From contig JAJYPH010000002.1 in the NCBI GenBank assembly GCA_021795575.1, positions 1 through 62,508 on the forward strand: 62,508 nucleotides of DNA, written 5' to 3'. The number at the start of each line of letters is the position of its first letter. The stretch's first letter is position 1. Below the pieces are notes generated by a model, which ran no database searches, had not been told where the DNA came from, and saw only the letters and a list, made by a program, of their open reading frames with translations. Positions 1-62,508 of the stretch are shown here, in pieces. The position numbers were made by a program, and so were the translations under genes. This DNA comes from Bacillota bacterium. Lineage in GTDB: Bacteria; Bacillota; Sulfobacillia; Sulfobacillales; JAIMBI01.

Positions 1-826
1 CACGGAGGCGCTGCAGGCCCGGGGCTACTCCGCCGAAGCCATTCACGGCGACTTGAACCAGTCCCAGCGGACCCGCGTGATGAAGCGGTTTCGCGATGGC
101 GTGAGCGAGATTCTCGTGGCCACGGACGTGGCGGCCCGGGGCCTCGACATCGAAGGGGTGTCCCACGTGGTCAACTACGACCTGCCGCAGGACCCCGAAA
201 GCTATGTCCACCGCATTGGTCGGACGGGGCGCGCTGGCCGCACGGGCACCGCCATTTCCCTGGTCCATCCGCGCGATGTGCGTCAGATCCGCCTGTTGGA
301 GCGGACGCTGCGCCTGCGCATTCCGCGCCGTCCGGTGCCCTCGGTCCGAGACGTCGCCGCCAAGCAGCGGGAGGCGCTGCGCGGACGGCTGGCCGAGGAA
401 GTGGAGCGCGGCGTCGTGCCGGAGTACCGCGAGATGGCGTTGGCGCTGGCGGAGGACTACGACTCCGTGGACATTGCCGCCGCGGCGATGCGGCTTTTGA
501 ACGACAAGGGGCGCGAGTCCGCGGCCCCCAGCAGCTACGGCGACACCGGAGCGGAGCCGGGCATGGTCCGCCTCTTCTTGAATCTGGGCCACGTGGATCG
601 GCTGACGCCGGCCGACGTCGTGCGCGGGGTGGCGGAATCGACCAACATTCGCGGCAGCATGATTGGGCTCATCGACTTTTACGACCGGTTCACGTTTGTC
701 GAGGTGCCGGACGACGCCGCCCACAAAATTATGGCGGCGGCGCAGCGTTTGTCGATTAAAGGGCGCCCCGTGAGCATCGAACCGGCCCGACCCCGAGAGG
801 AGTCTGCCCCCAGACCGCGAATATAG
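1..826 (+). CDS. DEAD-box ATP-dependent RNA helicase, C-terminal part (5' end lies outside the window)
   Basis: The frame is open from base 2. Helicase motifs V/VI are present ([23 protein letters not shown]), followed by a DbpA-type RNA-binding tail ([10 protein letters not shown]...FTFVEVP). Confidence 0.9.
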
Positions 827-859
827 CGGCCAGCGATGCCGGGGGAGGACTAAAAGAAG

Positions 860-1894
860 ATGGCGATGGAACGGGACAAGGCACTGGACCTGGCCCTGGC
901 TCAGATCGAGAAGCAGTTTGGCAAGGGCTCCATCATGCGGATGGGGCAGGCGTCCGCGCGCATGGCGGTGGACGTCATTCCCACGGGCGCGCTGGCGCTC
1001 GACGTGGCGCTGGGCGTGGGGGGCCTGCCGCGCGGGCGGGTGGTGGAGATTTACGGGCAGGAGTCGTCCGGCAAGACGACGGTCGCGTTGCACGTGGTGG
1101 CGGAGGCGCAGCGGCGTGGCGGCGTCGCCGCGTTCATTGACGCGGAGCACGCACTGGATCCCGCCTACGCGGCCAAGGTGGGCGTGGACCTGGACCAGCT
1201 GCTGATTTCGCAGCCGGACACGGGCGAGCAGGCGCTGGAGATTGCCGAAGCGCTGGTGCGCTCGGGAGCCATCGACGTGATTGTCGTGGACTCCGTCGCC
1301 GCGCTGGTGCCGCGCGCGGAAATCGAAGGGGAGATGGGCGACGCCCACGTGGGCTTGCAGGCGCGGCTGATGAGCCAGGCCCTGCGGAAGCTCACCGGCG
1401 CTATCTCCAAGTCCCGGACCATTACGATTTTCATCAACCAGATCCGTGAAAAAGTGGGGGTCATGTTTGGCAACCCGGAAACCACGCCGGGCGGCCGTGC
1501 GCTCAAGTTCTACGCCTCCGTCCGGCTCGAAGTGCGCCGGGCGGAGACCTTAAAGCAGGGCAACGACGTGATTGGCAGCCGCACGCGGGTCAAGGTGGTG
1601 AAGAACAAGGTGGCGCCCCCGTTCAAACAGGCGGAGTTTGATATTCTGTATGGGGAGGGCATCTCCCGCGCGGGGAACCTCCTGGACCTGGCCACCGAGA
1701 TGGGCCTGGTGCAAAAGAGCGGGGCATGGTACGCGTACGGCGACCTTAGGCTGGGACAGGGTCGCGAGAATTCTCGGGACTACCTGAAGCAGAATCCCGA
1801 CTTGGCCGACGAGATTGAGGGACGCGTGCGGGGGGCTTTGAAGCTGGGGGTGGTCGAATCGACGGATCTGCCGGAGGACGAGACCGACGCGTAG
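860..1894 (+). CDS. recA: Recombinase RecA
   Basis: 344 aa. Walker [10 protein letters not shown], the FIDAEHALD motif and the typical RecA C-terminal region are present. An SD GGGGGAGGA lies upstream. Confidence 0.98.
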
Positions 1895-1905
1895 GTGCGG
1901 CCCCC

Positions 1906-2352
1906 GTGGGGGAAGCCGACGCCCGCCGGCTGGCATTGCGCTGGCTCGGGTTGCGGTCGCTCACCCGGCGGGAGCTTTCGGTGCGTCTTCAGCGGGCCGG
2001 CGTGGCGGAGCCCGAGTCCACGCTGGACGCCTTGGAGCGTCAGGGGTGGCAGAGCGACCGGGCGGTGGCCCACTCCGAACTGGACCGGGCGCAGCGCCGG
2101 CGCGACGGCCCGGTGAGGCTGGCCCATCGCCTGCGTCAGCGCGGCGTGGACGAGGGGTTGGTCCGAGACACGGTGGGCGCCGTCGATGCCGAAGCCTGGT
2201 GGGAGCAGGCGTGGCGCGAAGCGGAACGGATGACGCCGGGCGATGGACAGCGGGCACGGCTGGCCCGGCGCTTGGCCCGCCAGGGGTATCCGGCTGCCAT
2301 CATTGCCCGCGTGCTGGACCGCCTGGGCCACGAGGACCCAGACGGCGGTTGA
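1906..2352 (+). CDS. recX: Recombination regulator RecX
   Basis: 148 aa with a GTG start, immediately after recA. Shows a RecX-like repeated helical pattern (ALRWLGLRSLTRRELSVRLQRAG..., LARRLARQGYPAAII). Confidence 0.85.
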   Translation: MGEADARRLALRWLGLRSLTRRELSVRLQRAGVAEPESTLDALERQGWQSDRAVAHSELDRAQRRRDGPVRLAHRLRQRGVDEGLVRDTVGAVDAEAWWEQAWREAERMTPGDGQRARLARRLARQGYPAAIIARVLDRLGHEDPDGG

Positions 2353-2399
2353 CAAGGGCCGCGCAAACGGGGCGGCATGTTGGGGAAGGGGGCGCGGCA

Positions 2400-2942
2400 A
2401 TGGCGGAACACTCGGCACCGAGCGGAATCGGAGGGCGAATGATGGCCCGCGGGGTGGGGGCCCTGATTGCGAGCCTGGTTCGGTATCCCGAATTGTCCAG
2501 CTTGGACTTTCAGCCCGAAGGCAGCGACGGCGGCCGGGTGACGCTGTCCTTCTGTCTCCGGGGCCGTCTGCCGCATGACCGGGCGGTGGCCTTGGCCGAC
2601 GCGCTCATGGAAGTGCTGCTGACCTATCACCACCTGTTGCGATTTCCGCTGGCCGGCCACGGGGTGGCGGAGTTCACGACCGAGTACGTGGAGCCACTGA
2701 CGATCTTGCGGTTGGCCCGGGACATCGAGAGCCTGACGCCCGACGAAGTGGGCATGGTGATTGACCTCCTGCGGGACCAGTGCGGCGTCGACCTCTTGAT
2801 GGACCCCAACGATTTCAGCGAAGACGACCTTTTGGACCAGGAAGAGACCATCCAGGCGGCCCTCGACTCGCTGGGCCAGGAGCCCGGCCGCCGCCTGTTC
2901 GCGCTGCGCGAAGAGGGACGGGTGCTGGTGTTCAACACGTGA
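2400..2942 (+). CDS. Hypothetical protein (180 aa) sitting between recX and ymdB
   Basis: ATG at 2400 preceded by GGGGAAGGGGG. High GC3 and natural composition with an acidic C-terminus. I recognise no motif. The long 298-aa ORF call upstream of this ATG overlaps recX. Confidence 0.6.
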   Translation: MAEHSAPSGIGGRMMARGVGALIASLVRYPELSSLDFQPEGSDGGRVTLSFCLRGRLPHDRAVALADALMEVLLTYHHLLRFPLAGHGVAEFTTEYVEPLTILRLARDIESLTPDEVGMVIDLLRDQCGVDLLMDPNDFSEDDLLDQEETIQAALDSLGQEPGRRLFALREEGRVLVFNT

Positions 2943-3003
2943 AGCGAAGACGCCCGCCGGCTTCTGGTCGCCGCGCCTTTGTGGGCAGGAAGGGCGGCCA
3001 GCC

Positions 3004-3789
3004 GTGCGCGTTCTGATGTTGGGCGATGTGGTGGGCAAACCCGGGCGACGCCTGGTGCGTGCGGCCGTGCCGCGCCTCAGGCGGGAGCGGAACCTGGACC
3101 TGGTCGTCGTCAACGCCGAAAATGCGGCGGGGGGCAACGGCCTCACGCATGAGGTGGCCGATGAGCTGTTGTCATCGGGAATAGACGTACTGACGTCCGG
3201 CAACCACATCTTTGACAAAGACAACGTGCTCACGTTTATCGACGACCTGCCCGTCCTGCTGAGGCCCCTGAACTATCCCCCGGGCACCCCGGGACACGGC
3301 GCCGTCGTCGTGGAGGCCCGTGATGGCACCCGCGTGGGCATTATCAACGTGTCGGGGCGGGCGTTCCTGCCCCAATCCTACGATGACCCGTTTCGAGCCC
3401 TCGATGCCACCTTGGACGCACTGCCCGCCGCCGAGGCCATCCTGGTGGACGTTCATGCCGAAACCACGTCGGAGAAAGTGGCGCTGGGCTGGTACCTGGA
3501 CGGCCGGGTGTCGCTGGTGGTCGGCACGCACACCCACGTGCAAACCGCCGACGAGTGGATCCTGCCCCAGGGCACCGGCTACCTGAGTGACCTGGGCATG
3601 TGTGGGCCGTATCGGTCGGTCATCGGGGTGCGGACCGAGCTGGTCTTGCAAAAGTTTTTGACTCAGCGGCCGGTGCGCTTTGAGACGGCCACCGGGCCCG
3701 CCCAGCTCTGCGGTTTGATTGCCACCATCGAGGCGGGGCGCACGGTGGCGTTGGAGCGCGTTTACGAGCGGGAGCCGCTGTCCACGTAG
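3004..3789 (+). CDS. ymdB: YmdB-type metallophosphoesterase (TIGR00282-like, 2',3'-cyclic-nucleotide phosphodiesterase)
   Basis: The N-terminus MRVLMLGDVVGKPGR...VVVNAENAAGGNGLT and the later GTHTHVQTAD motif are characteristic. Confidence 0.9.
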   Translation: MRVLMLGDVVGKPGRRLVRAAVPRLRRERNLDLVVVNAENAAGGNGLTHEVADELLSSGIDVLTSGNHIFDKDNVLTFIDDLPVLLRPLNYPPGTPGHGAVVVEARDGTRVGIINVSGRAFLPQSYDDPFRALDATLDALPAAEAILVDVHAETTSEKVALGWYLDGRVSLVVGTHTHVQTADEWILPQGTGYLSDLGMCGPYRSVIGVRTELVLQKFLTQRPVRFETATGPAQLCGLIATIEAGRTVALERVYEREPLST

Positions 3790-3810
3790 CAGTAGAGACG
3801 AGGTGCAGCG

Positions 3811-4794
3811 ATGCGGTGGCACGGTGCGGACTTTCCGGTGGTGGATACCCATGCGGACAGTCTGGGCGCTATTCTCGACGGCGCGCGCTCGCTCGCGGTC
3901 ACCGACGATCCCCCCGGGGGCCAGGCCGACATTCCTCGGCTGTTGACCGCCGGGGTCACGCTGCAATTTTTCTCGTGCTGGGTGGAGTCCGCGTACAAGC
4001 CGGAACGCGCCCTGGCGCGACTGCTGGAGTATGTGGATGCGTTTCACACGTGCGTGGCCACCGACCCCCGGGTCGTGCACGTGAGTGGCCTGGAGAGCCT
4101 TGGCGTTCTGGAGAGCGGCCCACCGCGGCTGGGAGCCGTGCTGTCGGTGGAAGGGGCCGAGGCGCTGGGGACTGACCCGGCCATTCTGCGCGTCCTGTGG
4201 CTTTTGGGGGTGCGCCTCCTGTCCCTCACCTGGAACCAGCGCAACGCGCTGGCGGATGGCGCCGGTGAGGACCCGGGCGGTGGCGGCCTCTCCCGCGCGG
4301 GGCGCACGATGATCGCTGAGATGAACCGCCTGCACATGGTGGTGGACGTGTCGCACTTGGCGGCGCAGGCGTACTGGGATGTTCTTGGCGTCTCCGACGA
4401 ACCGCCCATTGCGTCGCATTCGAACTGCCGGGCGCTGGCGCCACATCCCAGAAACCTGAGCGACGCGCAGATGCGGGCGCTGGCGCGCGCCGGCGGCGTG
4501 CAGGGCATCACGTTTGTCCCCGCGTTTTTGGGGGGCGCAGCGGATCGCGGGCGGGTGGTGGACCACATTCTTCACCATCTGGCGGTGGTGGGCGACGACC
4601 GCCACCTTGGCATCGGCAGCGATTTTGACGGCGTACCGACTCCGGTCGTCGGTCTCGAGGACGCCACCCAGTGGCCCCAGCTGCTGGACGATCTGGCGGG
4701 CCGCGGGCTCGCGGACGACACCGTGCACCGGATTGCCGGCGGAAACTTCCTCGCACTGCTACGAGACCGATGGAGCCAGGGCGGAACACCGTAG
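3811..4794 (+). CDS. Membrane (renal-type, M19) dipeptidase
   Basis: VVDTHADS, LTWNQRN, VVDVSHL and GIGSDFDG motifs of peptidase family M19. Confidence 0.85.
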   Translation: MRWHGADFPVVDTHADSLGAILDGARSLAVTDDPPGGQADIPRLLTAGVTLQFFSCWVESAYKPERALARLLEYVDAFHTCVATDPRVVHVSGLESLGVLESGPPRLGAVLSVEGAEALGTDPAILRVLWLLGVRLLSLTWNQRNALADGAGEDPGGGGLSRAGRTMIAEMNRLHMVVDVSHLAAQAYWDVLGVSDEPPIASHSNCRALAPHPRNLSDAQMRALARAGGVQGITFVPAFLGGAADRGRVVDHILHHLAVVGDDRHLGIGSDFDGVPTPVVGLEDATQWPQLLDDLAGRGLADDTVHRIAGGNFLALLRDRWSQGGTP

Positions 4795-4889
4795 CGGGCA
4801 CCGGCGCCCAGGAGACCGTGGCCGCACCCTTCGCCGTGGCGCGGACCGGCGCGGCCGTGAGAGGGATCTTGGGGAGGTCCAAGACGTCC

Positions 4890-5300
4890 GGGATGACGGG
4901 GAGTGCGGGGCGATAGTGGCTGGGGAGGGCCGCGGCGCGATGGTCGCGGGCTTGCCAGAGGCTCCGGGAGCCGTGCGCCGTCCGGGCCGTGCTGGTGGGG
5001 AACCCGCAGCCGATCCGGGGCGGAAGACGGCCGTACAGGACAGCCCGGGGATGGCATCGCTCCTGCGCGTGGGGGTGCTGAAGAGCAGCGACCTCGGCGC
5101 CCGCCCGCCGCCCGAGCTGCGGGAACTGGTCTGGTATCGCCAGAGCCTCATCCAGGCCCGCAGCACCGATGTGAACCGCGTCCAGCAGGGGCTGGCAGGC
5201 GCCGACATCACGCGGAGCCAACTGGTGCGCGAGGTGTGGGGGACGTATCCGGTCGCCCGGCGAGAGGCGGCATCGCCTCGCATGGCAGGTGACCATCTGG
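4890..5300 (+). pseudogene. IS110-family transposase remnant (internal fragment only)
   Basis: The frame shared with ORF 4514..5383 reads PGRKTAVQDSPGMASLLRVGVLKSS..PPPELRELVWYRQSLIQARSTDVNRVQQGLAGADI. This matches the conserved PGRKTDxxDAxWIAxLLxxGLL...RELRxLxRYRxxLxxxRxxxxNR block of IS110 transposases. There is no proper start, the DEDD N-terminal region is decayed and the C-terminal domain is missing. Confidence 0.6.
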
Positions 5301-5711
5301 TCGATCGTGGCCGCCAGCCCCGGCGGCGGGCCTGCGGTGAAGTGCTGACTGTGACGCTGGTCAAATTACCACAGCTCCCATAGTCTGTGTGCGGAAGACG
5401 TGTTGTATCTGCCCCCTGATCGCGCGCGGGATCGTGATCCCCGGATCGGAGGTCCCGGGACTGGCCGGGGCGACAGTCTGTGCCAGTTTCCCGGCTCCTG
5501 GGGCCATTGACGCGTTCCGGATTCCAGCGAGTCTCGATACGCCACCCCGTGGTGGTCCCGGGATATCTAGAAGTCGGACTTGTGCGGGGCGCAGAGCAGT
5601 CGGCGCGTCAAAAAGTCTCCCCAAGGACTTGACACCAGATTGGGGCATGGGCCACTATGGATAAAGCGCCCATGCTTGGGCGATTCGAAGGTCGACGAAG
5701 GGAGGACTCCT

Positions 5712-6254
5712 ATGTTTCGACCGATGTTTCGATCATATGCTGTCGTTTCTGTGATCGCGGCGCTGTTGCTCATTCTCGGCACGAGTTCCGCCAGTGCGGC
5801 GTCGCGTACTGTGAGTGCGGTGGGGTGCAACACGAACGCTGACCAGGCCTTTTCTCCCGGCGCCGGCTCGAACGACCTGAGCGGGTGTCCGTCAGTGAGG
5901 CTCGGGTTCGGGACGTTACAGTTTACGTGGAACAACTACGTGAACGTGGCGTCTAATTACAGTTCGGCGGACTACACCACGATTCAGGTAGGGAATGGTT
6001 CAGTGACCAGCGGGGCTTATGCGTGGTACGGGCGGCTTTTTGTGTATCAGGACAAAAGCGGAGGGGTCACCGAAATTTCCGATGCGTTTGCGTGCGATGG
6101 CATTCGGTACACCAACAAGAGCATTTCCCCAGGCTGGACGATGGGATTTGGGGCGACAGACATCACCGCGGACCAATACGAGTGGATGGCAGTCTCGGGT
6201 TCTTGTAACGGCCAGGAAGTAGGCCGCACGCTCTTCACAATTTACCACTCATAA
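5712..6254 (+). CDS. Exported hypothetical protein (signal peptide, Cys-containing)
   Basis: ATG at 5712 after SD GAAGGGAGGA. N-terminal signal MFRPMFRSYAVVSVIAALLLILGTSSASA. Local GC is visibly lower than in flanking genes. Confidence 0.7.
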   Translation: MFRPMFRSYAVVSVIAALLLILGTSSASAASRTVSAVGCNTNADQAFSPGAGSNDLSGCPSVRLGFGTLQFTWNNYVNVASNYSSADYTTIQVGNGSVTSGAYAWYGRLFVYQDKSGGVTEISDAFACDGIRYTNKSISPGWTMGFGATDITADQYEWMAVSGSCNGQEVGRTLFTIYHS

Positions 6255-6277
6255 GCCGAAGGAGAGGAGATGCAGAC

Positions 6278-6799
6278 ATGCGTATCCCTTCATGGGCCAT
6301 CAGCATGGTTGGCGCCGGCGCGTTGGTGACGGCGGCCGCGCTCTGGCAGCCTTGGCGCGCGGACGCGGCTTCGTTAAACCGGCCCCGCCCGACCGTGACC
6401 TCCCCGACCCCGAGTCTCCAGGTGGTGACGTGGCATCAAGCTAAAGTGCAGGCGCCTTCGCTGATTCGGCAACCGACCTGGTTGCCCCCGGGAACGAGCG
6501 CACCAGCGCTGTTGCGCGACCCCGTCCACGGACAACTCACCGTCACTTACACCGGGCCGAACAACGCCTGGACGATACAGATTGCGGAGAACCCCGGCCC
6601 GACGACCATAGCGAACCCCAACGAAACGGCCGGGGTTATCGCGGGGGTGCCGGTCACCCTATCCCAGTGGACAGCATCAAGTGGCGCCCAGATGAGCGAT
6701 GTCTTCTTTCGACTGAACGGAAACGGGTACGATGTGCTCGGCATCAATACCCCGCAAGCGGCCTTGAAACACGTGGCGGCGGGCCTCATTCGTCCGTAG
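6278..6799 (+). CDS. Membrane-anchored/exported hypothetical protein (possibly DUF4367-like)
   Basis: SD GAAGGAGAGGAG lies upstream. N-terminal hydrophobic segment WAISMVGAGALVTAAALW. The C-terminal pattern TWLPPG...LTVTY...IQIAE resembles anti-sigma C-terminal DUF4367 modules (weak). Confidence 0.6.
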   Translation: MRIPSWAISMVGAGALVTAAALWQPWRADAASLNRPRPTVTSPTPSLQVVTWHQAKVQAPSLIRQPTWLPPGTSAPALLRDPVHGQLTVTYTGPNNAWTIQIAENPGPTTIANPNETAGVIAGVPVTLSQWTASSGAQMSDVFFRLNGNGYDVLGINTPQAALKHVAAGLIRP

Positions 6800-6860
6800 A
6801 GGCTCGGAGGGAAGGGAGACCGGTGTGCTAATGGTGGCGAGGCATAGAGGCGGTGCCGGG

Positions 6861-7268
6861 ATGCGTGCGATGGCGGGACTCATGTTGCTGGTGGCCGCGG
6901 CCGGCTGCGGCGGGAGCCCTTCTGTCTCCCCGCCCGCCGCCACCACGATGAACTCGTTTTTGAGCACGTTTCTTCACGGACAAATGGCTTCGGCTGCGCG
7001 GCTCACGACCGAAGGCGCGCAGAGCGAGAAGACCTTGACAGGAGACCGGGGGACGCTGAAAGCGCTGGTCGTGAACGTGCCCCCGTTTACCGCCCTGTCC
7101 AAGTTGCATTGGCAGACCCACTGTACCGGGTTGAGTTGTACGGTCACCTTCAGCCCCCTGGACACCCATCCGATCCCCACGCTGCATGTGCGCCTCGAGG
7201 CGGTGGGCGGTCACGCCCGGCTGCCGATCAGCACCTTGTCGCCGTGGTTGGCGAGCGTTGGCCACTGA
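6861..7268 (+). CDS. Lipoprotein, hypothetical
   Basis: MRAMAGLMLLVAAAGCGG gives a lipobox (LVAAAG/C). The ORF could also start at 6825. Confidence 0.6.
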   Translation: MRAMAGLMLLVAAAGCGGSPSVSPPAATTMNSFLSTFLHGQMASAARLTTEGAQSEKTLTGDRGTLKALVVNVPPFTALSKLHWQTHCTGLSCTVTFSPLDTHPIPTLHVRLEAVGGHARLPISTLSPWLASVGH

Positions 7269-7567
7269 TGATATTTTACGCCATCCTGGGTTAGCCAGCC
7301 CCCGGCGATCCGCGGAGGAGCTGGGGGTGCCTGGGGTGTCCCATGGCCACGGGCCCCGGGCTATGCGCCCGGGCTTGGCCGCCGTGGCGTATCTGGCCGG
7401 GTCCTGTGACCCTCCGCCCCTGAGTTTTGTCTCTCCGGCGCCCGGGCGTCGGCCGAACGTCGTGATGACGTTGGTCGAGGAGCCATCGGCCGGTGCCTGG
7501 AACGGGGCGTCGAATGCCGCTGCACGCGGCCGCGGCGCCCGATTCCCGTGCAATCGGGCGTCACGAC

Positions 7568-7786
7568 TCATTGGGATCGCGCGCCCACCGACTCGGGCCC
7601 GACGTCGTGGTGCAGCCCCTCATGGACCCTGTACAAGCTCTCGCGCTCGTCGGCCGCGTCGGCCCCCCACTCAAACAGGTCCCAGCCGTCGTCGTGCGGC
7701 GACCACGGGTAGGCGCCGGCGGGGTCCCGGGGATCGGCAAAGACCCGATAAGACGGGTCATAAAACGGAAATGTGCTGGCTCTCAT
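7568..7786 (-). CDS. Small acidic Trp-rich hypothetical protein (72 aa)
   Basis: An internal ATG at 7786 gives MRASTFPFYDPSYRVFADPRDPAGAYPWSPHDDGWDLFEWGADAADERESLYRVHEG.... Composition is natural; the region upstream of this ATG looks non-coding. Confidence 0.4.
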   Translation of the reverse strand: MRASTFPFYDPSYRVFADPRDPAGAYPWSPHDDGWDLFEWGADAADERESLYRVHEGLHHDVGPESVGARSQ

Positions 7787-7919
7787 GTCCCACCCCACCA
7801 GGGCATGGCTCCTACGGGATGGACCGGACCCGGGTGTTTGGCTTGGCAAGACATCCCCTCCGCGTGTAGCCTGCCGCCCGCCTGTATGCGTATGCGCCCC
7901 CACTGCCCACACTAGGGGC

Positions 7920-8972
7920 ATGAACGAGACGTTGATGCGGTGGTACCGTCGTTACCCGACCACCATGTGGGGCGCGGCGGTGGTGGCCGCCCTGCTGCTG
8001 GTGTGGTGGCTGGCGAGCGTGACCCGCGGCCCAGCGGCCCCCATGCCGTTCGGCGGGCGCTTTCAGATTGTGGGCTTCTATCAGAACGCGAGTCCCGGCA
8101 GCGCCCGGCCCGGTTCCCGTGCGTCCTTTGAAAGCCACGCCCGGGCCATCACCACGGTCACCCCGCGATGGTTCTCCATGACTAGCACCGGCACGGTGCA
8201 TAACGTGGGATACGACGCGTCCGTGGCATCGTTTGCCCTGACGCACCACGTGCTGCTTGTGCCCCTGGTGACCAACATCGGCAGCGGAATGCTGACGTCC
8301 TCCGCGGTGCGCACGCGGGCGGCGGCGGCGCTGGCTGCCCTCGTGAAGCGCGACCACCTGAGCGGGGTGAACATCGACTTTGAGCTGCTGCCGGCCAGCG
8401 TCCGGACCGGCCTGACCGACTTTGTGGCGTTGCTGCGGCACGACCTTGGACCGCGCCCGGTCATCGCGGTGTCGGTTTTTCCCCTGGTGGGGGTTGCGAC
8501 CTCCATCAGTGGGGCCTACGACTACCCTGGCCTGGCCACGCATGCCAACTACCTGGTGGTGATGGCGTACGACCACCACTACAGCGGAGGGCCGCCGGGC
8601 CCGGTGGCCCCGTACAGCTGGGTGGTGGCCAATGTCGACGCCGCCTTAAAGCAGATCCCGGGGTCCAAAATCGTGCTGGCCGTCGGGATGTACGGGTACA
8701 ACTGGGTGGGCACCAGCGCGCACACCGTCTCGGACGTCCAGGCCGAAGCGCTGGCGAAATCCCTCAGCATTCAACCTACTTACAATGCCGCTGAGTCGCA
8801 GAACACCTTTCACTACACGGCCGCCGGGGCAACTCATGTGGTGTGGTACATGGGCGACCGGTCGGCGAAGGCGCGGCTCGCGCTCGCGCGCTCCAAGCAT
8901 CTGGCGGGCATCGCCCTGTGGCGGCTCGGGGACGAGGACCCACGCTTTTGGTCCAGTCTCGGGCTGCCGTAG
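7920..8972 (+). CDS. Glycoside hydrolase family 18 protein (YdhD/YaaH-like peptidoglycan/chitin hydrolase), membrane-anchored
   Basis: ATG at 7920 and an N-terminal TM (TMWGAAVVAALLLVWWLA). GH18 catalytic-region pattern GVNIDFELL, then MAYDHHYSGGPPGPVAP and GMYGYNW. Confidence 0.8.
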   Translation: MNETLMRWYRRYPTTMWGAAVVAALLLVWWLASVTRGPAAPMPFGGRFQIVGFYQNASPGSARPGSRASFESHARAITTVTPRWFSMTSTGTVHNVGYDASVASFALTHHVLLVPLVTNIGSGMLTSSAVRTRAAAALAALVKRDHLSGVNIDFELLPASVRTGLTDFVALLRHDLGPRPVIAVSVFPLVGVATSISGAYDYPGLATHANYLVVMAYDHHYSGGPPGPVAPYSWVVANVDAALKQIPGSKIVLAVGMYGYNWVGTSAHTVSDVQAEALAKSLSIQPTYNAAESQNTFHYTAAGATHVVWYMGDRSAKARLALARSKHLAGIALWRLGDEDPRFWSSLGLP

Positions 8973-8975
8973 CGG

Positions 8976-10520
8976 TCAGAGGGCGTCGGCCCGCACCAGC
9001 TCGAGTGCCAGCCGAAGCTCCGCCGCCGCATCCCCGCGGAACCGCAGGACGTCGTCGTAGGTGAGGGAGACATGCGGCTCCAGCGCACGCAATCCCCAGC
9101 CGGCGTCGGGGATCGCCCAGCTCTCTTTGAACGAGATGGTACCGGTAAACCCCGACCGGTCCAGCCGATAGCGCAGCACATCGATGAAGCAGTTGGGCGC
9201 TTGGGCGCTGGCCACCCCCACGTGCTGCGCGCCCAACTGGCGCAGCCGCAGGGCCACGTCGAATCCTGCGCTGTACGTGAATGCCGATGTCACCACCACC
9301 ACCCGTGGGTGCCACGTCGGCCACGTGTCCACCGCCGTCGCGTAAGTGGGAACCTGCTGGAGGAGTGCGCTCCAGTCCGCATGACCGAGGGCCGCCCGCC
9401 GTGCGGGGTCCTCCTGCGCCGTGCGCCAAGCCGCTTCCTGCCCAAAATCATAGCCGCCGACCCCGGGGACTGCCGTCGGCACGCTTCCGTGGTTCGCTCG
9501 GTACAGCGGCGAATAGCGCGGAATCTGATACCCGCCGTCGGTCCGGACCAAAGCGTCGAGCCCGTACGCGGCGAATGCCAGCAGACCGCTCAACACCGAG
9601 TTGCCGCCGGGTGCCTCCGTGAGGTCCACCACGAGAGACTCCGTGCGAGCGGCCTGCATGGCGGTCCACAGCTCGTGCAGGACTGCGGTGGCCGAGGGCA
9701 TGCCCGACACGACCGCCCTGAGGGCCTCCGGGGTGGGCGGACCACCCGAGCCCAAGGCGCGTGCGCGCTGCCGCAGCGGTTCGTGGTAGCCCGTGGCCCA
9801 CCAAACCTCGCCCGCCTCCCGATAGTGCATCAGGGAGCCAATGGTGAGGCACGCCACGCGCCCGTCGCCGACGAGGTGCCACCCTACGTGCGTGGGTCCC
9901 CGCTTCGGCCGCACGCCGATGCCGGGTGCCTGCCGGAACGCCGACCGCGGGTGGCGCGTCCACGCTGGCGGCGATGTCGCGCGCGTGCCATCGGTGAGGG
10001 TCAGGGTCAGCGGGGCGGGTGCCCCCGGCGCCGCATCGGCGATGGCCTGCCACAGTTTGGGTTGCCGTGTCGCCAAGGCCAAGCGCCGCCAGACATCGAA
10101 GTGGTTGTCGCAGCCCAGCAGTGTGCGGGTGCGCTGGTACAGTTCGGCCGCGGACCAGCGGCCCACGGCCTCCAGCCGCGCGCCCAGCCAGCCGGAGTCG
10201 ACATCCGGTGCCACGCCCGTAACGTACAGGCCCTCGGGCAGTACGCCAAAGGCAAGCGGCAGGCGCTCGTCGGCATCGGACGCAGGTTCCCCCGCCTCAA
10301 CCGTCGTGTGGCCATCCTGCAACAGGGCGAGGAACGGTCGGAGGCGGTCAAGCCACGCTTGCGGTGGGCAGGCTTCCGGCAACGCCGCCCGGATGGCCGC
10401 GGCCGCCCGATGGAAGGACACCGGGCCGCCCACCGCCCGGTAGGGATCGGGGTGGCTCTCGGTGAGGAGCGATGTCAGTTGGTCCAAGTCGCGGGCCATG
10501 TCGTCTCGCGTCAGGTCCAT
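8976..10520 (-). CDS. S41-like (C-terminal processing/tricorn-core-like) peptidase family protein
   Basis: N-terminal DLDQLTSLLTESHPDPY pattern, VVDLTEAPGGNS (compare the DLRxNxGG motif) and VVVVTSAFTYSAGFD (Ser nucleophile region). No signal peptide. Confidence 0.5.
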   Translation of the reverse strand: MDLTRDDMARDLDQLTSLLTESHPDPYRAVGGPVSFHRAAAAIRAALPEACPPQAWLDRLRPFLALLQDGHTTVEAGEPASDADERLPLAFGVLPEGLYVTGVAPDVDSGWLGARLEAVGRWSAAELYQRTRTLLGCDNHFDVWRRLALATRQPKLWQAIADAAPGAPAPLTLTLTDGTRATSPPAWTRHPRSAFRQAPGIGVRPKRGPTHVGWHLVGDGRVACLTIGSLMHYREAGEVWWATGYHEPLRQRARALGSGGPPTPEALRAVVSGMPSATAVLHELWTAMQAARTESLVVDLTEAPGGNSVLSGLLAFAAYGLDALVRTDGGYQIPRYSPLYRANHGSVPTAVPGVGGYDFGQEAAWRTAQEDPARRAALGHADWSALLQQVPTYATAVDTWPTWHPRVVVVTSAFTYSAGFDVALRLRQLGAQHVGVASAQAPNCFIDVLRYRLDRSGFTGTISFKESWAIPDAGWGLRALEPHVSLTYDDVLRFRGDAAAELRLALELVRADAL

Positions 10521-10559
10521 GTCAACCTCCCTCTGGCGGGGTGTGGTCGTCGGGTGGAC

Positions 10560-11138
10560 TTAGGCGATCTCGCCCCGTCCCCGGCGGCGGTTCAAGAACC
10601 ACACCGCCCACGCCACGACCACGATGACACCCACGACGTACACCCACACCTGATCGTGCAGGGCATTGTGCCAGTTGGCCCCAAACTTGACGCCCAGGTA
10701 GATGAACACCACTGTCCAGGGCAGCGCCCCCAGGACGCTGTAGCCCAGAAAGCGGCCAAACCGCATGCGCGCCAGGCCGGCCGGCAGGGAAATGTAGGTG
10801 CGCACCCCCGGCACCAGGCGCCCGAAAAACACGGCCGCCTCTCCGTAGTGGTCAAACCATCGCTGGGCGCGATCGAGGCCGTGCGAACGGCTGCCCCAGG
10901 TTTTCCCGACCCAGTACGCCACGCCGTAAGAGACCACCGCCCCGACCGTGCCGCCCAAAATGGCGACCAGGCCCGCCTCCCACCAGGTGGCGCGGCCGAC
11001 GGCCACGAGGTAGCCCGCAAACGGCAGCAGCACCTCACTGGGAATGGGAATCGCGGCGCTCTCGAGCGCCATGCCAACAAAAACGCCCCAGAGGCCCAGA
11101 GCCAGAAACCCTTCGGCCAATACGGTCAACGTGTGCAT
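10560..11138 (-). CDS. DedA-family membrane protein
   Basis: An internal ATG at 11138 gives MHTLTVLAEGFLALGLWGVFVGMALESAAIPIPSEVLLPFAGYL, the DedA signature. The longer ORF start at 11186 would overlap the upstream gene by 43 nt. Confidence 0.85.
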   Translation of the reverse strand: MHTLTVLAEGFLALGLWGVFVGMALESAAIPIPSEVLLPFAGYLVAVGRATWWEAGLVAILGGTVGAVVSYGVAYWVGKTWGSRSHGLDRAQRWFDHYGEAAVFFGRLVPGVRTYISLPAGLARMRFGRFLGYSVLGALPWTVVFIYLGVKFGANWHNALHDQVWVYVVGVIVVVAWAVWFLNRRRGRGEIA

Positions 11139-11143
11139 GACAT

Positions 11144-12277
11144 CTACCTTTCGTGGCTTTCGTATGGGTCTGGGAGATCTCCCCAAGAAGGTCCGGCGGC
11201 GCCCGCCGGCCGGAGCGCATCGGACTCACCGGCCGTCCGGGCCCCGACCCAGGGCACAAGCGCCTCGTACCGCGGAGCGAGCCAGGTCGACACACGGTCG
11301 ACACGGGGTGCGGGCAGGTCCTGGCGGTACTCCTGCAAGCGGTCCAAGTTGACCGTCGCCACCACCACTCCTTCCCCATCGGGGTGGGGGCTTTCGGCCA
11401 GCACGCCGTTGCCGGCGGGGGTTTCGGCCATCGGGGCATACACCGCCGCCTTGCCCGTGAAGAGAATACCGTAAAGCTCTCCCGTGCCGGCCCCCACGAC
11501 CGACACCAGCCCGGATTCCTGGGTGCGGGCCCACGATCCGCGCCGTGCCTTGGCTTCGCCATAATCGGGGTCCGGGTCCGCTATCGGGACGGCCACCAGT
11601 TCGGCGCCGTGCATGCGGGCCATGCGATAGGTTTCAAAGAAGCTGGCGTCGTAGCATACCACAGGCTGGACGGGGATCGGACCCGAGATCGGTGCGAGGC
11701 TCGCGCCCGGCACCACCCCCCACGACGCTTCGGTCGCCAGCAGGTGCAGCTTGGGTTGCGTGGCGAGGAGGCGGCCGTCCGGGCCAAAGACGTGCGCCAG
11801 GTTTTCCATTCGGCCGCCGTGCTCCACCAGCGTCGAGCCCGCCACCACCGTGATGCCGTAGGCGGCCGCCAGGCGCGAGAACACCGTGCGGTACAGAGGC
11901 ACCACGGTGGGGGCCCAGGCCCGCAACCGGTCCCCAACCTCCGCCGACGTGAGCTGCCGGGCGGAGGCGTTCCGGAGTGCTCGGTGCTCAGACAACAACC
12001 CCATCAGCGACAGACCGATATATTCGGGAAACACGACCAGGGCCGCCCCGGCCCGCGTCGCCTGGTCGCACTGCAGGACGAGCCGCGCGGTCCAATCGGC
12101 CACACTGGCGATGGGGCGCATGTCCCATTGGACGGCCGCCACCACCAAGGCATCGCGACGCCAGCGGAGGGGCCCCCCGCGGCGCTGCAGCACCTGGACG
12201 CGGCGGCGTTCATGGGCCACACGCCAAGCCAGGTAAGCTCGTCCGACAGACAGTTCCCAGGTCACGGCAACCACCAC
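11144..12277 (-). CDS. Carbon-nitrogen hydrolase (nitrilase superfamily), catalytically competent copy
   Basis: The E-K-C triad context is present: LVVFPEYIGL, QPKLHLL, VVCYDASFFE. The start may be the GTG at 12265, which forms a GTGA overlap with the upstream gene's stop. Confidence 0.8.
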   Translation of the reverse strand: MVVAVTWELSVGRAYLAWRVAHERRRVQVLQRRGGPLRWRRDALVVAAVQWDMRPIASVADWTARLVLQCDQATRAGAALVVFPEYIGLSLMGLLSEHRALRNASARQLTSAEVGDRLRAWAPTVVPLYRTVFSRLAAAYGITVVAGSTLVEHGGRMENLAHVFGPDGRLLATQPKLHLLATEASWGVVPGASLAPISGPIPVQPVVCYDASFFETYRMARMHGAELVAVPIADPDPDYGEAKARRGSWARTQESGLVSVVGAGTGELYGILFTGKAAVYAPMAETPAGNGVLAESPHPDGEGVVVATVNLDRLQEYRQDLPAPRVDRVSTWLAPRYEALVPWVGARTAGESDALRPAGAAGPSWGDLPDPYESHER

Positions 12278-12999
12278 GGCCGGTCCAGGTACGCACGGGG
12301 ATTTAGCTGCTGCAGCAGGGAGGCCTCGCGTACCGGGGCCAGTGAGCCCCAGGGCAGCGTGGCGCGAACCCAGTCCCCCAAGGACTCCAAAGCTAAAAAT
12401 CCGTTCTCGTCGGGGTCCGCTTCGCAGGGCACCGTGAGGGTGGGGGGCGTTCCACCGCCAAACCCAATCACCTGGTTCTGCTGGGCTTCACGCCAGATGC
12501 CCAGATACTGCGGCAGGCGGGGCGCCGCCACGGCAATCAGCAGCTCGGCGCCCATCAGGGTGAGGGTGCGGCTCACCTCGGGGACCAGGACATCGTCCCC
12601 CAGCAGGATCCCCACGGCGTGCCCGGCCAGGTCAAACACCTGCACCGTGTCGGCCAGCCCAGGCGGCTCCTCATCCCCCGGCGCGCGGTGGGTCTGGCCC
12701 TGAGAGGCCACCAGGCGCCCTCGGCCGTCGTACAGATCCGCGCGGCGGCGACCGCCATCCGGCTGGCGCGCGGCCACCAGCGTCGGCACCTGAGCCCCAT
12801 CCGCCCAGCGCGCGACCTCGGGGCGCGCTGGCATATGGGCCAGGTCAAGCACGATGAGGTCGCTCGCGGGTCCCCACGTGCCGGGCAGGTGTTCGCCGCG
12901 CCAGTAGGAGAGGGTGTCCAGCTGGGTCACGACGACCCGTGCCGCGGCGGGGCGGCGTGCATGGGGCGGTCCTGACAGGTCTCGCCCACGGTGACGCAC
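12262..12999 (-). CDS. Carbon-nitrogen hydrolase-like protein lacking the catalytic Cys/Glu
   Basis: Shows the C-N hydrolase fold pattern (VGILLGDDVLVPEVSRTLTLMGAELLIAVAAP). The Cys position reads L/G and the fPE Glu position reads LDLAHMP. The start is uncertain (GTG 12999 or later); the 468-aa ORF call further upstream is R/P-rich and non-coding-like. Confidence 0.55.
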   Translation of the reverse strand: MRHRGRDLSGPPHARRPAAARVVVTQLDTLSYWRGEHLPGTWGPASDLIVLDLAHMPARPEVARWADGAQVPTLVAARQPDGGRRRADLYDGRGRLVASQGQTHRAPGDEEPPGLADTVQVFDLAGHAVGILLGDDVLVPEVSRTLTLMGAELLIAVAAPRLPQYLGIWREAQQNQVIGFGGGTPPTLTVPCEADPDENGFLALESLGDWVRATLPWGSLAPVREASLLQQLNPRAYLDRPWWLP

Positions 13000-13065
13000 C
13001 TCCTGAAGCTTGGCTGACCGCGTCTGACTCGCGTCGAATGGAGCAATTGTATCACCCGGGTCGGC

Positions 13066-13071
13066 TATAAT
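13066..13071 (+). promoter_or_regulatory. Perfect -10 hexamer TATAAT upstream of the Ppx/GppA-like gene
   Basis: TATAAT lies in a short lower-GC divergent intergenic region. The ATG at 13082 is only 10 nt downstream, which implies a very short leader or a leaderless mRNA. Confidence 0.4.
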
Positions 13072-13081
13072 GCGTGGCGAG

Positions 13082-13849
13082 ATGGCGAATTCACCGCGCC
13101 GCACCGCGGCCGTTAAGATTGGATCCACCAGCGTGGCGGTCCTCGTGGCGGACCGGATGGCGGAGCCTCTGTTCCAGCACCTGTGGGTCCTGGGCCTGAT
13201 GGACGTGCCCGACCCGCAGGAGCGCCTCGCCCCCATCCTGCAGCAGCTGGCGTCCGAGCTGGGGCCGGCGACGCTGGTGGGCGTGGGGGAGGTGGGACGC
13301 CGACGGCCCGAACTCACCGGCTGGCTCCAGACACAGCGGTGGCCGGTCTGGCAGCTGTCGGGCCGCGAGGAGGCGCGGTGCGCCTGGTGGGGCGTGCAGG
13401 CGGGACTGCGGCAGGCCGCGACCGTTATCGACGTGGGCGGCGGCAGCACCGAAGTGAGCGACGGGACCGACGCCGTCTCCTGGCCCTTCGGCGCCGCAGC
13501 CCCGCCGACGACCGACACCTGGACGGTGCCCCCCGGCCTCACGGCGCGGGCGCACCGCTTGGTGGCCGTGGGCGGCACAGCGCGGGCCCTGGCCACCATC
13601 GCCGGACAGGAGGCACGGCTGGCACGGGCCCAGCTCGCCGCGTGGACGCAGCACCCCGACGACCTCATCCGGCTGGGGGCGGGGCATCGTGTGGAGCCGG
13701 CGCGCCGGTCGCTGTTGCCGGGCGGCGTGCGCTCGCTGCTGTGTACCTTGACGCTGCTGGGGGCTGATGGCGTCGAGGTGTCGGACGCCGGCCTGCTTCA
13801 GGGCTTGTGGCTGGCGGCTCGGTTGGGGAGAATGGCTCATGCCCGCTGA
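13082..13849 (+). CDS. Ppx/GppA phosphatase-family protein (short form)
   Basis: AAVKIGSTSVAVLVAD and IDVGGGSTEVS are ASKHA/Ppx-GppA phosphate-binding motifs. The alternative ATG at 13070 overlaps the TATAAT box. Confidence 0.6.
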   Translation: MANSPRRTAAVKIGSTSVAVLVADRMAEPLFQHLWVLGLMDVPDPQERLAPILQQLASELGPATLVGVGEVGRRRPELTGWLQTQRWPVWQLSGREEARCAWWGVQAGLRQAATVIDVGGGSTEVSDGTDAVSWPFGAAAPPTTDTWTVPPGLTARAHRLVAVGGTARALATIAGQEARLARAQLAAWTQHPDDLIRLGAGHRVEPARRSLLPGGVRSLLCTLTLLGADGVEVSDAGLLQGLWLAARLGRMAHAR

Positions 13850-16346
13850 CACCCCGGTGATGGCGCAGTGGCGGCGCCTCAAGGCCGAAGCCCAGGACAC
13901 CGACTGGCTGTTTTTTCGCCTGGGCGACTTTTACGAGCTGTTTTTTGAGGATGCCGAGGCCGCCGCCCCGATTTTGGGGGTCCAGCTGACGAGCCGTGAC
14001 CACAAAGTTCCGATGTGCGGCGTGCCGCACCACGCTGTGGACGATTATCTGGGCCGGGCCGTCGCGGCCGGGTTTCGGGTGGCGGTGGCTGAGCAGCTGG
14101 AGGATCCGGCCGGGACGCGCGGACTCGTGGCCCGCGATATTGTTCGGCGTGTGGGGCCGGGAAACTACCTGCCGGAGGACGGACGCGCCCCGGGCCCGCT
14201 GGCCGCCGTGCGGCTCAGCGCGGATGGATTTGGCCTGGCCTTGGCCTGGCTCACCGACGGGCGTCTGTCCGCATGGGAGTACCACGGTCGGGACCACCTG
14301 ACGGTGCTGGCCGAGGAGTGGCAGCGCGCACGCCCGGCGGAAGCGCTGGCCAACCGCGAGCTGCCGGCCGAGTTGTCGGCGCGCGTGGACGCCCGGCGCT
14401 TCGTCGGCGCGCGAGCGGCGCGGCACCTGGCGGACCGGTGGGGGGTCCAAAGCCTGGCGCGGTGGGGGTTGGACGAAGAGCCGCTGGCCGCCGACGCACT
14501 GTGGGCGGTCATCCAGTATGCCGAGGCGGCCGAGGGGCGCACGCTGCCTCATCTGGCCGCCGTTCAGGCGGGCCGCCCTCATGGCTTGATGCGCGTGGAG
14601 TCGCGGGCCCTCCTCCAGTTGGGCATCGAGGGCACCACGGCCGATGCCGCGAGCCTGCTGACTTGGGTGAACCTGGCGGTCACGCCCATGGGCCAGCGCC
14701 TGCTGAGCGATTGGGTGCGGCGGCCGCTGGCCCATCCCTCCCGCCTGGTGCGGCGGCAGGACGCGGTGGCGACCTGGCTGGGGGCGGCGGCCCTGCGGCG
14801 CACCGTGCGGTCCGCCCTCGGGCGGGTGGGCGACCTGGAGCGCCGCTTGGCCCGGGTGGCGCTGGAGCTGGCCACGCCACGGGACCTGGTCCGGCTCGGG
14901 GAGGGACTCACGGCCCTCTGTGCGCTGCCGCCGGACGTGGCGGCGGCGCCGCCTACGCCGCCAGCCGGTCCACCCGATGCGTTGCAGCCGGTCACTGCGG
15001 CACTAGAGTTGTTGGACCCCGAGGCGGGGACCGCCTGGGATGAGGGAGGCCTCATCCGGCCGGGAGGGGATAGGGCGCTGGACCGGCTCCGTGACCTGGC
15101 TCACGACCGCCGGGCGGCGCTGCTGGCCCTGGAGAAGGCGCTGCAGGAGGAGACGAGTCTCAAGGCGCTCAAAATTCGGATGCACCGGGCTTTAGGCTAC
15201 TTCGTGGAAGTCCCGGCGGACAGGGCCGACCGGGTGCCGGCCAGCTGGCGCCGCCGTCAAAGCCTGGCCAGCGCCGAGCGCTTTACGCTGCCGGCGCTCG
15301 AGGATCTGGCGGCGGCCATTCACTCGGCCACCGACGACTGGATGGCCGCCGAAGAAGCCCGGGCGCGGCAGGTGCTTGAGACCGTGAGGGCCCATCTGCC
15401 GCTCCTGCAGGCGTGGGCACGGTGGGCGGCCCGTCTGGACAGCCTCACCGCGCTGGCGGAACTGGCCGAGCGCCATCAGCTGGTCCGCCCGGCGGTGGGG
15501 GAGGCCATTCGTGTCGTAGGCGTGCGCCACCCGGTGGTGGCCGACCAGGTGTCCAGCTATGTGCCGAGCGACCTTGAGCTGGCGCCGCCGGCGAAGGCGG
15601 CCATCATCACCGGGCCCAACATGGCGGGCAAGTCCACGTTCATGCGCGCCGTGGCGCAAAACGCCTGGCTGGCCCAGATCGGTAGCTTTGTGGCGGCCGC
15701 GGAGTGGACCGCACCGCTGTTTGACGGGGTCCAGCCGCGCATCGGGGCTGAGGACGACCTCACGCACGGCCGCAGCACCTTCTTGGTCGAAATGGAGGAG
15801 ACGGCCCAGATCCTGCACCAGGCGGGGCCGGACACCTTGGTGATCCTGGACGAGCTGGGCCGTGGCACGGCGACGTTTGACGGCATGGCCATCGCTTGGG
15901 CGGTCATCGAGCACCTGGTGGGCGACGATCCGTCGGCCGCGCCCTGGGTGCTGCTGGCGACGCACTATCACGAACTGACGCAGCTGGGAGGCCCGCGCGT
16001 GGTCAACCTGGCCGTGGACGCGGTCCAGCGGGAGGGACAGCTGGTGTGGCTCCACGAGGTGCACCCGGGCCGCGCCTCGCAATCGTTCGGGGTGGCGGTG
16101 GCGGCGCTGGCGGGGCTGCCGCGACCCCTCCTGCGCCGCGCGGAACGCCTGCTCCGCCAGTGGGAGCGCACGGGCCGACCCGCTCCGGCCGCGGCCGTGG
16201 AGCAGGTGGACTGGTTTTCCCCAGATCCCGAGGTGGAGGGGTGGCTGGCCGAGTTGGACCGCGTCCGCGTGGAAACCCTCACCCCCTTGGAGGCGCTGCA
16301 GCTGCTGGCGGAATGGCAGCGGCGGCGCGCGGGTGAGCCGTCGTGA
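13839..16346 (+). CDS. mutS: DNA mismatch repair protein MutS
   Basis: Starts MPADTPVMAQWRRLKAEAQDTDWLFFRLGDFYELFFEDA. Walker A GPNMAGKST and the STFLVEM/DELGRGT motifs are present. Confidence 0.97.
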   Translation: MPADTPVMAQWRRLKAEAQDTDWLFFRLGDFYELFFEDAEAAAPILGVQLTSRDHKVPMCGVPHHAVDDYLGRAVAAGFRVAVAEQLEDPAGTRGLVARDIVRRVGPGNYLPEDGRAPGPLAAVRLSADGFGLALAWLTDGRLSAWEYHGRDHLTVLAEEWQRARPAEALANRELPAELSARVDARRFVGARAARHLADRWGVQSLARWGLDEEPLAADALWAVIQYAEAAEGRTLPHLAAVQAGRPHGLMRVESRALLQLGIEGTTADAASLLTWVNLAVTPMGQRLLSDWVRRPLAHPSRLVRRQDAVATWLGAAALRRTVRSALGRVGDLERRLARVALELATPRDLVRLGEGLTALCALPPDVAAAPPTPPAGPPDALQPVTAALELLDPEAGTAWDEGGLIRPGGDRALDRLRDLAHDRRAALLALEKALQEETSLKALKIRMHRALGYFVEVPADRADRVPASWRRRQSLASAERFTLPALEDLAAAIHSATDDWMAAEEARARQVLETVRAHLPLLQAWARWAARLDSLTALAELAERHQLVRPAVGEAIRVVGVRHPVVADQVSSYVPSDLELAPPAKAAIITGPNMAGKSTFMRAVAQNAWLAQIGSFVAAAEWTAPLFDGVQPRIGAEDDLTHGRSTFLVEMEETAQILHQAGPDTLVILDELGRGTATFDGMAIAWAVIEHLVGDDPSAAPWVLLATHYHELTQLGGPRVVNLAVDAVQREGQLVWLHEVHPGRASQSFGVAVAALAGLPRPLLRRAERLLRQWERTGRPAPAAAVEQVDWFSPDPEVEGWLAELDRVRVETLTPLEALQLLAEWQRRRAGEPS

Positions 16347-18070
16347 GCCGCATACGGCGCCTAGACCCGGCGGTGGCGGACCAGATTGCCGCCGGCGAAG
16401 TGGTGGAGCGGCCGGCTTCGGTCGTGAAGGAACTGACCGACAACGCCATCGACGCCGGCGCGCGCACGGTGCGCGTGCTGGTGCCGGACGCGGATCGCCG
16501 GCACCTTATTGTGGAAGACGATGGTGGGGGCATGGAAGCCGACGACGTGCGGCTGGCGGTGGAGCGCCATGCCACCTCCAAGCTCACCCGCCTGTCCGAC
16601 TTGGATCACCTGGATACCCTGGGATTTCGCGGAGAGGCCCTGGCGGCCATCGGGGCCGTGTCCCGGCTGACGCTCGCGAGTCGGCCCCGAGAGGGCGCTG
16701 ACACCGGCTACCAGGTGGTGGTGGACCACGGCCGGCGCGTGGCCGCTGGTCCCGTGGCGCGACGACCCGGGACCCGCGTCGAATGTCGCGACCTGTTCCG
16801 CGATGTGCCCGCCCGCCTAAAGGCGCTGCCTGCGCCCGCCGCCGAATGGGCCGCCATCTGGCAGGTGGTGGCGGCTCAGGCGGTGGCGCATCCCCGCGTG
16901 GGCTGGACGCTGGCCGAGCACGCGGGGGACGAACCCGCCTTCACCACGCCGGTGGATGGAGCGCTCGACCAGGTGCTGTTGGCGTGGCTGGGCCCGGATG
17001 TGGCCGCCCAGCTGATTGCCGTCGACCGCCAGGCCTTGGGGGGCGACGTCTCGGTGCGCGGCTTCATCTTGCCGCCCACCCTGGCCCGGGGCAATCGCCG
17101 GCAGCAGGTGCTGGTGGTGAACGGCCGCGTCGTGCGCAATTTTTCCTTGCGGGCGGCGGTCGAACATGGGTATGGCAGCCTCCTGCCAGATCGCCGGTAC
17201 CCGGGATGCTGGCTGCACATCGTCCTTCCGGGTCCCGAGGTTGACCCGAATGCCCACCCGGCCAAAGCCGAAGTGCGGCTGGAGCGGGACCGGGCCGTGG
17301 CCGGGGTGGTGCACCAAGCCGTCCAGGACGCGCTCCGACGTGAGCGCGTGTTCCCGCTCGACTCGGGGAGGGCCGAGGGGCCTGACGTGTCGGACCCGTT
17401 GGCCGCGGGGGGCCGGGCCACCGACCAGACGAGCTTTTCCTGGCCTACGCCGGCGGCCGCCGACGGGCGGCCGCTCCTGCACCGCGAGATTGCGGAGCTG
17501 ACGCCGCTCGCGCAGTGGCAGGCGCGCTACCTGCTGTGCCAGGGCGCGGCGGGCCTTTACCTGATTGACCAGCACGCCGCCCACGAGCGGGTGTACTACG
17601 ACCGTCTGAAGGCGTCGGCGGGCCAACCGGTGTCGATCCAGCCGCTCCTGATGCCTCTGATGCTGAACCTGTCGCGCGCCGAAGCGGCGCTGCTGGAGAC
17701 GCACGGGCCCGCCATCGCCGGTGCGGGCTTCGACGTGGAACCGCTCGGCGGTTCGAGCGCCGCGCTCCGCGCCGTGCCGGCCGCGCTGGCCGAGGTGGCT
17801 GATCTGAAGCTGGTGGCGGCGTTGTTCGACTCGCTGCTGGCGGGGGGGGCCTATGGGGAGCATCCGGTGTCGTGGGCATTGGATCATCAGCTCGCGACCG
17901 CGGCGTGCAAGGCCGCGGTCAAGGCCAACCGTTCCCTCTCCCGGGGGGAGATGGAGGCCCTGGTCGCCGAGATGGCGGCCAGTCCGTCCCCCCGGAGCTG
18001 CCCGCATGGGCGCCCCACGCTGCTGGTGCTGTCCCTGGAGGAGGTGGACCGGCGCTTTGGTCGACGCTGA
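16343..18070 (+). CDS. mutL: DNA mismatch repair protein MutL
   Basis: N-terminal GHKL ATPase motifs (IAAGEVVERPASVVKELTDNAIDAG, DDGGGM, LGFRGEAL). C-terminal endonuclease-type motif region (ACKAAVKAN...CPHGRP). 4-nt overlap with mutS. Confidence 0.97.
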   Translation: MSRIRRLDPAVADQIAAGEVVERPASVVKELTDNAIDAGARTVRVLVPDADRRHLIVEDDGGGMEADDVRLAVERHATSKLTRLSDLDHLDTLGFRGEALAAIGAVSRLTLASRPREGADTGYQVVVDHGRRVAAGPVARRPGTRVECRDLFRDVPARLKALPAPAAEWAAIWQVVAAQAVAHPRVGWTLAEHAGDEPAFTTPVDGALDQVLLAWLGPDVAAQLIAVDRQALGGDVSVRGFILPPTLARGNRRQQVLVVNGRVVRNFSLRAAVEHGYGSLLPDRRYPGCWLHIVLPGPEVDPNAHPAKAEVRLERDRAVAGVVHQAVQDALRRERVFPLDSGRAEGPDVSDPLAAGGRATDQTSFSWPTPAAADGRPLLHREIAELTPLAQWQARYLLCQGAAGLYLIDQHAAHERVYYDRLKASAGQPVSIQPLLMPLMLNLSRAEAALLETHGPAIAGAGFDVEPLGGSSAALRAVPAALAEVADLKLVAALFDSLLAGGAYGEHPVSWALDHQLATAACKAAVKANRSLSRGEMEALVAEMAASPSPRSCPHGRPTLLVLSLEEVDRRFGRR

Positions 18071-18989
18071 AAAGCCTCCGCTGCTGGCCCTGTTGGGCCC
18101 GACCGCTGTGGGCAAGTCGTTTCTGGCCCTGGGGTGGGCCGAGCGGGTAGGGGCCGAAATCATCGCGGCCGACTCGACAACGGTGTACCGGGGCGCGGAC
18201 ATCGGCACGGCCAAACCGACACCCGCCGAACGCCGCCGCGTGCCCCACCACGTCATTGACGTGGCCGACCCTGGGGAGCAGTACACGGTGGCCCGGTTCC
18301 AGCGCGACGCCACCGCGGCCATTCACCGCATTGGCCAGCGGGGGCGGCTGCCGCTGGTGGTGGGGGGGACCGGACTCTGGGTCCGGGCGCTGTTGGCCAA
18401 CTTCCCGTTGGCGCCGGCGGGAGATCCGTCCGTCCGGCAACAGCTGGACGCCTGGTGGGACCACGAAGGCCCCGGGCCGCTCCTGCGCCAGCTCAAACTG
18501 GTGGACCCGGCGTCCGCCGCCGCCATTGCGCCGGGAGACCGCCGGCGGGTGGTGCGGGCGCTGGAGGTGTACCGGACCACTGGCCGCCCGCTGCCCCGGC
18601 ACCCGGGGCGCGCTCCCTACCGGGTGCTGCGCGTGGGCTTGCGGCGGAGCCGCCCCGTCTTGTGGCGGCGGATTGAGGACCGGGCCCGGGGGCAGCTGGA
18701 GGCCGGGCTTTTGGACGAGCTGCTGGCACTGCATGCCCAGGGGGTGGGGTGGCATGCGCCGGCCTTCTTGGGACTGGGCTACCGCGAGGGGGTTCTTTGG
18801 GCCCGAGGGCGTCTCAGTGCGGAGCGCCTCCTGCCGCTTATCGCGCTGCACACGCGCCAGTACGCCAAGCGGCAAATGACCTGGCTGGCCCGTGAGCCAG
18901 ACATCCACTGGATCAACCTCGACGAGTCTCCCGAAGACGACGCGCTGGCCCAAGTGGTGTCGTGGACCACCGCCTGGCGTCACCCTTAA
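18057..18989 (+). CDS. miaA: tRNA dimethylallyltransferase MiaA
   Basis: LLGPTAVGKS P-loop, IIAADSTTVYRGADIGTAKPT and HHVIDV. A TTG start at 18057 is likely; the earlier part of the ORF overlaps mutL. Confidence 0.9.
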   Translation: MVDAEKPPLLALLGPTAVGKSFLALGWAERVGAEIIAADSTTVYRGADIGTAKPTPAERRRVPHHVIDVADPGEQYTVARFQRDATAAIHRIGQRGRLPLVVGGTGLWVRALLANFPLAPAGDPSVRQQLDAWWDHEGPGPLLRQLKLVDPASAAAIAPGDRRRVVRALEVYRTTGRPLPRHPGRAPYRVLRVGLRRSRPVLWRRIEDRARGQLEAGLLDELLALHAQGVGWHAPAFLGLGYREGVLWARGRLSAERLLPLIALHTRQYAKRQMTWLAREPDIHWINLDESPEDDALAQVVSWTTAWRHP

Positions 18990-19550
18990 AACCCTCCGCC
19001 GGCCATTCCCCCGGGGCCCCGCCGCCTCCAGTATGCACCATGGGCCTGATGCGGCACGATGGATCCCCACCAGCCTGGCGCCGCGTGCGGGAGACGGGGA
19101 GGGGGTTCGCAGGGCGGACCCGTGGCACCGCTGGCTGGACCGGCTCACCGCGCTGGTGGGGCACAGCCAAACCCAGCCCAGCAGGCGCCGGACACCGAGC
19201 GGCTGCTGCCCGGGCTGTGCGTTTTGAAGTCGTGGCGCTGGTGTGGTGTCCCGGGCAGCATACCCCCGTGGCACGACCCTGGTGAGACGTGGCGCCCAAG
19301 CGCATTGCTGGCCGGCCCCTTGTCTGTGGACCACTACGAGCGCGTGGATGCACCGGCCGCCACCCCTGACCGTCTAAAGCCGGGTCGCCCGACGTGTCAG
19401 GGCCGGCGAGCCGCCCGCTCCCGCCGGCCGACTCAACTAAGCTGCGTGGGACAGAAACCGGCCCTGACCATCTACGTCTCTGGCCAGCCGCTCACCGCCT
19501 TTCAGAGGTTTGACCAGTCGGACGCCCACGGCCGCGTCGGCAGCACCACA

Positions 19551-20540
19551 CTACCGGCTGAACACCTGCTGCCCGATGCGGGCCACGACGGGCAGCCCCT
19601 CCATCCAACTGTTTTGCGTGAGCGCCGGATTGAAAAAGTACAGGGCCCCGGGGGTGGGGTCCTCGCCGCCCAGCGCCGCCTCCGCCGCCTGGTACGCTTG
19701 CGCGCTGGGGGCCTGCCAGTAGGTGCCGTTCTGCACGGACGCAAACTGCCCCGGGGCAAAGATGACGGCCGCGATCGATTTCGGGAATCCCGGGCTGGCC
19801 ACGCGGTTCAAGACGACGGCCGCCACCGCCACCATCCCCAGGAAAGGCTGGTTCCCCGCCTCCGCCTGCACCAGGTGGGCCAGGTCGGTGAGACTTTGAT
19901 TGGACACGACCGTGGCGGCCGCGGGCGTGGCGCCCGAGGCGGTGGGCACCCACACGGGGGTGCCTACCGTGAGCGGGCGGTTGGCGTTCAACGCGGCCAA
20001 CGTCGCGACCGGCACCCCCAGGGCCGTGGCCACCGCCGGGAGCGTGGTCGCCTCCGTCACGAGAAAGCGTCCGGGAATCACCAGCATCGACCCGGCGTAG
20101 ATGGTGGTGGACGACCCGAGGTGGTTCGCCGCCTGCAGCGCCGCCACGCTCACCCCGTACGTCTTGGCCAGCTGCCACAGGGTGTCGCCCCAGGTCAACC
20201 GGATCTGGGTGGGCTGGGCCACCCACGTCCCCAGCGCGGCGGCGCTGGGCACGGCGGGGGAGGACGGCGGGCTCGCGGCCTCGACCACACGGCCCCCTGT
20301 CACCCCAGTCACCATGGACGCCGTCCACACGATGGCCCCCAGCGACACGATGCGGACCGCCCGCCCCCTCCGGTCCCCCCGGGCCGCCCCTCGACCTTTG
20401 GACACTCTCGCACCCCCCGGCTTCTCCGCTTGGCACTGGGTCGGCATCGAGCCCGGCAGGATCGTATGCGGACAGGCGTCGCCACGTGCCACAAATCGCC
20501 TCTGAAGGGGAGCGCCACCCATGTAGGTCGTGTACTCCAT
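19551..20540 (-). CDS. SleB-like cell-wall (spore cortex-lytic) hydrolase with LysM repeats
   Basis: Two LysM-like segments (WGDTLWQLAKTYGVSVAALQAANHL...GSMLVIP; LPAVATALGVPVATLAALN). The C-terminal Hydrolase_2/SleB domain reads LAHLVQAEAGNQPFLGMVAVAAVVLNRV...PGQFASV. The start is uncertain; a GTG near 20405 has a better SD. Confidence 0.8.
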   Translation of the reverse strand: MEYTTYMGGAPLQRRFVARGDACPHTILPGSMPTQCQAEKPGGARVSKGRGAARGDRRGRAVRIVSLGAIVWTASMVTGVTGGRVVEAASPPSSPAVPSAAALGTWVAQPTQIRLTWGDTLWQLAKTYGVSVAALQAANHLGSSTTIYAGSMLVIPGRFLVTEATTLPAVATALGVPVATLAALNANRPLTVGTPVWVPTASGATPAAATVVSNQSLTDLAHLVQAEAGNQPFLGMVAVAAVVLNRVASPGFPKSIAAVIFAPGQFASVQNGTYWQAPSAQAYQAAEAALGGEDPTPGALYFFNPALTQNSWMEGLPVVARIGQQVFSR

Positions 20541-20654
20541 TAGAGGGAGCCACTGTCAGCTCCCGGTGGTGAATCTACCCGGTGCCCGAGGCACGTATCA
20601 TGCACGGATATGCACGGACGCCGTGCCCGGCGCGCTGGGTGAAGGGGGGATCCG

Positions 20655-21626
20655 ATGGGGGATTTACAACCCGGGCCGTCCACACCGGCAACGTCGGCGG
20701 AGGTGCTGCGCTGGTTGTCAGAGGGCCACGTGAGCACGGTGGAAGCGGTGCGGCAGCTCCGTCGGCTGGAACGCCGCGCGGGACCGGCGGGGCCCGCCCA
20801 CGACCCCGAGGCGCCGACGGAAGGTGCCCTGGTCCAGCTGGATGCGCTGGTGGGGCTCCGGGACGTCAAGCGGCAGGTGCGGGAAATCTGCGCGTTCGTG
20901 GACATTCAGCAGCGGCGCGCCGCCATGCAGCTGGTGGCCGAGCCCCACACGCTGCACATGGTGTTCCGCGGCGCGCCGGGTACGGGCAAAACGACGGTGG
21001 CGCGACTGTTGGGGCAGTTGTTCAGGGACCTGGGCGCCCTCCCGAAGGGACACTTGGTGGAGGTGGAGCGCGCTGACCTCGTGGGCGAATACATCGGGCA
21101 CACTGCCCAGAAGACGCGGGAGGTGGTGCGCCGAGCCCTGGGAGGCGTGCTGTTCATCGACGAGGCGTATGCCCTGGCTCGTGGTGGCGGCAAGGATTTT
21201 GGCAAGGAAGCCATCGACACGCTGGTCAAGGTGATGGAGGACAAAAAGAGCGAGTTCCTCCTGATCCTCGCCGGCTATCCCCGCGAGATGGCGGGGTTCA
21301 TGGAGGCGAACCCGGGGCTGCGCTCGCGGTTCGCGATTCATGTGGACTTTCCCGAGTACCGGCCGGATGAGCTGGCGGCCATTGCCCGACTGATGCTGGC
21401 CGAGCGCCAGTACCGGCTGGCGTCGGATGCCGAAGAACAGCTCGCCAAGGCGCTGGACCGCCGCACGGGCGGGTGGCACGAGAACGCCGGCAACGCCCGC
21501 ATGGTGCGCAACCTGATGGAGCGCGCCATTCGCCGGCAGGCCGTGCGGCTGGTCCAGCACGCCGGGCCGTTGTCTCGGGACGACCTGATGACGCTGGTGG
21601 CTGCCGACCTCGATGAGGTGCGCTGA
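20655..21626 (+). CDS. spoVK: Stage V sporulation protein K-type AAA+ ATPase
   Basis: LVGLRDVKRQVREI..., Walker A GAPGTGKTT, Walker B VLFIDEAY, and LILAGYPREM...NPGLRSRF are typical of SpoVK/CbbX. Confidence 0.9.
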   Translation: MGDLQPGPSTPATSAEVLRWLSEGHVSTVEAVRQLRRLERRAGPAGPAHDPEAPTEGALVQLDALVGLRDVKRQVREICAFVDIQQRRAAMQLVAEPHTLHMVFRGAPGTGKTTVARLLGQLFRDLGALPKGHLVEVERADLVGEYIGHTAQKTREVVRRALGGVLFIDEAYALARGGGKDFGKEAIDTLVKVMEDKKSEFLLILAGYPREMAGFMEANPGLRSRFAIHVDFPEYRPDELAAIARLMLAERQYRLASDAEEQLAKALDRRTGGWHENAGNARMVRNLMERAIRRQAVRLVQHAGPLSRDDLMTLVAADLDEVR

Positions 21627-22222
21627 TGCGCACGGCCGTCGTCGTGGGCGGCGTCAACGTCGGTAAAAGCCTCCTGGTGGTGAATTTTGCGGCGTACTGC
21701 GGCCAGCGTGGCCTCCGATTCCAGCCGCTGGGCCGCGCGGCTGGGCCCCTGCGGCCGTGGTCGCTGGGGGAGGCGCGGCGTCAGCTGGTGTCCGCCGCGC
21801 CCCACGCCATCCTCACCGTCCAGGGAGTGGCCGTGACGTTGCCAGGCAAAGGCGGCCCACGCACCGTGCGGCTCTGGGACACGCCGGGCCTGGTCGCGGG
21901 CGTGGCCAGCGAACCGTCCGTGCGCCGCGCCATGGCGGAGGCGCTGGGCAAGCTGGCAGAAGCCGACCTCATCCTTCACGTGGTGGACGTGGCGCGCCCG
22001 AACTGCTGGGGGGAGGCGGACCACGCGGTGGCGGAATGGCGGGCCGCCCACACGCCTTACGCTGTCGTGGCCAACCAAATGGACCGGCCCGGCGCCCGGG
22101 AGGGTTTGAAGCAGCTGCGTCGGCACGCCGCCGGGCTGCCCGTGCTGCCGGTGTCTGCGCTCACCCAGCAGGGATTCGCGAGCCTGCGGCGTGCCATGGC
22201 GGCCAGTCTGCCCGTGGATTGA
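21626..22222 (+). CDS. Stand-alone small GTP-binding protein
   Basis: G1 GGVNVGKS, G3 WDTPG, G4 NQMD. 198 aa, with the ATG overlapping the spoVK stop (TGATG). Confidence 0.75.
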   Translation: MRTAVVVGGVNVGKSLLVVNFAAYCGQRGLRFQPLGRAAGPLRPWSLGEARRQLVSAAPHAILTVQGVAVTLPGKGGPRTVRLWDTPGLVAGVASEPSVRRAMAEALGKLAEADLILHVVDVARPNCWGEADHAVAEWRAAHTPYAVVANQMDRPGAREGLKQLRRHAAGLPVLPVSALTQQGFASLRRAMAASLPVD

Positions 22223-22236
22223 GCCACACTCCCGCC

Positions 22237-22245
22237 TGCTATACT
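22237..22245 (+). promoter_or_regulatory. Extended -10 promoter element TGCTATACT
   Basis: TGnTATACT lies 29 nt upstream of the ynbB-like start. It is part of a 16-mer (22236-22251) identical to 39227-39242. Confidence 0.5.
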
Positions 22246-22273
22246 CGGGCCAGCGGCAGGAGGAGTGTGGGCC

Positions 22274-23467
22274 TTGACGACGACGATGGTGGCGGCGGCC
22301 GCCGAACACCTGGCAGAGCGGAACCTGGAGCGGGTGCTGGCCGCCTTTCGTGCGGTCCGCCTGTCCGCACCTGATCTCGTGGGCAGCGACGGGTACGGCT
22401 ATGGCGACGTGGGGCGCGACAAGCTGGAACAGGTTTACGCCCGCCTGATGGGCACCGAAGCGGCGCTGGTGCGCCCCCAGTGGGCGTCCGGGACCAGCGC
22501 GCTGTCGTCCATGGTAAGAGCCGTCGTGGATGCGGGCCAGCATGTGGTGACGGTGGGGGCCGTGTATGACACGCTGGCTCCGTTACTGGATCCGTCCGGC
22601 GCCCACCGCGGCAGCGTGGTGCGGCGCGGCGCCCGCGTCACCCGCGTGCCGGTGGGCGACGCGGGCGTGGAGCCCGAGTCCTGGCGGGCGGCGCTGGCCG
22701 ACAGCCCCGACTGGGTGTATCTGCAGCGGTCGCGCGGCTACCAGCGCCGCCCGTCCTGGTCCCGGGACACGCTGCAGACGCTCATGGCCGACGCCCATCG
22801 GGCGGGAGCCGGGGTGCTGGTGGACAACTGCTACGGGGAGTTCACCGACCTGTCTGAGCCCGGTCACTGGGGAGCCGACCTCCTGGCCGGCAGCCTGCTG
22901 AAAAACCCCGGCGGCGGGCTCGCGACCACCGGGGGGTACGTGGCGGGGCGGGCCCGCCTCATCGAGCAGGTGGGCGACGAGCTGAACGCGCCCGGCGTCG
23001 GCGCGGACCTGGGACCCAGCGGACCCTATCTGCGCGGGTTTTGGCAGGGGCTGTTCTATGCGCCCCACGCGGTGGGCGAGGCACTCATCGGCACCGCGGC
23101 CGCCGCACACTTGCTCGCGGCCGCCGGGTACCGGGTGGATCCGCCGGCGGAGACGTGGCCCCGCCACGACATCATCCTCGCCATTGCGCTGGGGGGGCCC
23201 GAGGCGCTCTTGGCGGCGGCGCGCGCCGTCCAGGGCGTGTCGCCAGTGGACGGGCACGTCGTCCCGGAACCTTGGGCCATGCCGGGATATCCCAGTCCCG
23301 TCGTGATGGCGCAGGGGGGATTTGTCCCCGGCGGATCCTTAGAGCTGTCGGCCGACGCGCCCATGCGGCCGCCATGGACCCTCTACCTGCAGGGCGGCGT
23401 CATGCGTCAGCACACCGTACTGGCAGCGCGGGCCATTATCGGGGCGCTGGGCGCCGTCGCCCCTTAG
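22274..23467 (+). CDS. YnbB-like PLP-dependent protein (aluminium-resistance / Met gamma-lyase family)
   Basis: LSAPDLVGSDGYGYGDVGRDKLEQVYARLMGTEAALVRPQWASGTSAL is typical of the family. Start is TTG 22274 after GGAGGAG (alternatives 22265 and 22286). Confidence 0.8.
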   Translation: MTTTMVAAAAEHLAERNLERVLAAFRAVRLSAPDLVGSDGYGYGDVGRDKLEQVYARLMGTEAALVRPQWASGTSALSSMVRAVVDAGQHVVTVGAVYDTLAPLLDPSGAHRGSVVRRGARVTRVPVGDAGVEPESWRAALADSPDWVYLQRSRGYQRRPSWSRDTLQTLMADAHRAGAGVLVDNCYGEFTDLSEPGHWGADLLAGSLLKNPGGGLATTGGYVAGRARLIEQVGDELNAPGVGADLGPSGPYLRGFWQGLFYAPHAVGEALIGTAAAAHLLAAAGYRVDPPAETWPRHDIILAIALGGPEALLAAARAVQGVSPVDGHVVPEPWAMPGYPSPVVMAQGGFVPGGSLELSADAPMRPPWTLYLQGGVMRQHTVLAARAIIGALGAVAP

Positions 23468-24072
23468 GCGTAGCCACGCACGATGCCGACCAACACCCCC
23501 AGAATGCGCACGTCCCGGGCCACGATGGGGGCGTAGCGCGGGTTTTCGGCCAACAGGCGAATGGCGTCCGGGGCGCGCTGGAACCGCTTGAGCGTCGCTT
23601 CCTCGCCCAGGAGCGCCACGACGATCTGACCGTCGTCGGCCGCATCCTGCTGGTGCACGAACGCTAGGTCGCCGTCCAGAATCCCCGCACCCTCCATGCT
23701 GTCCCCGCGCACCCGGAGCGCAAAATCGGGTCGGCCCCCGAACCACGCGCTGGGGGTGTGGGGAATGGGGACCAGTTCCTCCACCTGCTCGTCGGCCAAC
23801 AGGGGCAGACCGGCCGCCACCCGCCCGATGAGCGGTACGCGGTCGGGATCGGTAAAAGCCTCCCGCGGCAGGGAGATGCCGCGGGAGCGTTCGTGCACCC
23901 GGCTGATGCGCCCTTCCTCTTCGAGGCGCCGCAGATAGTACGCGACCGTGGACGTGGACTTTAAGGACACGGCGGCCCCGATCTCCCGCACCGACGGGGG
24001 AAATCCGTGTTCGGCCACGTAGCGGGAGATATACTGAACGATGGCATCGCGTCGGGATGGTCTGGTGGACAT
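23464..24072 (-). CDS. lexA: LexA repressor
   Basis: N-terminal winged HTH (YISRYVAEHGFPPSVREIGAAV), an A-G cleavage region and the S24 peptidase motifs (VRGDSM...; the Lys region is present). Confidence 0.95.
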   Translation of the reverse strand: MSTRPSRRDAIVQYISRYVAEHGFPPSVREIGAAVSLKSTSTVAYYLRRLEEEGRISRVHERSRGISLPREAFTDPDRVPLIGRVAAGLPLLADEQVEELVPIPHTPSAWFGGRPDFALRVRGDSMEGAGILDGDLAFVHQQDAADDGQIVVALLGEEATLKRFQRAPDAIRLLAENPRYAPIVARDVRILGVLVGIVRGYA

Positions 24073-24126
24073 GGTGACCCGTCCTCTCCTGGCTCGACTG
24101 GCCCGGGGTCATCCCGCCAGGCACTG

Positions 24127-24146
24127 TCACGCATCTTTCACGCATC
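24127..24146 (-). promoter_or_regulatory. Tandem direct repeat GATGCGTGA-N2-GATGCGTGA overlapping/downstream of the lexA -10
   Basis: Two perfect 9-mers with an 11-nt period (plus strand TCACGCATC at 24127-24135 and 24138-24146). Confidence 0.4.
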
Positions 24147-24152
24147 ATAGCA
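24144..24152 (-). promoter_or_regulatory. Extended -10 element TGCTATGAT of the lexA promoter
   Basis: The minus strand reads GGTGCTATGATGCGTGAAAGATGCGTGACAG, about 70 nt upstream of the lexA start. Confidence 0.45.
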
Positions 24153-24266
24153 CCGGTAGGCCGTTGCGAACATACAGGCGACACGTTTGAGGAGCCGGTG
24201 CCGCGCGGCACCGGCAGGGCAGGCGAGGAATCAAGGAGTCAAGGCGTCAAAGCGTAGAGGAAGGGA

Positions 24267-25271
24267 GTGGTGGAGGTGTTCCCTCCGCGGCGGGGCGCCC
24301 GGTGGTGGTGGTGGTGGGTGGTGCTGATCGCCGCCGCGGCGGCGGTGGGCCGCGGCAGCGGGTCCGGCCTGGTGGCGGGCATGGCGGCCGCCGTGGCGAC
24401 GCTGGGGGCGGTGGTGGCGGCGGGTCATCAGCTGCGGACGCCCTGGCTGGTGGGCGCCGTCGCGGCGGTGGCCGTTTTTGTCCTGGCCGCCCCCCCGTCG
24501 GCCCCCACCCGTGTGCCGCTGGCCCTCCTGACGGGGGGTCTCGCCGCGCTGGCCGCGGGGTTGGGGGCCCGCCCGGCCACCGACCGGGTGACGCTGGCCG
24601 ACGGGTTCTATGGCGTGGGGCTGATGATTTTGCTGTCGGGGGTGTTCACCGCGGTGGTGCCGCTGCCGTCGCCGTCCCTCAGCACGGCGCACCTGACCAC
24701 CCTGCTGGTTCTGTATCTCATCACGCCGCCGCTGGAAGCCCTTACGGTGCTTTTGGTGCTGGCCCACGCTCCGAAGTTCACGCGCTTTGTCGCGGCCAAC
24801 TACGCCTGGCGGTCCACCTCCTGGCGGGAAATCGGGCAGGGCGTGACGGTGGGCGTTGCCATCATCCTGCTGTCGTCGCTCCTGATCCAAGCCGAAAGTG
24901 TTTGGTTCCGGCTCCCGGTCCATCCCAACAACCCCTTCGTGTACGACCCCCATGCCGCTCACGCGCCGGTGTTGGGGATCGCAGCGCTGGTGCTCGCGGT
25001 GGTCGTCCTGGCCCCGTTGGCCGAGGAGGCGCTGTTTCGCGGCCTGCTGTTTGGTGGCATGGCCGCCCGTTGGGGATTCTGGCCCGCCGCGCTGCTGTCG
25101 GCCGCCATTTTCGGCGGTGCGCACTTGAACCTGTCCCTGTGGCTGCCCCTGTCGGTGGCGGGACTGCTGCTGGCCCTGGTGTATTCCCGCACTCGGTCCC
25201 TGTGGTCGTCTACGGTGGCGCACGCGACGTTAAATGGGGTATCGGTGCTGCTGGCGCTGCTGGTGCGGTGA
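24267..25271 (+). CDS. CPBP-family intramembrane glutamic endopeptidase (CAAX protease/Abi)
   Basis: Polytopic membrane protein with the motifs EEALFRG and FGGAHL...HATLN. The start is uncertain (GTG 24267 or 24276). Confidence 0.8.
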   Translation: MVEVFPPRRGARWWWWWVVLIAAAAAVGRGSGSGLVAGMAAAVATLGAVVAAGHQLRTPWLVGAVAAVAVFVLAAPPSAPTRVPLALLTGGLAALAAGLGARPATDRVTLADGFYGVGLMILLSGVFTAVVPLPSPSLSTAHLTTLLVLYLITPPLEALTVLLVLAHAPKFTRFVAANYAWRSTSWREIGQGVTVGVAIILLSSLLIQAESVWFRLPVHPNNPFVYDPHAAHAPVLGIAALVLAVVVLAPLAEEALFRGLLFGGMAARWGFWPAALLSAAIFGGAHLNLSLWLPLSVAGLLLALVYSRTRSLWSSTVAHATLNGVSVLLALLVR

Positions 25272-25361
25272 GGACTGGTGACGTCCGGGGGGAATACTGC
25301 CGGCGCTCCGCCGCCGGCCGGGTGGGCCTGGCGGCCGCTGAATGTTGCGAGGAGGCGAGCC

Positions 25362-26612
25362 ATGCAGGACAGCACGAATCCATTTCTCAACACCCAGGCG
25401 GCGTTCCAGGACGCCTGCCGCGCCTTGGAACTGCCCGACGCCGTGTATGAGATCCTGAAGGAACCCCGCCGCGTGCTCGAGGCACACCTGCTGGTGCGCC
25501 GGGACGACGGCACGACCGCCAGCTTTCCCGCCTGGCGGTCGCACCACAACAACGCCCGCGGACCGTACAAGGGCGGCATCCGCTTTCACCCCGGCGTCGA
25601 CCAAAACGAGGTGAAGGCCCTGTCCATGTGGATGACCCTGAAGTGCGCGGTCATTGGGATTCCCATGGGCGGGGCCAAGGCGGGGGTCACCGTGGACCCG
25701 TCCACGCTGTCGGCGCGTGAGCTGGAAGCGCTGTCGCGCGAGTTCATCCGAGAGTTTGCCAGCTTCATCGGGGTCGATCGCGACGTCCCGGCGCCGGACG
25801 TGAACACCAACAGTCAAATCATGGCCTGGATGATGGACGAGTACGGCCGGATGCACGATGACGCCGACGTGTTCGGCATCTTCACGGGCAAGCCGATCCC
25901 GCTCGGCGGGTCCGCGGAGCGGACCGAGGCCACGGGCGAAGGGGTGGCGATTGTGACACGGCGCGCCATGGACCGTGTGGGGTTGTCGCCGAGCAGCACG
26001 CGCGTGGCCGTGCAGGGCTACGGCAACGTGGGGGCCCAGACGGCACGCTGGCTGGCCGCGCGTGGCGTGCGGATCGCTGCGGTGAGCGACGTGGGCGGTG
26101 GGGTGTGGCAGGGCGAGGGGCTCGATCTGGACGCGCTGGACCGCTGGGCGGCGGAGCACGGGACCGTGGCCGGATTCCCTGGGGCCGCGCCCCTCACCAA
26201 CAGCGAGCTGCTGACCGCCGATGTGGACGTGCTGGTACCCGCCGCGCTCGAGAACCAAATTACCCGGGCCGTCGCGGCGGAGGTGCGCGCGCGCCTCGTC
26301 GTCGAAGCGGCCAACGGGCCCAGCACGCCCGAGGCGCAGGAGATTTTATTCGCGCGCGGGATTCGCACGGTCCCCGACATCGTGGCGAACCCGGGCGGCG
26401 TCTACGTGTCGTATCTCGAGTGGGCGCAGAATCGCGGGGGGTACTACTGGACCCGCGACGAAGTTTCCTCCCGGCTTGAGCAGGCGATGACGGCGGCCTT
26501 TGACCAGGTGTGGGCGCTGGCCGCCGAGCGGCAGGTCGACCTGCGGCGCGCGGCCTACCGGCTCGCCGTCCAGCGCGTGGCCGAGGCGATGCACCTGCGG
26601 GGGTGGTACTAA
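25362..26612 (+). CDS. gdh: Glutamate dehydrogenase (Glu/Leu/Phe/Val dehydrogenase family)
   Basis: ATG at 25362 after GGAGG. GPYKGGIRFHP and KALSMWMTLKCAVIGIPMGGAKAG motifs, and the Rossmann motif VQGYGNVG. Confidence 0.93.
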   Translation: MQDSTNPFLNTQAAFQDACRALELPDAVYEILKEPRRVLEAHLLVRRDDGTTASFPAWRSHHNNARGPYKGGIRFHPGVDQNEVKALSMWMTLKCAVIGIPMGGAKAGVTVDPSTLSARELEALSREFIREFASFIGVDRDVPAPDVNTNSQIMAWMMDEYGRMHDDADVFGIFTGKPIPLGGSAERTEATGEGVAIVTRRAMDRVGLSPSSTRVAVQGYGNVGAQTARWLAARGVRIAAVSDVGGGVWQGEGLDLDALDRWAAEHGTVAGFPGAAPLTNSELLTADVDVLVPAALENQITRAVAAEVRARLVVEAANGPSTPEAQEILFARGIRTVPDIVANPGGVYVSYLEWAQNRGGYYWTRDEVSSRLEQAMTAAFDQVWALAAERQVDLRRAAYRLAVQRVAEAMHLRGWY

Positions 26613-26646
26613 ACACACGAGATACCTTCCCTCGGCAAATACTGCT

Positions 26647-26675
26647 TTGGTAAACTATTGCCGACGACAGATACT
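26647..26675 (+). promoter_or_regulatory. Sigma-A-type promoter TTGGTA-N17-GATACT for the acyl-CoA dehydrogenase operon
   Basis: -35 at 26647-26652, a 17-nt spacer, -10 at 26670-26675, in a conspicuously AT-richer intergenic patch. Confidence 0.45.
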
Positions 26676-26695
26676 GGCGTCCGGCCGAACCAGCA

Positions 26696-26721
26696 GCAGG
26701 AGGCAGAAGCAGGAGGCAGAA
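26696..26721 (+). repeat. Perfect tandem duplication of a 13-nt SD-containing unit (GCAGGAGGCAGAA x2)
   Basis: 26696-26708 and 26709-26721 are identical. The second AGGAGG lies 6 nt from the GTG at 26723. Confidence 0.9.
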
Positions 26722-26722
26722 G

Positions 26723-27862
26723 GTGGACTTTGAACTGACGTCCGATCAACGGGGACTCCGCGAATGGGCGCATGGTTTTGCTGAACGCGAAATGCGCCCG
26801 GTGGCGGCACGGTACGACGAATCCGAAGAGATGCCCTGGGAGGTGCTGGCCAAGGCGGCGGAGGTGGGCCTGCTTTCGTATTTCATTCCCGAGACCTACG
26901 GCGGGGGGGGCGTCGAGCGCCTGTTGGACCTGCTCGTCATCCACGAGGAACTTTTCTGGGGCTGTGCCGGGATTGCCACCGCGATGGGTGGCGTCGGTCT
27001 GGCGTCCATCCCCATCATGGAGCTGGGGAGCGAGGCCCAGCGGCGCCAGTGGCTGCCGCTCTTCTGCGATCCCCACCATCCGCGCCTGGGCGCCATGTGC
27101 CTCACGGAGCCGCAGGCGGGGTCGGACGTGGTGGCGCTGGCCACGCGGGCTGAGCGCCATGGTGATCACTACGTGCTGAACGGCACGAAGACGTTCATCA
27201 CCAACGGCGGCATCGCGGACGTCTACGTCGTGTTTGCCCGCACGGATCCGGCGGGGGGATACGGTGGCGTCTCCGCCTTTGTGGTGGATGGGCACACACC
27301 GGGTCTCACTGGGGGCAAGAAGTTCAAGAAGCTGGGGCTTCGCGCCAGCCATACCGCCGAAGTGCACTTCGACCAGGTTGAGGTGCCGGAGGCCAATCGG
27401 CTGGGCGAGGAAAACGCGGCGTTCCTGGGCGCTATGAAGATGCTGGAACATTCACGGCCATCCGTCGCGATTGCGGCGGTGGGGGTGGCCCGCGCCGCGT
27501 ACGAGTATGCCTTGGACTACACCCGGGGCCGTGTGCAGTTTGGCCGGCCCATTTATTCCAACCAGGCGGTCTCGTTCCCGCTGGCCGACAGTCTGACGAA
27601 GATTGAGGCGGCGCGGCTCCTGGCGTACCGCGCGGCCTGGCTCGCGGACCACCAGCAAAGCTGCCAGCTGGAGGGGTCGATGGCCAAGGCCTTTGCCGGG
27701 GACATGGCCATGGAGACGGCCACCCGGGCCGTGCAGCTCATGGGGGGGTATGGCTACATGCGCGACTACCCGGTGGAAAAATGGTTTCGCGACGCGAAGA
27801 TCATGAGCATCTACGAAGGGACGTCGGAGATTCAGCGCCGGGTCATGACGGGCCTGATGTAA
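26723..27862 (+). CDS. Acyl-CoA dehydrogenase
   Basis: 379 aa. CLTEPQAGSD, FITNGG and the C-terminal YEGTSEIQR signature are present. Confidence 0.93.
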   Translation: MDFELTSDQRGLREWAHGFAEREMRPVAARYDESEEMPWEVLAKAAEVGLLSYFIPETYGGGGVERLLDLLVIHEELFWGCAGIATAMGGVGLASIPIMELGSEAQRRQWLPLFCDPHHPRLGAMCLTEPQAGSDVVALATRAERHGDHYVLNGTKTFITNGGIADVYVVFARTDPAGGYGGVSAFVVDGHTPGLTGGKKFKKLGLRASHTAEVHFDQVEVPEANRLGEENAAFLGAMKMLEHSRPSVAIAAVGVARAAYEYALDYTRGRVQFGRPIYSNQAVSFPLADSLTKIEAARLLAYRAAWLADHQQSCQLEGSMAKAFAGDMAMETATRAVQLMGGYGYMRDYPVEKWFRDAKIMSIYEGTSEIQRRVMTGLM

Positions 27863-27919
27863 GAACCTCCCGAGAACGAGTAGAGTGTCTCTGGGCAAGT
27901 TGATGCGAAGGGGAGTGGC

Positions 27920-28255
27920 GTGGTGGCACCGGAGAACGAGAGTGGGCTGGTGGCGGGCCTGCGGGAGCGCCTGGCGGGCAAGTCGGCGGAACAGCTGGCC
28001 GGATCCCTGGGCGTGTACCAAGTGTGTCTGACAGGCGACGGGGGCGGGGACTACGTGCTGCGCATCACCGACGACGGTGCGGCGGTGGAGCGGGGCACCG
28101 CCGACGATCCTGGGGTCACGGCCACCATGACGGCGGAGGATTTTTCCGCCATGGCCGAGGGCCGGTTGAACCCCATGACCGCTTTCATGTCCGGACGGCT
28201 CACGATTGCCGGGTCCATGGCCCTGGCCATGAAGCTCGCCGGCCTGTTGGGCTGA
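27920..28255 (+). CDS. SCP2 sterol-binding-domain protein
   Basis: 111 aa. ...TMTAEDFSAMAEGRLNPMTAFMSGRLTIAGSMALAMKL is the SCP2 C-terminal signature. Confidence 0.8.
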   Translation: MVAPENESGLVAGLRERLAGKSAEQLAGSLGVYQVCLTGDGGGDYVLRITDDGAAVERGTADDPGVTATMTAEDFSAMAEGRLNPMTAFMSGRLTIAGSMALAMKLAGLLG

Positions 28256-28256
28256 C

Positions 28257-29396
28257 ATGGGCGAAGCGTATTTGGTTGACGGCGCCCGCACGCCGTTTGG
28301 CCGGCGCGGTGGTGCGCTGGCCCACCTGCGTCCCGATGATTTGGCCGCCGTGCCGCTCACCACGGTGGTGGAGCGGACCGGCATCGACCCCGGCGCCCTG
28401 GACGACGTTCGCCTGGGGGTCAGCACCCAGGTGGGTGAGCAGGGGCTAAACCTGGGCCGCCTGCTCCCGCTGGTGGCCGGGCTTCCGGACACCGTGCCCG
28501 GCGCGACGGTCAACCGCATGTGCGGGTCGAGCCTGGAAACCTTCAATCAGGCTGCGCAAGGCATCATGGCGGGCACGTATGACCTCATGGTGGCCGCCGG
28601 GGTGGAGTCCATGTCGCGGGTTCCCATGATGTCGGACGGGGCGGGCTTAAACGCCCGGCTACTGCAGCGCTACAACATCGTCCCCCAGGGACTGTCGGCG
28701 GAACTGATCGCCGAGCGGTGGCACCTGGACCGCGATGCGCTGGACGCCTTCAGCCTAGAGAGCCATCGGCGGGCGCTGGCCGCACAGCACGCCGGCCGAT
28801 TCGATGCCGAGGTGGTTCCGGTCCCCTCCGCCGAAGGCGGGGATGCGGCCCCGGTGCAGCGCGACGAGGGCCCGCGGGCAGACACCTCCCTAGAGAAGCT
28901 GGCCACCCTGAAAACGGCATTCAAGGCCGACGGCGTGGTCACTGCCGGCAACTCCAGCCAGCTGACGGACGGGGCGGCGGCCCTGCTGCTGGCCTCAGAG
29001 CAGGGGCTGGCCACGCACCATCTCACGCCCCGCGCGCGCGTGGTGGCCATGGCGCTCTCGGGGGTGGACCCGGTGATTATGCTGACGGGCCCGATACCAG
29101 CCACCCGACGGATTTTCGACCGTACGGGCCTCACGCTCGAGGACATGGACGTGGTCGAGATCAACGAGGCGTTCGCGAGCGTGGTCTTGGCCTGGGGGGC
29201 CGATATGCACCCCGACTGGTCTCGGGTCAACCCTAACGGCGGAGCGATTGCCCTGGGACACCCATTGGGTGCCTCCGGGGCGCGGCTGGTCCTGACCGCT
29301 CTGCACGAACTGGAGGAACGCCGGGGGCGCTATGCGCTCATCACCATGTGCATCGGATGGGGAATGGGGATCGCGACGATTATCGAGCGGGTGTGA
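28257..29396 (+). CDS. Acetyl-CoA C-acyltransferase (thiolase)
   Basis: VNRMCGSSL (active Cys), NEAFA, GHPLGASGAR and CIGWGMG motifs. Confidence 0.93.
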   Translation: MGEAYLVDGARTPFGRRGGALAHLRPDDLAAVPLTTVVERTGIDPGALDDVRLGVSTQVGEQGLNLGRLLPLVAGLPDTVPGATVNRMCGSSLETFNQAAQGIMAGTYDLMVAAGVESMSRVPMMSDGAGLNARLLQRYNIVPQGLSAELIAERWHLDRDALDAFSLESHRRALAAQHAGRFDAEVVPVPSAEGGDAAPVQRDEGPRADTSLEKLATLKTAFKADGVVTAGNSSQLTDGAAALLLASEQGLATHHLTPRARVVAMALSGVDPVIMLTGPIPATRRIFDRTGLTLEDMDVVEINEAFASVVLAWGADMHPDWSRVNPNGGAIALGHPLGASGARLVLTALHELEERRGRYALITMCIGWGMGIATIIERV

Positions 29397-29415
29397 CGGA
29401 CCCGTGTCCGCCAGA

Positions 29416-29447
29416 GCCAGCCTCGCTGCCGGGACGGCGAGGCTGGC
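29416..29447. terminator. Stem-loop between convergent genes (11-bp perfect stem)
   Basis: GCCAGCCTCGC-N10-GCGAGGCTGGC followed by TATTGTG. Lies between the thiolase (+) and the anti-sigma gene (-). Confidence 0.5.
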
Positions 29448-29484
29448 TATTGTGCCGTGACCCATCTGCGACGGCTAGCGCTGC

Positions 29485-30888
29485 TTAGCCTACCGGCTTG
29501 GCGGGGGCGGCCGAGGGCACGAACACAAACCAGCCATGCGGGCTGCTGGCCACCACTTCGTTGACCCCAATACCCATCAGCAGGTTGGGGGGCTGTCCGC
29601 CGCTGCCCCCGGGGATGGCGGGCAGCGCCTGCCACGCGCCGGCCTGCTGGATGTATCGGTACAAATGTCCGGCCGGGCCGCTGTACAGGAGGTTGCCGTT
29701 GCCGTTGGCGGTGAGCGCGCCGGTGCCCGCACTGTTGGGGGTCGGGGTGGACAGAATGCTCCAGGCCCCGGTGGGGGGGCTGTACTGCTCCACTAGTCCC
29801 GGCGGCCCCGGCAGGAACGCCGCCACCGCGCCATTCGGTTCCAGCGCGAGGCTGGTGGGACTCGACCCGTTGGGCCACGGGGTCGCCATAGGCGTCCAAT
29901 GGTGACCGCCATCGTTGGACAGGAGCAGCGGACCGACACCGCTCGCGCCTGAGCTGGGCGCCAGTAGCACGACGATGCGGGATCCGTCAGGGCTCACGGC
30001 AAACGTGGACACCACAAAGTTTTTCGGCGGGGCGTAGAGGGTCCGCCACGCGCCGACCGGGGTCCACACGCGAATGACGCCCCCAGCGAGGACCCAATAT
30101 TCATTAGCCACCGCGACGGTTTGGAGCACGGGGACCCCCGGAAGAGCAATCGGCGTCCAACTGGCCCGCAATCCACTGCGCACGTAAAGATACTGCGTCC
30201 CCCCCGCATCCTCGGTGAGCAGGAGGCTATGCGTCGGATCTGACGGCAGGGCGGCAATCTGACTGCGCACCACGTTGACGCCGGGCGCCGTGGCCCAGTG
30301 GCTGGCCGGTCCGTCCAGCACGGCCCACAGCGGCCCCGACGTCACGTAGGCGTAGGGTCCCGCGGCGGTGAACGACGTGAGCGCCTTGTTGCTGCCCGCC
30401 TGCCAGCGTCCGGTCGCCGGCGTCAGCATTTTCGCCGGCGATATGTTTTGCATCTGATGGTTGAGCGTGTCCCACACCGCGGCCGAGTGACGGAATCCCA
30501 CGGCCATCGTGCCGGACGGGGTCTTTACCGATACCACCGCATCGGTGAGCGTCCCCTGCCATTTGAGCCGGCCCAAATAGGTTGTTTCGTTGGCTTCCGC
30601 GCTGGCGGCACTGGCATAGGCGGGCACAATGGCCGACGGCGCCAAGCCTGGCCACGGGCTTTTCACCAGATGATGGCCTGCACTGGCGGTCGGCGCCGAC
30701 GAGTGGAGCAGGAGATGCGCTACGTTCGGCCGCGAGGCTGCTCCGACGCCCAGCAACAGCAAGGCGGCCGCGCTGGCCTTCCAAGCGAACGGCAACGCGC
30801 GGATCCCGCGGCGCCGCGGGCGATGAGCCGAGGGACTCCACCGTGGGTCGAACTCCAGATGCAGACGGGAGAGCGACTCGTCCAGCAT
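29485..30888 (-). CDS. Membrane protein with extracytoplasmic Asp-box/BNR beta-propeller-like domain, probable anti-sigma factor
   Basis: Short cytoplasmic N-terminus, one TM (AAALLLLGVGAA) and a large external domain containing LLLSNDGGHHWT (Asp-box). It lies directly downstream of an ECF sigma gene. Confidence 0.6.
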   Translation of the reverse strand: MLDESLSRLHLEFDPRWSPSAHRPRRRGIRALPFAWKASAAALLLLGVGAASRPNVAHLLLHSSAPTASAGHHLVKSPWPGLAPSAIVPAYASAASAEANETTYLGRLKWQGTLTDAVVSVKTPSGTMAVGFRHSAAVWDTLNHQMQNISPAKMLTPATGRWQAGSNKALTSFTAAGPYAYVTSGPLWAVLDGPASHWATAPGVNVVRSQIAALPSDPTHSLLLTEDAGGTQYLYVRSGLRASWTPIALPGVPVLQTVAVANEYWVLAGGVIRVWTPVGAWRTLYAPPKNFVVSTFAVSPDGSRIVVLLAPSSGASGVGPLLLSNDGGHHWTPMATPWPNGSSPTSLALEPNGAVAAFLPGPPGLVEQYSPPTGAWSILSTPTPNSAGTGALTANGNGNLLYSGPAGHLYRYIQQAGAWQALPAIPGGSGGQPPNLLMGIGVNEVVASSPHGWFVFVPSAAPAKPVG

Positions 30889-30927
30889 GAGACCCAGCGG
30901 GTCCCCGGGTTTCCGTTCGTCCTCCAG

Positions 30928-31446
30928 CTACCTCACCTCCTCCCGCACGATGGGCTCCAGGAACGGACGCAGATGCTGCCGCGCCCGAAACAGGCGCGTC
31001 TTCACCATCTGCTCCGAGAGGCCGAGCGTCTCGGCCGTGTCCTTCAACGATTGGTCAAGGTAGTAAAAGAGCAGAATCACCTGGCGCTCGACCGGCTTCA
31101 GATGCCCGACGGCTTCATACACCGCGAGCGCCTGGTCGCGATCCGGGCCGGCCGGGGCCCCGGCACGCAAATCTTGAGGATCCACGCTGTCTTCCGGGTG
31201 CCGGTGGTGGTAGCGCATCCGGTCCCGGCACAAGTTCAACACGGTTTGATACAGCAGGGCGGGCGACAGCGTGTCCGCTCCGGCACGCAACGCGTGCCGC
31301 CACAGCCGGTAAAACGCTTCCTGCGCCACATCCTCGGCCTCGGTTCGGTCATGCAGGGTCACAAAAGCCAGACGCAAAGCGCGATCCCCGTTTTGCGCCA
31401 CAAAATCTGTGTAGGTTTGGTCTACGCCGCCGCCCAGCTTGGCCAC
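30928..31446 (-). CDS. ECF-type RNA polymerase sigma factor
   Basis: 172 aa. Region 2 (AEDVAQEAFYRLWRH) and region 4 (SLKDTAETLGLSEQMVKTRLFRARQHL). Confidence 0.9.
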   Translation of the reverse strand: MAKLGGGVDQTYTDFVAQNGDRALRLAFVTLHDRTEAEDVAQEAFYRLWRHALRAGADTLSPALLYQTVLNLCRDRMRYHHRHPEDSVDPQDLRAGAPAGPDRDQALAVYEAVGHLKPVERQVILLFYYLDQSLKDTAETLGLSEQMVKTRLFRARQHLRPFLEPIVREEVR

Positions 31447-31580
31447 CTACCCTCCGTGCACCACAATATCGATAACGCCTGGTGCTGACTCTATGTTACA
31501 CTATGGACGCTCGGTTTGTCTTGTTTCGGGGACCGATGCGGGCCGGAAAACTTTGCGGGCATCGCACGAAAGGGGCGTTC

Positions 31581-32513
31581 ATGGTGGAGCGGTCCCGTTC
31601 CCAGCACGCGTCGCGGGCGGCCGCGCTGGCCAGCGCGATCGCGGTGGCGGCCGGCTTGTTCGCCCTGAAGGTAGCCCTCGCGTGGTTCGGGGGCAGTTTG
31701 ACGCTGTGGAGCGATGCGGGCCACTCGCTGGCCGACATGGTCTTCATGGGGTCGGCCTACATGGCGGCCCGCATCGCCGTCCGGCCGCCCTCGCCGGTGA
31801 TGACCTGGGGTTACCCCCGGGCCGGGGTCCTGATCGGTCTCTTGTCCGCCTTGGCGCTGGTGGTGCTGTCTGCCGGCCTGCTGGCGGAGGCGTGGCTGTC
31901 GTGGCTCCATCCCGCCCGGCCGGTGGTCTGGACCATGGTGGTGGGAGGGGCGGTGGGTCTGGTCGCCAACCTCGCCGTGGGCCGCCGCGTGCGCCCGCAC
32001 GAAGCGCACGGGCACCAGGACCTGAACCTCAGAAGCGCCTGGCTGCACCTGGTGGGCGACGCGGCCACGTCGCTCGCGGTCATGGTGGCCGGAATTGTGA
32101 TTTGGTGGACGGGATTTCTTCGGGCGGACGCGATCGGTGCGGCCGGCATCGCGGTGGCCATGGCCGCCAGCAGCATTGGCATCGTGCGGGATGCCTGGCG
32201 CGTCCTGATGGAGGCGGCGCCCCGGGATGTGTCTTTGGATGCGGTGGCCGCGGCCATGGCCGCGACCGAGGGGGTGGAGTCCATCCACCACGTGCATCTC
32301 TGGGCGATCACCCCGGGCGAGTGGGCGCTGTCGGCCCACGTGGAGGTGAGCACCGCCCGGACCCTGCGCGATGGGCAGGGGGTCATTCGCACATTGGACG
32401 AACGGCTCCGTGAGGGTTTTGGCATCCATCACGCCACGTTGCAGCTGGAAGTCGCGGGGGACAGCGACCCGCGCCGCCATGAGCACCGCGTGGGGCAGCC
32501 CGACGAGCAGTAG
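31581..32513 (+). CDS. Cation diffusion facilitator family transporter (CzcD-like)
   Basis: GGSLTLWSDAGHSLADM (HxxxD), LHLVGDAATS and the C-terminal cytoplasmic domain (VESIHHVHLW...HATLQLE). Confidence 0.88.
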   Translation: MVERSRSQHASRAAALASAIAVAAGLFALKVALAWFGGSLTLWSDAGHSLADMVFMGSAYMAARIAVRPPSPVMTWGYPRAGVLIGLLSALALVVLSAGLLAEAWLSWLHPARPVVWTMVVGGAVGLVANLAVGRRVRPHEAHGHQDLNLRSAWLHLVGDAATSLAVMVAGIVIWWTGFLRADAIGAAGIAVAMAASSIGIVRDAWRVLMEAAPRDVSLDAVAAAMAATEGVESIHHVHLWAITPGEWALSAHVEVSTARTLRDGQGVIRTLDERLREGFGIHHATLQLEVAGDSDPRRHEHRVGQPDEQ

Positions 32514-32574
32514 ACTGGGCGCGACGACGCGCGCGGACAACCGACGAGGCGGAAGCGAACAGGGGGACGGTCAG

Positions 32575-33072
32575 ATGGCCAAGGACAATTCGTTTGGCGT
32601 GGTATCCGAGCCGGACTGGGGCGAGCTCACCAACGCGGTGGACCAGACGCGGCATGAGGTGGCCAGCCGCTACGACTTTCGCGGTCAGGATGTGGAGGTG
32701 GCGTACGACCGAAAACAGCAGCACATTGTGCTGGATGCGCCGGCTGGCATGGTGATGGACTCGCTGGTGACCACACTGGAACAGCGCTGCGCCCGCCGGG
32801 GCGTGTCCCTGCGATTTCTGGACAAACAGGAACCCGAGCGGCATGGCATGGATCGGGCCCGCCTGACGATTCGGATCAAGAGCGGGATCGAAACCGAGGT
32901 GGCCAAGAAGATTCAGCAGGCGGTCCGGGCGCTGAAGCTCAAGGTGGACACCCAAATTCAAGGCGACGCGCTCCGCGTGAGTGGCAAGAATCGCGATGAC
33001 CTGCAGGCCGTCATACGCGGGCTGGAGGCCCAGGACTTTGGCATCGAGCTGGCGTTTACCAACTATCGGTGA
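32575..33072 (+). CDS. yajQ: YajQ-family nucleotide-binding protein (UPF0234)
   Basis: MAKDNSFGVVSEPDWGELTNAVDQTRHEVASRYDFRG... and ...QDFGIELAFTNYR are typical. Confidence 0.88.
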   Translation: MAKDNSFGVVSEPDWGELTNAVDQTRHEVASRYDFRGQDVEVAYDRKQQHIVLDAPAGMVMDSLVTTLEQRCARRGVSLRFLDKQEPERHGMDRARLTIRIKSGIETEVAKKIQQAVRALKLKVDTQIQGDALRVSGKNRDDLQAVIRGLEAQDFGIELAFTNYR

Positions 33073-33105
33073 AAGACGGCCGGGACCGGCGCCGACTGGA
33101 GGGAG

Positions 33106-33573
33106 CTACGACGGGCCGCGGGGTGTCTCCCCGCGCGCGCAGTCGGCGCATCGGCCGTGAAACACGACGGCCACGGTCTGGACGGCAAAGCGTCCCCGAT
33201 CGTCGGCAGAGAGCGCCAGCGATCCGAGGCCCACCGGCGTCACATCAAACCAGCGTCGACAGCCTTCGCAGAAAAAGTGGTGGTGGGGCACCAGTTGCAC
33301 ACCAAACAACGCGCTGCCGTCGTGCCCGCGCAGCTCTTCGACCAGGCCCACCCGGGTCAACTCGGCCAAGATATTGTAGATGGTGCCGCGCGCCAACTCC
33401 GACAGCTGGGCACGCAACGCCTCGTGCAATTCGTCGGCACTCCAGTGCCGGCCCACGTGCTGCAGCATTCGGTCCAGCACCAAGCGGCGCTGCGGGGTGA
33501 CCCGGAGCCCTTTGGTGCGGAGCCACGCTTCGGCAGACAACTGTTCCATCGGCATCGGTGATGCGGCTTGCAA
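33106..33573 (-). CDS. Fur-family transcriptional regulator
   Basis: GLRVTPQRRLVLD..., TIYNILAELTRVGLV, HHHFFCEGC...GRCADC. The TTG at 33573 has a well-spaced GGAAGGAG; the ATG at 33555 is the alternative. Confidence 0.85.
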   Translation of the reverse strand: MQAASPMPMEQLSAEAWLRTKGLRVTPQRRLVLDRMLQHVGRHWSADELHEALRAQLSELARGTIYNILAELTRVGLVEELRGHDGSALFGVQLVPHHHFFCEGCRRWFDVTPVGLGSLALSADDRGRFAVQTVAVVFHGRCADCARGETPRGPS

Positions 33574-33841
33574 CGAAGCGAGCTCCTTCCTAATCCACCG
33601 CACGCCCTCGCGTGCCGTCTCGGTCCCAGCCACCCAGGACCCACCGAACCCACGGCCCAAGTGGGCCGTCCCCATCAGCGGCACGGTGCTCTGGTGCCAG
33701 TGTACCACGGGCATTCGGCGCTCCGCCGGCGTGGCCGTGCGTCGCTGCCGCTATTTGGGCGAAGGAGTTCGGGGCGGCGCGGCGAAGTGGACTAACCACG
33801 GGTCGAAGGGGAAACCAGCAGGGCAGGACGGAGGGGTGCAT

Positions 33842-35104
33842 ATGGAGCAGCGGCCCGCGGGCAGCAACCCGCGCTGGCTTTGGTGGGTGGCTGGCCTCAT
33901 GATGGCCAACGGCACGTATGGCCTGACGGTCATGGGGGTCCTCATTGGCCCGCTCAAGGATCTCTGGAGGCTTGGCCCGGTCGCCGAGGCCCTATTGGCG
34001 TCGGCGGCCATCGCGGGTACGGTCGTGGGCAGTCTGGCCGCGGGACTCCTGAGCGACCGCTACGGCCGGCGGGGGGTCATGGTGGTGTCGGCGGCCGTCA
34101 TGCTGATGGCCACGGCGGCGTCGGCCGTGTTTCTGACCTACCCCGCACTCGCGTCCTCCCGCTTTGTGCTGGGGATGGGACTCGGCGCCGATTTCGCCGT
34201 CATGCTGCCTTACGTAGGGGAGCTGGCCCCCCGGCTGTCCCGTGGCGGCTTGATGGTCCTGGTGATGTGGATCGGCGACCTGGGGCAACTGCTGGCGTAC
34301 GCGTCCGGGCTCACCGTGCACAGTGTGGGGGACATTCGCCTCGTGTTGGGCGCGGGCGGCCTGTTTCTGCTGCCCACCCTCGCGCTTCGGTGGCGGCTTC
34401 CCGAGTCTCCGCTGTGGGCGCGGCGGCGCCCCGACAATGTGCGGCAGATTTCCCGGCAGCTGGCCCGGCCGTACCGCCCGGCGCTGGTGCGGGCGGCGGT
34501 GCCGTGGTTTCTTCACCAAATTACGGGCCAGGGGCTTGGGGTGTTCCTGCCCCTGTTGATGGTGGCCCTCGGGTCTGGTGGAGGCGACCTCGCGTCGGTG
34601 GAAACCAAGGGGGTCGCGCTGGTGGCCGCCTGGTTCACGATTCGCCTCATTGACCGCTGGGGCCGCCGGCCGCTCCAGATCTGGGGCTTCGGGCTGCGCG
34701 CCGGGGCGCTGGCGCTTTTGGGCCTGGGCGCGCTGGTCACCCGGTCGCCGGCCGCCTACTGGTCTCTCTCGCTGGTGGCGCTGGCGCTGGCAGCGGGCGC
34801 GTTCGGGCCGGACAAAACGACGGTGGTGCTGGCCGCCGAGTCGCTGGGCACCGGTGTACGGACAACGGGGCAGGGGGTGTGCGAAGCGGTCGGGCGCCTG
34901 GGCGGGGCGCTGGGCGTGTTCCTCGTCGGCATCTTGCTGGCCAACCATCAGCTGGCGCTTGGCTTGCTGCTCATGGCCAGTGCGGCGGGGGCCGGTGCGT
35001 GGGTCACCGGCCGGTGGACGCCGGAAACGGCCGGTCAGGGCCTGCCTGAGGCCCCGCCGGGCACACGTCCTCCTGCAGCGCGGGCGCAAAGCGCCTGTCG
35101 CTGA
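33842..35104 (+). CDS. MFS transporter
   Basis: 12-TM pattern with the MFS loop motif LSDRYGRRGV. ATG at 33842. Confidence 0.8.
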   Translation: MEQRPAGSNPRWLWWVAGLMMANGTYGLTVMGVLIGPLKDLWRLGPVAEALLASAAIAGTVVGSLAAGLLSDRYGRRGVMVVSAAVMLMATAASAVFLTYPALASSRFVLGMGLGADFAVMLPYVGELAPRLSRGGLMVLVMWIGDLGQLLAYASGLTVHSVGDIRLVLGAGGLFLLPTLALRWRLPESPLWARRRPDNVRQISRQLARPYRPALVRAAVPWFLHQITGQGLGVFLPLLMVALGSGGGDLASVETKGVALVAAWFTIRLIDRWGRRPLQIWGFGLRAGALALLGLGALVTRSPAAYWSLSLVALALAAGAFGPDKTTVVLAAESLGTGVRTTGQGVCEAVGRLGGALGVFLVGILLANHQLALGLLLMASAAGAGAWVTGRWTPETAGQGLPEAPPGTRPPAARAQSACR

Positions 35105-35228
35105 CCCGATGAGAACCCCCACCCACGGTCGGGCATCAAAAAATTGGGCGCACGCCGGCTCGACCCAACAGCCATGCTAGGCATGACGTGGCGCGACGCA
35201 CGTACGCACGGGCGGTGGGGTGGCGGAC

Positions 35229-36755
35229 ATGCGGCGACGGGTGATGGCAGCGGTCACCGGGGTGGTGGGGGCGCTGGCGGTGGGCCGGCTGATGGCGGCC
35301 AGCCCGCCCATGCCGCCCACCCGCACGCTGCTCACCCCGATCCTCACCACCCTGGTGCAGCAGGAAGACACCGCCACCCTGACCGGGAACCGCACCGCCC
35401 TGACAGCCGTGTTCGGCCCCGGTGGCAGCCGGGCCCCGGCGCTCAAAAAGGCGGAGCACCGGATGGCGTACATTCGCGACTGGGCGGCGGCGCGGGCGGT
35501 GCGTTTTGAACAGGTGGTGGTGTCCGTGCGCATCACGCGCGTCGGTGGGCACGGGCCCGGCGTGGTGCACGTGGACGCAGCCGACCGTGCCCGCTATGTG
35601 TACCGGCAGCGCGGCGCGCCGGCCACCTTCTGGTTTGGGCTGGGCGTCTACCACCGCTACACGCTGCGCCAGGTGGACGGGCGGTGGTTCATCGCGGACG
35701 ACGACTTCATCGACCCGTTGAACCAGGACACCCGCCTGCCGGGAGCCGCGCACCCGGCTAGCCTTCGGGTGCCCTCGGCCGGCCTGTGGCGGACACGCGG
35801 GCCGGGGGCCGACCGCGCGCTCGCGTATGCAGCCACGTACTGCGGAGCCGCACCGGGCTGCGGCAACGATGGACGCTACAACCCACGCTTTGGCGACTAC
35901 AATTGGCACGGCGGCGACTGCACCAACTTCATCTCCCAGGTTCTATGGGCCGGGGGATTCTCGGAATCAGCGGCCTGGCACTGGAAGGCCGGCCCGCATG
36001 ATGGCACCGCCGACTGGGTCAACGCCCAGGCGCTGGTGCATTATCTGGAAGTCACGGAGCGAGCCACCCTGCTGGCCCAGGGAACGCTTTCGGACCTGGT
36101 GGCGCCCCACGCGGGACAGCCCGCCCCCATGTCACGACTCCGGCCGGGAGACCTGATCGGCTACGTGGAGCACGGGCGAGTGGCCCACCTGGCGGTGGTG
36201 GCCGGAGACAACGGGGCGGGGTACCCCGTGGTGCTGAGCCATTCCGCGGACCGGTACCGCGAACCGTGGGATCTGGGCTGGGATCACACCACCCGCTACC
36301 TCCTGCTGCAAATCCACTATCCAGCACCCGCGGGACTTCCGAAGGGGTCAGCTACTCGGGCCGCGGGTAGCCCCACGCTGCGCCCAGCACCAGCACCCCG
36401 AGCAGGGCCACCAGTTGCCGCGACGGCAGAAACCGCACCAGGATGCCCAACACCCCCAGCGCAAGGAGCGGCGGCAGCGGCCACGCTGGCATCCGAAACG
36501 GGATGCCCCGGCGCCCGAGGCGGGAGACCAGCGCTGCGATGGCCACCGCCACGTACACCAGCATCACCAGCGCCCCCAGCAGCGCCACCAGGTCCCGCAG
36601 GCGGGCCACCAGCAGCAGCCCACCATTGCCCACGCCCAGCAGGAGATACGGCGCCACCCGTCCACCGGCGGCCAGCCAATCGTTCAGCGGTGCCGGCCAC
36701 AGGTGGTCGCGCGCCAACGCGCGGTAGATGCGTCCGTAGCCCATCGTGGTTGTGA
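35229..36755 (+). CDS. Putative amidase-domain (Amidase_6-like) protein with signal/anchor and long Pro/Ala-rich tail
   Basis: N-terminal hydrophobic segment. GGDCTNFISQVLWAGGF ... GDLIGYVEHGRVAHLAVV is the putative-amidase-domain pattern. There is no in-frame stop until 36755, so the last roughly 135 codons overlap the convergent permease. Confidence 0.6.
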   Translation: MRRRVMAAVTGVVGALAVGRLMAASPPMPPTRTLLTPILTTLVQQEDTATLTGNRTALTAVFGPGGSRAPALKKAEHRMAYIRDWAAARAVRFEQVVVSVRITRVGGHGPGVVHVDAADRARYVYRQRGAPATFWFGLGVYHRYTLRQVDGRWFIADDDFIDPLNQDTRLPGAAHPASLRVPSAGLWRTRGPGADRALAYAATYCGAAPGCGNDGRYNPRFGDYNWHGGDCTNFISQVLWAGGFSESAAWHWKAGPHDGTADWVNAQALVHYLEVTERATLLAQGTLSDLVAPHAGQPAPMSRLRPGDLIGYVEHGRVAHLAVVAGDNGAGYPVVLSHSADRYREPWDLGWDHTTRYLLLQIHYPAPAGLPKGSATRAAGSPTLRPAPAPRAGPPVAATAETAPGCPTPPAQGAAAAATLASETGCPGARGGRPALRWPPPRTPASPAPPAAPPGPAGGPPAAAHHCPRPAGDTAPPVHRRPANRSAVPATGGRAPTRGRCVRSPSWL

Positions 36756-37629
36756 GCGCGGCGTCGAACAGCGCCGCCCCGATGCCGACGGGCAGCCACG
36801 CCAGCGCCGTCCGCGTCCAGCCCGCGTGGGTGGGGAGCGCCATGAGGGGGACGGCTCCGTGACTCAGCGGCCCCATGGACGCCAGCGCCAGCGTTCCCAG
36901 CGCGGCCCCCCCAACCTGAATGGCGACCGTCAGGACCGAGACCCCTAGGATCGTGCGCCCCAGCTGGCGCCCGCTGCCCACCACTTCCTCACTGAAGTAC
37001 AGGCAGGCCTGTGGTCCATTCATGGCGTACAGCACGGGACCGACGGCGCCCATCACGCCCAGCCAACCGACGCCGCGGGCCGGGGGGACCACCACCGGCG
37101 CGGTTGGGACCGCACTCCCGGCCACGGCGGCAAACACCACCAGGACCAGCAGTTCGAGGCCTACCAAGCCCAGCACCACGCCGCTCGAGGTGCGCAGATC
37201 CAGAGGCGCGAGCACTAGGACCAGCGCCAACAGCCCGGCCGCGGTGGCCAGCATCGGCAGGCCCGGTACGGCGACGTGGACGTAGGCGGCCGCACCGAGG
37301 CACAGCAGGGCGGGGAGCGCCATGCCTTTAAAAACAAAGGCGGCGCCAACCACCGCGCCCGCGCGCGGCCCCAGCGTCCGGGCAGCCAGTGCGTAGTCGC
37401 CGCCTGCCTCGGGATGGACGCTGCCTACTTCCGCGTAGCACAGCATCATCAGGACGCTCACGGCGCCGCCCAGCGCGTAGGCCAGCACCACGTCCGGGCC
37501 GGCTAGGCGGTAAACCGGCCCAAACGTGAGAAACAGCGACGTGGCGGGGGCGATGAAGGCACACGTGATGGCCAGCAGCCGCCCCCAGCCGATGGGCGGT
37601 GCGGACGCGTTGGTGGGCGGAGCATTCAT
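36352..37629 (-). CDS. APC-family amino acid permease
   Basis: 425 aa, about 12 TM, with an APC-type N-terminal region (LLAITCAFIAPATSLFLTFGPV...). Confidence 0.8.
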   Translation of the reverse strand: MNAPPTNASAPPIGWGRLLAITCAFIAPATSLFLTFGPVYRLAGPDVVLAYALGGAVSVLMMLCYAEVGSVHPEAGGDYALAARTLGPRAGAVVGAAFVFKGMALPALLCLGAAAYVHVAVPGLPMLATAAGLLALVLVLAPLDLRTSSGVVLGLVGLELLVLVVFAAVAGSAVPTAPVVVPPARGVGWLGVMGAVGPVLYAMNGPQACLYFSEEVVGSGRQLGRTILGVSVLTVAIQVGGAALGTLALASMGPLSHGAVPLMALPTHAGWTRTALAWLPVGIGAALFDAALTTTMGYGRIYRALARDHLWPAPLNDWLAAGGRVAPYLLLGVGNGGLLLVARLRDLVALLGALVMLVYVAVAIAALVSRLGRRGIPFRMPAWPLPPLLALGVLGILVRFLPSRQLVALLGVLVLGAAWGYPRPE

Positions 37630-37675
37630 GGGACACCCTATCCCCGCCGGGCCCGACCAAGACCACCGTCACGGC

Positions 37676-38488
37676 TCAGGCCCCGGGCGATCCGGCGGGC
37701 GAGGGGGCGCCCTGCATAATGGGCGGGGCACCGGTCCACCAGTACCACCCGACGGGGACGTACGCCTCTTGGCCCGTGGCGGTTTTCACGGGATAGGTCA
37801 GCGCCAGAATGCGGGCCCGACCCAGCTGGACCAACAGCTTCGCCTGATTCGGCGGGGTGGTCGCATAGAGCGGAACGGCAGCCCCCAGGTTGATGGGCAG
37901 GCGCGAGAGGGCGCCTTGCTGGCTGTCCGCGGGGGAGTAGGGCAACTGGGCCAGCCGGTGCTCCAGCGCCACCTGGGCGCTAGAGGGCAGCAGAACGCCT
38001 GAGTTGGTTGACCCCAGCCCCACCTGGTAGGTGACCGACATCCCGGCGACCACGGTCGAGATGGAGACCGGCTCCCAGACGCCCCCTTGCTGGCGGAACA
38101 GCACCGTGCGCCAGCGACCGGGCACGGCGTTGACCAGGGTTGTCCCGGTTCCGGTTTCGCTCACGCGCACACTCGTGGGCGGAATCGTCTCGTTCAACAT
38201 GCTGCCGACATCCTGCGCCAGCGTGGCCGCCAGCGCCGACGTCCCCGCGTCGGACCGGGACGCGCCGATGTGCATGAGCCCAAGCCCCACAAGCACCACG
38301 GCTCCCAGGGAGGCTGCCCAACGCCAGGTGAGGCGGCGGCCCTGGGGAGCGCGCTGGGTGCGCCGCAGCACCGCGCTGGTAAAGTCCCAGTCGGTCCCGG
38401 CACCGAACCCGGTGGATTGCAGCGCCGCCACCTCGCTGGTGAGCGCCTGCCGAATGACCGAATCCCATGAATCCCATGGCTCAGGCAT
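37676..38488 (-). CDS. Anti-sigma factor-like single-pass membrane protein
   Basis: 8-nt overlap with the upstream ECF sigma gene. Cytoplasmic N-terminus, TM (WAASLGAVVLVGLGLM) and an external domain. Confidence 0.6.
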   Translation of the reverse strand: MPEPWDSWDSVIRQALTSEVAALQSTGFGAGTDWDFTSAVLRRTQRAPQGRRLTWRWAASLGAVVLVGLGLMHIGASRSDAGTSALAATLAQDVGSMLNETIPPTSVRVSETGTGTTLVNAVPGRWRTVLFRQQGGVWEPVSISTVVAGMSVTYQVGLGSTNSGVLLPSSAQVALEHRLAQLPYSPADSQQGALSRLPINLGAAVPLYATTPPNQAKLLVQLGRARILALTYPVKTATGQEAYVPVGWYWWTGAPPIMQGAPSPAGSPGA

Positions 38489-39137
38489 GGGGGTCGCCTC
38501 CCTCGCTCGGTGTTGTGCGGCCCGGTGAGGCCGAGCCCGGAGGGTCCGGCACGAGCCCCGCGGCGAAAAGCAGTGGGCGCAGGCGGTCCCGCGCCCGAAA
38601 CAGGCGTGCTTTCACGGCACCCTCCTTGATGTGCAGCATCTTCGCCACCTCCGCGACACTGGCGTCCCCCAGGTAGTACAGCGACACGACGTCGCGCAGG
38701 CGTGGAGGCAGCTGTTGCACGGCCGCCAGGACGGAGCCCCGTTCGTCCGCGGCCACGACCTGGTCTTCCAGCGACGGGTCGCGGCTGGGCAGCGTCGGCG
38801 ACGGTTCGCGTCCCGTCACATGTCGCCACCAGGCGCTCCGGCGCCGGTCGATCGCGCCGTGAGCGGTGACCGTCAACATCCAGGACCGGGTCAGGTTCGC
38901 GACCGGGACGCCGGCCGTGAGCTGTCCGTAGGCTTTCACAAACACTTCCTGCGCCACGTCCTCCGCCTCGTCGGGATTGCCCAAATAGCCCAGGGCCACA
39001 CTCAGGACCACCGCCCGGTCACGCCGAACCAAGGCGGCGAGGTCGTCGTCGCGGCTCGCTGGCTCCGGGTGTCCTATCCGACCGTCGGGTCCGTCCAATC
39101 CGATGTCCACCACCACTTGTCCTGTCGCGGCCGCCAC
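38481..39137 (-). CDS. ECF-type RNA polymerase sigma factor
   Basis: Region 2 (AEDVAQEVFVKAY) and region 4 (SVAEVAKMLHIKEGAVKARLFRARDRL). The start is uncertain because the SD is too close to the GTG at 39137. Confidence 0.88.
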   Translation of the reverse strand: MAAATGQVVVDIGLDGPDGRIGHPEPASRDDDLAALVRRDRAVVLSVALGYLGNPDEAEDVAQEVFVKAYGQLTAGVPVANLTRSWMLTVTAHGAIDRRRSAWWRHVTGREPSPTLPSRDPSLEDQVVAADERGSVLAAVQQLPPRLRDVVSLYYLGDASVAEVAKMLHIKEGAVKARLFRARDRLRPLLFAAGLVPDPPGSASPGRTTPSEGGDPHA

Positions 39138-39164
39138 GCCTCCCAGGCTCGTAGAATCTTCATG

Positions 39165-39192
39165 ACAACGAGGCCGACCCGCCCATGGTTAC
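39165..39192 (-). promoter_or_regulatory. Candidate ECF-type promoter GTAACC-N16-CGTTGT upstream of the sigma gene
   Basis: The minus strand reads TGTAACCATGGGCGGGTCGGCCTCGTTGTC. This gives AAC-N17-CGT spacing, typical of autoregulated ECF promoters. Confidence 0.3.
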
Positions 39193-39227
39193 AACCTCGT
39201 ACCGCCGGGCCGCCGTGGGCGCGCGTC

Positions 39228-39236
39228 TGCTATACT
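39228..39236 (+). promoter_or_regulatory. Extended -10 promoter element TGCTATACT, 10 nt before the MFS start codon
   Basis: Part of the 16-mer CTGCTATACTCGGGCC, identical to 22236-22251. There is no SD before the ATG at 39246. Confidence 0.5.
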
Positions 39237-39245
39237 CGGGCCGTT

Positions 39246-40550
39246 ATGCCCACACCACCCCTACCACCGGAAAGACCGGACACGTCCGGCGCTTGGGATC
39301 GTGCTCGTTTGTGGCACGACCCCGACGTGGTCAAGTTTCTCGCTGGGCGGGTTGCGGGCGAAGTGGGTTCGCGCATCACGCGCGAGGGGCTCCCCATCGT
39401 GGCCATTCTGGCCACCGGAGCCTCCGCCCAGCAGCTGGGCGTGCTCGGGGCCCTCTCGATGCTGCCCGCGCTGCTCATCGCCCAAGTGGTGGGGCACAGC
39501 GCGGACCGCCAGCGACGGCGGCCCGTCATGGTGGCCAGCGAACTGGTCCGCGCCGCCGTGCTCGCCACGATTCCCCTGGCGGCGCTGCTGCACCGTCTCA
39601 CCTTTCTCCAGATCGCCGTCGTCACCGTGCTGGTGGCGATGCTGCAAATCGCCTATCGGGTGGCCGACCGCGGATACCTGCCCTTTTTGGTGGGGCGCGA
39701 CCGGCTGGAGCCCGGGAACCAGCTCATGGGCGGCGCGGACGCCGTGGGCGAGGCAACGGGACCGGCCCTGATGGGGGTGCTGATCCAGACGGTGGGGGGA
39801 CCGGCCGCGATTGGATTGGACGCCGTCGCGCGCGTGCTTTCGGCGGTGGGGCTCCTCGCTGTGCGGCGGTCGGAGCCGCCGCCCGTGCCGGTGGCGCCCA
39901 CGTCGACGGAGGCTACCGGGCTGGGGGCCGGGCTCGCGGTCGTACGCAGGCACCCGCAGCTCAAGTGGCTGGCCTACAACCGAGTCACCGAAAGCTTCTT
40001 CTCGGGATGCTTCACGGCCCTTTACGAACTGTTTGCCCTCACCACGCTCCATCTCACGCCGCTCGACCTCGGCTTCCTGATCACGGCGGGGGGCGTGGGC
40101 AGTCTGGTCGCTTCCCTGTGGGTCGCGCGCTGGCGACGGCGGCTGGGGCTCGGAGGGGTGCTGGTGACCACCTTCGCGCTGGGGGCGGCGACGCACTTTC
40201 TGGTGCCGTTGGCCCAGGGTCCCGTGCTGGCCACGTTCGGATTTTTGTTCATCGCGCAGTTTGTGGGGGACCTCTTTCTTACGATGTTTGAGATTGAAGC
40301 CGTGGTGCTGGAGCAGACCGTGACGCCGGACCACTGGCTGGGCCGCGTGGAAGGGGCCCTGCAGATGCTGAACGGCGGGGCTGGGGTGGTGGGCGCGGTG
40401 CTGTCAGGTTCCATCGCGGTGGCCATCGGCATGCGGGAGACGTTTTGGATTTTCACGGTGGGCGGGATGCTGGCGGCCGCGTGGCTTTTGCACCCCAGCA
40501 TTCGCCGCATGGGCGAGGCGGTGCTGAACCCCGCATGGTTTCAACGGTGA
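39246..40550 (+). CDS. MFS transporter (MFS_3/EntS-like)
   Basis: ATG at 39246. 12-TM pattern with the SADRQRRRPVMV loop motif. Confidence 0.8.
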   Translation: MPTPPLPPERPDTSGAWDRARLWHDPDVVKFLAGRVAGEVGSRITREGLPIVAILATGASAQQLGVLGALSMLPALLIAQVVGHSADRQRRRPVMVASELVRAAVLATIPLAALLHRLTFLQIAVVTVLVAMLQIAYRVADRGYLPFLVGRDRLEPGNQLMGGADAVGEATGPALMGVLIQTVGGPAAIGLDAVARVLSAVGLLAVRRSEPPPVPVAPTSTEATGLGAGLAVVRRHPQLKWLAYNRVTESFFSGCFTALYELFALTTLHLTPLDLGFLITAGGVGSLVASLWVARWRRRLGLGGVLVTTFALGAATHFLVPLAQGPVLATFGFLFIAQFVGDLFLTMFEIEAVVLEQTVTPDHWLGRVEGALQMLNGGAGVVGAVLSGSIAVAIGMRETFWIFTVGGMLAAAWLLHPSIRRMGEAVLNPAWFQR

Positions 40551-40591
40551 CCGCGGCCACCGACGGCAGGGAGGCGCCACGGCCCGGAATT

Positions 40592-40600
40592 TGCTATCCT
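40592..40600 (+). promoter_or_regulatory. Extended -10-like element TGCTATCCT
   Basis: Lies 73 nt upstream of the MetE-like start and belongs to the same TGCTATnCT family seen at 22237, 39228 and 57611. Confidence 0.35.
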
Positions 40601-40672
40601 CAGGGGGCTCGGCCCCCCAGCCGGGTCGATGCGGGGGACGCGGGATTCAAAGCCAGTAGCGAGGTGAGTCAC

Positions 40673-41800
40673 ATGGGATCGAGGTTGGGGCCGCGGCCGC
40701 TGGCTGTGCATTTAGTGGGCAGCTGGTCGCGGCCGGCGTGGCTCAGCAGCCCGTCGATGGCCGATGCGCTGGCCCCGCCGGACCAATTTTGGCGTCCGCC
40801 GACCGCGTACCGCCATGAGGCGCAGGACGATGCCACGCGGCTGGCCATCCTGCACCAGGTGCGCGCCGGAGTGGACCTGGTGACCGACGGCGAGCAGCGT
40901 CGCCAGATGTTCGACCAGTATTTTTACGCGCGTTTGCGCGGCGTGGATGCCGTCCACCGGGTACCGCACCGGTGGGGCGGGCCGCGCACCAAGCCGCGCG
41001 ACGAATCGTGGCGGCAGATGACCGTGGGCCAGGGCGCGGGCGTGTCCCCCGAGCTCCCGTCGCCCCAGGTGGTGGGTCCGATCGAATGGCCCGGCCCCTT
41101 GGCGGTTTCCGACTTTGACTTCCTGCAGCGGGAGCTCGCCGGCCACCGTTGGGGCAAGATGGCCATCTCCGGCCCCGTCACGGCGATGAACCGGCTCGCC
41201 GATGCCTACTACCACGACGCGGCGGCCTTGGGGCGGGCGCTGGCGCAGGCTTTAAACGCGGAGGCACACGCGCTCGCGGACGCGGGGTGCCGCTTTCTGC
41301 AGCTGGACGAGCCCGAATTTCGCAGTGCCCACCTCGAGTTTCCCGACCTGGCCCGCGACGTGATCAACGAAACGGTGCGCGGCCTTCGCGAGCGCGGCGT
41401 CACGACCTTTGCCCACATGTGCTATGGGTACGCGAACGCGGTGACCGGCAAGCGCGTCAACCCCGAGTTTTACGGAGCCTTGGAACTGCTGGCGGCCACC
41501 GACATCGACGCCATTTCGCTGGAGTACGCGCAGCCGGGCCATCAGCCGGACGTGCTTTCCGCGGTGGGGGACAAGGGGGTCGTGCTGGGGGCCATCAACT
41601 GCGATCCCGCCTCGCCGGTGGAATCGCCCCAAGAGGTGGCGAGCCGCCTGGAGGGCGCGCTCACGGCGGTGCCCCCCGAGCGCCTGCACGCCAGCACGGA
41701 CTGCGGGCTCTGGTTCCTGCCGCGTGCCGTCGCGGCGGCCAAGCTCGCGAGCCTCGTGGACGGCACGCGGCTGGTGCGCCGGTCCCTGCACCTGGACTAA
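40673..41800 (+). CDS. Cobalamin-independent methionine synthase-like (MetE C-terminal/Meth_synt_2 family) protein
   Basis: DLVTDGEQRR, LQLDEP, HMCYG and STDCGL (Zn-ligand contexts). Confidence 0.8.
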   Translation: MGSRLGPRPLAVHLVGSWSRPAWLSSPSMADALAPPDQFWRPPTAYRHEAQDDATRLAILHQVRAGVDLVTDGEQRRQMFDQYFYARLRGVDAVHRVPHRWGGPRTKPRDESWRQMTVGQGAGVSPELPSPQVVGPIEWPGPLAVSDFDFLQRELAGHRWGKMAISGPVTAMNRLADAYYHDAAALGRALAQALNAEAHALADAGCRFLQLDEPEFRSAHLEFPDLARDVINETVRGLRERGVTTFAHMCYGYANAVTGKRVNPEFYGALELLAATDIDAISLEYAQPGHQPDVLSAVGDKGVVLGAINCDPASPVESPQEVASRLEGALTAVPPERLHASTDCGLWFLPRAVAAAKLASLVDGTRLVRRSLHLD

Positions 41801-42513
41801 TGGCGGATCACCCGACCGCCACCGCGCCGACCACCATCCGCCTCGCCTTGGCGGAGCAGGTGGCGCATGAGGCGCGAACCCGCTGGGGGGATGCCTGCCG
41901 GGCGGTCGCGGCGTATGGGTCCGTGGCGCATGCCGCCGCCCGACGCTACTCGGATTTGGAGGTGGTGGTGCTCACCACCGACGACGTGGTGGCGGAGGAG
42001 ACGCAGGTCATCCGGGAAGGGATCCTGGTGGAGGTGGACGTGCTGCCGGCCCGCGCCATGCTCAGCGCGGCCGGCCGGGTCACTCCGTTCTGGGGGCTGG
42101 AAGCCGACCAGTATCGGGTGTTCGCCCCGCTGTACGACCCGTCCGCCCTGTTTCCCCAGGTGCGCGCGGCGTCGCTCGCCGTGCCGCCGGCCGCCTTCGT
42201 CCAGCCGCTCCACCACAACGAGCTGCGGCTCTTGGAGGTGCTGGGCAAGTTCTGCAATGCGGCGGACGAACAGGACGCCGCGACGATGCGCGACGTGGGA
42301 TGGCGGTACGCGCACGCCGCCGCGCTGCGTGCGGCGCTGTTGGACCGCCGTCCCTTCGAGAGCGGCCGCACGCTGTGGGCGAATGCCCGCGGGCGCGGCT
42401 TTGGACTTAACGCCCTCATTAGCGCGCTGGCCGAGGGGCCCGCCGGCAGCCTGCCCGAGGCCGTGCTGGCGGTGACCCGAGCGTTGGGGATCACGTGGCC
42501 CCTCTCCCCCTAG
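41800..42513 (+). CDS. Nucleotidyltransferase, kanamycin nucleotidyltransferase (KNTase)-like
   Basis: AAYGSVAHAAARRYSDLEVVVLT (GS...D.E minimal NTase motif) plus a helical C-terminal domain. The ATG overlaps the upstream TAA (TAATG). Confidence 0.65.
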   Translation: MADHPTATAPTTIRLALAEQVAHEARTRWGDACRAVAAYGSVAHAAARRYSDLEVVVLTTDDVVAEETQVIREGILVEVDVLPARAMLSAAGRVTPFWGLEADQYRVFAPLYDPSALFPQVRAASLAVPPAAFVQPLHHNELRLLEVLGKFCNAADEQDAATMRDVGWRYAHAAALRAALLDRRPFESGRTLWANARGRGFGLNALISALAEGPAGSLPEAVLAVTRALGITWPLSP

Positions 42514-42555
42514 CGCATGTGCCGGGAGGCGAGGGGCCGGCATGCAGAGCCGCCC

Positions 42556-44547
42556 TCAGGGGCCCAAGGCGACGCCCGGCGCCGTGTCCATGCCATCCGC
42601 ATCGGCCGCGTGCCTGAGCTCGAGGTCGGGAATCAGGAACCCGAGCAGCAGCGCGGCGGCGGCTAATAGCGCCGCCACCCCCAGCACGTTCTTGACGGCC
42701 GCCGTGATCGACACCGTGATGGCGCGCACCACTTCATTGGCCGTGCGGTGGCCGGCCGCGAGAATACCGCGGCGGGCCGCGGGAATCGCCGCGGCTTCTG
42801 CCCGCCGAATGATGCCGGGCTCGGAGGTCGTCAGTCCGTGCTGAACCTGAGCGAGCGCGGCAGCGCGTGCAGTGGCGGTGGTGGGAGGATGCGCCACCAG
42901 CGCCTTTAACGGCGTCGGCAGCGTGGAGTGGGCGATGGCTGCCTGGGCGTCAGCACTGCCTGCGACGGCCGCCCGCACCAGCGTAAGCTCCCGGGCCACG
43001 TCGGCATGCACCTGGGCGGGAATGCCTCCGGGAGGCAGCTCGGCCAGCTGCTTGGCGGTGACGCCCGGCGTATGGGCCAGGGTCCGGTACGCGGAGCGGC
43101 TGCCCTCGAGCGCCCGGGTGGCCTCACGCGCTACCGTATGGAACTTCGCCAGGATGGCCGCGCGGGTCTGCGTCTGGTCCGCGAGCGAGTCGGAACTGGC
43201 TGAGAACTGGGATGACGCCACCGCCACGTTTTTGGGCAGATGGGCGGGAATCTGCGTAGAGAGTGTACTGGCCAGCACCACTCCCATGAGGGCCGCCCCG
43301 ATGGCGGACCCCATCTGCCGAAAGAACATGTTGCCGCTGGACGCAACCCCCATCTGGCGCAGGGGCACGACGTTCTGGACGGCCAAAACGTACAGGGAGA
43401 ACCCCGGTCCGATGCCGACCCCCAACAGACCCAGGTACAGCAGCAGGGTGGACAGCGAGAGGGTGGGCGTCAGAATCACATGCAGCACCACAAACAGGGC
43501 CGTTGCCCACGCGCTCCCGACGAGCAGCAGCACCTTGACGCGGCCCAGCCGCTGAGCCAGGAGCCCCCCGGACACACTGCCCACGACCACGCCGCCCACG
43601 AGCGGTGTGAGCGTGAGGCCGGACGCCAGCGGAGAAATGTTCTTGGCCATGACCAGATAAAACGGGACGAACAGCACCGAGCCCAAAAACGCTGCGCCGA
43701 AGCACAGGGACGCAAGCCCGGTCCAGGTAAACGTGGGGATGCGCAGGAGCGACATATCGAACAGTGCCGCCGCCGACCGCCGCTCGATGAGATAAAACGC
43801 CCCCAGACCCACTAGGGCGACACCAAAGAGGCCCACCACCTCCGGCGAGGACCACGCATAGGTCGACCCGCCCCACGACAGTGCAAGGACCAGCGCCACG
43901 CACCACACCACCATGGTGGCGAACCCGGGCACATCAAACCGCTGGCGGCGAGGGCTGGTGAGCCGAGGCATGTGGGCGATGAGCACGTAGAGCGCCAGAA
44001 TCCCAAAGGGCATGTTGACGTAAAACACGTATCGCCACGAGAAGCTGTCCGTCAACAGCCCGCCCAAATACGGCCCCACCACGCTCGCAATGCCAAACAC
44101 GGCGCCAAACAACCCCTGAATCCGCCCCCGCTCGCGCGGGGGAAACATGAGGCCGATGGTGGTCAGCGCCACCGCGAAGATGGCCCCGCCGCCCAAGCCC
44201 TGAATGCCGCGAAATAGAATGAGCTGGTACATGCTGTGCGAGAGCCCGGACAGGGCCGACCCGACCAGAAACACGATGGCGGCCGCAATCAGGACGTACT
44301 TTGGTGACACGATGTCCGCCATGCGGCCGGCCACCGGCAGCGCGATCGTGGAGGCCAGCAGGAAGCTGGTGGCCACCCACGCATAAAGATTCGTGTGCCC
44401 CAGCTGCTCCACGATGCGCGGCAGGGCGGTCGCCACGATGGTTTGGTCCAGGGCCGACAGGAAGATGCACAGAAACACCCCGATGAGCGCCAGCCGGCGT
44501 TCGCCGGGCCCAATGGTAAATCCGGCGGGAGCGGGTGATGGGGTCAT
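42556..44547 (-). CDS. MFS DHA2-family (EmrB/QacA-type, 14-TMS) efflux transporter with long C-terminal extension
   Basis: FLSALDQTIVATALPRI, GRMADIVSPK and RGIQGLGGG motifs. Begins 1 nt after the tetR stop. Confidence 0.88.
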   Translation of the reverse strand: MTPSPAPAGFTIGPGERRLALIGVFLCIFLSALDQTIVATALPRIVEQLGHTNLYAWVATSFLLASTIALPVAGRMADIVSPKYVLIAAAIVFLVGSALSGLSHSMYQLILFRGIQGLGGGAIFAVALTTIGLMFPPRERGRIQGLFGAVFGIASVVGPYLGGLLTDSFSWRYVFYVNMPFGILALYVLIAHMPRLTSPRRQRFDVPGFATMVVWCVALVLALSWGGSTYAWSSPEVVGLFGVALVGLGAFYLIERRSAAALFDMSLLRIPTFTWTGLASLCFGAAFLGSVLFVPFYLVMAKNISPLASGLTLTPLVGGVVVGSVSGGLLAQRLGRVKVLLLVGSAWATALFVVLHVILTPTLSLSTLLLYLGLLGVGIGPGFSLYVLAVQNVVPLRQMGVASSGNMFFRQMGSAIGAALMGVVLASTLSTQIPAHLPKNVAVASSQFSASSDSLADQTQTRAAILAKFHTVAREATRALEGSRSAYRTLAHTPGVTAKQLAELPPGGIPAQVHADVARELTLVRAAVAGSADAQAAIAHSTLPTPLKALVAHPPTTATARAAALAQVQHGLTTSEPGIIRRAEAAAIPAARRGILAAGHRTANEVVRAITVSITAAVKNVLGVAALLAAAALLLGFLIPDLELRHAADADGMDTAPGVALGP

Positions 44548-44548
44548 G

Positions 44549-45178
44549 TCATTCCTCCGTCTGTTCGTTGGGAACCCAAGGTGGGGCAGGGGCGTCAACC
44601 CCGTGGTGCAGCGCTCCGGCAAACAGCGCCGCGACCTCTGCCGCGACGGCCTGGGGGTCCAATGGCTCCGTATGCACAGGGGCCGCAAACAGCTGCATCA
44701 GCAAAACTTCATAAAAGGCTCGGGCCACGGGACCGAAGTTGCCATCCGGGATTTGCCCGCGGCGCGCGCACCCCTCGAGATGCGCCGCCAGGGGACCGGG
44801 CACCTGGCGCGCAAATTCTCCGTAGAACGTCCGCAGATCGTTATCCCAGCGCGCTTCGGCCAGTCCCACCAGCACCATGTCGGCCATCGGAAGCATATGG
44901 TCGAGGTATACGGACGCCCAATGCGTAAGATCCGCTGCCAGGTCCGTGGCGTCCCGGCTGGGCTCCACCAGAATGGCCTCCCCCATGCGGGACACGGTAC
45001 GGGTCACCATGGATCGAACGAGGTGAGCTTTCGTGGGGAAGTGCCGAAACAGCGTCACCTCGTTGACACCAGCGGCCGCAGCCACCGCACGCGTCGTGAG
45101 CCCCCGCGGGCCATTCTCGCGACAGAGTTGCTTGCACGCGTCCAGAATGCGCGCCTCGGTGTCCTCGACTCCGCCCAC
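44549..45178 (-). CDS. TetR-family transcriptional regulator
   Basis: HTH TTRAVAAAAGVNEVTLFRHFPTK. The GTG at 45178 has GGGAGGA 6 nt upstream; the ATG at 45193 and GTG at 45214 lack an SD. Confidence 0.88.
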   Translation of the reverse strand: MGGVEDTEARILDACKQLCRENGPRGLTTRAVAAAAGVNEVTLFRHFPTKAHLVRSMVTRTVSRMGEAILVEPSRDATDLAADLTHWASVYLDHMLPMADMVLVGLAEARWDNDLRTFYGEFARQVPGPLAAHLEGCARRGQIPDGNFGPVARAFYEVLLMQLFAAPVHTEPLDPQAVAAEVAALFAGALHHGVDAPAPPWVPNEQTEE

Positions 45179-45196
45179 GGTACGTCCTCCCATGCA

Positions 45197-45213
45197 TGCA
45201 AGTGTTGCTTGCA
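45197..45213. promoter_or_regulatory. Inverted repeat TGCAAG-N5-CTTGCA, probable TetR operator
   Basis: 6-bp perfect arms located between the predicted -10 and the tetR SD. Confidence 0.5.
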
Positions 45214-45214
45214 C

Positions 45215-45242
45215 AGCTTAGCACGGCGCCGGGCGGTGTCAA
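45215..45242 (-). promoter_or_regulatory. Sigma-A-type promoter TTGACA-N16-TAAGCT for tetR-MFS
   Basis: The minus strand reads CCCTTGACACCGCCCGGCGCCGTGCTAAGCTGTGCAAG. Confidence 0.5.
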
Positions 45243-45613
45243 GGGCAGAGGGCCTCGCGTGGGAAAAAGACGACGCAGCCCCCGCCGGGTCTCGACGGCG
45301 TGGGGTCGGACTCGACCAGCGGGGCTGGGGCAAGAAGCCGCGCGACGACATTCCGCTGGCCATTCGGCGCAAGAACGGTCGGACGCTGGACGACCTGGGG
45401 ACCGAGCTGCCCACGCTGTATGGATGGCGCTTCGACTCCGAGTCCGCCCTCTATGCCGCGTTGAGCCGGCGCGAGGATGCCAGGTACCAGCGCGCGGCCT
45501 TCATGGCGGCCGCGCGGCGCGAGCATGATGAAGAGGAACCGTACACGCGATTGATTCGAGGCACGCGGGAGGCGTTGCGGCCAACCCGCAAGCGACGAAC
45601 AGTGAAGGACTGA
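45236..45613 (+). CDS. Hypothetical protein (start uncertain)
   Basis: High GC3 and natural composition in the distal two-thirds (…LDDLGTELPTLYGWRFDSESALYAALSRREDARYQRAAF…). Its stop lies 6 nt before the next gene. Confidence 0.35.
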   Translation: MSRAEGLAWEKDDAAPAGSRRRGVGLDQRGWGKKPRDDIPLAIRRKNGRTLDDLGTELPTLYGWRFDSESALYAALSRREDARYQRAAFMAAARREHDEEEPYTRLIRGTREALRPTRKRRTVKD

Positions 45614-45619
45614 GGGATC

Positions 45620-45979
45620 ATGGGGACCGGAGGCGGAGGTTTCGAGGAAAACATGGGCAAGTTCGGGTGGGACGGATATTGGGGGGCGGCCTACGTGGCT
45701 CAGTCGGGCGACGGGTGGTCCACAATCTCGGAGTATTTTTATGGCTCGACGGCGACGGACTGCTGGGAAGGCCTCCAGTCCAACAACGGCGGCGGAACAC
45801 TGGACGTGGGGCAGGTGGTGGGTCTACCGGCATTTGTCGGGCTTGACTTAGGCGCCGGGGGGATCCAGTACGACCTGATTTGCGCCAACGTGCCCGCACA
45901 AAAGGACCTGGGAGTTCTCGCGGCGCCCTCGGGGTTTTCGTCGCAAGCTATCCCCGCATGCGGATTCACGGCGGACTAG
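45620..45979 (+). CDS. Small protein with a LysM-like segment
   Basis: YVAQSGDGWSTISEYFYGSTATDCWEGLQSNNGGGTLDVGQVVGLP follows the LysM pattern (GDxxxxIxxxYxG...N...LxxGQxxxxP). Confidence 0.5.
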   Translation: MGTGGGGFEENMGKFGWDGYWGAAYVAQSGDGWSTISEYFYGSTATDCWEGLQSNNGGGTLDVGQVVGLPAFVGLDLGAGGIQYDLICANVPAQKDLGVLAAPSGFSSQAIPACGFTAD

Positions 45980-46464
45980 GGGACCCCAGGGCAAGTTTCA
46001 GGGGTGGCGGGAAGGGCGCATCCCCACAGCGTGTTGAAGGGGCCCAAGACACTCGAGTACCACGACGAGGCGCTGGCAGGGCTGGTTAGGACCACCGGAT
46101 CCTGACCAGTCGGGGAAACGACGGCGGCGCTCACCACAAAATAGTATGCCTGGGACTGCGGAGACCACCGGACCGGCGGCCGCCCCGATGCTACCCACGT
46201 GGCTCGGACGGACGCCGGCTCGTAGGACAGGACCGCTTCCTCTTGCCATAGAAGGCTCCACGCCGGCTTGGCGGTGATGAATTGCCAGTCAGGAGAGATG
46301 GGCCGACGCGGACCCGAACGCCGAAGCGCAGTCGCACGCTTGACCCTAGCATTAGCGGGCGGCGTCGTGGCCAGAGCCGGCCGGGGCATCGTCAGCAGGT
46401 AGGCCGCCGCTGCGGCCACGATCAAGGCCCCGAGTGCTTGAACGCCGATTCGCGCGAGTTTCAC
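45976..46464 (-). CDS. Membrane-anchored hypothetical protein, paralogue A
   Basis: GTG start after GGGGGA gives VKLARIGVQALGALIVAAAAAYLLTMPR.... The N-terminus and upstream DNA are homologous to the gene at 50511-50945. Confidence 0.6.
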   Translation of the reverse strand: MKLARIGVQALGALIVAAAAAYLLTMPRPALATTPPANARVKRATALRRSGPRRPISPDWQFITAKPAWSLLWQEEAVLSYEPASVRATWVASGRPPVRWSPQSQAYYFVVSAAVVSPTGQDPVVLTSPASASSWYSSVLGPFNTLWGCALPATPETCPGVP

Positions 46465-46507
46465 GTTCGATCCCCCGGCCCTAGCATAACGCGCAGGGAC
46501 CCCCGCA
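46381..46507. repeat. Direct repeat copy 1 (promoter plus 5' end of paralogue A)
   Basis: Aligns with 50862-50989 at roughly 70-75 percent identity by eye. Perfect cores are CCGGGGCATCGTCAGCAG (18 nt) and CGCGCGAGTTTCAC (14 nt). Confidence 0.8.
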
Positions 46508-46545
46508 CGTCCAGGCAAAAGAAATCCCGCAGATGGGTTGTGAGC

Positions 46546-46575
46546 GCGACTCCGCGGGGTGTATCGCGGAGTCGC
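46546..46575. promoter_or_regulatory. Perfect 11-bp inverted repeat (GCGACTCCGCG-N8-CGCGGAGTCGC)
   Basis: Lies in the divergent intergenic region, followed by an AT-rich patch (46588-46620) containing TCTTATC. Confidence 0.6.
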
Positions 46576-46687
46576 CTACTGCTCCTGAGTAACATAATAT
46601 CTCTTATCGGACATTACTCCGGATGGGAGGGAGGCTGCAGACCAGGCACAGAGGAACGGCAGCTACCACTACTAGGAGGTCCTGCCG

Positions 46688-46951
46688 TTGAGTACACCAT
46701 ACCTGGTGGATGATCCACCTGTCAACCCCCTTTCTCCGGCCAACGCCATTGAGATCCTTCGTGGTCGCCATTATGTGGAAGAGGCCTACCCCGAGGCGCG
46801 CGGCGCGCACCTGGACGCCGCCATTACATTCCTGGAACATTGGGTGTCCACGGAAGCCCCGCAGCGGGTCCACCTGGCCGAGCCGGTGCACGTCTGGAGC
46901 CGTCGCACGGGCTCCTGCCGCCCCGCCCTTGCCAAGTCCACCAGCGCATGG
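46688..46951 (+). CDS. Hypothetical protein, first gene of the Rep-proximal cluster (3' end unresolved)
   Basis: TTG start 8 nt after AGGAGG. The first roughly 70 codons look coding (MSTPYLVDDPPVNPLSPANAIEILRGRHYVEEAYPEARGAHLDAAITFLEHW...). The frame has no stop until 47632. Confidence 0.4.
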
Positions 46952-47097
46952 GGACGGACGCGGTCAAGCTCGATCCCGGTGAAGGCGACGAGGGTCCTGT
47001 GTGGACCCGCCTTCCCGGCGTGCCCGCCGGCACACGCGCCGATGCCCACGAGGCCTACCTCTGGCACCGCCCCGAGTCCTGCGGGGTGGAGTCATGA
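46948..47097 (+). CDS. Small hypothetical protein (49 aa)
   Basis: MGTDAVKLDPGEGDEGPVWTRLPGVPAGTRADAHEAYLWHRPESCGVES. Its TGA overlaps the next ATG (ATGA). Confidence 0.4.
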   Translation: MGTDAVKLDPGEGDEGPVWTRLPGVPAGTRADAHEAYLWHRPESCGVES

Positions 47098-47384
47098 ACC
47101 GCGGCGGGGCGCCGGAACACTGGCCGGCCGACCCCCCAGATCCGAAGGCCGTGCACTGGCACATTTTCGCGCTGGATGCCTCCTGCGCCCCTTGGGAGGG
47201 TCGCCTGATGTTGTGCGCACAAGATCTCGAGCGAGCGGTTGCGCACGTCCACTGCATGTCCGACTCGGCTCCCGAGGCCCTTACCGGCGTCGTGTTCTGG
47301 CGCGTGGGCGGCCTCTGGGATGCATGCCTCGCGGCGGACGAACACCTCACGCATCCGCTCACGTGGTCGGAGGTGCTGCCATGA
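47094..47384 (+). CDS. Small HWH-motif protein 1 (96 aa)
   Basis: SD GGGGTGGAG. Contains ...PKAVHWHIFALDASCAPWEGRLMLC.... ATGA overlaps occur at both ends. Confidence 0.55.
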   Translation: MNRGGAPEHWPADPPDPKAVHWHIFALDASCAPWEGRLMLCAQDLERAVAHVHCMSDSAPEALTGVVFWRVGGLWDACLAADEHLTHPLTWSEVLP

Positions 47385-47632
47385 CCGGCCGCTTCCCGTG
47401 GGGGACGCTTGGCGAGGCCGAGCGCCCGCCGGTGCACTGGCACGTTATGGCCATCGATGAAAATGGCGCCGGGGAGGAAGACCGCGTACTCGCCTGCCTC
47501 CACCATTTCCCGCCGCGCGCTTTCGTCCTATGGGTCGCACGCGGGCTTCGACCAGGCGAATTCGTCGCGGTGTGGGAAGAGCCGGGATATCGCGAGGGCT
47601 GCCTGAGCCGGGGGGCGCTGCTATGTCGATAG
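47381..47632 (+). CDS. Small HWH-motif protein 2 (83 aa)
   Basis: Contains ...RPPVHWHVMAIDENGAGEEDRVLAC..., paralogous to the preceding ORF. 10-nt overlap with the Rep start. Confidence 0.55.
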   Translation: MTGRFPWGTLGEAERPPVHWHVMAIDENGAGEEDRVLACLHHFPPRAFVLWVARGLRPGEFVAVWEEPGYREGCLSRGALLCR

Positions 47633-48951
47633 CGCAGGACCTCCATTGGCACGTCCATATCACGTGGCGGCCGCCGGGTCAGGTCGCGACGGGCCAAGTG
47701 GTCGGGTGCGTTTCGGACATCGGCGCGGGCGGCGAGTATGCCGCCGACATAGCCGCCGCTAGCGATATCCTGGCCTACGTGGACGGCATCACCCTCCAGC
47801 GGCAGCCCGGCTGTCGGCGGCCTCATCTTTTCCGCCTGGTGGCTCCGATGATCCGCCGTCCGTACCGCCCGACCCCCCTCCAAGCGTACGCGCTGGCCAT
47901 TGCGGCGAGCGCGCGCGCGCAGGAGGTGGCCGCCCGCCGCCTGGCGACCGCGAAGGACCGCGCCTGCGCCGAAGCGGCGATCGCGGCGGCGCGGGCGGCG
48001 GATCGCGCCGCCCGGATGGCCGCCGGCCTCCCCTGCTTTGGCCTTGAATACGGGAATAGAAACATTTGCGGCCGACCGCGCCAGACAAGGGTTTGCGGGC
48101 ACATGGCCGAACCCGTGATCGGGGCGCCCAGCGCGGCCGTCGCCCGCCCCCTGTTCGGTGACGGCTACCACAACCGCGAGCGGTGGGGGGCAGAGATCGC
48201 CGCGAACTTGCGCGGGGCGACCGCGACCACCTGGATGCGTCGGATGGGCGACCGGATGGCTCGCTGCCGGTCGTGGGTCGTCGAGTCCCAAGGGGCCGTG
48301 GAATTGACCGAAGCTTGCCGCTCTTCCCTATGTCCCCAGGGCCGGCGCGCGCGCGGGCAGATGTGGGCGGCGCGCTTGACGCCGTGGCTGGAGCGCAACG
48401 AGGAGGAGGGATTGTCGCTCGACGGCTCGGGGCGCATCTGGCGGGATATGGACTCGGAATGGCGCGCCGCGCTCGGCTACGCGGCGGCGGCCCGCGACAC
48501 CGCCTTCACCAAGCTGCAACGACTGGACCGGCAAGACCAGCGCGGCCCGACATTGCGCTATTGGCCGCTGTTTCTCACTCTGACGCTGCGTAACGTCCCG
48601 CGACTCCAGGAGCGGGACGGTGACGGAAACGTGACCTGGAACGTGCTTGTGGACCACTTCGGAGCCAGTTGGCGGACAATGCGCGAGACGGCCCGGCGGC
48701 ACCCCGACAGTGGCGCCGGGCGACTGTGGGGGCACATCGTCGGCGGCGTCAAGGCCCTGGAAATTACGTGGAACGAGCGCGCGCAGACCTGGCACCCCCA
48801 TGCGCACGTGCTGGTATTGGCGGACGTGTCCTACATCAGCGGGCGCGAGCTGGCAGAGCTGTGGGAGCACTACGCCGATGCCTATATCGTGGACGTGCGG
48901 GCGGTGGACGGGCACCGTGAAGGAGGGACAGACCTCCGGCAGCGTGCCTAG
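47623..48951 (+). CDS. Rolling-circle replication initiator (Rep_1/pC194 family), apparently disrupted before the catalytic Tyr motif
   Basis: Motif I is PLFLTLTLRNV. The HUH motif is TWHPHAHVLVLADVSYIS..ELAELW...IVDVRAV. The frame stops about 10 codons after VDVRAV, where the ExxKYxxK motif is expected. Confidence 0.75.
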   Translation: MSIAQDLHWHVHITWRPPGQVATGQVVGCVSDIGAGGEYAADIAAASDILAYVDGITLQRQPGCRRPHLFRLVAPMIRRPYRPTPLQAYALAIAASARAQEVAARRLATAKDRACAEAAIAAARAADRAARMAAGLPCFGLEYGNRNICGRPRQTRVCGHMAEPVIGAPSAAVARPLFGDGYHNRERWGAEIAANLRGATATTWMRRMGDRMARCRSWVVESQGAVELTEACRSSLCPQGRRARGQMWAARLTPWLERNEEEGLSLDGSGRIWRDMDSEWRAALGYAAAARDTAFTKLQRLDRQDQRGPTLRYWPLFLTLTLRNVPRLQERDGDGNVTWNVLVDHFGASWRTMRETARRHPDSGAGRLWGHIVGGVKALEITWNERAQTWHPHAHVLVLADVSYISGRELAELWEHYADAYIVDVRAVDGHREGGTDLRQRA

Positions 48952-49007
48952 CGCCACGCCGTTCAACTGGGCGCGGTACCCGGGACCGGTGGTGTTGAGC
49001 TCGGGGG

Positions 49008-50088
49008 TGAAGGCATGACCGGGTGCAGGCCCTGGACGGCAAGAGCGCCCCCCCGCCGTTCACGCCGTAATCACCGAGACGTTCGCCACCCTCCAGGCCC
49101 GGTTGGGGGTGGCGGGCGCCTGCCGGGCCCTGGGCCAACCACGGTCGACCTACTACGCGCGGCGGCATCCGCGGCGGGTCGCGGGGCCGCGTCCCCGACC
49201 CACGCCGCGCACGGCCTTGTCGGCCGCCGAACGCGCCGCCATCTTGGCGGCGTTGCACAGCGAGCGCTTCGTCGATGCCCGTCCCGCGACCGTGTGGGCC
49301 ACGCTGTTAGATGAAGGCGTCTACCACGCGTCCTCGTCGACCTTCTACCGGCGGTTGCGCGCCGCCGGCGAAGTCCGCGACCGCCGGGCCCAGGCCACGC
49401 ACCCGCCCCGCAAGAAGCCGGAGCTCCTGGCCACGGGCCCCAACCCGGGGTGGTCGTGGGACATCACCTATCTCCCGGGGCCCGTGAAGGGCCAGTACTA
49501 CCGGCTCTATGTGATTCGGGACATCTTCAGCCGCGCCGTGGTGGGGTGGCTCGTGGCCCCGACCGAGGCCAAGTGGATGGCCGCCGCGCTCATCCGCGCC
49601 ACCGTGCGACGCCACGGCGTCGCGCGCGACACCTTGACCTGGCACGCCGATAACGGGGCCGCGATGGTGTCCCCGCCCGTCGCCGCCCTCTTGACGGAGC
49701 TCGGCGTGACGAAGAGCCACTCCCGGCCCCATACCTCCAACGACAACCCGTATTCCGAGGCCCCGTTCAAGACCCTCACGTATCGGCCCGACTTCCCGGA
49801 TCGCTTCCCCAGTCTCGCGGCGGCCCGCCGGTGGTTGCGGCGGTTTTTGCACTGGTACCACACGGAGCACCGGCACAGCGGCCTGGGGTGGCTGACGCCC
49901 GCGGTCGTCCATCGGGGCGAGGGGCCGGCGGTGCAGCGGCAACGCGCCGCGGTCCTGGCGGCGGCCTACGCCCGCCACCCGGAACGGTACGCGGCCGGGC
50001 CGCCGCAGCCGCCGGCCCTACCTGACCGCGTGGCGATCAACCCGCCGGAGGATCCCCCGTAACCGGGAGCGTGAATTTCTTGCTTTCA
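49008..50088 (+). mobile_element. Candidate insertion sequence carrying the rve transposase (boundaries tentative)
   Basis: The termini TGAAGGCATGA (49008-49018) and the reverse complement of 50078-50088 (TGAAAGCAAGA) match at 9 of 11 positions and begin with TG. I saw no flanking target duplication. Confidence 0.35.
49103..50062 (+). CDS. DDE transposase with rve (integrase core) domain, IS3-family OrfB-like
   Basis: HTH-like ACRALGQPRSTYYARR. Catalytic contexts WSWDITYL, LTWHADNGAAM and SNDNPYSEAPFKTL. The frame is open from 49019, and no OrfA-type ORF lies upstream. Confidence 0.85.
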   Translation: MGVAGACRALGQPRSTYYARRHPRRVAGPRPRPTPRTALSAAERAAILAALHSERFVDARPATVWATLLDEGVYHASSSTFYRRLRAAGEVRDRRAQATHPPRKKPELLATGPNPGWSWDITYLPGPVKGQYYRLYVIRDIFSRAVVGWLVAPTEAKWMAAALIRATVRRHGVARDTLTWHADNGAAMVSPPVAALLTELGVTKSHSRPHTSNDNPYSEAPFKTLTYRPDFPDRFPSLAAARRWLRRFLHWYHTEHRHSGLGWLTPAVVHRGEGPAVQRQRAAVLAAAYARHPERYAAGPPQPPALPDRVAINPPEDPP

Positions 50089-50289
50089 TCCGCCCACAGC
50101 GGCTTGACACCTACCGCATGGAGCAACAACACCGACCCCGCCGCGTACGGGCTACTCCGGTACTTGGAGCTCACCGCGGAGCGCTACCGGACGCTGGTGA
50201 ACCCCGCATATGTGGGAGAGTCCGCTGGATGGCGCAAGACGCTAGCGGCCACGGGCCACCAGGTGGCGAAGGGGGCGCACCATGGGTGA
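50071..50289 (+). CDS. Hypothetical protein (72 aa), possibly a displaced remnant of the Rep C-terminus
   Basis: High GC3. Reads ...DPAAYGLLRYLELTAERYRTLVNPAYVGESAGWRKTL.... Overlaps the next small ORF (ATGGGTGA). Confidence 0.35.
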   Translation: MNFLLSSAHSGLTPTAWSNNTDPAAYGLLRYLELTAERYRTLVNPAYVGESAGWRKTLAATGHQVAKGAHHG

Positions 50290-50446
50290 AATTCTGAACA
50301 GCGGCATGATGTGGCGGGGCTACAACACCGCGGACCCCACGAATGACGACGTGACGCTGACGGCCGCCACGGCTAGTACGGTCCAGTTCGACCAGACGTG
50401 CAACCGCCTGATCGTCGCGAACTACTCCCCTTCCCCGTGGCGCTGA
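50282..50446 (+). CDS. Small hypothetical protein (54 aa)
   Basis: MGEILNSGMMWRGYNTADPTNDDVTLTAATASTVQFDQTCNRLIVANYSPSPWR. High GC3, followed by a terminator. It is below the 60-aa ORF track cutoff. Confidence 0.35.
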   Translation: MGEILNSGMMWRGYNTADPTNDDVTLTAATASTVQFDQTCNRLIVANYSPSPWR

Positions 50447-50450
50447 AGTT

Positions 50451-50478
50451 TGGCGGAGCGCCGCCAGGGTTTTATCTT
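50451..50478 (+). terminator. Rho-independent terminator
   Basis: TGGCGG-AGCG-CCGCCA stem-loop followed by GGGTTTTATCTT. Confidence 0.6.
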
Positions 50479-50510
50479 CATTCGCCGGGAGTCTGCGGCT
50501 TTACCACGTG

Positions 50511-50945
50511 CTAACAACCGAACTGACCGGGCTTAGGGAAACCCGTGGGCGGGATCGGGGTGAGCCACCACGACGGCCACGGCGATGTTGGCGATGGGTA
50601 TGACGCCACCGGACCACTGAGGCTAAGGTTGCCATAGGGGGGGCCGACGAAGAAATAGTACGTGGATCCGAGCCGGATAGGCGGACAGTTCGCGCCCCGC
50701 CACTCCTGTCGAAGAAACGCGGACTGACTGGACATTATCCAGCGCTCCCGTTGCCAGCCCGTGGATTGAGGCCCGGGCGGGTCCGCCCACGCTACAACGC
50801 GGGTCGCACGCGCGGGCTGGCCGGCCGCTCGGGCCGGCTGCGTCGGGTGGGCGGGGCCAGCCCGGGGCATCGTCAGCAGATACGCCGCGGCGCCGGCCAC
50901 GATCACCGCACCGAGCCCCGGGACTACCCAACGCGCGAGTTTCAC
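50511..50945 (-). CDS. Membrane-anchored hypothetical protein, paralogue B
   Basis: GTG start after GGGAGGGGG gives VKLARWVVPGLGAVIVAGAAAYLLTMPR.... Paralogue of 45976-46464. Confidence 0.6.
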   Translation of the reverse strand: MKLARWVVPGLGAVIVAGAAAYLLTMPRAGPAHPTQPARAAGQPARATRVVAWADPPGPQSTGWQRERWIMSSQSAFLRQEWRGANCPPIRLGSTYYFFVGPPYGNLSLSGPVASYPSPTSPWPSWWLTPIPPTGFPKPGQFGC

Positions 50946-50989
50946 CGCGAACCCCCTCCCGCCTAGCATAACTCGCGGGTATCCCCGCA
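50862..50989. repeat. Direct repeat copy 2 (promoter plus 5' end of paralogue B)
   Basis: See 46381-46507. The shared upstream block is CCTAGCATAAC(G/T)CGC(A/G)GG...CCCCGCA. Confidence 0.8.
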
Positions 50990-51220
50990 GATCAAGTGAA
51001 CACGCACACTCAGGTCCGACCCAACCAGTGTCGTGCGACCCGTGCTGCCAGTCCATTACATGGTGGGCTCCCGGGCTGGCCGAACGGCCCCCGTGCGCCT
51101 GAGGGAGAAGGTTGCCGCATCCGATGCGCTACAATATTTGCACAAGTCTCGGATGCTCTGGCCGCCCCACTGAGTCGGCTTCGTAGATGACAGGGGCCGC
51201 CCGGGAGGAGGGGTGTTACG

Positions 51221-52111
51221 GTGCCCGTCGCCTTGCAGCACCTGACGGTCTGGCAGTGGCTTGAGCCACCCGTGCTGGGTGTCACGATGGCTTTGGTTAG
51301 TCTGTTCGCGCTGACGGTGCATGGCCCCTGGGCTCGGCGATTCCCGGATGCCGACGGCATCAGTCGTCGGCAGTTTTTCCTGTTCGTCCTGGGTCTGGGG
51401 GTCCTGTACCTGGCGTTCGGGGGCCCGCTGGACATCTTGGGGGACGGGTATCTCTTCAGTGCGCACATGACGCAGCACCTGCTGGAGGCGTTTGTCGCGG
51501 CGCCGCTACTGCTGCTCGGCACTCCCGCCTGGCTGGTGCGTCCGGTGTATCAATGGCCGGTGGGCGGCGCGGTCCTGCGGGTCGTGACGCGCCCGCTGGC
51601 TGGCATGGCGCTTTTCATGGTGGTCATGGGGCTAACGATTTGGCCCCCCTTCTATACGTTGATGGAAGTGAATCCATGGGTGCACTTCGCCTACCACGCG
51701 GCATTGCTCATGGCGGCGCTGGCCAGCTGGTGGCCCCTGTTGAGCCCGCTCCCCGAGCTGCCGCGGCAGCACCCCGGCATGCAGATGCTGTACATCACGC
51801 TGAGCGGACTGCCGATGTTGGGGCTGTTTGCCCCGCTGGCGCTGGACACGTCGCCCTACTACAGCTACTACGCGCACACCCCGCGTCTCTTCGGCCTGAC
51901 GCAGGTGGCGGATCAGCAATTGGGCGCCGTCATCATGCTGGCGGGCGCCCATATCCCGGCCACCATGGCGTTTCTCGGGGCGTTTGCCCAGTGGGTGCGG
52001 CGAGAAAAGGTGGGCGTGATTGACCCGCCCCCCGAGCGGCCTCGTCCCGGGTATGCGACCGGTGTGGTGCCCGCGTCCGACCGGCCCGCATCGGACGCGG
52101 CCGCGGGCTGA
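51221..52111 (+). CDS. ctaG: Cytochrome c oxidase assembly factor CtaG (Bacillus caa3 type)
   Basis: Polytopic membrane protein with SAHMTQHLLE... and QQLGAVIMLAGAHIP patterns. GTG start after GGGAGGAGGGG. Confidence 0.75.
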   Translation: MPVALQHLTVWQWLEPPVLGVTMALVSLFALTVHGPWARRFPDADGISRRQFFLFVLGLGVLYLAFGGPLDILGDGYLFSAHMTQHLLEAFVAAPLLLLGTPAWLVRPVYQWPVGGAVLRVVTRPLAGMALFMVVMGLTIWPPFYTLMEVNPWVHFAYHAALLMAALASWWPLLSPLPELPRQHPGMQMLYITLSGLPMLGLFAPLALDTSPYYSYYAHTPRLFGLTQVADQQLGAVIMLAGAHIPATMAFLGAFAQWVRREKVGVIDPPPERPRPGYATGVVPASDRPASDAAAG

Positions 52112-52176
52112 GGTGAGGCCGGTACGCTGGCCTCGCCTCCCCATGGCGGGAATGCGGCGGAGCGGCAGGGCGCGGC

Positions 52177-52749
52177 CTATGTGTCGATGAACGACGCGCG
52201 GCTCCACCAGGTACTGTCGGGGTAACGAGCCTTCAGGGTCTGCCAACGGCTGATAAACTGGTCGCGCTGCCCCTGTCGCAGCGCGGCGACGCCTGCCCAG
52301 TACAGCGCCTCCGGTGCGGCGTGCGGGTGTCCCCCCTCCCCCACCGCATCAAAGGCCGCCAACGCGTTGGCAAAGTCGGCATGCAGCAGGTGCGCCTGCC
52401 CCTCAGCCAGCCGGATCACCGCGACAAAGTGCCGGGGCTCGAGGTAGCCAATCTCCCGTCGTACTTCGATGCCGTGGTGGTCCAGCCACACCATGGTCGG
52501 CGTCCACACCTGGCGAAGTTCCCGCATCAGCTGCCGGGTGGACGGATCCGGCTCCGCGGTGTTGACTTGGACGGCCACCGTCCGCTCGTTCAGGACCTCG
52601 GCCACGTCCGGGTTTGGATACGTCACGGCATCCATCTGGGCGCAGCCCCCTCACCCCGGGGTCTTGACGAAGTCCACCAACAACAGCTTCCGCCGCTCCG
52701 CCGCCAGGTTCACCGCGCCCGTATAGGACGGTTGCCATATAATGGCCAT
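52177..52749 (-). CDS. Thioredoxin-fold (Thioredoxin_7-like) protein with in-frame TGA at the first Cys position of CxxC: candidate selenoprotein, or a pseudogene
   Basis: The ATG at 52749 is preceded by AAAGGAGGG. It reads MAIIWQPSYTGAVNLAAERRKLLLVDFVKTPG-TGA-GGCAQMDAVTYPNPDVAEVLN... in one frame. The ORF track only reports the part downstream of the TGA (52177..52635). Confidence 0.6.
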
Positions 52750-52806
52750 TAGGCCGTTCCCTCCTTTAACTAGGTGAAACCCCACCGGTCCAGGGTCCCG
52801 CATTGA

Positions 52807-52821
52807 GTATACCTAGTATAC
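52807..52821. promoter_or_regulatory. Near-perfect palindrome GTATAC-CTA-GTATAC in the divergent intergenic region
   Basis: 6-bp arms with a 3-nt spacer, in the AT-richest patch between the thioredoxin-fold gene and the XRE/MmyB-like regulator. It also carries TATAC(T/C) -10-like hexamers on both strands. Confidence 0.5.
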
Positions 52822-52956
52822 CGTAAGCCGGTCGGTTCATCGAGGCCCGTTGGATGCACTCCATCCTAAGGCAACCTCAGGGCCGTGCAGGCACCCCGTC
52901 CCAGATCGTACAATAAGGCGCCAGTCAGGCTGCAGTTTGGTGGAGGGGGCGCTAGG

Positions 52957-53760
52957 GTGCAGATCGGTGAGCGGATTCGGACGTGGCGCAACGCCCACGA
53001 TTTGTCCCAGGCGCACCTCGCCAACCGCGTGGGCCTGTCTCAGCGACAAATTTCTCGCATCGAGCGCGATGACTTGGCCACCCTGCGACGGGACACGCTG
53101 GTCCGCATCGCGGAGGCCCTCGAGACGCCGGTAGCGTCGGGCGAGGTTAATGTGTGGCTGGCGCACTGCGGCTACGCGCCGCTGGTGCGGCCCGGCCTGC
53201 CCCTACCGCCTCCGCTGCGGTCGATGCCCTGTGACCCCGCCGCCCGTTTCGTCTTTGATCCCAGCGGCGCGCTATTGTCCACCAATCCGGTGGGCCAACA
53301 CCTGGTCGGACAGTTCCTGGACCGATGGGAGCAGTTCAACCTGCTGGACTTCACGCTGGCCGGGACCGTCGGCCTGTCCGCGGGCGACCGGGACCGACTG
53401 TGGTACTGGACGGTGCTGGGCGCGCTGTCAGCACCACCCGAACTTTGGGCGCTCGCGGTGCGGGCCCAGATTGAGCGCGCGTGGCAACAGCCGCTGGAGG
53501 CGGTGTGGCTGGCCCTGCAACAGGCAGTGGGCAGCCCCGGGTACTGGGAGGCGCCTCTGACGGTGCACGTCGGCCGCACGGCGCTCTACTTCATGCCCAC
53601 CACCCAAGCGTACCCGCTGCGCCCCGATTTGCAGCTGTTGTACCTCACGGCGGCCGATGCGTCCACCCTGGCCTGGTGCGAAGAGCGTGCGGCCTCCGGC
53701 GCCGAACGTCGACGGCACGGACGGCCCGTCGCCGCCGGCCATCTGCCCCCAGATCGCTAA
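52957..53760 (+). CDS. XRE-family HTH regulator with MmyB-like C-terminal domain
   Basis: The GTG at 52957 follows GGAGGGGG. HTH IRTWRNAHDLSQAHLANRVGLSQRQISRIERD, with a C-terminal roughly 170-aa ligand-binding-like domain. Confidence 0.65.
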   Translation: MQIGERIRTWRNAHDLSQAHLANRVGLSQRQISRIERDDLATLRRDTLVRIAEALETPVASGEVNVWLAHCGYAPLVRPGLPLPPPLRSMPCDPAARFVFDPSGALLSTNPVGQHLVGQFLDRWEQFNLLDFTLAGTVGLSAGDRDRLWYWTVLGALSAPPELWALAVRAQIERAWQQPLEAVWLALQQAVGSPGYWEAPLTVHVGRTALYFMPTTQAYPLRPDLQLLYLTAADASTLAWCEERAASGAERRRHGRPVAAGHLPPDR

Positions 53761-53907
53761 AAGCGGTACAATCGATTGGGGCGGATCATTAAGAGCGCAG
53801 CATGAGGGCGCAGGCTTCCGCGTGCCGTGATCCCCTCGAAGGGCCACGCGCACAACCATCCTCCGTCGGGTCGGGGGATGAGCAACCAGGGGATGGAGTG
53901 GTTCGCG

Positions 53908-55596
53908 ATGATTTACAAACACGACGTCCTAGTCGTGGGCGCGGGGCTGGCCGGCATGCGCGCCGCCATCGAAGCGCACAACCAGGGCGTGGACGTGGCC
54001 ATTGTATCGAAAGTATATCCCGTCCGGAGTCATTCCAACGCCGCCCAGGGCGGCATCAATGCGGCGTTGGGCGAAGGCGACACCTGGGAGTCGCATGGCT
54101 ACGACACGGTCAAGGGCAGCGACTACCTGGGCGACCAGGATGCCATTGAGATTCTGGCCCGCGAGGCCCCCGCGGCCGTGCTGGAGCTGGAGCACTGGGG
54201 CGTCAACTTCAGCCGCGACGAGACCGGCCACCTGGGCACCCGCAATTTTGGCGGCGCCTCCCAGGCACGCACTTTTTTTGTGGCCGACATTACGGGCCAG
54301 GCCCTGCTGCAGGTCATGTTTGAACAGCTGGTGCGCGTGGGCGTGCGCATGTACAACGAATGGTTTGTCACCCGCCTGATTGAGTCCGAGGGGGTCGTCC
54401 GCGGCATTGTGGGCATGGACATCCGTTCGGGCCAGCTGCACGCCATCCAGGCCAACGCGGTGGTGCTGGCCACAGGCGGGATGGGCCGGGTGTTTGAGCC
54501 GTCCACCAACGCGCTCATCAACACGGGAGACGGCATGGCCATCGCCTATCAGGCGGGCGCCCGCCTGATGGACATGGAGATGATGCAGTACCACCCTACC
54601 ACCCTGAAGGGGTCGGGGGCGCTGCTGACCGAAGGGGCACGCGGCGAGGGCGCGTACCTGCTGAACTCCGAAGGCGACCGCTTCATGAAGAAGTACGCCC
54701 CCAACAAGCTGGAGCTGGCCAGCCGCGACGTGGTGTCGCGTGCCGAACAGACCGAGATCAACGAGGGCCGCGGCATTGACAACTGCGTGCTGCTGGACTG
54801 CCGGCACCTGGGTCGGGATCTCATCATGCGCAAGCTGGGGCAGATTCACGAGCTGGCGCTGGAGCTGGCGGGCGTCGACATCGTGCAGGACCCCGTGCCC
54901 GTCCGACCCGGGTTTCACTATCCGATGGGCGGCATCAAGACCGACGTGGACGGCAAGACCACGCTGGACGGCCTGTACGCCGCCGGCGAATGCGCCTGCG
55001 TCAGCATTCACGGTGGGAATCGGCTAGGCGCCAACTCCCTCTTGGACACGGTGATTTTTGGCCGGCGCGCGGGCGCGGCCGCCTCGGAGCACAGTCGTGC
55101 CCTCCCCTCCCCCGCTGACAGCTTCCCCCTCGGCGAGGCCGCCCTCCAGCAGGAAACGGACCGCATTCGGGCGCTCCTGGACCGCCCGTACGTGGGAGAG
55201 CTGGCGGCCAAAGTACGTTGGGACATGGGCGTCAACATGGTCAAGCACTGTGGCGTGTTCCGGGAGGCGGGCGGGCTCACCGAGATGGGAGACGTGCTGC
55301 ACAGCCTCCAGGATCGCGCCACCCGGGTGCACGTGGGCGACAAGGGACGGGTGTTCAACACGAATCTGACGTCGGTGCTCGAGCTGCAGTTCATGCTGGA
55401 CCTGGCCGTAGCGGTCCAGGTGACAGCGCTGACCCGCACCGAAAGTCGGGGCGCACACACACGCACCGACTACCCCGATCGCGACGACGAGCACTGGCTG
55501 AAGCACATTCAGCTGCAGTACCGCCCGGAGGGTCCCGAGATTCATTTCACCCCGGTCACCATGACGCGCTGGGAGCCGCAGGTTCGGTCCTACTAA
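53908..55596 (+). CDS. sdhA: Succinate dehydrogenase/fumarate reductase flavoprotein subunit
   Basis: [15 protein letters not shown] and [13 protein letters not shown] (the FAD-His context), plus HPT...GARGEG and RLGANSL motifs. Confidence 0.95.
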
Positions 55597-55634
55597 CTCC
55601 GAAGTCCGACCAAGAAGGAGGCGCGGATTCCCCG

Positions 55635-56621
55635 ATGGACGTTCAACTGAAAGTACGGCGCCAGAATCCGGAAGCCGAGGGCGAACCGTATTGGAAAGAG
55701 TACGCGCTGGCGGTGCCGGACCATTTCACGCTCCTGGATGCGCTCATTCAGGTCCGCGAAGAAGTGGACGAAACCTTGTCGCTCCGATGCTCTTGCCGCA
55801 GCCACATCTGTGGGTCGTGCAGCATGCGGGTCAACGGCCACGCCAACCTAGCGTGCAAAACCAAGCTGTCGGACCTCCACACGGACACCGTGACCGTGGA
55901 GCCCATGGGCAACATGCCGGTGATTAAAGACCTGGTGGTGGACCTGGAGCCGTTTTGGAAGAAGCTGTACAGCATCGATCCGTATCTGCAGCCGGCGGGT
56001 GAGGTACCCGACCGCGAGTACGTCGTCCCCGCGGACAGCATGCTGCACTTGGACGGCGTGGTGAACTGCATCATGTGCGGGGCCTGCGTCTCAGATTGTG
56101 AGTCGCTCTCGGTAAACCCGATTTTCATCGGGCCGACCGCGTTCGCCAAAGAGTACCGGTTTGTGATGGACCCCCGCGACGCCGCCGACACCCAGCGCCT
56201 CATGCAGATGAACGGCCCCGGCGGCGTCTGGGACTGCACGCATTGCTACCAGTGCGTTGAGGTGTGTCCGAAGGATGTGGCGCCGATGGAACGCATCATG
56301 GCGATGCGCAAGATGCTGGTTGACGACGGCGTGGCCGAAAAGCACAACGGGGCACGCCGCCAGAAGGCATTCACCGACATCGTCGGCCGCTATGGCCGCC
56401 TCGACGAGACCCGCTATCTGATGAAGAGCGTCACGATGCTGGAGCTGGCAGGCTACGCCAAAGTGGGTCTCCGGTCCATGACGCATGGGAAACTGCCCCC
56501 CCTGCTCCCCCATCGCATACCGGATGCCGCGCGCATCCGCCGCATCTTTGAGCGCACCCGGTCCACCCACCGGCGCCGCTTCAAGCTGCATCAACAAGCC
56601 CAGGAGGGATCGCGGGTATGA
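55635..56621 (+). CDS. sdhB: Succinate dehydrogenase/fumarate reductase iron-sulfur subunit with C-terminal extension
   Basis: Cys clusters CRSHICGSCSMRVNG, CIMCGACVSDC and CTHCYQCVEVCP. About 90 extra residues follow the third cluster. Confidence 0.9.
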   Translation: MDVQLKVRRQNPEAEGEPYWKEYALAVPDHFTLLDALIQVREEVDETLSLRCSCRSHICGSCSMRVNGHANLACKTKLSDLHTDTVTVEPMGNMPVIKDLVVDLEPFWKKLYSIDPYLQPAGEVPDREYVVPADSMLHLDGVVNCIMCGACVSDCESLSVNPIFIGPTAFAKEYRFVMDPRDAADTQRLMQMNGPGGVWDCTHCYQCVEVCPKDVAPMERIMAMRKMLVDDGVAEKHNGARRQKAFTDIVGRYGRLDETRYLMKSVTMLELAGYAKVGLRSMTHGKLPPLLPHRIPDAARIRRIFERTRSTHRRRFKLHQQAQEGSRV

Positions 56622-57502
56622 CGACATACGCATTCTACCCCGGTTGCGTGGCCAAGGGCGGCGCGCCGGAACTGTACCAGTCCATGGTCGCCGTGGGCGA
56701 AAAATTGGGGTTTTCCCTGAGTGAGCTTACTGGCGCCGCCTGCACCGGGGCCGGCGTGATCTCCGAACGGGACCCGCTGGCGGGCGACGTGGTCAATACG
56801 CGAACCTTTGCCATGGCGGAGCAGCTGGGCCACCCCATCATGACGATTTGCAGCACGTGCACCGGCGTGATGGCCCAGGTCGCCAGCCGGGTCAACCGGG
56901 ACGAAGCGTACCGCAGCGAGGTAAACCAGTACCTCACGGACGAGGGTCTCGAATACCAGGGCACGACCGAGGTCAAGCATTTGCTTTGGGTGCTCGTGGA
57001 GGACTATGGCTTGGACCGCCTCAAGGAGATGGTGGTGCGGCCCCTCACGGGCGTGCGCCTGGCGCCCTTCTACGGCTGCTACATCGTGCGCCCCTCCTCG
57101 GCCGTGGATCCGCTCACGGCGGGCCGCGAGGGCTACCTGGAGCAGGTCATCGCGACCTTGGGGGCGGACCCGGTCGAAGAATACCGGGGCAAGGACAAGT
57201 GCTGCGGGTTCCCGCTGCTGGAAACCAACAAGAAAAGCTCTCTGGCGTTGACCGGCAAGCGGCTGGATGAGGCGCGCGACGTGTCGGCCGACGCGCTGGT
57301 GACGCCGTGCCCGCTGTGCCACCTGAACCTTGACGGCCAGCAGCCCGACACGCCGAGTGCCACCAGCACCGCCCCCATGCCGATCCTGCATCTCCCGCAG
57401 GCCATTGGGCTGGCCATCGGGATTGCTCCCGAGCGGCTGGGCCTCGGGCGCCACATCATTGACACCAAAGGCTTCATGGGGAAGCTGGCCGTGGCGGGCT
57501 AG
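56618..57502 (+). CDS. CCG-domain (HdrB/SdhE-like) subunit
   Basis: Two CCG-type domains (FYPGC...ACTG...CSTC and FYGC...CCG...CPLCHLN). 4-nt overlap with sdhB. Confidence 0.85.
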   Translation: MTTYAFYPGCVAKGGAPELYQSMVAVGEKLGFSLSELTGAACTGAGVISERDPLAGDVVNTRTFAMAEQLGHPIMTICSTCTGVMAQVASRVNRDEAYRSEVNQYLTDEGLEYQGTTEVKHLLWVLVEDYGLDRLKEMVVRPLTGVRLAPFYGCYIVRPSSAVDPLTAGREGYLEQVIATLGADPVEEYRGKDKCCGFPLLETNKKSSLALTGKRLDEARDVSADALVTPCPLCHLNLDGQQPDTPSATSTAPMPILHLPQAIGLAIGIAPERLGLGRHIIDTKGFMGKLAVAG

Positions 57503-57524
57503 CCTTGCTCTGCCCTCGTCCCTC

Positions 57525-57572
57525 GCGCCACGACCAACGGACGGGATTGGTCGTGGCGCTTCGTCTGCGTTC
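57525..57572 (+). terminator. Terminator of the sdh operon
   Basis: 12-bp perfect stem GCGCCACGACCA-N11-TGGTCGTGGCGC followed by TTCGTCTGCGTTCT. Confidence 0.65.
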
Positions 57573-57610
57573 TATACTGCCTCGATTCAGCTCGCCTTCG
57601 GGGCCTGGGT

Positions 57611-57619
57611 TGCTATACT
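57611..57619 (+). promoter_or_regulatory. Extended -10 element TGCTATACT upstream of the antitoxin gene
   Basis: Lies 20 nt before the ATG at 57639. A second TATACT is at 57573-57578. Confidence 0.45.
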
Positions 57620-57638
57620 TATCGTACGAGGTGATGCC

Positions 57639-57896
57639 ATGGGGCAGTTGACCATCCGTAGCGTACCCGACGATGTCGTGCACGCCCTCCGGGCCGAGGC
57701 GGGCCGCCGCCGTACCAGCCTCAACGCCGTCGTGCGTCAGGCCCTCGCCGACCATGTGGCACGACAGCGTCGCCTGATAGACCTCCAGGCCTGGTTGCCC
57801 CAGTTGGACGCCGTGCGCCACGACATTCTGGTCAGCCATGCTATGGAGGCCACCACAGACAGCACGTCTCTGATCCGGGAGGACCGATCCCGGTGA
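57639..57896 (+). CDS. FitA/VapB-like ribbon-helix-helix antitoxin
   Basis: MGQLTIRSVPDDVVHALRAEAGRRRTSLNAVVRQAL follows the RHH pattern LxIRxLPxxVxxxLRxxAxxxGRSxxAExR. Confidence 0.75.
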   Translation: MGQLTIRSVPDDVVHALRAEAGRRRTSLNAVVRQALADHVARQRRLIDLQAWLPQLDAVRHDILVSHAMEATTDSTSLIREDRSR

Positions 57897-57924
57897 GTGC
57901 GTGAGGCACGACGGCGTGCCAGCC

Positions 57925-58358
57925 ATGGTACTGGATGCATCTGCGGGGTGAAGTGGGCCCTGCCCGAGCTGCGGTCGGGCGCCGCCCGTGAATTGGCGGC
58001 CGCGTACGCGTCGGGCCGCGTCGATCTGTGGGCTCCTGACCTTTACGTGGCAGAGGTCACGAACACCGTGTGGAAAAAGTGCTACCTTCTCCACGAGCTG
58101 ACGCCGGAGGAGGCCTCCCGGGCGCTGGGCGCCTTGCTGGCCACCCTGCCCGAGCTGGCACCGTCATCGTCGTTGGCGGCTCAGGCCCTCCAGCTGGGAC
58201 TCAAGCTCGGGATCTCCACGTATGACGCCTTGTATGCAGCGCTGGCGTTGCAGGTGGGCTGCCCCTTGGTTACCGAGGACCAGCGACTGCTGGAGCGCGC
58301 CGCGCCGGTCCTGGGCCGCGTGTTTCCGCTGTCCGAGGCCGTAGCACGGATCGGGTAA
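57925..58358 (+). pseudogene. PIN-domain (VapC-like) toxin, frameshifted after codon 8
   Basis: ATG 57925 encodes MVLDASAG and then TGA. The remaining PIN body (VKWALPEL...AEVTN...STYDALY...VTEDQRL) is in the frame entered by adding one G to GGGG at 57945-57948. Confidence 0.7.
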
Positions 58359-58364
58359 GTCGCC

Positions 58365-58676
58365 TTACCGCTTGGCTGGAACAGGCGCTTCCTCGCGAAC
58401 CAAAGACGTGCCCACGGCGACGGCCAACAGGACAAATCCCGACGCACCCCAATACCAGATCATCCCGGCGACAGTTTCGTAGTGCGCCAAGAGAGCCGCT
58501 CCGGCCACATACGCGAGGAGTTGCCAGCGCGGCCATCGCCGCCCGTGGCGCCAGCCCCAGTACAACCACAGCCCCCCTGCCAGGACCACCGCGCCATCGT
58601 GGAGCCAGTACGGCTCCTGGTACAAGAGCGTATGCAAGGCCTGCAGCATCGCGATCCCCCCCGTTGCGTCCGCCAT
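58365..58676 (-). CDS. Small membrane protein, hypothetical
   Basis: Starts MADATGGIAMLQALHTLLYQEPYWLHDGAVVLAGGLWLYWGW.... It has three hydrophobic segments. The upstream part of the ORF overlaps hesB on the opposite strand. Confidence 0.45.
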   Translation of the reverse strand: MADATGGIAMLQALHTLLYQEPYWLHDGAVVLAGGLWLYWGWRHGRRWPRWQLLAYVAGAALLAHYETVAGMIWYWGASGFVLLAVAVGTSLVREEAPVPAKR

Positions 58677-58776
58677 CTCTCGTGGTATCATAGCACCGAA
58701 GTGCATGAAGCTTTTGGACGGGCCCGCCCCACGTGCGGTGAGGCGGCCTGGACAGGCTCCGAAGGGAGGCGAGACC

Positions 58777-59085
58777 ATGTCCATCGCACTGACCGTCACG
58801 CCGGCCGCGGAGCGCGCCTTTGGCGATTTGGCGGAAGACCGCGGAGCCACTCTGGTTCGGGTATGGGCGGGCCAAGCCTGTGGATGCGGCCGGATTGGGT
58901 ACAAGATGGCCCTCGAGGAAGAGGCCAACACCGAGGACGCCGTCATTCCGGCGGGTGTCATCAAGCTGGTGGTGAGCCCGGATTCGGCTCCTCATCTGGA
59001 GGGGGGCATCATCGACTACAGCGAGGATCCCATGTACGCGGGATTTACCATCAACAATCCCAACGCGCAGTCGGGTTGTGGCTGA
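58777..59085 (+). CDS. HesB/IscA-family iron-sulfur cluster insertion protein
   Basis: The ATG follows GAAGGGAGG. Reads LTVTPAAERAFGDL...VRVWAGQACGCG...IDYSEDPMYAGFTINNPNA..GCG. Confidence 0.75.
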   Translation: MSIALTVTPAAERAFGDLAEDRGATLVRVWAGQACGCGRIGYKMALEEEANTEDAVIPAGVIKLVVSPDSAPHLEGGIIDYSEDPMYAGFTINNPNAQSGCG

Positions 59086-59120
59086 GGGCACTGACCCACC
59101 GGTCGGTCGACCGGTCTTGT

Positions 59121-59150
59121 GGCGGCGGTTCGGAAGAGCCGCCGCTTTTG
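59121..59150. terminator. Rho-independent terminator between convergent genes
   Basis: GGCGGCGG-N10-CCGCCGC followed by TTTTGCTTG. Confidence 0.6.
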
Positions 59151-59161
59151 CTTGTCCCGGG

Positions 59162-60334
59162 CTATGGGTTCGCCCCCCGACGTGAGAGCCGGGGCCTCTG
59201 CCATTCGAGCCAACCGACCGACCCGAGGACGGTGGCCAGGATAATCGCCATCACCCAGATGGTTCGGAGGATGAGCGGGTCCAGCCGGTGGCTGGTCCAC
59301 AAGAGACCCATCCACACCAAAAAGCCGACCGCCGCCGCGACGGTGGGGAGACGCCAGTTCTGGGCCGCCCCGTAGTAGAGTCCCACCAGGATGCCCGACT
59401 GCATGGTCATGGCGGCGGTGTACCCCACCAGCAGCGGAAGCATCGGAAGAAAACGGGGACCGAGCATCAGCGAGACGGCCAAACGTCCCGCCACCACGTA
59501 CACCAGCACGCCCACGGTGCCCAAAATGCCCACCAGCAACAGCGAGCGCACCAGGTATCGGCGCGCCCGCACTGCGTCCCGCTGGGCACTGGACAGCAGC
59601 ACGGTGCCCACCGCTCCGGCGAAAAAGACCGGCGCCCGCCCCATCGTGGCGAGGCCACTATAATAGCCCGCAGCCCGCGGCGGGAGGCCGTGCTTGGCCA
59701 CCAGGACATCCGTGCTGGTGAGCAGCAGCGCCAATACCCCCACGCCGCCCGCGTTCACCAGGCCCGTGAAGTGCGGGAGGCCTTGCCGCCTGGCCCAGTG
59801 CACGGCGCGCCGCACGCCAAACCAGGACACCATCAGGTCGATGAGCGCGGTCAGGGGTCCGAACACAATCAGGCCCGTGAGGCCGAGTCGCCCCACGTAC
59901 GTGGCGAAGGCCCCCATAGTGCGCGTCAGCGAGTCCAAGGTGGTGAGCGCCCCCACCCAGCCGAAGCTGGCGGCCCACTGCAGGATGCCGTCGAAGGCGC
60001 CGTACGCCAGGGCCGGAATCACGGTGAGCCCCGCCACCACCACCAAATCCGGCGGCAGGTGAAACAGGTGCGCCACCGGCCCCGAGACGGCAAATAGAGC
60101 CAGCCAGAGCGCCACGCCCGCCCCGACCCAGCCCGCCGCGTGCCGCCCCACCTCGGAGGGTTTGGCTCCCCGCCGCGTGTACACCAGGCTGATAACCGAC
60201 ACCGGTGTCTGCAGCAGCAGCGCCAGTGTGCCCAGAGCCGACAGGGTTCCATAGTTCACGGGGCCCAGCATCCGCGCCACCACTACGTGATACAGCGCGT
60301 TCAAAACGCCGGCGGCAAGGCCGGCGCCGTTCAT
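59162..60334 (-). CDS. Polysaccharide biosynthesis/oligosaccharide flippase-like (MOP superfamily) membrane protein
   Basis: 390 aa with about 12 TM. The N-terminal AGVLNALYHVVVARMLGPVNYGTLSAL pattern is typical of Wzx-like proteins. Confidence 0.55.
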   Translation of the reverse strand: MNGAGLAAGVLNALYHVVVARMLGPVNYGTLSALGTLALLLQTPVSVISLVYTRRGAKPSEVGRHAAGWVGAGVALWLALFAVSGPVAHLFHLPPDLVVVAGLTVIPALAYGAFDGILQWAASFGWVGALTTLDSLTRTMGAFATYVGRLGLTGLIVFGPLTALIDLMVSWFGVRRAVHWARRQGLPHFTGLVNAGGVGVLALLLTSTDVLVAKHGLPPRAAGYYSGLATMGRAPVFFAGAVGTVLLSSAQRDAVRARRYLVRSLLLVGILGTVGVLVYVVAGRLAVSLMLGPRFLPMLPLLVGYTAAMTMQSGILVGLYYGAAQNWRLPTVAAAVGFLVWMGLLWTSHRLDPLILRTIWVMAIILATVLGSVGWLEWQRPRLSRRGANP

Positions 60335-60461
60335 GATCAGATTGTCTCGCCAAAACCGTGGCTGCTCCGACCCGGTCCCCTCCCCTCAGGGACGTCGGCC
60401 GACCCCTGTGCGGGTTCGTCGCCCGGCACCGGGATCCCTGCCAACGCGCCGTCCGGAAGTG

Positions 60462-60491
60462 GTCGGCCTCAAGAATGCGTCGAGGAGGCCG
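60462..60491 (-). terminator. 9-bp stem-loop spanning the GH18 stop codon
   Basis: The minus strand reads GTCGGCCTC-N12-GAGGCCGAC. There is no U-tract. Confidence 0.3.
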
Positions 60492-61638
60492 ACTTCTTCC
60501 GCGACGTGGCGATCTTGTGGGGCTTCGAGCCTGTTTGCGACGCAGACGGTTTCGTGCCCGTAGTCGAGGGGCTCGACTTCTTGGCCGTCGGCGTCTTGAC
60601 CGCGGTGGCGGCGGGCCCCTTGGCCGGAGCCGCGCCGATGGCTTTTTGGACCAGTGCCAGTGCAGGCCCTGTCTGGTAGCCCAGCCGCCAGATGCCCACC
60701 CCGCGGAGATGCTTGGACTGAGCCAGCTTGACTTTGGCGGCCAACCCCTGGGGGCTCTCGTACCAGAACACATAGCGCGTGCCGCTGGTGCCGGTGTACG
60801 TCCCCGTCATTTCCTGGTCCACCGCGTTGTACTTCGCGTGGGCCGACACCGCTGGGGGAATCGCGTTGAGCGGCAGGGTGGTGGCTTTGGTGGTCCCCGC
60901 CACCCATCGGTATCCGTAGAACGCGAGGCCGAGGTCTACGTGGGACGCGGGCACCACCGACAAGATGCGGGCGAGGCGGGCCGTCACCCAACTGGTCGCC
61001 GCCACCGGACCCGCCGCGCTCCCGGAGTCATGCTGGTCGTACGACATCAAGATGTACGCTGTCAGGTTGGGCGTCATGGCCTTGTAGTCGTAGGCACCGC
61101 CGGAGGCCGGTACCAGGTCGAGATAGAGCCCCTTCCCGGCGGGGGGCAGCCAGTCATGCAAGTCGGTCACGAAGGAGGCCAAGTCTGTCTTATACGCCAC
61201 GGCCGCCGGCTCGAAGTCCAGGTTGATGCCGGCGTAGTGATGGGTCCGCACCAGCGCCGACAGGCTTTTGGCGACCGCCAGCCGACCCGTCACGGAGGCG
61301 AGAAACGTCGGCCGACCCGCGAGGTTGACGATCGGGACCGCCTTCCAGTGCAGAGCGGCGGCCGAGCGGGCCGCCGCCGCATCCACGTGCGAGCGGAGGC
61401 CACCCGTCGGGTTCAGCGTATACCACAGGGGCGAAAAGACCGTGATGGAGTGGGGATATTTACTGGCCGGGGCCAGGCTCGCGTGTGCACCCTTGGCCCA
61501 GAACCCCACCGACTCGGTCAAACGGCCGCCGCCCGTGGGGGTGGGCTTCGCCACCCCACGGGGTGCGCCACACGCGGACAGGCCGGCCAGCACCAACATA
61601 CTGCCCGCCGCCACGACCCGCTGCTGCCACCGCTGCAT
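60469..61638 (-). CDS. Glycoside hydrolase family 18 lipoprotein with Lys/Ser/Thr/Pro-rich C-terminal tail
   Basis: Lipobox LVLAGLSAC. GH18 pattern GINLDFEPAA, MSYDQHDSGSAAGPVAA, FYGYRW. Tail ...PAKGPAATAVKTPTAKKSSPSTTGTKPSASQTGSKPHK.... Confidence 0.8.
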   Translation of the reverse strand: MQRWQQRVVAAGSMLVLAGLSACGAPRGVAKPTPTGGGRLTESVGFWAKGAHASLAPASKYPHSITVFSPLWYTLNPTGGLRSHVDAAAARSAAALHWKAVPIVNLAGRPTFLASVTGRLAVAKSLSALVRTHHYAGINLDFEPAAVAYKTDLASFVTDLHDWLPPAGKGLYLDLVPASGGAYDYKAMTPNLTAYILMSYDQHDSGSAAGPVAATSWVTARLARILSVVPASHVDLGLAFYGYRWVAGTTKATTLPLNAIPPAVSAHAKYNAVDQEMTGTYTGTSGTRYVFWYESPQGLAAKVKLAQSKHLRGVGIWRLGYQTGPALALVQKAIGAAPAKGPAATAVKTPTAKKSSPSTTGTKPSASQTGSKPHKIATSRKKSASSTHS

Positions 61639-61700
61639 GCAATCACCTCGGAGGCAGTATCCCACCGCCTGCCGCCATCATGCGGCCCATGACACGGCCC

Positions 61701-62483
61701 CTAGCGGCGCAGGCGGTGCAGCTCTCCCAGCAGGCGATCGTTCAAGATGCGGATGTGCGTCCCCTTCATACCCAGCGACCGGGACTCGATGACGCCGGCA
61801 CTCTCGAATTTGCGCAGCGCGTTGACGATCACCGACCGCGTGATGCCCACCCGATCCGCGATTTTCGAAGCCACCACGAGCCCCTCTTGCCCGTCCAAGG
61901 CATCAAAGATGTGCTGCACGGCTTCCAACTCGGAGTACGACAGGGTGCCCACCGCCACCTTGACGGCGGCCCGCCGACGGGCCTCTTCTTCAATCTCCTC
62001 GGAGCGGCCACGGATCATCTCCATGGCCACGATCGTCGCCGCGTACTCGGCCAGCAGCAGGTCCTGCTCGTCAAAGGCCCGCCCAAAGCGCGAAATCACC
62101 AACGTGCCCAGCCGGTCGCCGGCGCCATTGATTGGGATCAGCGTGGAAATCTTGTTTTCGTAGATGCAGGCCCGCTCGTGAAAAAACACGCACCGGCGCG
62201 CCTCCTGCGAGATGTTGGCGGACGTTTCCTCTACCTTTAAGAGGCCATTGTTGTAGGCCAGGGGAAACGCCTTCTTGCCCAGCACCTCCTGCAGCATGAT
62301 GCTGCACTCGAACGAATCCAGGAGTGCGTAGCCCAGCACGCTGCCGGTGCGCGTGACCACATACACGTTGGCCTCGATCAGATCCGACATCATTTCGGCC
62401 ATTTGCTCATAGTCCACGGCCTGTCCCGCGTTCTTTTGCAACAGCCGGTTGAGCCTGCGCGTCTTGTCCAACAAATCCAGCAT
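61701..62483 (-). CDS. codY: GTP-sensing pleiotropic transcriptional repressor CodY
   Basis: 260 aa. LLDKTRRLNRLLQ, a GAF-like domain, and the C-terminal HTH ASKIADRVGITRSVIVNALRKFESAGVIESRSLGMKGT. Confidence 0.96.
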   Translation of the reverse strand: MLDLLDKTRRLNRLLQKNAGQAVDYEQMAEMMSDLIEANVYVVTRTGSVLGYALLDSFECSIMLQEVLGKKAFPLAYNNGLLKVEETSANISQEARRCVFFHERACIYENKISTLIPINGAGDRLGTLVISRFGRAFDEQDLLLAEYAATIVAMEMIRGRSEEIEEEARRRAAVKVAVGTLSYSELEAVQHIFDALDGQEGLVVASKIADRVGITRSVIVNALRKFESAGVIESRSLGMKGTHIRILNDRLLGELHRLRR

Positions 62484-62508
62484 CCAATCCGCTCCCTTCG
62501 GCGCCCCT

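Follow-up and report, generated by a model that had tools for sequence, protein, structure and literature searches.

Decayed remains of tailless, tectivirus-like temperate phages next to a dif-like site in a Bacillota chromosome

Identity of the block

The block at 45236-50996 of the window (the whole stretch of DNA analyzed here, 62,508 nts of a Bacillota genome) probably represents what decay has left of one or two tailless temperate phages of the tectivirus-like kind, with acidophilic Bacillota as hosts, for which entry by the Xer/dif route is proposed. The case for a provirus remnant is strong, and the Xer/dif route of integration is what we infer from the sequence. The remnant is of an already known kind, akin to the NO16/PM2-like dif-associated tailless phages, in a host group (acidophilic Bacillota) that differs from those precedents. 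The initial annotation had described a plasmid-like rolling-circle replicon or small ssDNA element that had integrated and was decaying. Our data support foreign, chromosomal and decaying DNA with a pC194-type (Rep_1) rolling-circle initiator, and the depth of the element equals that of the single-copy chromosome, but its relatives are tailless phages, not plasmid-like or ssDNA elements.

No capsid or ATPase gene was found in the window, so what identifies it as viral is the homology of its early/Rep region together with two short late-gene fragments. An unrelated IS later wrecked the replication gene; therefore, this piece is a dead remnant and not a new kind of element, and it cannot replicate, package or excise by itself. 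The left part of the block is the right end of one element copy (up1, p119 and mem1); after it come the dif-like site and a second copy, of which early genes, a Rep without the catalytic C-terminal part, a pair of late-gene fragments and mem2 are left. A 5'-truncated IS3 copy has taken the place of ~7 kb of the latter, from the 3' end of Rep through most of the virion module. The features are as follows.

45236-45613, plus strand: up1, a 125-aa ORF (GC3 frame signal)
45620-45979, plus strand: p119, a small secreted-looking 119-aa protein with a LysM-like motif (LysM assignment unproven)
45976-46518, minus strand: mem1, a membrane-anchored accessory gene pointing away from the dif-like site
46355-46507: direct-repeat copy 1, covering the N-terminal transmembrane coding region of mem1 and a promoter-like region
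46546-46575: perfect inverted repeat (11-bp stem, 8-nt loop) without a T-run; z = -2.3 over a 121-nt region
46587-46614, minus strand: 28-bp dif-like site (AT patch), ATGTCCGATAA (XerC arm), GAGATA (central region), TTATGTTACTC (XerD arm)
46688-47097, plus strand: early gene 1, a pseudogene with a frameshift at ~46925 relative to a 137-aa homologue in L007
47094-47384 and 47382-47632, plus strand: two small coupled early ORFs (repeat D11)
47623-48102, plus strand: homologues of the 74-aa and 79-aa early genes of L007, here fused in frame with Rep
48103-48951, plus strand: truncated Rep_1 rolling-circle initiator (Pfam match and alignment with full-length Reps)
48916-49035: filler of ~120 bp between the Rep break and the IS3-homologous repeat
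49036-50117, plus strand: multicopy IS3-family IS fragment (NCBIfam and Pfam)
50118-50289, plus strand: orf69, 3' fragment of a late (virion-module) gene, homologue of a 151-aa gene of Sulfobacillus proviruses
50282-50446, plus strand: orf54, first half of the late gene that follows, a 108-aa gene in relatives, cut after 54 codons
50449-50468, plus strand: terminator-like hairpin, then GTTTTATCTT, between the convergent late-gene fragment and mem2
50511-50969, minus strand: mem2, second membrane-anchored accessory gene, at the right end of the older element copy (50511-51056 in the comparison with mem1)
50833-50989: direct-repeat copy 2, covering the 5' and promoter region of mem2

Intact relatives and the early/Rep region

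The complete relatives are tailless proviruses of ~12-14 kb in Sulfobacillus genomes; they encode a packaging ATPase and a capsid protein of the double-jelly-roll type. Their gene order runs from a dif-like site through small early genes, the Rep_1 initiator and an HTH/zinc-ribbon regulator region to the packaging ATPase and a 41-aa membrane protein, then to the gene for the capsid protein, genes for a holin-like and a LysM protein, other late genes and, on the minus strand, a membrane-protein gene. The ATPase of metagenomic contig L007 matches tectiviral and phiKo packaging ATPases at 27-34% identity (PHROG E 1e-19), and its 316-aa protein matches the capsid-position gene of tectivirus phiG2 (28%). 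The Sulfobacillus homologue of the latter (59% identical) was modelled with a pLDDT of 88.6; the model matches PRD1 P3 (TM 0.84, E 1.6e-18), and the protein is predicted to be a PRD1 P3-type double jelly roll. No gene of the S. acidophilus or S. thermosulfidooxidans provirus, nor of the 13.5-kb contigs, gave a recombinase Pfam match.

In the window, 46598-48915 (early genes and Rep) is colinear with metagenomic contigs L007, L008 and L009, nucleotide identity being 69-77%; beyond this region such contigs run on to the packaging ATPase, the capsid protein, a holin-like protein and LysM proteins. The Rep ORF, which ends at 48951, scores 44.5 bits against Pfam Rep_1, above the gathering score of 33.2 (profile positions 49-157 of 253), and carries motif I FLTLTLRNV at 48571-48597 and the HUH motif HPHAHVLVL at 48793-48819, which bears out the pC194-type initiator first noted with these two motifs. 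Similarity to full-length relatives ends at 48915, after AVDGH (alignment with P0002 and P0003; blastn). The window Rep is cut just 5' of the catalytic-tyrosine motif (motif III, VKYATKP in relatives) and lacks this motif along with ~140 C-terminal residues; in its CPQC motif, one cysteine is replaced by glycine.

The short, tightly coupled ORFs with frame hand-offs noticed earlier are present, and at least one hand-off (~46925) turns out to be a frameshift: the homologue in L007 is an intact protein of 137 aa, which gave two tblastn matches in different frames (46688-46930, 78%; 46924-47094, 67%). Further downstream, the ORF at 47094-47384 is a partial duplicate of that at 47382-47632, the HWH motif being common to both, and the 70-aa protein of L007 matches 47429-47617 at 76% (tblastn). 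The 74-aa and 79-aa early genes of L007 match 47644-47811 (62%) and 47848-48075 (83%), respectively, in tblastn, and the 42-aa gene that sits between them in L007 is mostly deleted in the window.

Late-gene fragments, accessory genes and direct repeats

By sequence similarity, the two small ORFs to the right of the IS3 fragment are pieces of late genes that stand next to each other in this virus family. Residues 18-58 of orf69, a 69-aa ORF that as annotated begins within the IS3 end, are 54% identical to L101 13447-13569 (tblastn); orf54 is 65% identical to L101 13623-13778 and 60% to L105 12505-12639. The terminator previously placed in this region was recovered as the terminator-like hairpin at 50449-50468.

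On the left side, up1 abuts tetR, ~42 bp from the likely tetR start, which sets the left edge of the foreign block at up1. Over its last 22 aa, up1 shares 68% identity with the end of an ORF preceding a minus-strand accessory gene and a dif-like site in L008; profile searches gave no family match, and no other homologue was found in 5.8 billion proteins. up1 is probably the last plus-strand gene of an element copy, perhaps a second, newer one. The suggestion that p119 is a LysM-like protein was not confirmed: it has no Pfam match and no LysM match even at E up to 5, and its orthologue in a related MAG (L019 14-382, 43% identical) reaches 19.0 bits for LysM, below the gathering score of 20.9. 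mem1 may be a lysogenic-conversion or superinfection-exclusion gene, and mem-like minus-strand genes adjoin dif-like sites in Sulfobacillus proviruses. The mem1 and mem2 proteins are 37% identical (E 3e-9), and mem2 is 33-43% identical to mem-like genes of L019 and L101. The paralogy of these membrane-anchored genes and the direct repeats over their 5' regions (~75% identical), both reported at the outset, stand; the repeats are not att sites but the 5' ends of a phage accessory gene duplicated by successive integrations. The CCTAGCATAAC motif of repeat copy 1 also occurs in L008 and in a loose end of run X3.

These results bear directly on the plasmid reading, in which a rolling-circle plasmid of small size or an ssDNA element, integrated between tetR-MFS and ctaG, had rve, LysM and membrane genes of its own and ended in the direct repeats. 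It would account for a Rep_1 score above threshold, for the short coupled ORFs and for direct repeats at both ends, but the same early/Rep module comes with a full virion module in relatives, the rve gene belongs to a truncated multicopy IS3 and is absent from all relatives compared, repeats of such low identity are those of paralogous gene 5' ends, and the ORFs to the right of IS3 are pieces of late phage genes. Such an element is very improbable, and this reading has been largely refuted.

In the related species represented by L019, a p119-like gene, mem-like genes and a 34-bp AT patch are conserved beside ctaG. Synteny is conserved for this part of the block, and the module points to an old integration hotspot that the two species share, not to a recent insertion. 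Its position next to a CtaG of 85% identity, together with the location of mem1 and p119 on the XerD-arm side of the site, would also suit an explanation in which mem1, mem2 and p119 are fast-evolving host genes flanking the host dif, and phages gained similar genes by imprecise excision. We consider this unlikely: compared with the 85% of CtaG, the mem/p119 genes of the two species share only ~40% identity, the core-to-core provirus unit of S. acidophilus includes mem-like genes, such genes are triplicated with the sites in S. thermosulfidooxidans, and the corresponding slot in L008 is taken by another, TM2-like, minus-strand membrane gene.

The dif-like site and proposed Xer integration

Judged from its sequence, 46587-46614 is probably an att site for Xer recombination and may be the dif of the chromosome itself. 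The motif is also present in L007, L008, L019, L101, L105 and L107. With dif sequences checked against PMC3025954, the match to B. subtilis dif is 22/28 for the L019 copy, 21/28 for the right-hand copy of L101 and 18/28 for the window copy, a score also reached by 1/30 shuffles; the XerD arm of the window copy is imperfect. No second dif-like site was found in the window, the expected right junction near 51000-51100 being absent. GC skew changes sign at the site (mean +0.041 to the left and -0.012 to the right, within the window), and gene-strand bias shows no obvious flip there. The hairpin and AT-richer patch noted upstream of Rep were both recovered, as the perfect stem at 46546-46575 and a GC content of 0.60 at 46400-46800 against ~0.68-0.72 around it. 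The hairpin is possibly an operator or protein-binding site; no equivalent was seen in L008, the single relative read by eye there.

A 20-nt direct repeat (XerC arm, central region and 2 nt) marks both ends of the S. acidophilus provirus, with the XerD arm TTATGTTAACT only on the right copy, and the site of this provirus lies at 48% of CP003179. One Logan contig covers precisely the provirus, core to core, and its ends overlap by 20 nt, as expected if the reads held alternative (circular or empty) junctions. Three dif-like sites are present in S. thermosulfidooxidans, with mem-like genes triplicated alongside them, and only the outermost has TTATGTAAACT, identical to the XerD arm of B. subtilis dif. 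The combination of no integrase, dif-like repeats and a good XerD arm only in the outermost copy is the pattern of IMEX, elements that rely on host Xer recombinases for their integration.

In the proposed model, a circular phage genome would replicate by Rep-initiated rolling-circle replication. For lysogeny, host XerC/XerD (CodV/RipX) would recombine the chromosomal dif with a dif-like attP, in which the XerC arm and central region are conserved and the XerD arm is degenerate. Successive integrations would yield arrays of accessory gene plus site, the older copies of which would erode. Site orientation relative to genes is inverted between the window-type and Sulfobacillus-type families. Moreover, the DNA on the XerD-arm side (mem1, p119 and up1) looks element-derived, which the simplest IMEX model does not predict if the site is the functional dif; the IMEX fit needs a tandem array and later truncation at tetR.

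Alternatively, the 28-bp motif could be the double-strand origin (nick site) of Rep and not a Xer site, with integration/excision mediated by the HUH Rep or with origin-to-origin initiation/termination, which would also leave direct origin repeats at provirus ends. The motif does lie just upstream of the early/rep operon as the best conserved non-coding stretch (91% vs L019), has TCTTATC in common with the pC194 origin TTCTTTCTTATCTTGATAATAAGGG (PMC7072734), and coincides with contig breaks. However, the pC194-type nick core (CTTGATA) is not conserved and was not found at the window element, the Reps to which the motif is common are only ~24% identical, and the 11-6-11 layout is that of dif, with 21-22/28 matches to B. 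subtilis dif in the best copies in relatives. A bona fide XerD arm occurs only in the outermost copy by host DNA, internal copies keeping the XerC arm and central region. The nick-site model does not predict this, and we regard it as decidedly unlikely.

The IS3 fragment and the assembly junction

The IS3 OrfB (rve) frame is open at 49019-50062, and its ORF scores 62.5 bits against Pfam rve (plus rve_3) and 163.7 bits against NCBIfam NF033516, an IS3-family transposase (cut-off 160; profile positions 93-368 of 369). The rve domain reported previously is therefore real, but it is not an accessory gene of the element: the copy is 5'-truncated, with OrfA, the frameshift region and the left inverted repeat missing. 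Its right end at ~50117 was set by the divergence point of contig L016. Depth over the fragment is 3-10 times that of the flanks, and many variants occur; the fragment lies at the break where the Rep C-terminus was lost. The filler at 48916-49035 has no similarity to the relatives. Three Logan contigs stop at 49066, which fits a repeat starting ~30 nt earlier.

The left half of the block (tetR to Rep) joins the right half (to ctaG) via this IS3 copy, and other assemblies from the same population join the two halves differently. The adjacency of the block to ctaG thus varies between assemblies and runs via a multicopy IS. That the two halves are not one locus, and were joined through ~310 bp of shared IS3 3' sequence in an assembly chimera or a strain-specific rearrangement, is somewhat unlikely. 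Consistent with such a join, the stretch from tetR to Rep-IS3 is followed in L016 (sample ERZ27237159) by an IS256-type remnant, L002 and L003 enter an IS3 3' remnant (from 49808) from other DNA and continue to ctaG, the IS3 3' end in the window is a mosaic of two variants with a crossover between 49871 and 49939, and Logan contigs break at 49066 and 49855. Nevertheless, the window-type junction was found in two independent MAG contigs (L001 and L015) and one Logan contig (L005), and L019 also has the p119/mem/dif-like module directly beside ctaG; therefore, both halves belong to the same neighbourhood. A chimera would bear on the history of the parts, not on their identity.

Comparison with known systems

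The initial annotation could match the block to no described element, but double-jelly-roll proviruses with a rolling-circle Rep (PMC5894146) and tailless temperate phages tied to dif/XerCD (PMC9966536) have already been described. NO16-like tailless vibriophages have dif-like sites, with XerCD-mediated integration proposed (PMC9966536), and the rolling-circle Rep is the replication module of PM2-group elements (PMC5894146). Like the window family, NO16-like vibriophages (proposed Asemoviridae, Vinavirales) and PM2-like corticoviral proviruses are small circular lysogenising phages with double-jelly-roll capsids. Their hosts are Gammaproteobacteria, whereas the window family occurs in acidophilic Bacillota, has a Rep of the Pfam Rep_1 (pC194) type, and has an ATPase and capsid protein closest to Gram-positive tectiviruses and Thermus phage phiKo, not to PM2/NO16. 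Unlike these phages, the window copy is a dead fragment.

Gram-positive Tectiviridae (Wip1, AP50, Sato/Sole and Lysinibacillus phiG2) and phiKo have the same ATPase-small membrane protein-capsid gene order as the relatives, and likewise a packaging ATPase, a double-jelly-roll fold and a genome of 11-15 kb. Tectiviruses are linear, with terminal inverted repeats, encode a family-B DNA polymerase that works by protein priming and are maintained as linear plasmids; the window family, in contrast, has a rolling-circle Rep, no polymerase and chromosomal integration. With the pC194/pUB110-family rolling-circle plasmids (Rep_1), the window Rep has motif I and the HUH motif in common, but it lacks the catalytic tyrosine motif, and its relatives are phages and not 2-5 kb plasmids. 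As for IS3-family elements, the window OrfB (rve, DDE) scores as one of their transposases and is multicopy, the window copy being a fragment at a deletion junction. IMEX (CTXphi, VGJphi, TLCphi and the gonococcal genetic island), which have a conserved XerC arm and central region in attP and integrate and form arrays at dif (PMC5357621), resemble the window family in having no integrase and an attP with a divergent XerD arm. They are filamentous phages or islands of Proteobacteria, and their Xer dependence is experimental, whereas that of the window family is deduced.

Organization of the block between tetR and ctaG

The window (GC ~68%) was mapped from a codon-position GC plot and an ORF listing, which gave the following features around and within the foreign block between tetR and ctaG:

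42556-44547, minus strand: MFS transporter
44549 to about 45193/45214, minus strand: TetR (Pfam TetR_N)
45236-45613, plus strand: up1
45620-45979, plus strand: p119
45976-46518, minus strand: mem1
about 46519-46687: AT-richer gap
46688-48951, plus strand: run of small overlapping ORFs, the last being the Rep_1 ORF
49019-50062, plus strand: rve ORF (Pfam rve)
50071-50289 and 50282-50446, plus strand: two small ORFs (orf69 and orf54, respectively)
50511-50969, minus strand: mem2
51221-52111, plus strand: CtaG (Pfam Caa3_CtaG)

Most features that the initial annotation had listed for this block are present, namely the short, tightly coupled ORFs (the run at 46688-48951(+)), an upstream hairpin (46546-46575, with a perfect 11-bp stem), a terminator (a terminator-like hairpin at 50449-50468), and two paralogous membrane-anchored genes with repeated 5' regions (mem1 and mem2, 37% identical in protein and about 75% in their 5' nucleotides). 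The only label in that list to fail was the LysM-like protein: p119 has no Pfam match, and its orthologue in a related MAG falls slightly under the threshold. A search of 5.8 billion proteins with up1 returned only up1 itself. Neither a tRNA nor an Rfam family was found within or near the block, and integration targeted to a tRNA is therefore unsupported.

The likely TetR start and the start of up1, which lie on opposite strands, are only about 42 bp apart (window about 45193-45236), so the tetR promoter must lie inside the foreign block or at its edge. Within the small-ORF run, a (V/L)HWH(I/V)-like motif opens three successive ORFs in 47094-47632 (at 47151, 47432, and 47640); the first duplicates part of the second and has no counterpart in L007, a metagenomic contig with related early genes. 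Farther along the window, a pair consisting of a FitA-like RHH antitoxin and a PIN-domain toxin (about 57640-58360; L001 9684-10403) lies downstream of succinate dehydrogenase/fumarate reductase genes.

A truncated Rep_1 initiator of a rare clade

The assignment of the last ORF of the run to a Rep_1/pC194-type initiator holds at the level of the family (Pfam PF01446, 44.5 bits against a gathering score of 33.2), and both motifs quoted for it are present, motif I FLTLTLRNV at 48571-48597 and the HUH motif HPHAHVLVL at 48793-48819. However, the match spans only profile positions 49-157 of 253, and the gene is cut before the catalytic tyrosine. Among 5.8 billion proteins, the only other Rep clusters found were P0002 and P0003, each 430 aa long and 67-69% identical to the window Rep, and both motifs are invariant in the alignment of the three. 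The window Rep tracks these proteins exactly to ...IVDVRAVDGH (48915), diverges afterwards, and stops at 48951, while P0002 and P0003 run on past AVDGH with ...SLRELVKYATKP... (LRELVKYATKP) and then about 140 more residues. Since the window Rep ends before ...LRELVKYATKP..., the catalytic-tyrosine motif of the pC194 family (motif III) is missing. In addition, one cysteine of a conserved CPQC motif is replaced by glycine. Nucleotide homology to relatives in the Rep region stops at 48915, and the rest of the gene was not found anywhere else in the window. Rep alignment searches against GTDB genomes, IMG/VR, and JGI metagenome contigs detected no relatives, and there was no match among GenBank phages.

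P0002 and P0003 lie on metagenomic contigs (L007-L009) that run colinear with window 46598-48915 and share with it the AT patch, a 137-aa gene, 70-, 74-, and 79-aa genes, and Rep. In the window, the 137-aa gene is frameshifted at about 46925.

The initial annotation had proposed a rolling-circle replicon or small ssDNA element that integrated and is decaying. An autonomous rolling-circle plasmid or ssDNA replicon is contradicted by the truncation of Rep, the absence of the pC194 nick core, and a read depth equal to that of the chromosomal flanks in four runs; the suggested depth check for an extrachromosomal form returned chromosomal depth (e.g., 14.3 versus 14-17 in the public run X1). An actinomycete-type integrative conjugative element (RepSA + Int/Xis + FtsK-like Tra) was also considered and rejected, as Pfam searches found no integrase and no transfer gene in the block or its relatives.

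Relatives of the block are tailless tectivirus-like phages

Past Rep, L007 encodes one HTH and one zinc-ribbon protein, a P-loop ATPase, a membrane protein of 41 aa, a protein of 316 aa, and a holin-like protein, followed by further membrane proteins. The ATPase matches the PHROG "terminase large subunit" (E 1e-19) as well as the packaging ATPases from Thermus phage phiKo and four tectiviruses (Wip1, AP50, Sato, and Sole). The 316-aa protein is similar to the product of the capsid-position gene of tectivirus phiG2 and has homologs in Sulfobacillus acidophilus (TPY_3200, whose UniRef name derives from the PM2 coat protein P2) and in S. thermosulfidooxidans (one protein). An AlphaFold (AF2) model of the Sulfobacillus capsid homolog P0012, built from 14 homologs (pLDDT 88.6), has as its best match the double-jelly-roll capsid protein P3 of PRD1/PR772 (TM 0.84, E 1.6e-18). 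Based on the ATPase, capsid-position, and model matches, the family is a tailless tectivirus-like phage in which a rolling-circle Rep takes the place of the protein-primed polymerase. Swaps of the replication module are known among double-jelly-roll proviruses (PMC5894146).

Neither the double-jelly-roll capsid gene nor the FtsK/HerA-type packaging ATPase beside it is present in the window, and the ATPase was found in L007 and in four further relatives (L101, L105, L107, and L108). The window therefore holds a remnant of a member of Tectiliviricetes and not a functional member, and this remnant belongs to phages of a known type in a new host group. The virion module of the family is closest to those of phiKo and the tectiviruses of Gram-positive hosts, the initiator belongs to the pC194 family, and functionally the phages resemble temperate tailless phages of the NO16/PM2 type combined with integration of the IMEX (integrative mobile element exploiting Xer) type. 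The earlier statement that no described element could be matched does not stand. The value of the window copy is that of a pointer, as it ties small tailless phages of Sulfobacillus and its relatives, which are used in biomining, to a rare Rep_1 clade of three clusters in 5.8 billion proteins.

An apparently intact 14-kb provirus was observed in S. acidophilus DSM 10332 (L101 2510-16581, corresponding to CP003179 about 1,666,925-1,680,996), with Rep_1, ATPase, double-jelly-roll capsid, and LysM protein but no integrase; the locus is identical in strain TPY (L102). A Logan contig (L103) is identical to this provirus from core to core, suggesting that an excised circle was present in a culture data set.

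Decay of the window copy and the IS3 junction

Traces of the late region remain in the right half of the block. Residues 18-58 of orf69 share 54% identity with the C-terminal portion of the 151-aa product of a late gene of the Sulfobacillus proviruses, and orf54 shares 65% with the first half of the following late gene (108 aa). Moreover, mem2 resembles S. acidophilus minus-strand genes at the right end of the provirus and in its left flank. Given these late-gene fragments and the resemblance of mem2, the region spanning the AT patch through mem2 is arranged like a single provirus that carries two deletions. The larger one has taken about 7 kb, from the 3' end of Rep to the 5' part of the 151-aa gene, where 120 bp of filler DNA and an IS3 fragment now lie; in the smaller one, about 1.5 kb is gone between orf54 and mem2. 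The filler (48916-49035) resembles nothing in the relatives. The beginning of orf69 falls within the IS3 end, which places the cut in the 151-aa gene at 50117/50118.

The rve DDE transposase of the initial annotation is confirmed as a Pfam rve match, but not as a gene of the element itself. The IS3-family transposase profile recognizes its product, but only at positions 93-368 of 369, and upstream of rve no OrfA or left end was found. An IS3 element is defined by OrfA-OrfB with a programmed frameshift, terminal inverted repeats, and target duplication, and this copy falls short of that definition. An exact-sequence lookup of the protein returned no record. We infer the right end of the IS3 copy at 50117. 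In four mine-drainage or tailings runs, IS3 occurs at 3-10 times the depth of the flanks and in many variants, and the remaining block is at chromosomal depth. On account of its IS3 identity, truncation, multicopy depth, and absence from all relatives, rve was rejected as a DDE integrase of the element.

Contigs from one sample carry alternative junctions. L016 runs from tetR through Rep and IS3 and then, from 50117, into an IS256-type remnant, and L002 and L003 lead from other DNA into an IS3 3' remnant at 49808 and on to ctaG. The 3' end of the window IS3 is a mosaic of the L016-type and L002/L003-type variants, with the crossover between 49871 and 49939. In view of this mosaic and the alternative contigs, the window arrangement is either a recombinant of two IS3 copies or an assembly join. 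It is backed by two MAG contigs and one Logan contig, and a related species likewise has the module adjoining ctaG. In the 622 nt of L016 (1-622), a contig of the same population, that follow window 50117, the IS256-family transposase remnant is succeeded by the start of another HTH-type transposase, forming an IS-rich junction next to the IS3 copy.

Two further joints were seen in public runs. A contig of X1 passes from 46615 to 50387, skipping 3771 nt from the first base past the dif-like site (depth 5, with one side of only 26 nt). In X3, a joint from 50765 to 46413 reconnects mem2-like sequence to the N-terminal region of mem1 at depth 40, evidence of a related strain that is more abundant and has a hybrid mem gene.

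Taken by its defining features, the window copy is not a functional Rep, plasmid, phage, or IS3; it represents a fragment in the case of IS3 and a remnant in the other three cases. This dead remnant has no function of its own, and at most it could contribute two expressed membrane-protein genes and possibly a dif site.

A dif-like site in the AT patch

The best conserved non-coding stretch of the block is ...AACATAATATCTCTTATCGGAC..., which is 91% identical over 34 bp to L019, a MAG contig of a related species. On the opposite strand, the AT patch at 46587-46614 shows the 11-6-11 layout of dif, with an 11-bp XerC arm, a 6-bp central region, and an 11-bp XerD arm. The reference sequences of Bacillus subtilis and Escherichia coli dif were checked against PMC3025954.

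Table. The dif-like sites of the window and a related species compared with reference dif sequences
Window site: XerC arm ATGTCCGATAA; central region GAGATA; XerD arm TTATGTTACTC
L019 site: XerC arm ACGTCCGATAA; central region GAGATA; XerD arm TTATGTTAACT
B. subtilis dif: XerC arm ACTTCCTAGAA; central region TATATA; XerD arm TTATGTAAACT
E. coli dif: XerC arm GGTGCGCATAA; central region TGTATA; XerD arm TTATGTTAAAT

Compared with B. subtilis dif, L019 matches at 22/28 positions, the right-hand S. acidophilus copy (L101) at 21/28, and the window site at 18/28; shuffled windows reach 14-18. The motif recurs in every relative examined except L108, which has only a XerC-arm-like sequence. A scan of IMG/VR with the XerC arm and central region gave one match, located within a coding region and without a XerD arm, and it was judged to be due to chance.

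In S. acidophilus, the provirus unit of 14,052 bp has at each end a copy of a perfect 20-nt direct repeat, AACGTCCGATAAGACACATT, consisting of the XerC arm, the central region, and 2 nt. Of the two copies, the right one alone is followed by TTATGTTAACT; unrelated sequence follows the left one. S. thermosulfidooxidans (L107, ALWJ01000038) has three dif-like sites, at 3389, 4589, and 16989, with GTCCGATAA GAGAGA in common, and only the outermost one has TTATGTAAACT, identical to the XerD arm of B. subtilis dif. Its mem-like minus-strand genes are triplicated and adjoin the sites, so that the array looks like successive integrations with older copies eroded. Degenerate XerD arms were found in L008, L105, the left-hand copy of L101, and the L107 sites at 3389 and 4589.

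The same AT patch could instead be the Rep origin. It shares 7 nt (TCTTATC) with the origin of pC194, and a pC194-like nick site was considered on that ground. Its nick core differs from that of pC194, however, and an origin leaves the XerD-arm pattern at array ends unexplained; in view of this pattern and of the 11-6-11 dif layout, the nick-site assignment was dropped.

Proposed integration through Xer and dif

No recombinase Pfam domain was found in any gene of L101, L103, L105, L107, or L108, which include two proviruses in finished or draft Sulfobacillus genomes, and the sole recombinase in the window is the unrelated IS3 fragment. Elements exploiting Xer integrate at dif and form dif arrays, and their attP combines a good XerC arm and central region with a poor XerD arm (PMC5357621); NO16-like vibriophages set a precedent among tailless phages (PMC9966536). 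The good XerC arm and central region, the poor XerD arm, the lack of an integrase, and the arrays of dif sites seen here make up the signature of such elements, from which we infer the Xer step of integration. L103 coincides exactly with the S. acidophilus provirus from core to core, and its ends overlap by 20 nt, a shape that a de Bruijn graph would produce if circular or empty-site junctions coexisted with the integrated form. Accordingly, the provirus of DSM 10332, a culturable strain, may excise.

Several observations weaken the Xer reading. The window has a single site, and its XerD arm is imperfect. No second dif-like site or degenerate right junction was found near ctaG, tetR, or the IS3 edges, and 46587-46614 is unique in the window. 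The DNA on the XerD side (mem1, p119, and up1) looks phage-derived, and in L008 the site follows a C-terminus like that of up1 and a minus-strand membrane gene. This would fit only with a tandem array whose newer copy was later truncated at tetR, or with host-gene status. The orientation of the site relative to the gene map is inverted between window-type and Sulfobacillus-type phages.

Overall, we give an even chance to an undescribed lineage of tectivirus-like double-jelly-roll phages in Sulfobacillus and a high-GC relative, which would use a pC194-type Rep in place of the protein-primed polymerase, enter lysogeny at dif through host Xer recombinases without an integrase, and leave arrays of "membrane-protein gene + dif-like site" remnants at the replication terminus. 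In that case, window 46587-46614 would be the working dif of the chromosome inside a graveyard of phage remnants, and the family would provide the first Gram-positive double-jelly-roll IMEX. If Xer and dif are indeed used, integrase-free lysogeny of double-jelly-roll phages at dif would extend from Vibrio to Gram-positive acidophiles, and the family would offer a testable system for combining rolling-circle replication with Xer recombination. CTXphi integrates through a folded single-stranded attP; by analogy, integration here might perhaps proceed in the same way, as rolling-circle replication makes an ssDNA intermediate available.

Mean GC skew is +0.041 to the left of the window site and -0.012 to its right, with the cumulative maximum at 49045, a change that fits a terminus location; the S. 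acidophilus site lies at 48% of CP003179. The window probably spans the replication terminus of an uncultured Bacillota genome, and its locus would mark the probable terminus of this lineage. Over the whole window (1-62508), cumulative GC skew climbs to a plateau at about 46-58 kb and then drops. The closest GTDB relative is "Bacillota bacterium WH5.bin24" (CtaG 85% identical).

The 13.5-kb relative L108 has no standard 28-bp site; in its stead, at about 540-700, a XerC-arm-like sequence and its inverted copy lie 30 nt apart (CGTCCGATA ... TATCGGACG), and a separate palindrome contains TTATGTCAACT. These inverted arms and the palindrome could fold in single-stranded DNA, in a manner reminiscent of the CTXphi attP hairpin.

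Follow-up and report, generated by a model that had tools for sequence, protein, structure and literature searches.

In a 62,508-nucleotide stretch of Bacillota DNA, referred to here in its whole length as the window, a gene of the thioredoxin fold carries an in-frame TGA at the place of the first Cys of its CxxC motif, and the question that this locus raises is whether that codon ends a short peptide or is read as selenocysteine (Sec) within a single, longer gene. The ORF list and the public assemblies take the former view and start the gene at the ATG at 52635, which yields a product of 152 aa; the identical sequence in NCBI assembly GCA_027346115.1 is called there as one 32-aa and one 152-aa ORF. 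The first-pass annotation had instead proposed an upstream start at ATG 52749 with a Shine-Dalgarno sequence of its own, and a frame running from there through the TGA at 52653..52651. Both are found where they had been placed, the Shine-Dalgarno spacing being 9 nt, and the frame contains a single TGA in 190 codons. We consider it very likely that a single gene, and not a pair, occupies this locus and that it encodes a 190-residue cytoplasmic selenoprotein, with the following features.

52177..52749, minus strand: complete predicted selenoprotein gene, 190 codons plus the TAG stop, with Sec as codon 33
52767..52759, minus strand: Shine-Dalgarno sequence AAAGGAGGG, read from the sequence, with a 9-nt gap to ATG 52749
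52749..52747, minus strand: start codon ATG, opening the 190-codon frame with one TGA
52654..52749, minus strand: N-terminal 32 codons, MAIIWQPSYTGAVNLAAERRKLLLVDFVKTPG, which in the predicted thioredoxin fold would give helix alpha-0 and strand beta-1
52651..52653, minus strand: UGA read as Sec (U33), first residue of the U-G-G-C redox motif
52644..52642, minus strand: TGC codon of the putative resolving Cys36
52441..52650, minus strand: remainder of the thioredoxin-fold domain, residues 34-103, including the invariant cis-Pro-type W-T-P
52500..52498, minus strand: codon of P84 (of W-T-P), invariant in alignments
52177..52440, minus strand: C-terminal TPR-like helical domain, residues ~104-190 plus TAG, with the conserved motifs APEALYWAGVA and W..RAS
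52179..52177, minus strand: stop codon TAG

The codons that follow the TGA at 52653..52651 are GGG GGC TGC GCC CAG ATG, and the residues spanning Sec33 in the conceptual protein read KTPG-U-GGCAQ (KTPG-U-GGCAQMDAVTYPNPDVAEVLNER). At the position equivalent to the Shine-Dalgarno sequence AAAGGAGGG, one relative (L002) has AGAGGAGGG. Because TGA also terminates 13 of the 37 predicted genes in the window, recoding at this locus would be site-specific and not the product of a variant genetic code. A promoter and terminator scan around the selenoprotein gene found nothing. The window itself comes from the chromosome of a spore-forming member of the Bacillota, with recA, recX, ymdB, mutS, mutL, miaA, lexA, gdh and codY as well as genes for a SleB-like hydrolase and a SpoVK-like ATPase; its RecA is 99% identical to that of the metagenome-assembled genome WH5.bin24 (JAKADP01), the next best match found being at ~74-75%. 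In the window the gene has as neighbours a Caa3_CtaG gene in convergent and an HTH regulator in divergent orientation, along with succinate dehydrogenase-like genes, and as no cluster of flanking ORFs was common to more than 7 of 81 loci, conserved neighbours provide no operon-based clue to function.

The first-pass annotation had suggested that homologues be aligned to see whether they carry Cys or Sec at the TGA column. Since a 47-sequence alignment held no stretch conserved enough for a locus search, a narrower alignment was used instead, and DNA was compared for 80 homologous loci, the best 80 of at most 600 pattern matches, each from a separate species-level genome of Bacillota, Gemmatimonadota, Acidobacteriota, Myxococcota, Candidatus Eisenbacteria or Chitinophagaceae. 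What these homologues carry in the column is TGA or Cys: an in-frame TGA is present in 74 of the 80 best-matching loci, with conserved coding sequence on both sides (the upstream segment being translated), and a Cys codon in four of them (L008, L019, L027 and L040), while the other two of the 80 (L073 and L080) are partial or without the motif region. The segment upstream of the TGA is conserved in all Sec loci, where it follows the pattern I/V-x-W/F, ..A.., LLDF/LVDF/LLVDF and P-G/M, and, when a simple start-codon rule is applied, Sec falls on residue 33 in 35 of 75 sequences, as it does in the window.

Searches at the protein level returned a matching picture. The 92 homologues divide into about 80 with a length of 140-165 aa, which start precisely at the post-motif Met, and about 12 with a length of 188-221 aa, which have C-x-G-C where the window protein would have U-G-G-C. 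When 1.84 billion cluster representatives were searched with a profile, 273 matched with E <= 1e-30, a few of which are unrelated long TPR-repeat proteins; the 238 proteins collected comprise ~195 truncated at the post-motif Met, ~27 full-length CxGC forms, and a few with SxGC or CGGS. The ratios of Sec to Cys forms, for loci and proteins alike, are skewed toward Sec, as the search patterns and the profile were derived mostly from Sec forms. In the family as sampled, the Sec form predominates.

The UGA is followed, in every Sec-form locus, by a hairpin, which occurs in two types that we call class A and class B. In the window the hairpin lies inside the coding sequence, its stem beginning 16 nt and its loop 23 nt after the UGA.

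52634..52615, minus strand: candidate bacterial SECIS hairpin of class A, UGGAUGC-CGUGAC-GUAUCCA, with a stem of 7 bp, one of them G.U, and a loop of 6 nt that begins 23 nt past the UGA
Absent from the window: hairpin of class B, CUCGGC-UGGAU-GCCGAG, with a 6-bp stem and a loop, UGGAU, that begins 16 nt past the UGA

The first-pass annotation had placed a hairpin at 52615-52634, and the location holds, but the structure has a stem of 7 bp with a 6-nt loop rather than one of 5 bp with a 10-nt loop. Class A has 11 members, namely the window and ten relatives (L001-L007 and L009-L011), from Bacillota, one Acidobacteriota and some Gemmatimonadales, and class B has 64 loci. The class B hairpin is shifted by 6-7 nt relative to that of class A, and the two stems are built from different codons, those of M-D-A and T-Y-P in class A, and those of A-R-L and A-E in class B. 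In a rough neighbour-joining ordering the two classes group apart from each other, and the Cys forms come between and beside them.

The class A hairpin is kept in all 11 members, with six of the seven pairs formed in every one of them: five pairs are invariant, the G.U pair is replaced by A-U in 3/11, and the outermost U-A pair is broken in 2/11. Codons +7 to +11 of class A (GAT, GCC, GTG, ACG and TAT) are fixed at 0.88-1.0 among synonymous codons, and elsewhere these same genes favour GAC and TAC over the GAT and TAT of the hairpin. Codons +4 to +9 of class B (GCT, CGG, CTG, GAT, GCC and GAG) are similarly fixed, at 0.89-1.0 among synonymous codons, whereas codons for Ala, Arg and Leu stand at ~0.3-0.8 at other positions of the gene that are just as conserved; the GCT fixed in the hairpin is a rare codon. 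The mean local folding energy of the Sec forms is -11.75 kcal/mol (range -7.4 to -14.4), whereas the Cys forms L008, L019, L027 and L040 have no hairpin, and their values lie between -1.2 and -5.4 kcal/mol. The peptide C-L-G-C-x-Q-M-D-A-V-T-Y-P is identical in two further Cys forms (L165 and L166), which encode it with other codons, and their spelling ATG GAC GCC/GCG GTC/GTG ACC TAC/TAT breaks the hairpin stem.

Folded as a single sequence and set against shuffles, the window hairpin is not unusual for GC-rich sequence (z = -0.34), and a permissive Rfam scan of the region around it yielded weak matches only, none of them meaningful. Compensatory covariation was found in neither hairpin class, as the stems are nearly invariant and change only from G.U to A-U, and the evidence at the RNA level therefore rests on synonymous-site conservation and on absence from the Cys forms. 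Because synonymous codons are fixed in the Sec forms and the hairpin is absent from the Cys forms, the post-UGA hairpin is under selection at the RNA level and linked to the UGA, which agrees with the conserved structure after the UGA that a Sec codon at this site had been expected to show. In bacterial SECIS elements, according to the bSECISearch criteria, the apical loop lies 16-37 nt from the UGA and carries a G in its first two positions, and the spacing and the loop G of both classes fit the description of such elements.

It might be argued that the UGA is indeed recoded, but not as Sec, through low-level near-cognate read-through that inserts Trp or Cys in a genome from which the Sec machinery has been lost. 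This explanation has in its favour that no Sec machinery lies within the window: domain, tRNA and motif searches of the 62.5 kb returned none of selA, selB, selD or tRNA-Sec, motif screens of the window for SelD and SelB found nothing, a tRNA scan found no tRNA of any kind in it, and Rfam at gathering thresholds gave no match there. Nor does a tRNA-Sec adjoin the gene in any of 60 relatives. We nonetheless find near-cognate read-through improbable. A hairpin at SECIS-like spacing that is under strong purifying selection speaks against it, as does a second gene in the window with a TGA at a Cys position and a hairpin, and sister species keep both TGA genes. The second gene is of the IscA type.

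58777..59094, plus strand: IscA/HesB-type candidate selenoprotein gene, starting at ATG 58777, 6 kb from the thioredoxin-fold gene
59083..59085, plus strand: in-frame TGA at a conserved Cys of the IscA-type gene, which reads ...NNPNAQSGCG-TGA-G-H-TGA
59098..59115, plus strand: hairpin ACCGGUC-GGUC-GACCGGU of the IscA-type gene, beginning 12 nt after the UGA

When the first TGA is translated as C, the IscA-type protein passes the NCBIfam model TIGR00049 (74 bits against a cutoff of 58.8). An orthologue that is 87% identical (P0240) ends in ...SGCGCGH and other homologues in CGCGGHH or CSCGGH, and from these endings the TGA would correspond to the second Cys of a conserved C-terminal C-G-C motif. 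The TGA is kept in three sister genomes (L168, L169 and L170), and in the associated hairpin the GGUC loop is invariant and the stem shows one compensatory change, from U-A to C-G, and one change from C-G to U.G. The orthologue P0240 lies in the same, syntenic gene neighbourhood and has TGC; there the hairpin is absent and the terminator that follows is kept. Such a gene, with TGA at a Cys position and a hairpin, argues for Sec decoding in this lineage, and suggests that the lineage is likely to decode Sec. A GC3-based screen for other TGA-joined ORFs proved far too unspecific in this sequence of 69% GC.

Read as Sec, the UGA would stand at the active site of a thioredoxin-fold protein. With the TGA read through (C substituted for U), the protein matches Pfam Thioredoxin_2 at 43.4 bits (E 4.7e-11; cutoff 27), while the 152-aa piece alone attains only 22.3 bits, below the cutoff of 27, and matches to Thioredoxin_7 (34.3 bits) and Thioredox_DsbH (27.9 bits; cutoff 27 each) appear in the read-through version only. 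That read-through lifts these scores indicates that the 32 upstream codons carry family-specific signal. Toward the C-terminus, the match to Pfam TPR_6 falls just short of the cutoff (25.3 against 26.3 bits; E 2.1e-5), and there are weak NCBIfam matches of the YbgF type. The structure was modelled with AlphaFold2 on a full-length Cys homologue (P0029) that is 46% identical to the window protein. The model (mean pLDDT 94.6, pTM 0.90) has a thioredoxin fold in residues 1-100 and five helices in residues 104-193, with beta-1 formed by residues 23-28, Cys32 next, and a helix at 33-42 after it. In a PDB sequence search U33 aligned with the nucleophilic first Cys of CPYC in 2LST and of CVAC in DsbD-gamma, and the same column holds the Cys of the CxGC homologues, as it should if the stop falls, as the first-pass annotation had it, at the position of the first redox Cys. 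Invariant or nearly invariant are P84 of W-T-P, R98, G101, the A-P-E-A-L-Y-W-A-G-V-A helix and W181. As regards assignment to the thioredoxin-fold oxidoreductases, the Pfam cutoff is passed, a CxxC-type motif lies at the start of helix alpha-1, and the Pro of W-T-P is invariant. Since the N-terminus is part of the fold, the protein would have no signal peptide and would be cytoplasmic. It is predicted, then, to combine a thioredoxin fold of the DsbD-gamma/Thioredoxin_7 type with a TPR-like helical domain at the C-terminus, without a signal peptide, and the Thioredoxin_7-type family fit proposed at first reading is upheld by the Pfam scores, the PDB alignment, the P0029 model and Foldseek.

These structural features bear on the possibility that the public annotation is right, with the UGA ending a 32-aa peptide and a functional 152-aa protein being made from ATG 52635, perhaps through re-initiation. 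In its favour, class A genes retain the Met at 52635, there is a G-rich run before it, and this start is the one that gene callers choose everywhere. The product, however, would be without beta-1, alpha-0 and the whole redox motif, and for that reason could not form a thioredoxin fold. In class B, moreover, the equivalent residue is Leu (CTG), which leaves no start codon there, and yet conservation extends to both the N-terminal part and the TGA, while the Cys homologues are continuous proteins and the G-rich run is unconserved. The first-pass annotation had noted that the ORF called downstream of the TGA misses the active site, which is correct as far as it goes, but the loss is larger and extends to the whole U-x-x-C motif and strand beta-1; its remark that ATG 52635 has no Shine-Dalgarno sequence of its own is roughly right, in that the run UGAGGGGG lies 10 nt before this ATG, is not conserved in relatives, and is made up of the Sec-Gly-Gly codons. 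We regard a separate 152-aa protein as very unlikely.

That the TGA is instead a very recent nonsense mutation of TGC or TGT, as the first-pass annotation had allowed, or a sequencing error, so that the gene is a pseudogene or an assembly artefact, is hardly credible: even though a single-base change from TGC or TGT would suffice and Cys forms exist, the identical gene is present in independent assemblies, TGA is found in 74 other species genomes from several phyla and its conservation across at least five phyla excludes a recent mutation, the 32 upstream codons are still conserved as coding sequence, and the hairpin is specific to the TGA forms.

With the TGA column of the 74 loci among the 80 best-matching ones, the TGA-linked hairpin and the Cys homologues in agreement, the selenoprotein candidacy first put forward because of a UGA at the first Cys of a CxxC motif is strongly supported, and we are highly confident that the gene with the in-frame TGA is a bona fide selenoprotein gene. 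In the mechanism that we propose, translation would begin at ATG 52749 and Sec would be inserted at the UGA at 52653..52651 by SelB with Sec-tRNA(Sec), tethered by the hairpin at 52634..52615 as in the standard bacterial pathway. From the fold, Sec33 would be expected to act as the attacking nucleophile and Cys36 to resolve, the protein cycling via a selenenylsulfide. The TPR-like domain would most likely serve to bind or cap a partner protein or a substrate, after the manner of the thioredoxin-TPR 'chaperedoxins' CnoX/YbbN.

How this protein relates to systems already described depends on which part of it is compared. The closest of the known selenoprotein families is the 'Thiol:disulfide interchange protein' family, with PF13098 (Thioredoxin_2), UxxC and WP_011366075.1 as an example (PMC9312934, PMC13188914), reported in the deltaproteobacteria Geobacter and Syntrophus (PMC1794560). 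It shares with the window family the same Pfam Thioredoxin_2 domain and the same UxxC, with Sec as the first redox residue, a likeness to the family of WP_011366075.1 that is judged from domain and motif; the window family, however, adds a C-terminal TPR-like domain and has no predicted signal peptide. None of the homologues found has a source name of this kind, and none of the 80 best-matching loci comes from Geobacter or Syntrophus. The reviews of 2022 and 2026 also list a Thioredoxin_7/PDZ family (CxxU) and a VPGUxxT family (PMC9312934, PMC13188914). A thioredoxin-TPR selenoprotein is absent from these two reviews (PMC9312934 and PMC13188914), in which neither 'TPR' nor 'tetratricopeptide' is mentioned.

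Compared with TsoB (NF045694), VPGUxxT types 1 and 2 (NF041382 and NF041383) and Trx7/PDZ (NF041199), there is weak but significant similarity at the domain level (E 1e-15 to 1e-3), and the P-G-U of class A is reminiscent of VPGU, but the motif is UxGC, not UxxT or CxxU, and the partner domains are others. Scores for the VPGUxxT, TsoB and Trx7/PDZ models were several-fold below their cutoffs for the window protein and class B alike (37-56 vs 805 bits and 21-36 vs 275 bits). In NCBIfam release 20, no model reached its cutoff with the window protein, two class B members or one Cys form, the best matches being TsoB (37-56 bits, cutoff 805), DsbD and VPGUxxT type 2.

The best structural and sequence matches are DsbD-gamma, DsbH (2JU5) and the Thermus thermophilus thioredoxin 2LST, which have the redox motif in the same place. 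In a Foldseek search of the PDB with the P0029 model, all three were found at E ~1e-7 with target-normalised TM-scores of 0.65-0.76, DsbD-gamma in particular at E 1.7e-7 and 0.72-0.76; by the Foldseek alignment 2LST is 36% identical to P0029, and it matches the window protein at E 5.7e-5. In contrast to these proteins, the window protein is predicted to stand alone in the cytoplasm, without a membrane domain, and to have Sec for the first Cys as well as a TPR-like extension. As for DsbD or DsbH proper, the NCBIfam scores are 29.4 bits against a cutoff of 330 and 13.5 against 190, and there is neither membrane domain nor signal peptide. CnoX/YbbN of E. coli and Salmonella, on the other hand, have the same domain order, a thioredoxin domain followed by a C-terminal TPR domain, and in Foldseek 3QOU and 3QDN align over both domains (E 2e-5, ~214 columns), but these matches are much weaker than those above, they superpose poorly (TM-score 0.3-0.4, rmsd 12-16 Å, identity 14-15%), and the thioredoxin subtype differs. 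E. coli CnoX is not known to have a CxxC motif. Based on the model, the likeness to CnoX/YbbN is predicted to be one of architecture and not of family membership.

By predicted domain and motif, therefore, the gene belongs to a known class. It is also possible, in a more far-reaching reading that we hold tentatively and with somewhat more doubt than conviction, that these genes form an undescribed selenoprotein family, in which a Thioredoxin_7-like domain with a U-x-G-C motif is joined to a TPR-like domain, Sec forms far outnumber Cys forms, and two different SECIS hairpins are in use, a family of soil and sediment phyla and of thermophilic Bacillota that is truncated in essentially all public annotation and might act as a selenium-dependent, CnoX-like 'chaperedoxin'. 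The soil and sediment phyla of this reading are Gemmatimonadota, Acidobacteriota, Myxococcota and Eisenbacteria.

The principle at work here is not new, since no type of bacterial selenoprotein is commoner than the UxxC thioredoxin-fold protein; the result corrects annotation at large scale and leaves current understanding unchallenged. Public annotation shows this gene and its relatives in two pieces or cut short, with the active site lost from the record, and thereby counts too little selenium use, both in soil phyla that are abundant and in a thermophilic, uncultured lineage of Bacillota. The family is large, spread across several phyla and routinely cut in two by gene callers; it appears to be without a curated model, and such a model would correct many records at once. 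The family also offers a natural experiment, with two SECIS solutions laid over one conserved peptide and matched Cys forms without a hairpin, that could be used to study how the constraints of coding and of RNA structure are reconciled.

Besides the thioredoxin-like selenoprotein gene (52177..52749, minus strand), the window holds a second candidate selenoprotein, encoded by an IscA/HesB-type Fe-S assembly gene with a hairpin.

58777-59115, plus strand: IscA/HesB-type gene and hairpin (see also loci L168-L170, sister genomes keeping the TGA; L171; L172)
59098..59115, plus strand: hairpin ACCGGUC-GGUC-GACCGGU of this gene

Its current annotation is a 102-aa protein, and its C-terminus reads SGCG-TGA(59083..59085)-GH-TGA, the first TGA occupying the position of the second Cys in the C-terminal CGC motif. 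The hairpin shows one compensatory pair change across the sister genomes, and the syntenic orthologue, at 87% identity, reads CGCGH and is devoid of the hairpin. The candidate does not match NF038090, the model for the known HesB-like selenoprotein, which it hits with 24 bits where 85 would be required.

The thioredoxin-like gene is separated from a divergent HTH_3/HTH_31 regulator gene (52885..53760, plus strand) by a tandem repeat.

52806-52822, minus strand: tandem repeat GGTATACT-A-GGTATACT, ~55-75 nt upstream of the ATG at 52749

Each GGTATACT unit contains the palindrome GTATAC; the repeat has an exact copy at locus L002 and is replaced at L001 by an inverted repeat, GGGGTATAC..TATACCCC. 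It may represent an operator or a -10 region; a promoter scan around the gene detected no consensus promoter.

Within the selenoprotein family, Gemmatimonadetes bacterium AG4 (QHTZ01) carries two copies of the larger subfamily, class B, on separate contigs of one MAG (L058 and L072), which could be paralogues or strain variants. The Gemmatimonadales member L080 (DATFEG01, ~2900-3300) apparently misses the entire redox-motif segment, its N-terminal helix being fused directly to the conserved W-T-P region (...EEARSQRRFGERYGAQWTP), and may be a degenerate, non-redox copy.

Downstream of the thioredoxin-like gene, at 2-5 kb, lies a replication and integrase region.

47530-50062: Rep_1 replication-protein ORF and rve-type integrase
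49103..50062: the rve-type integrase

Because two public contigs, L081 and L082, are identical except exactly at this region, our comparison suggests that it is a strain-variable insertion element.
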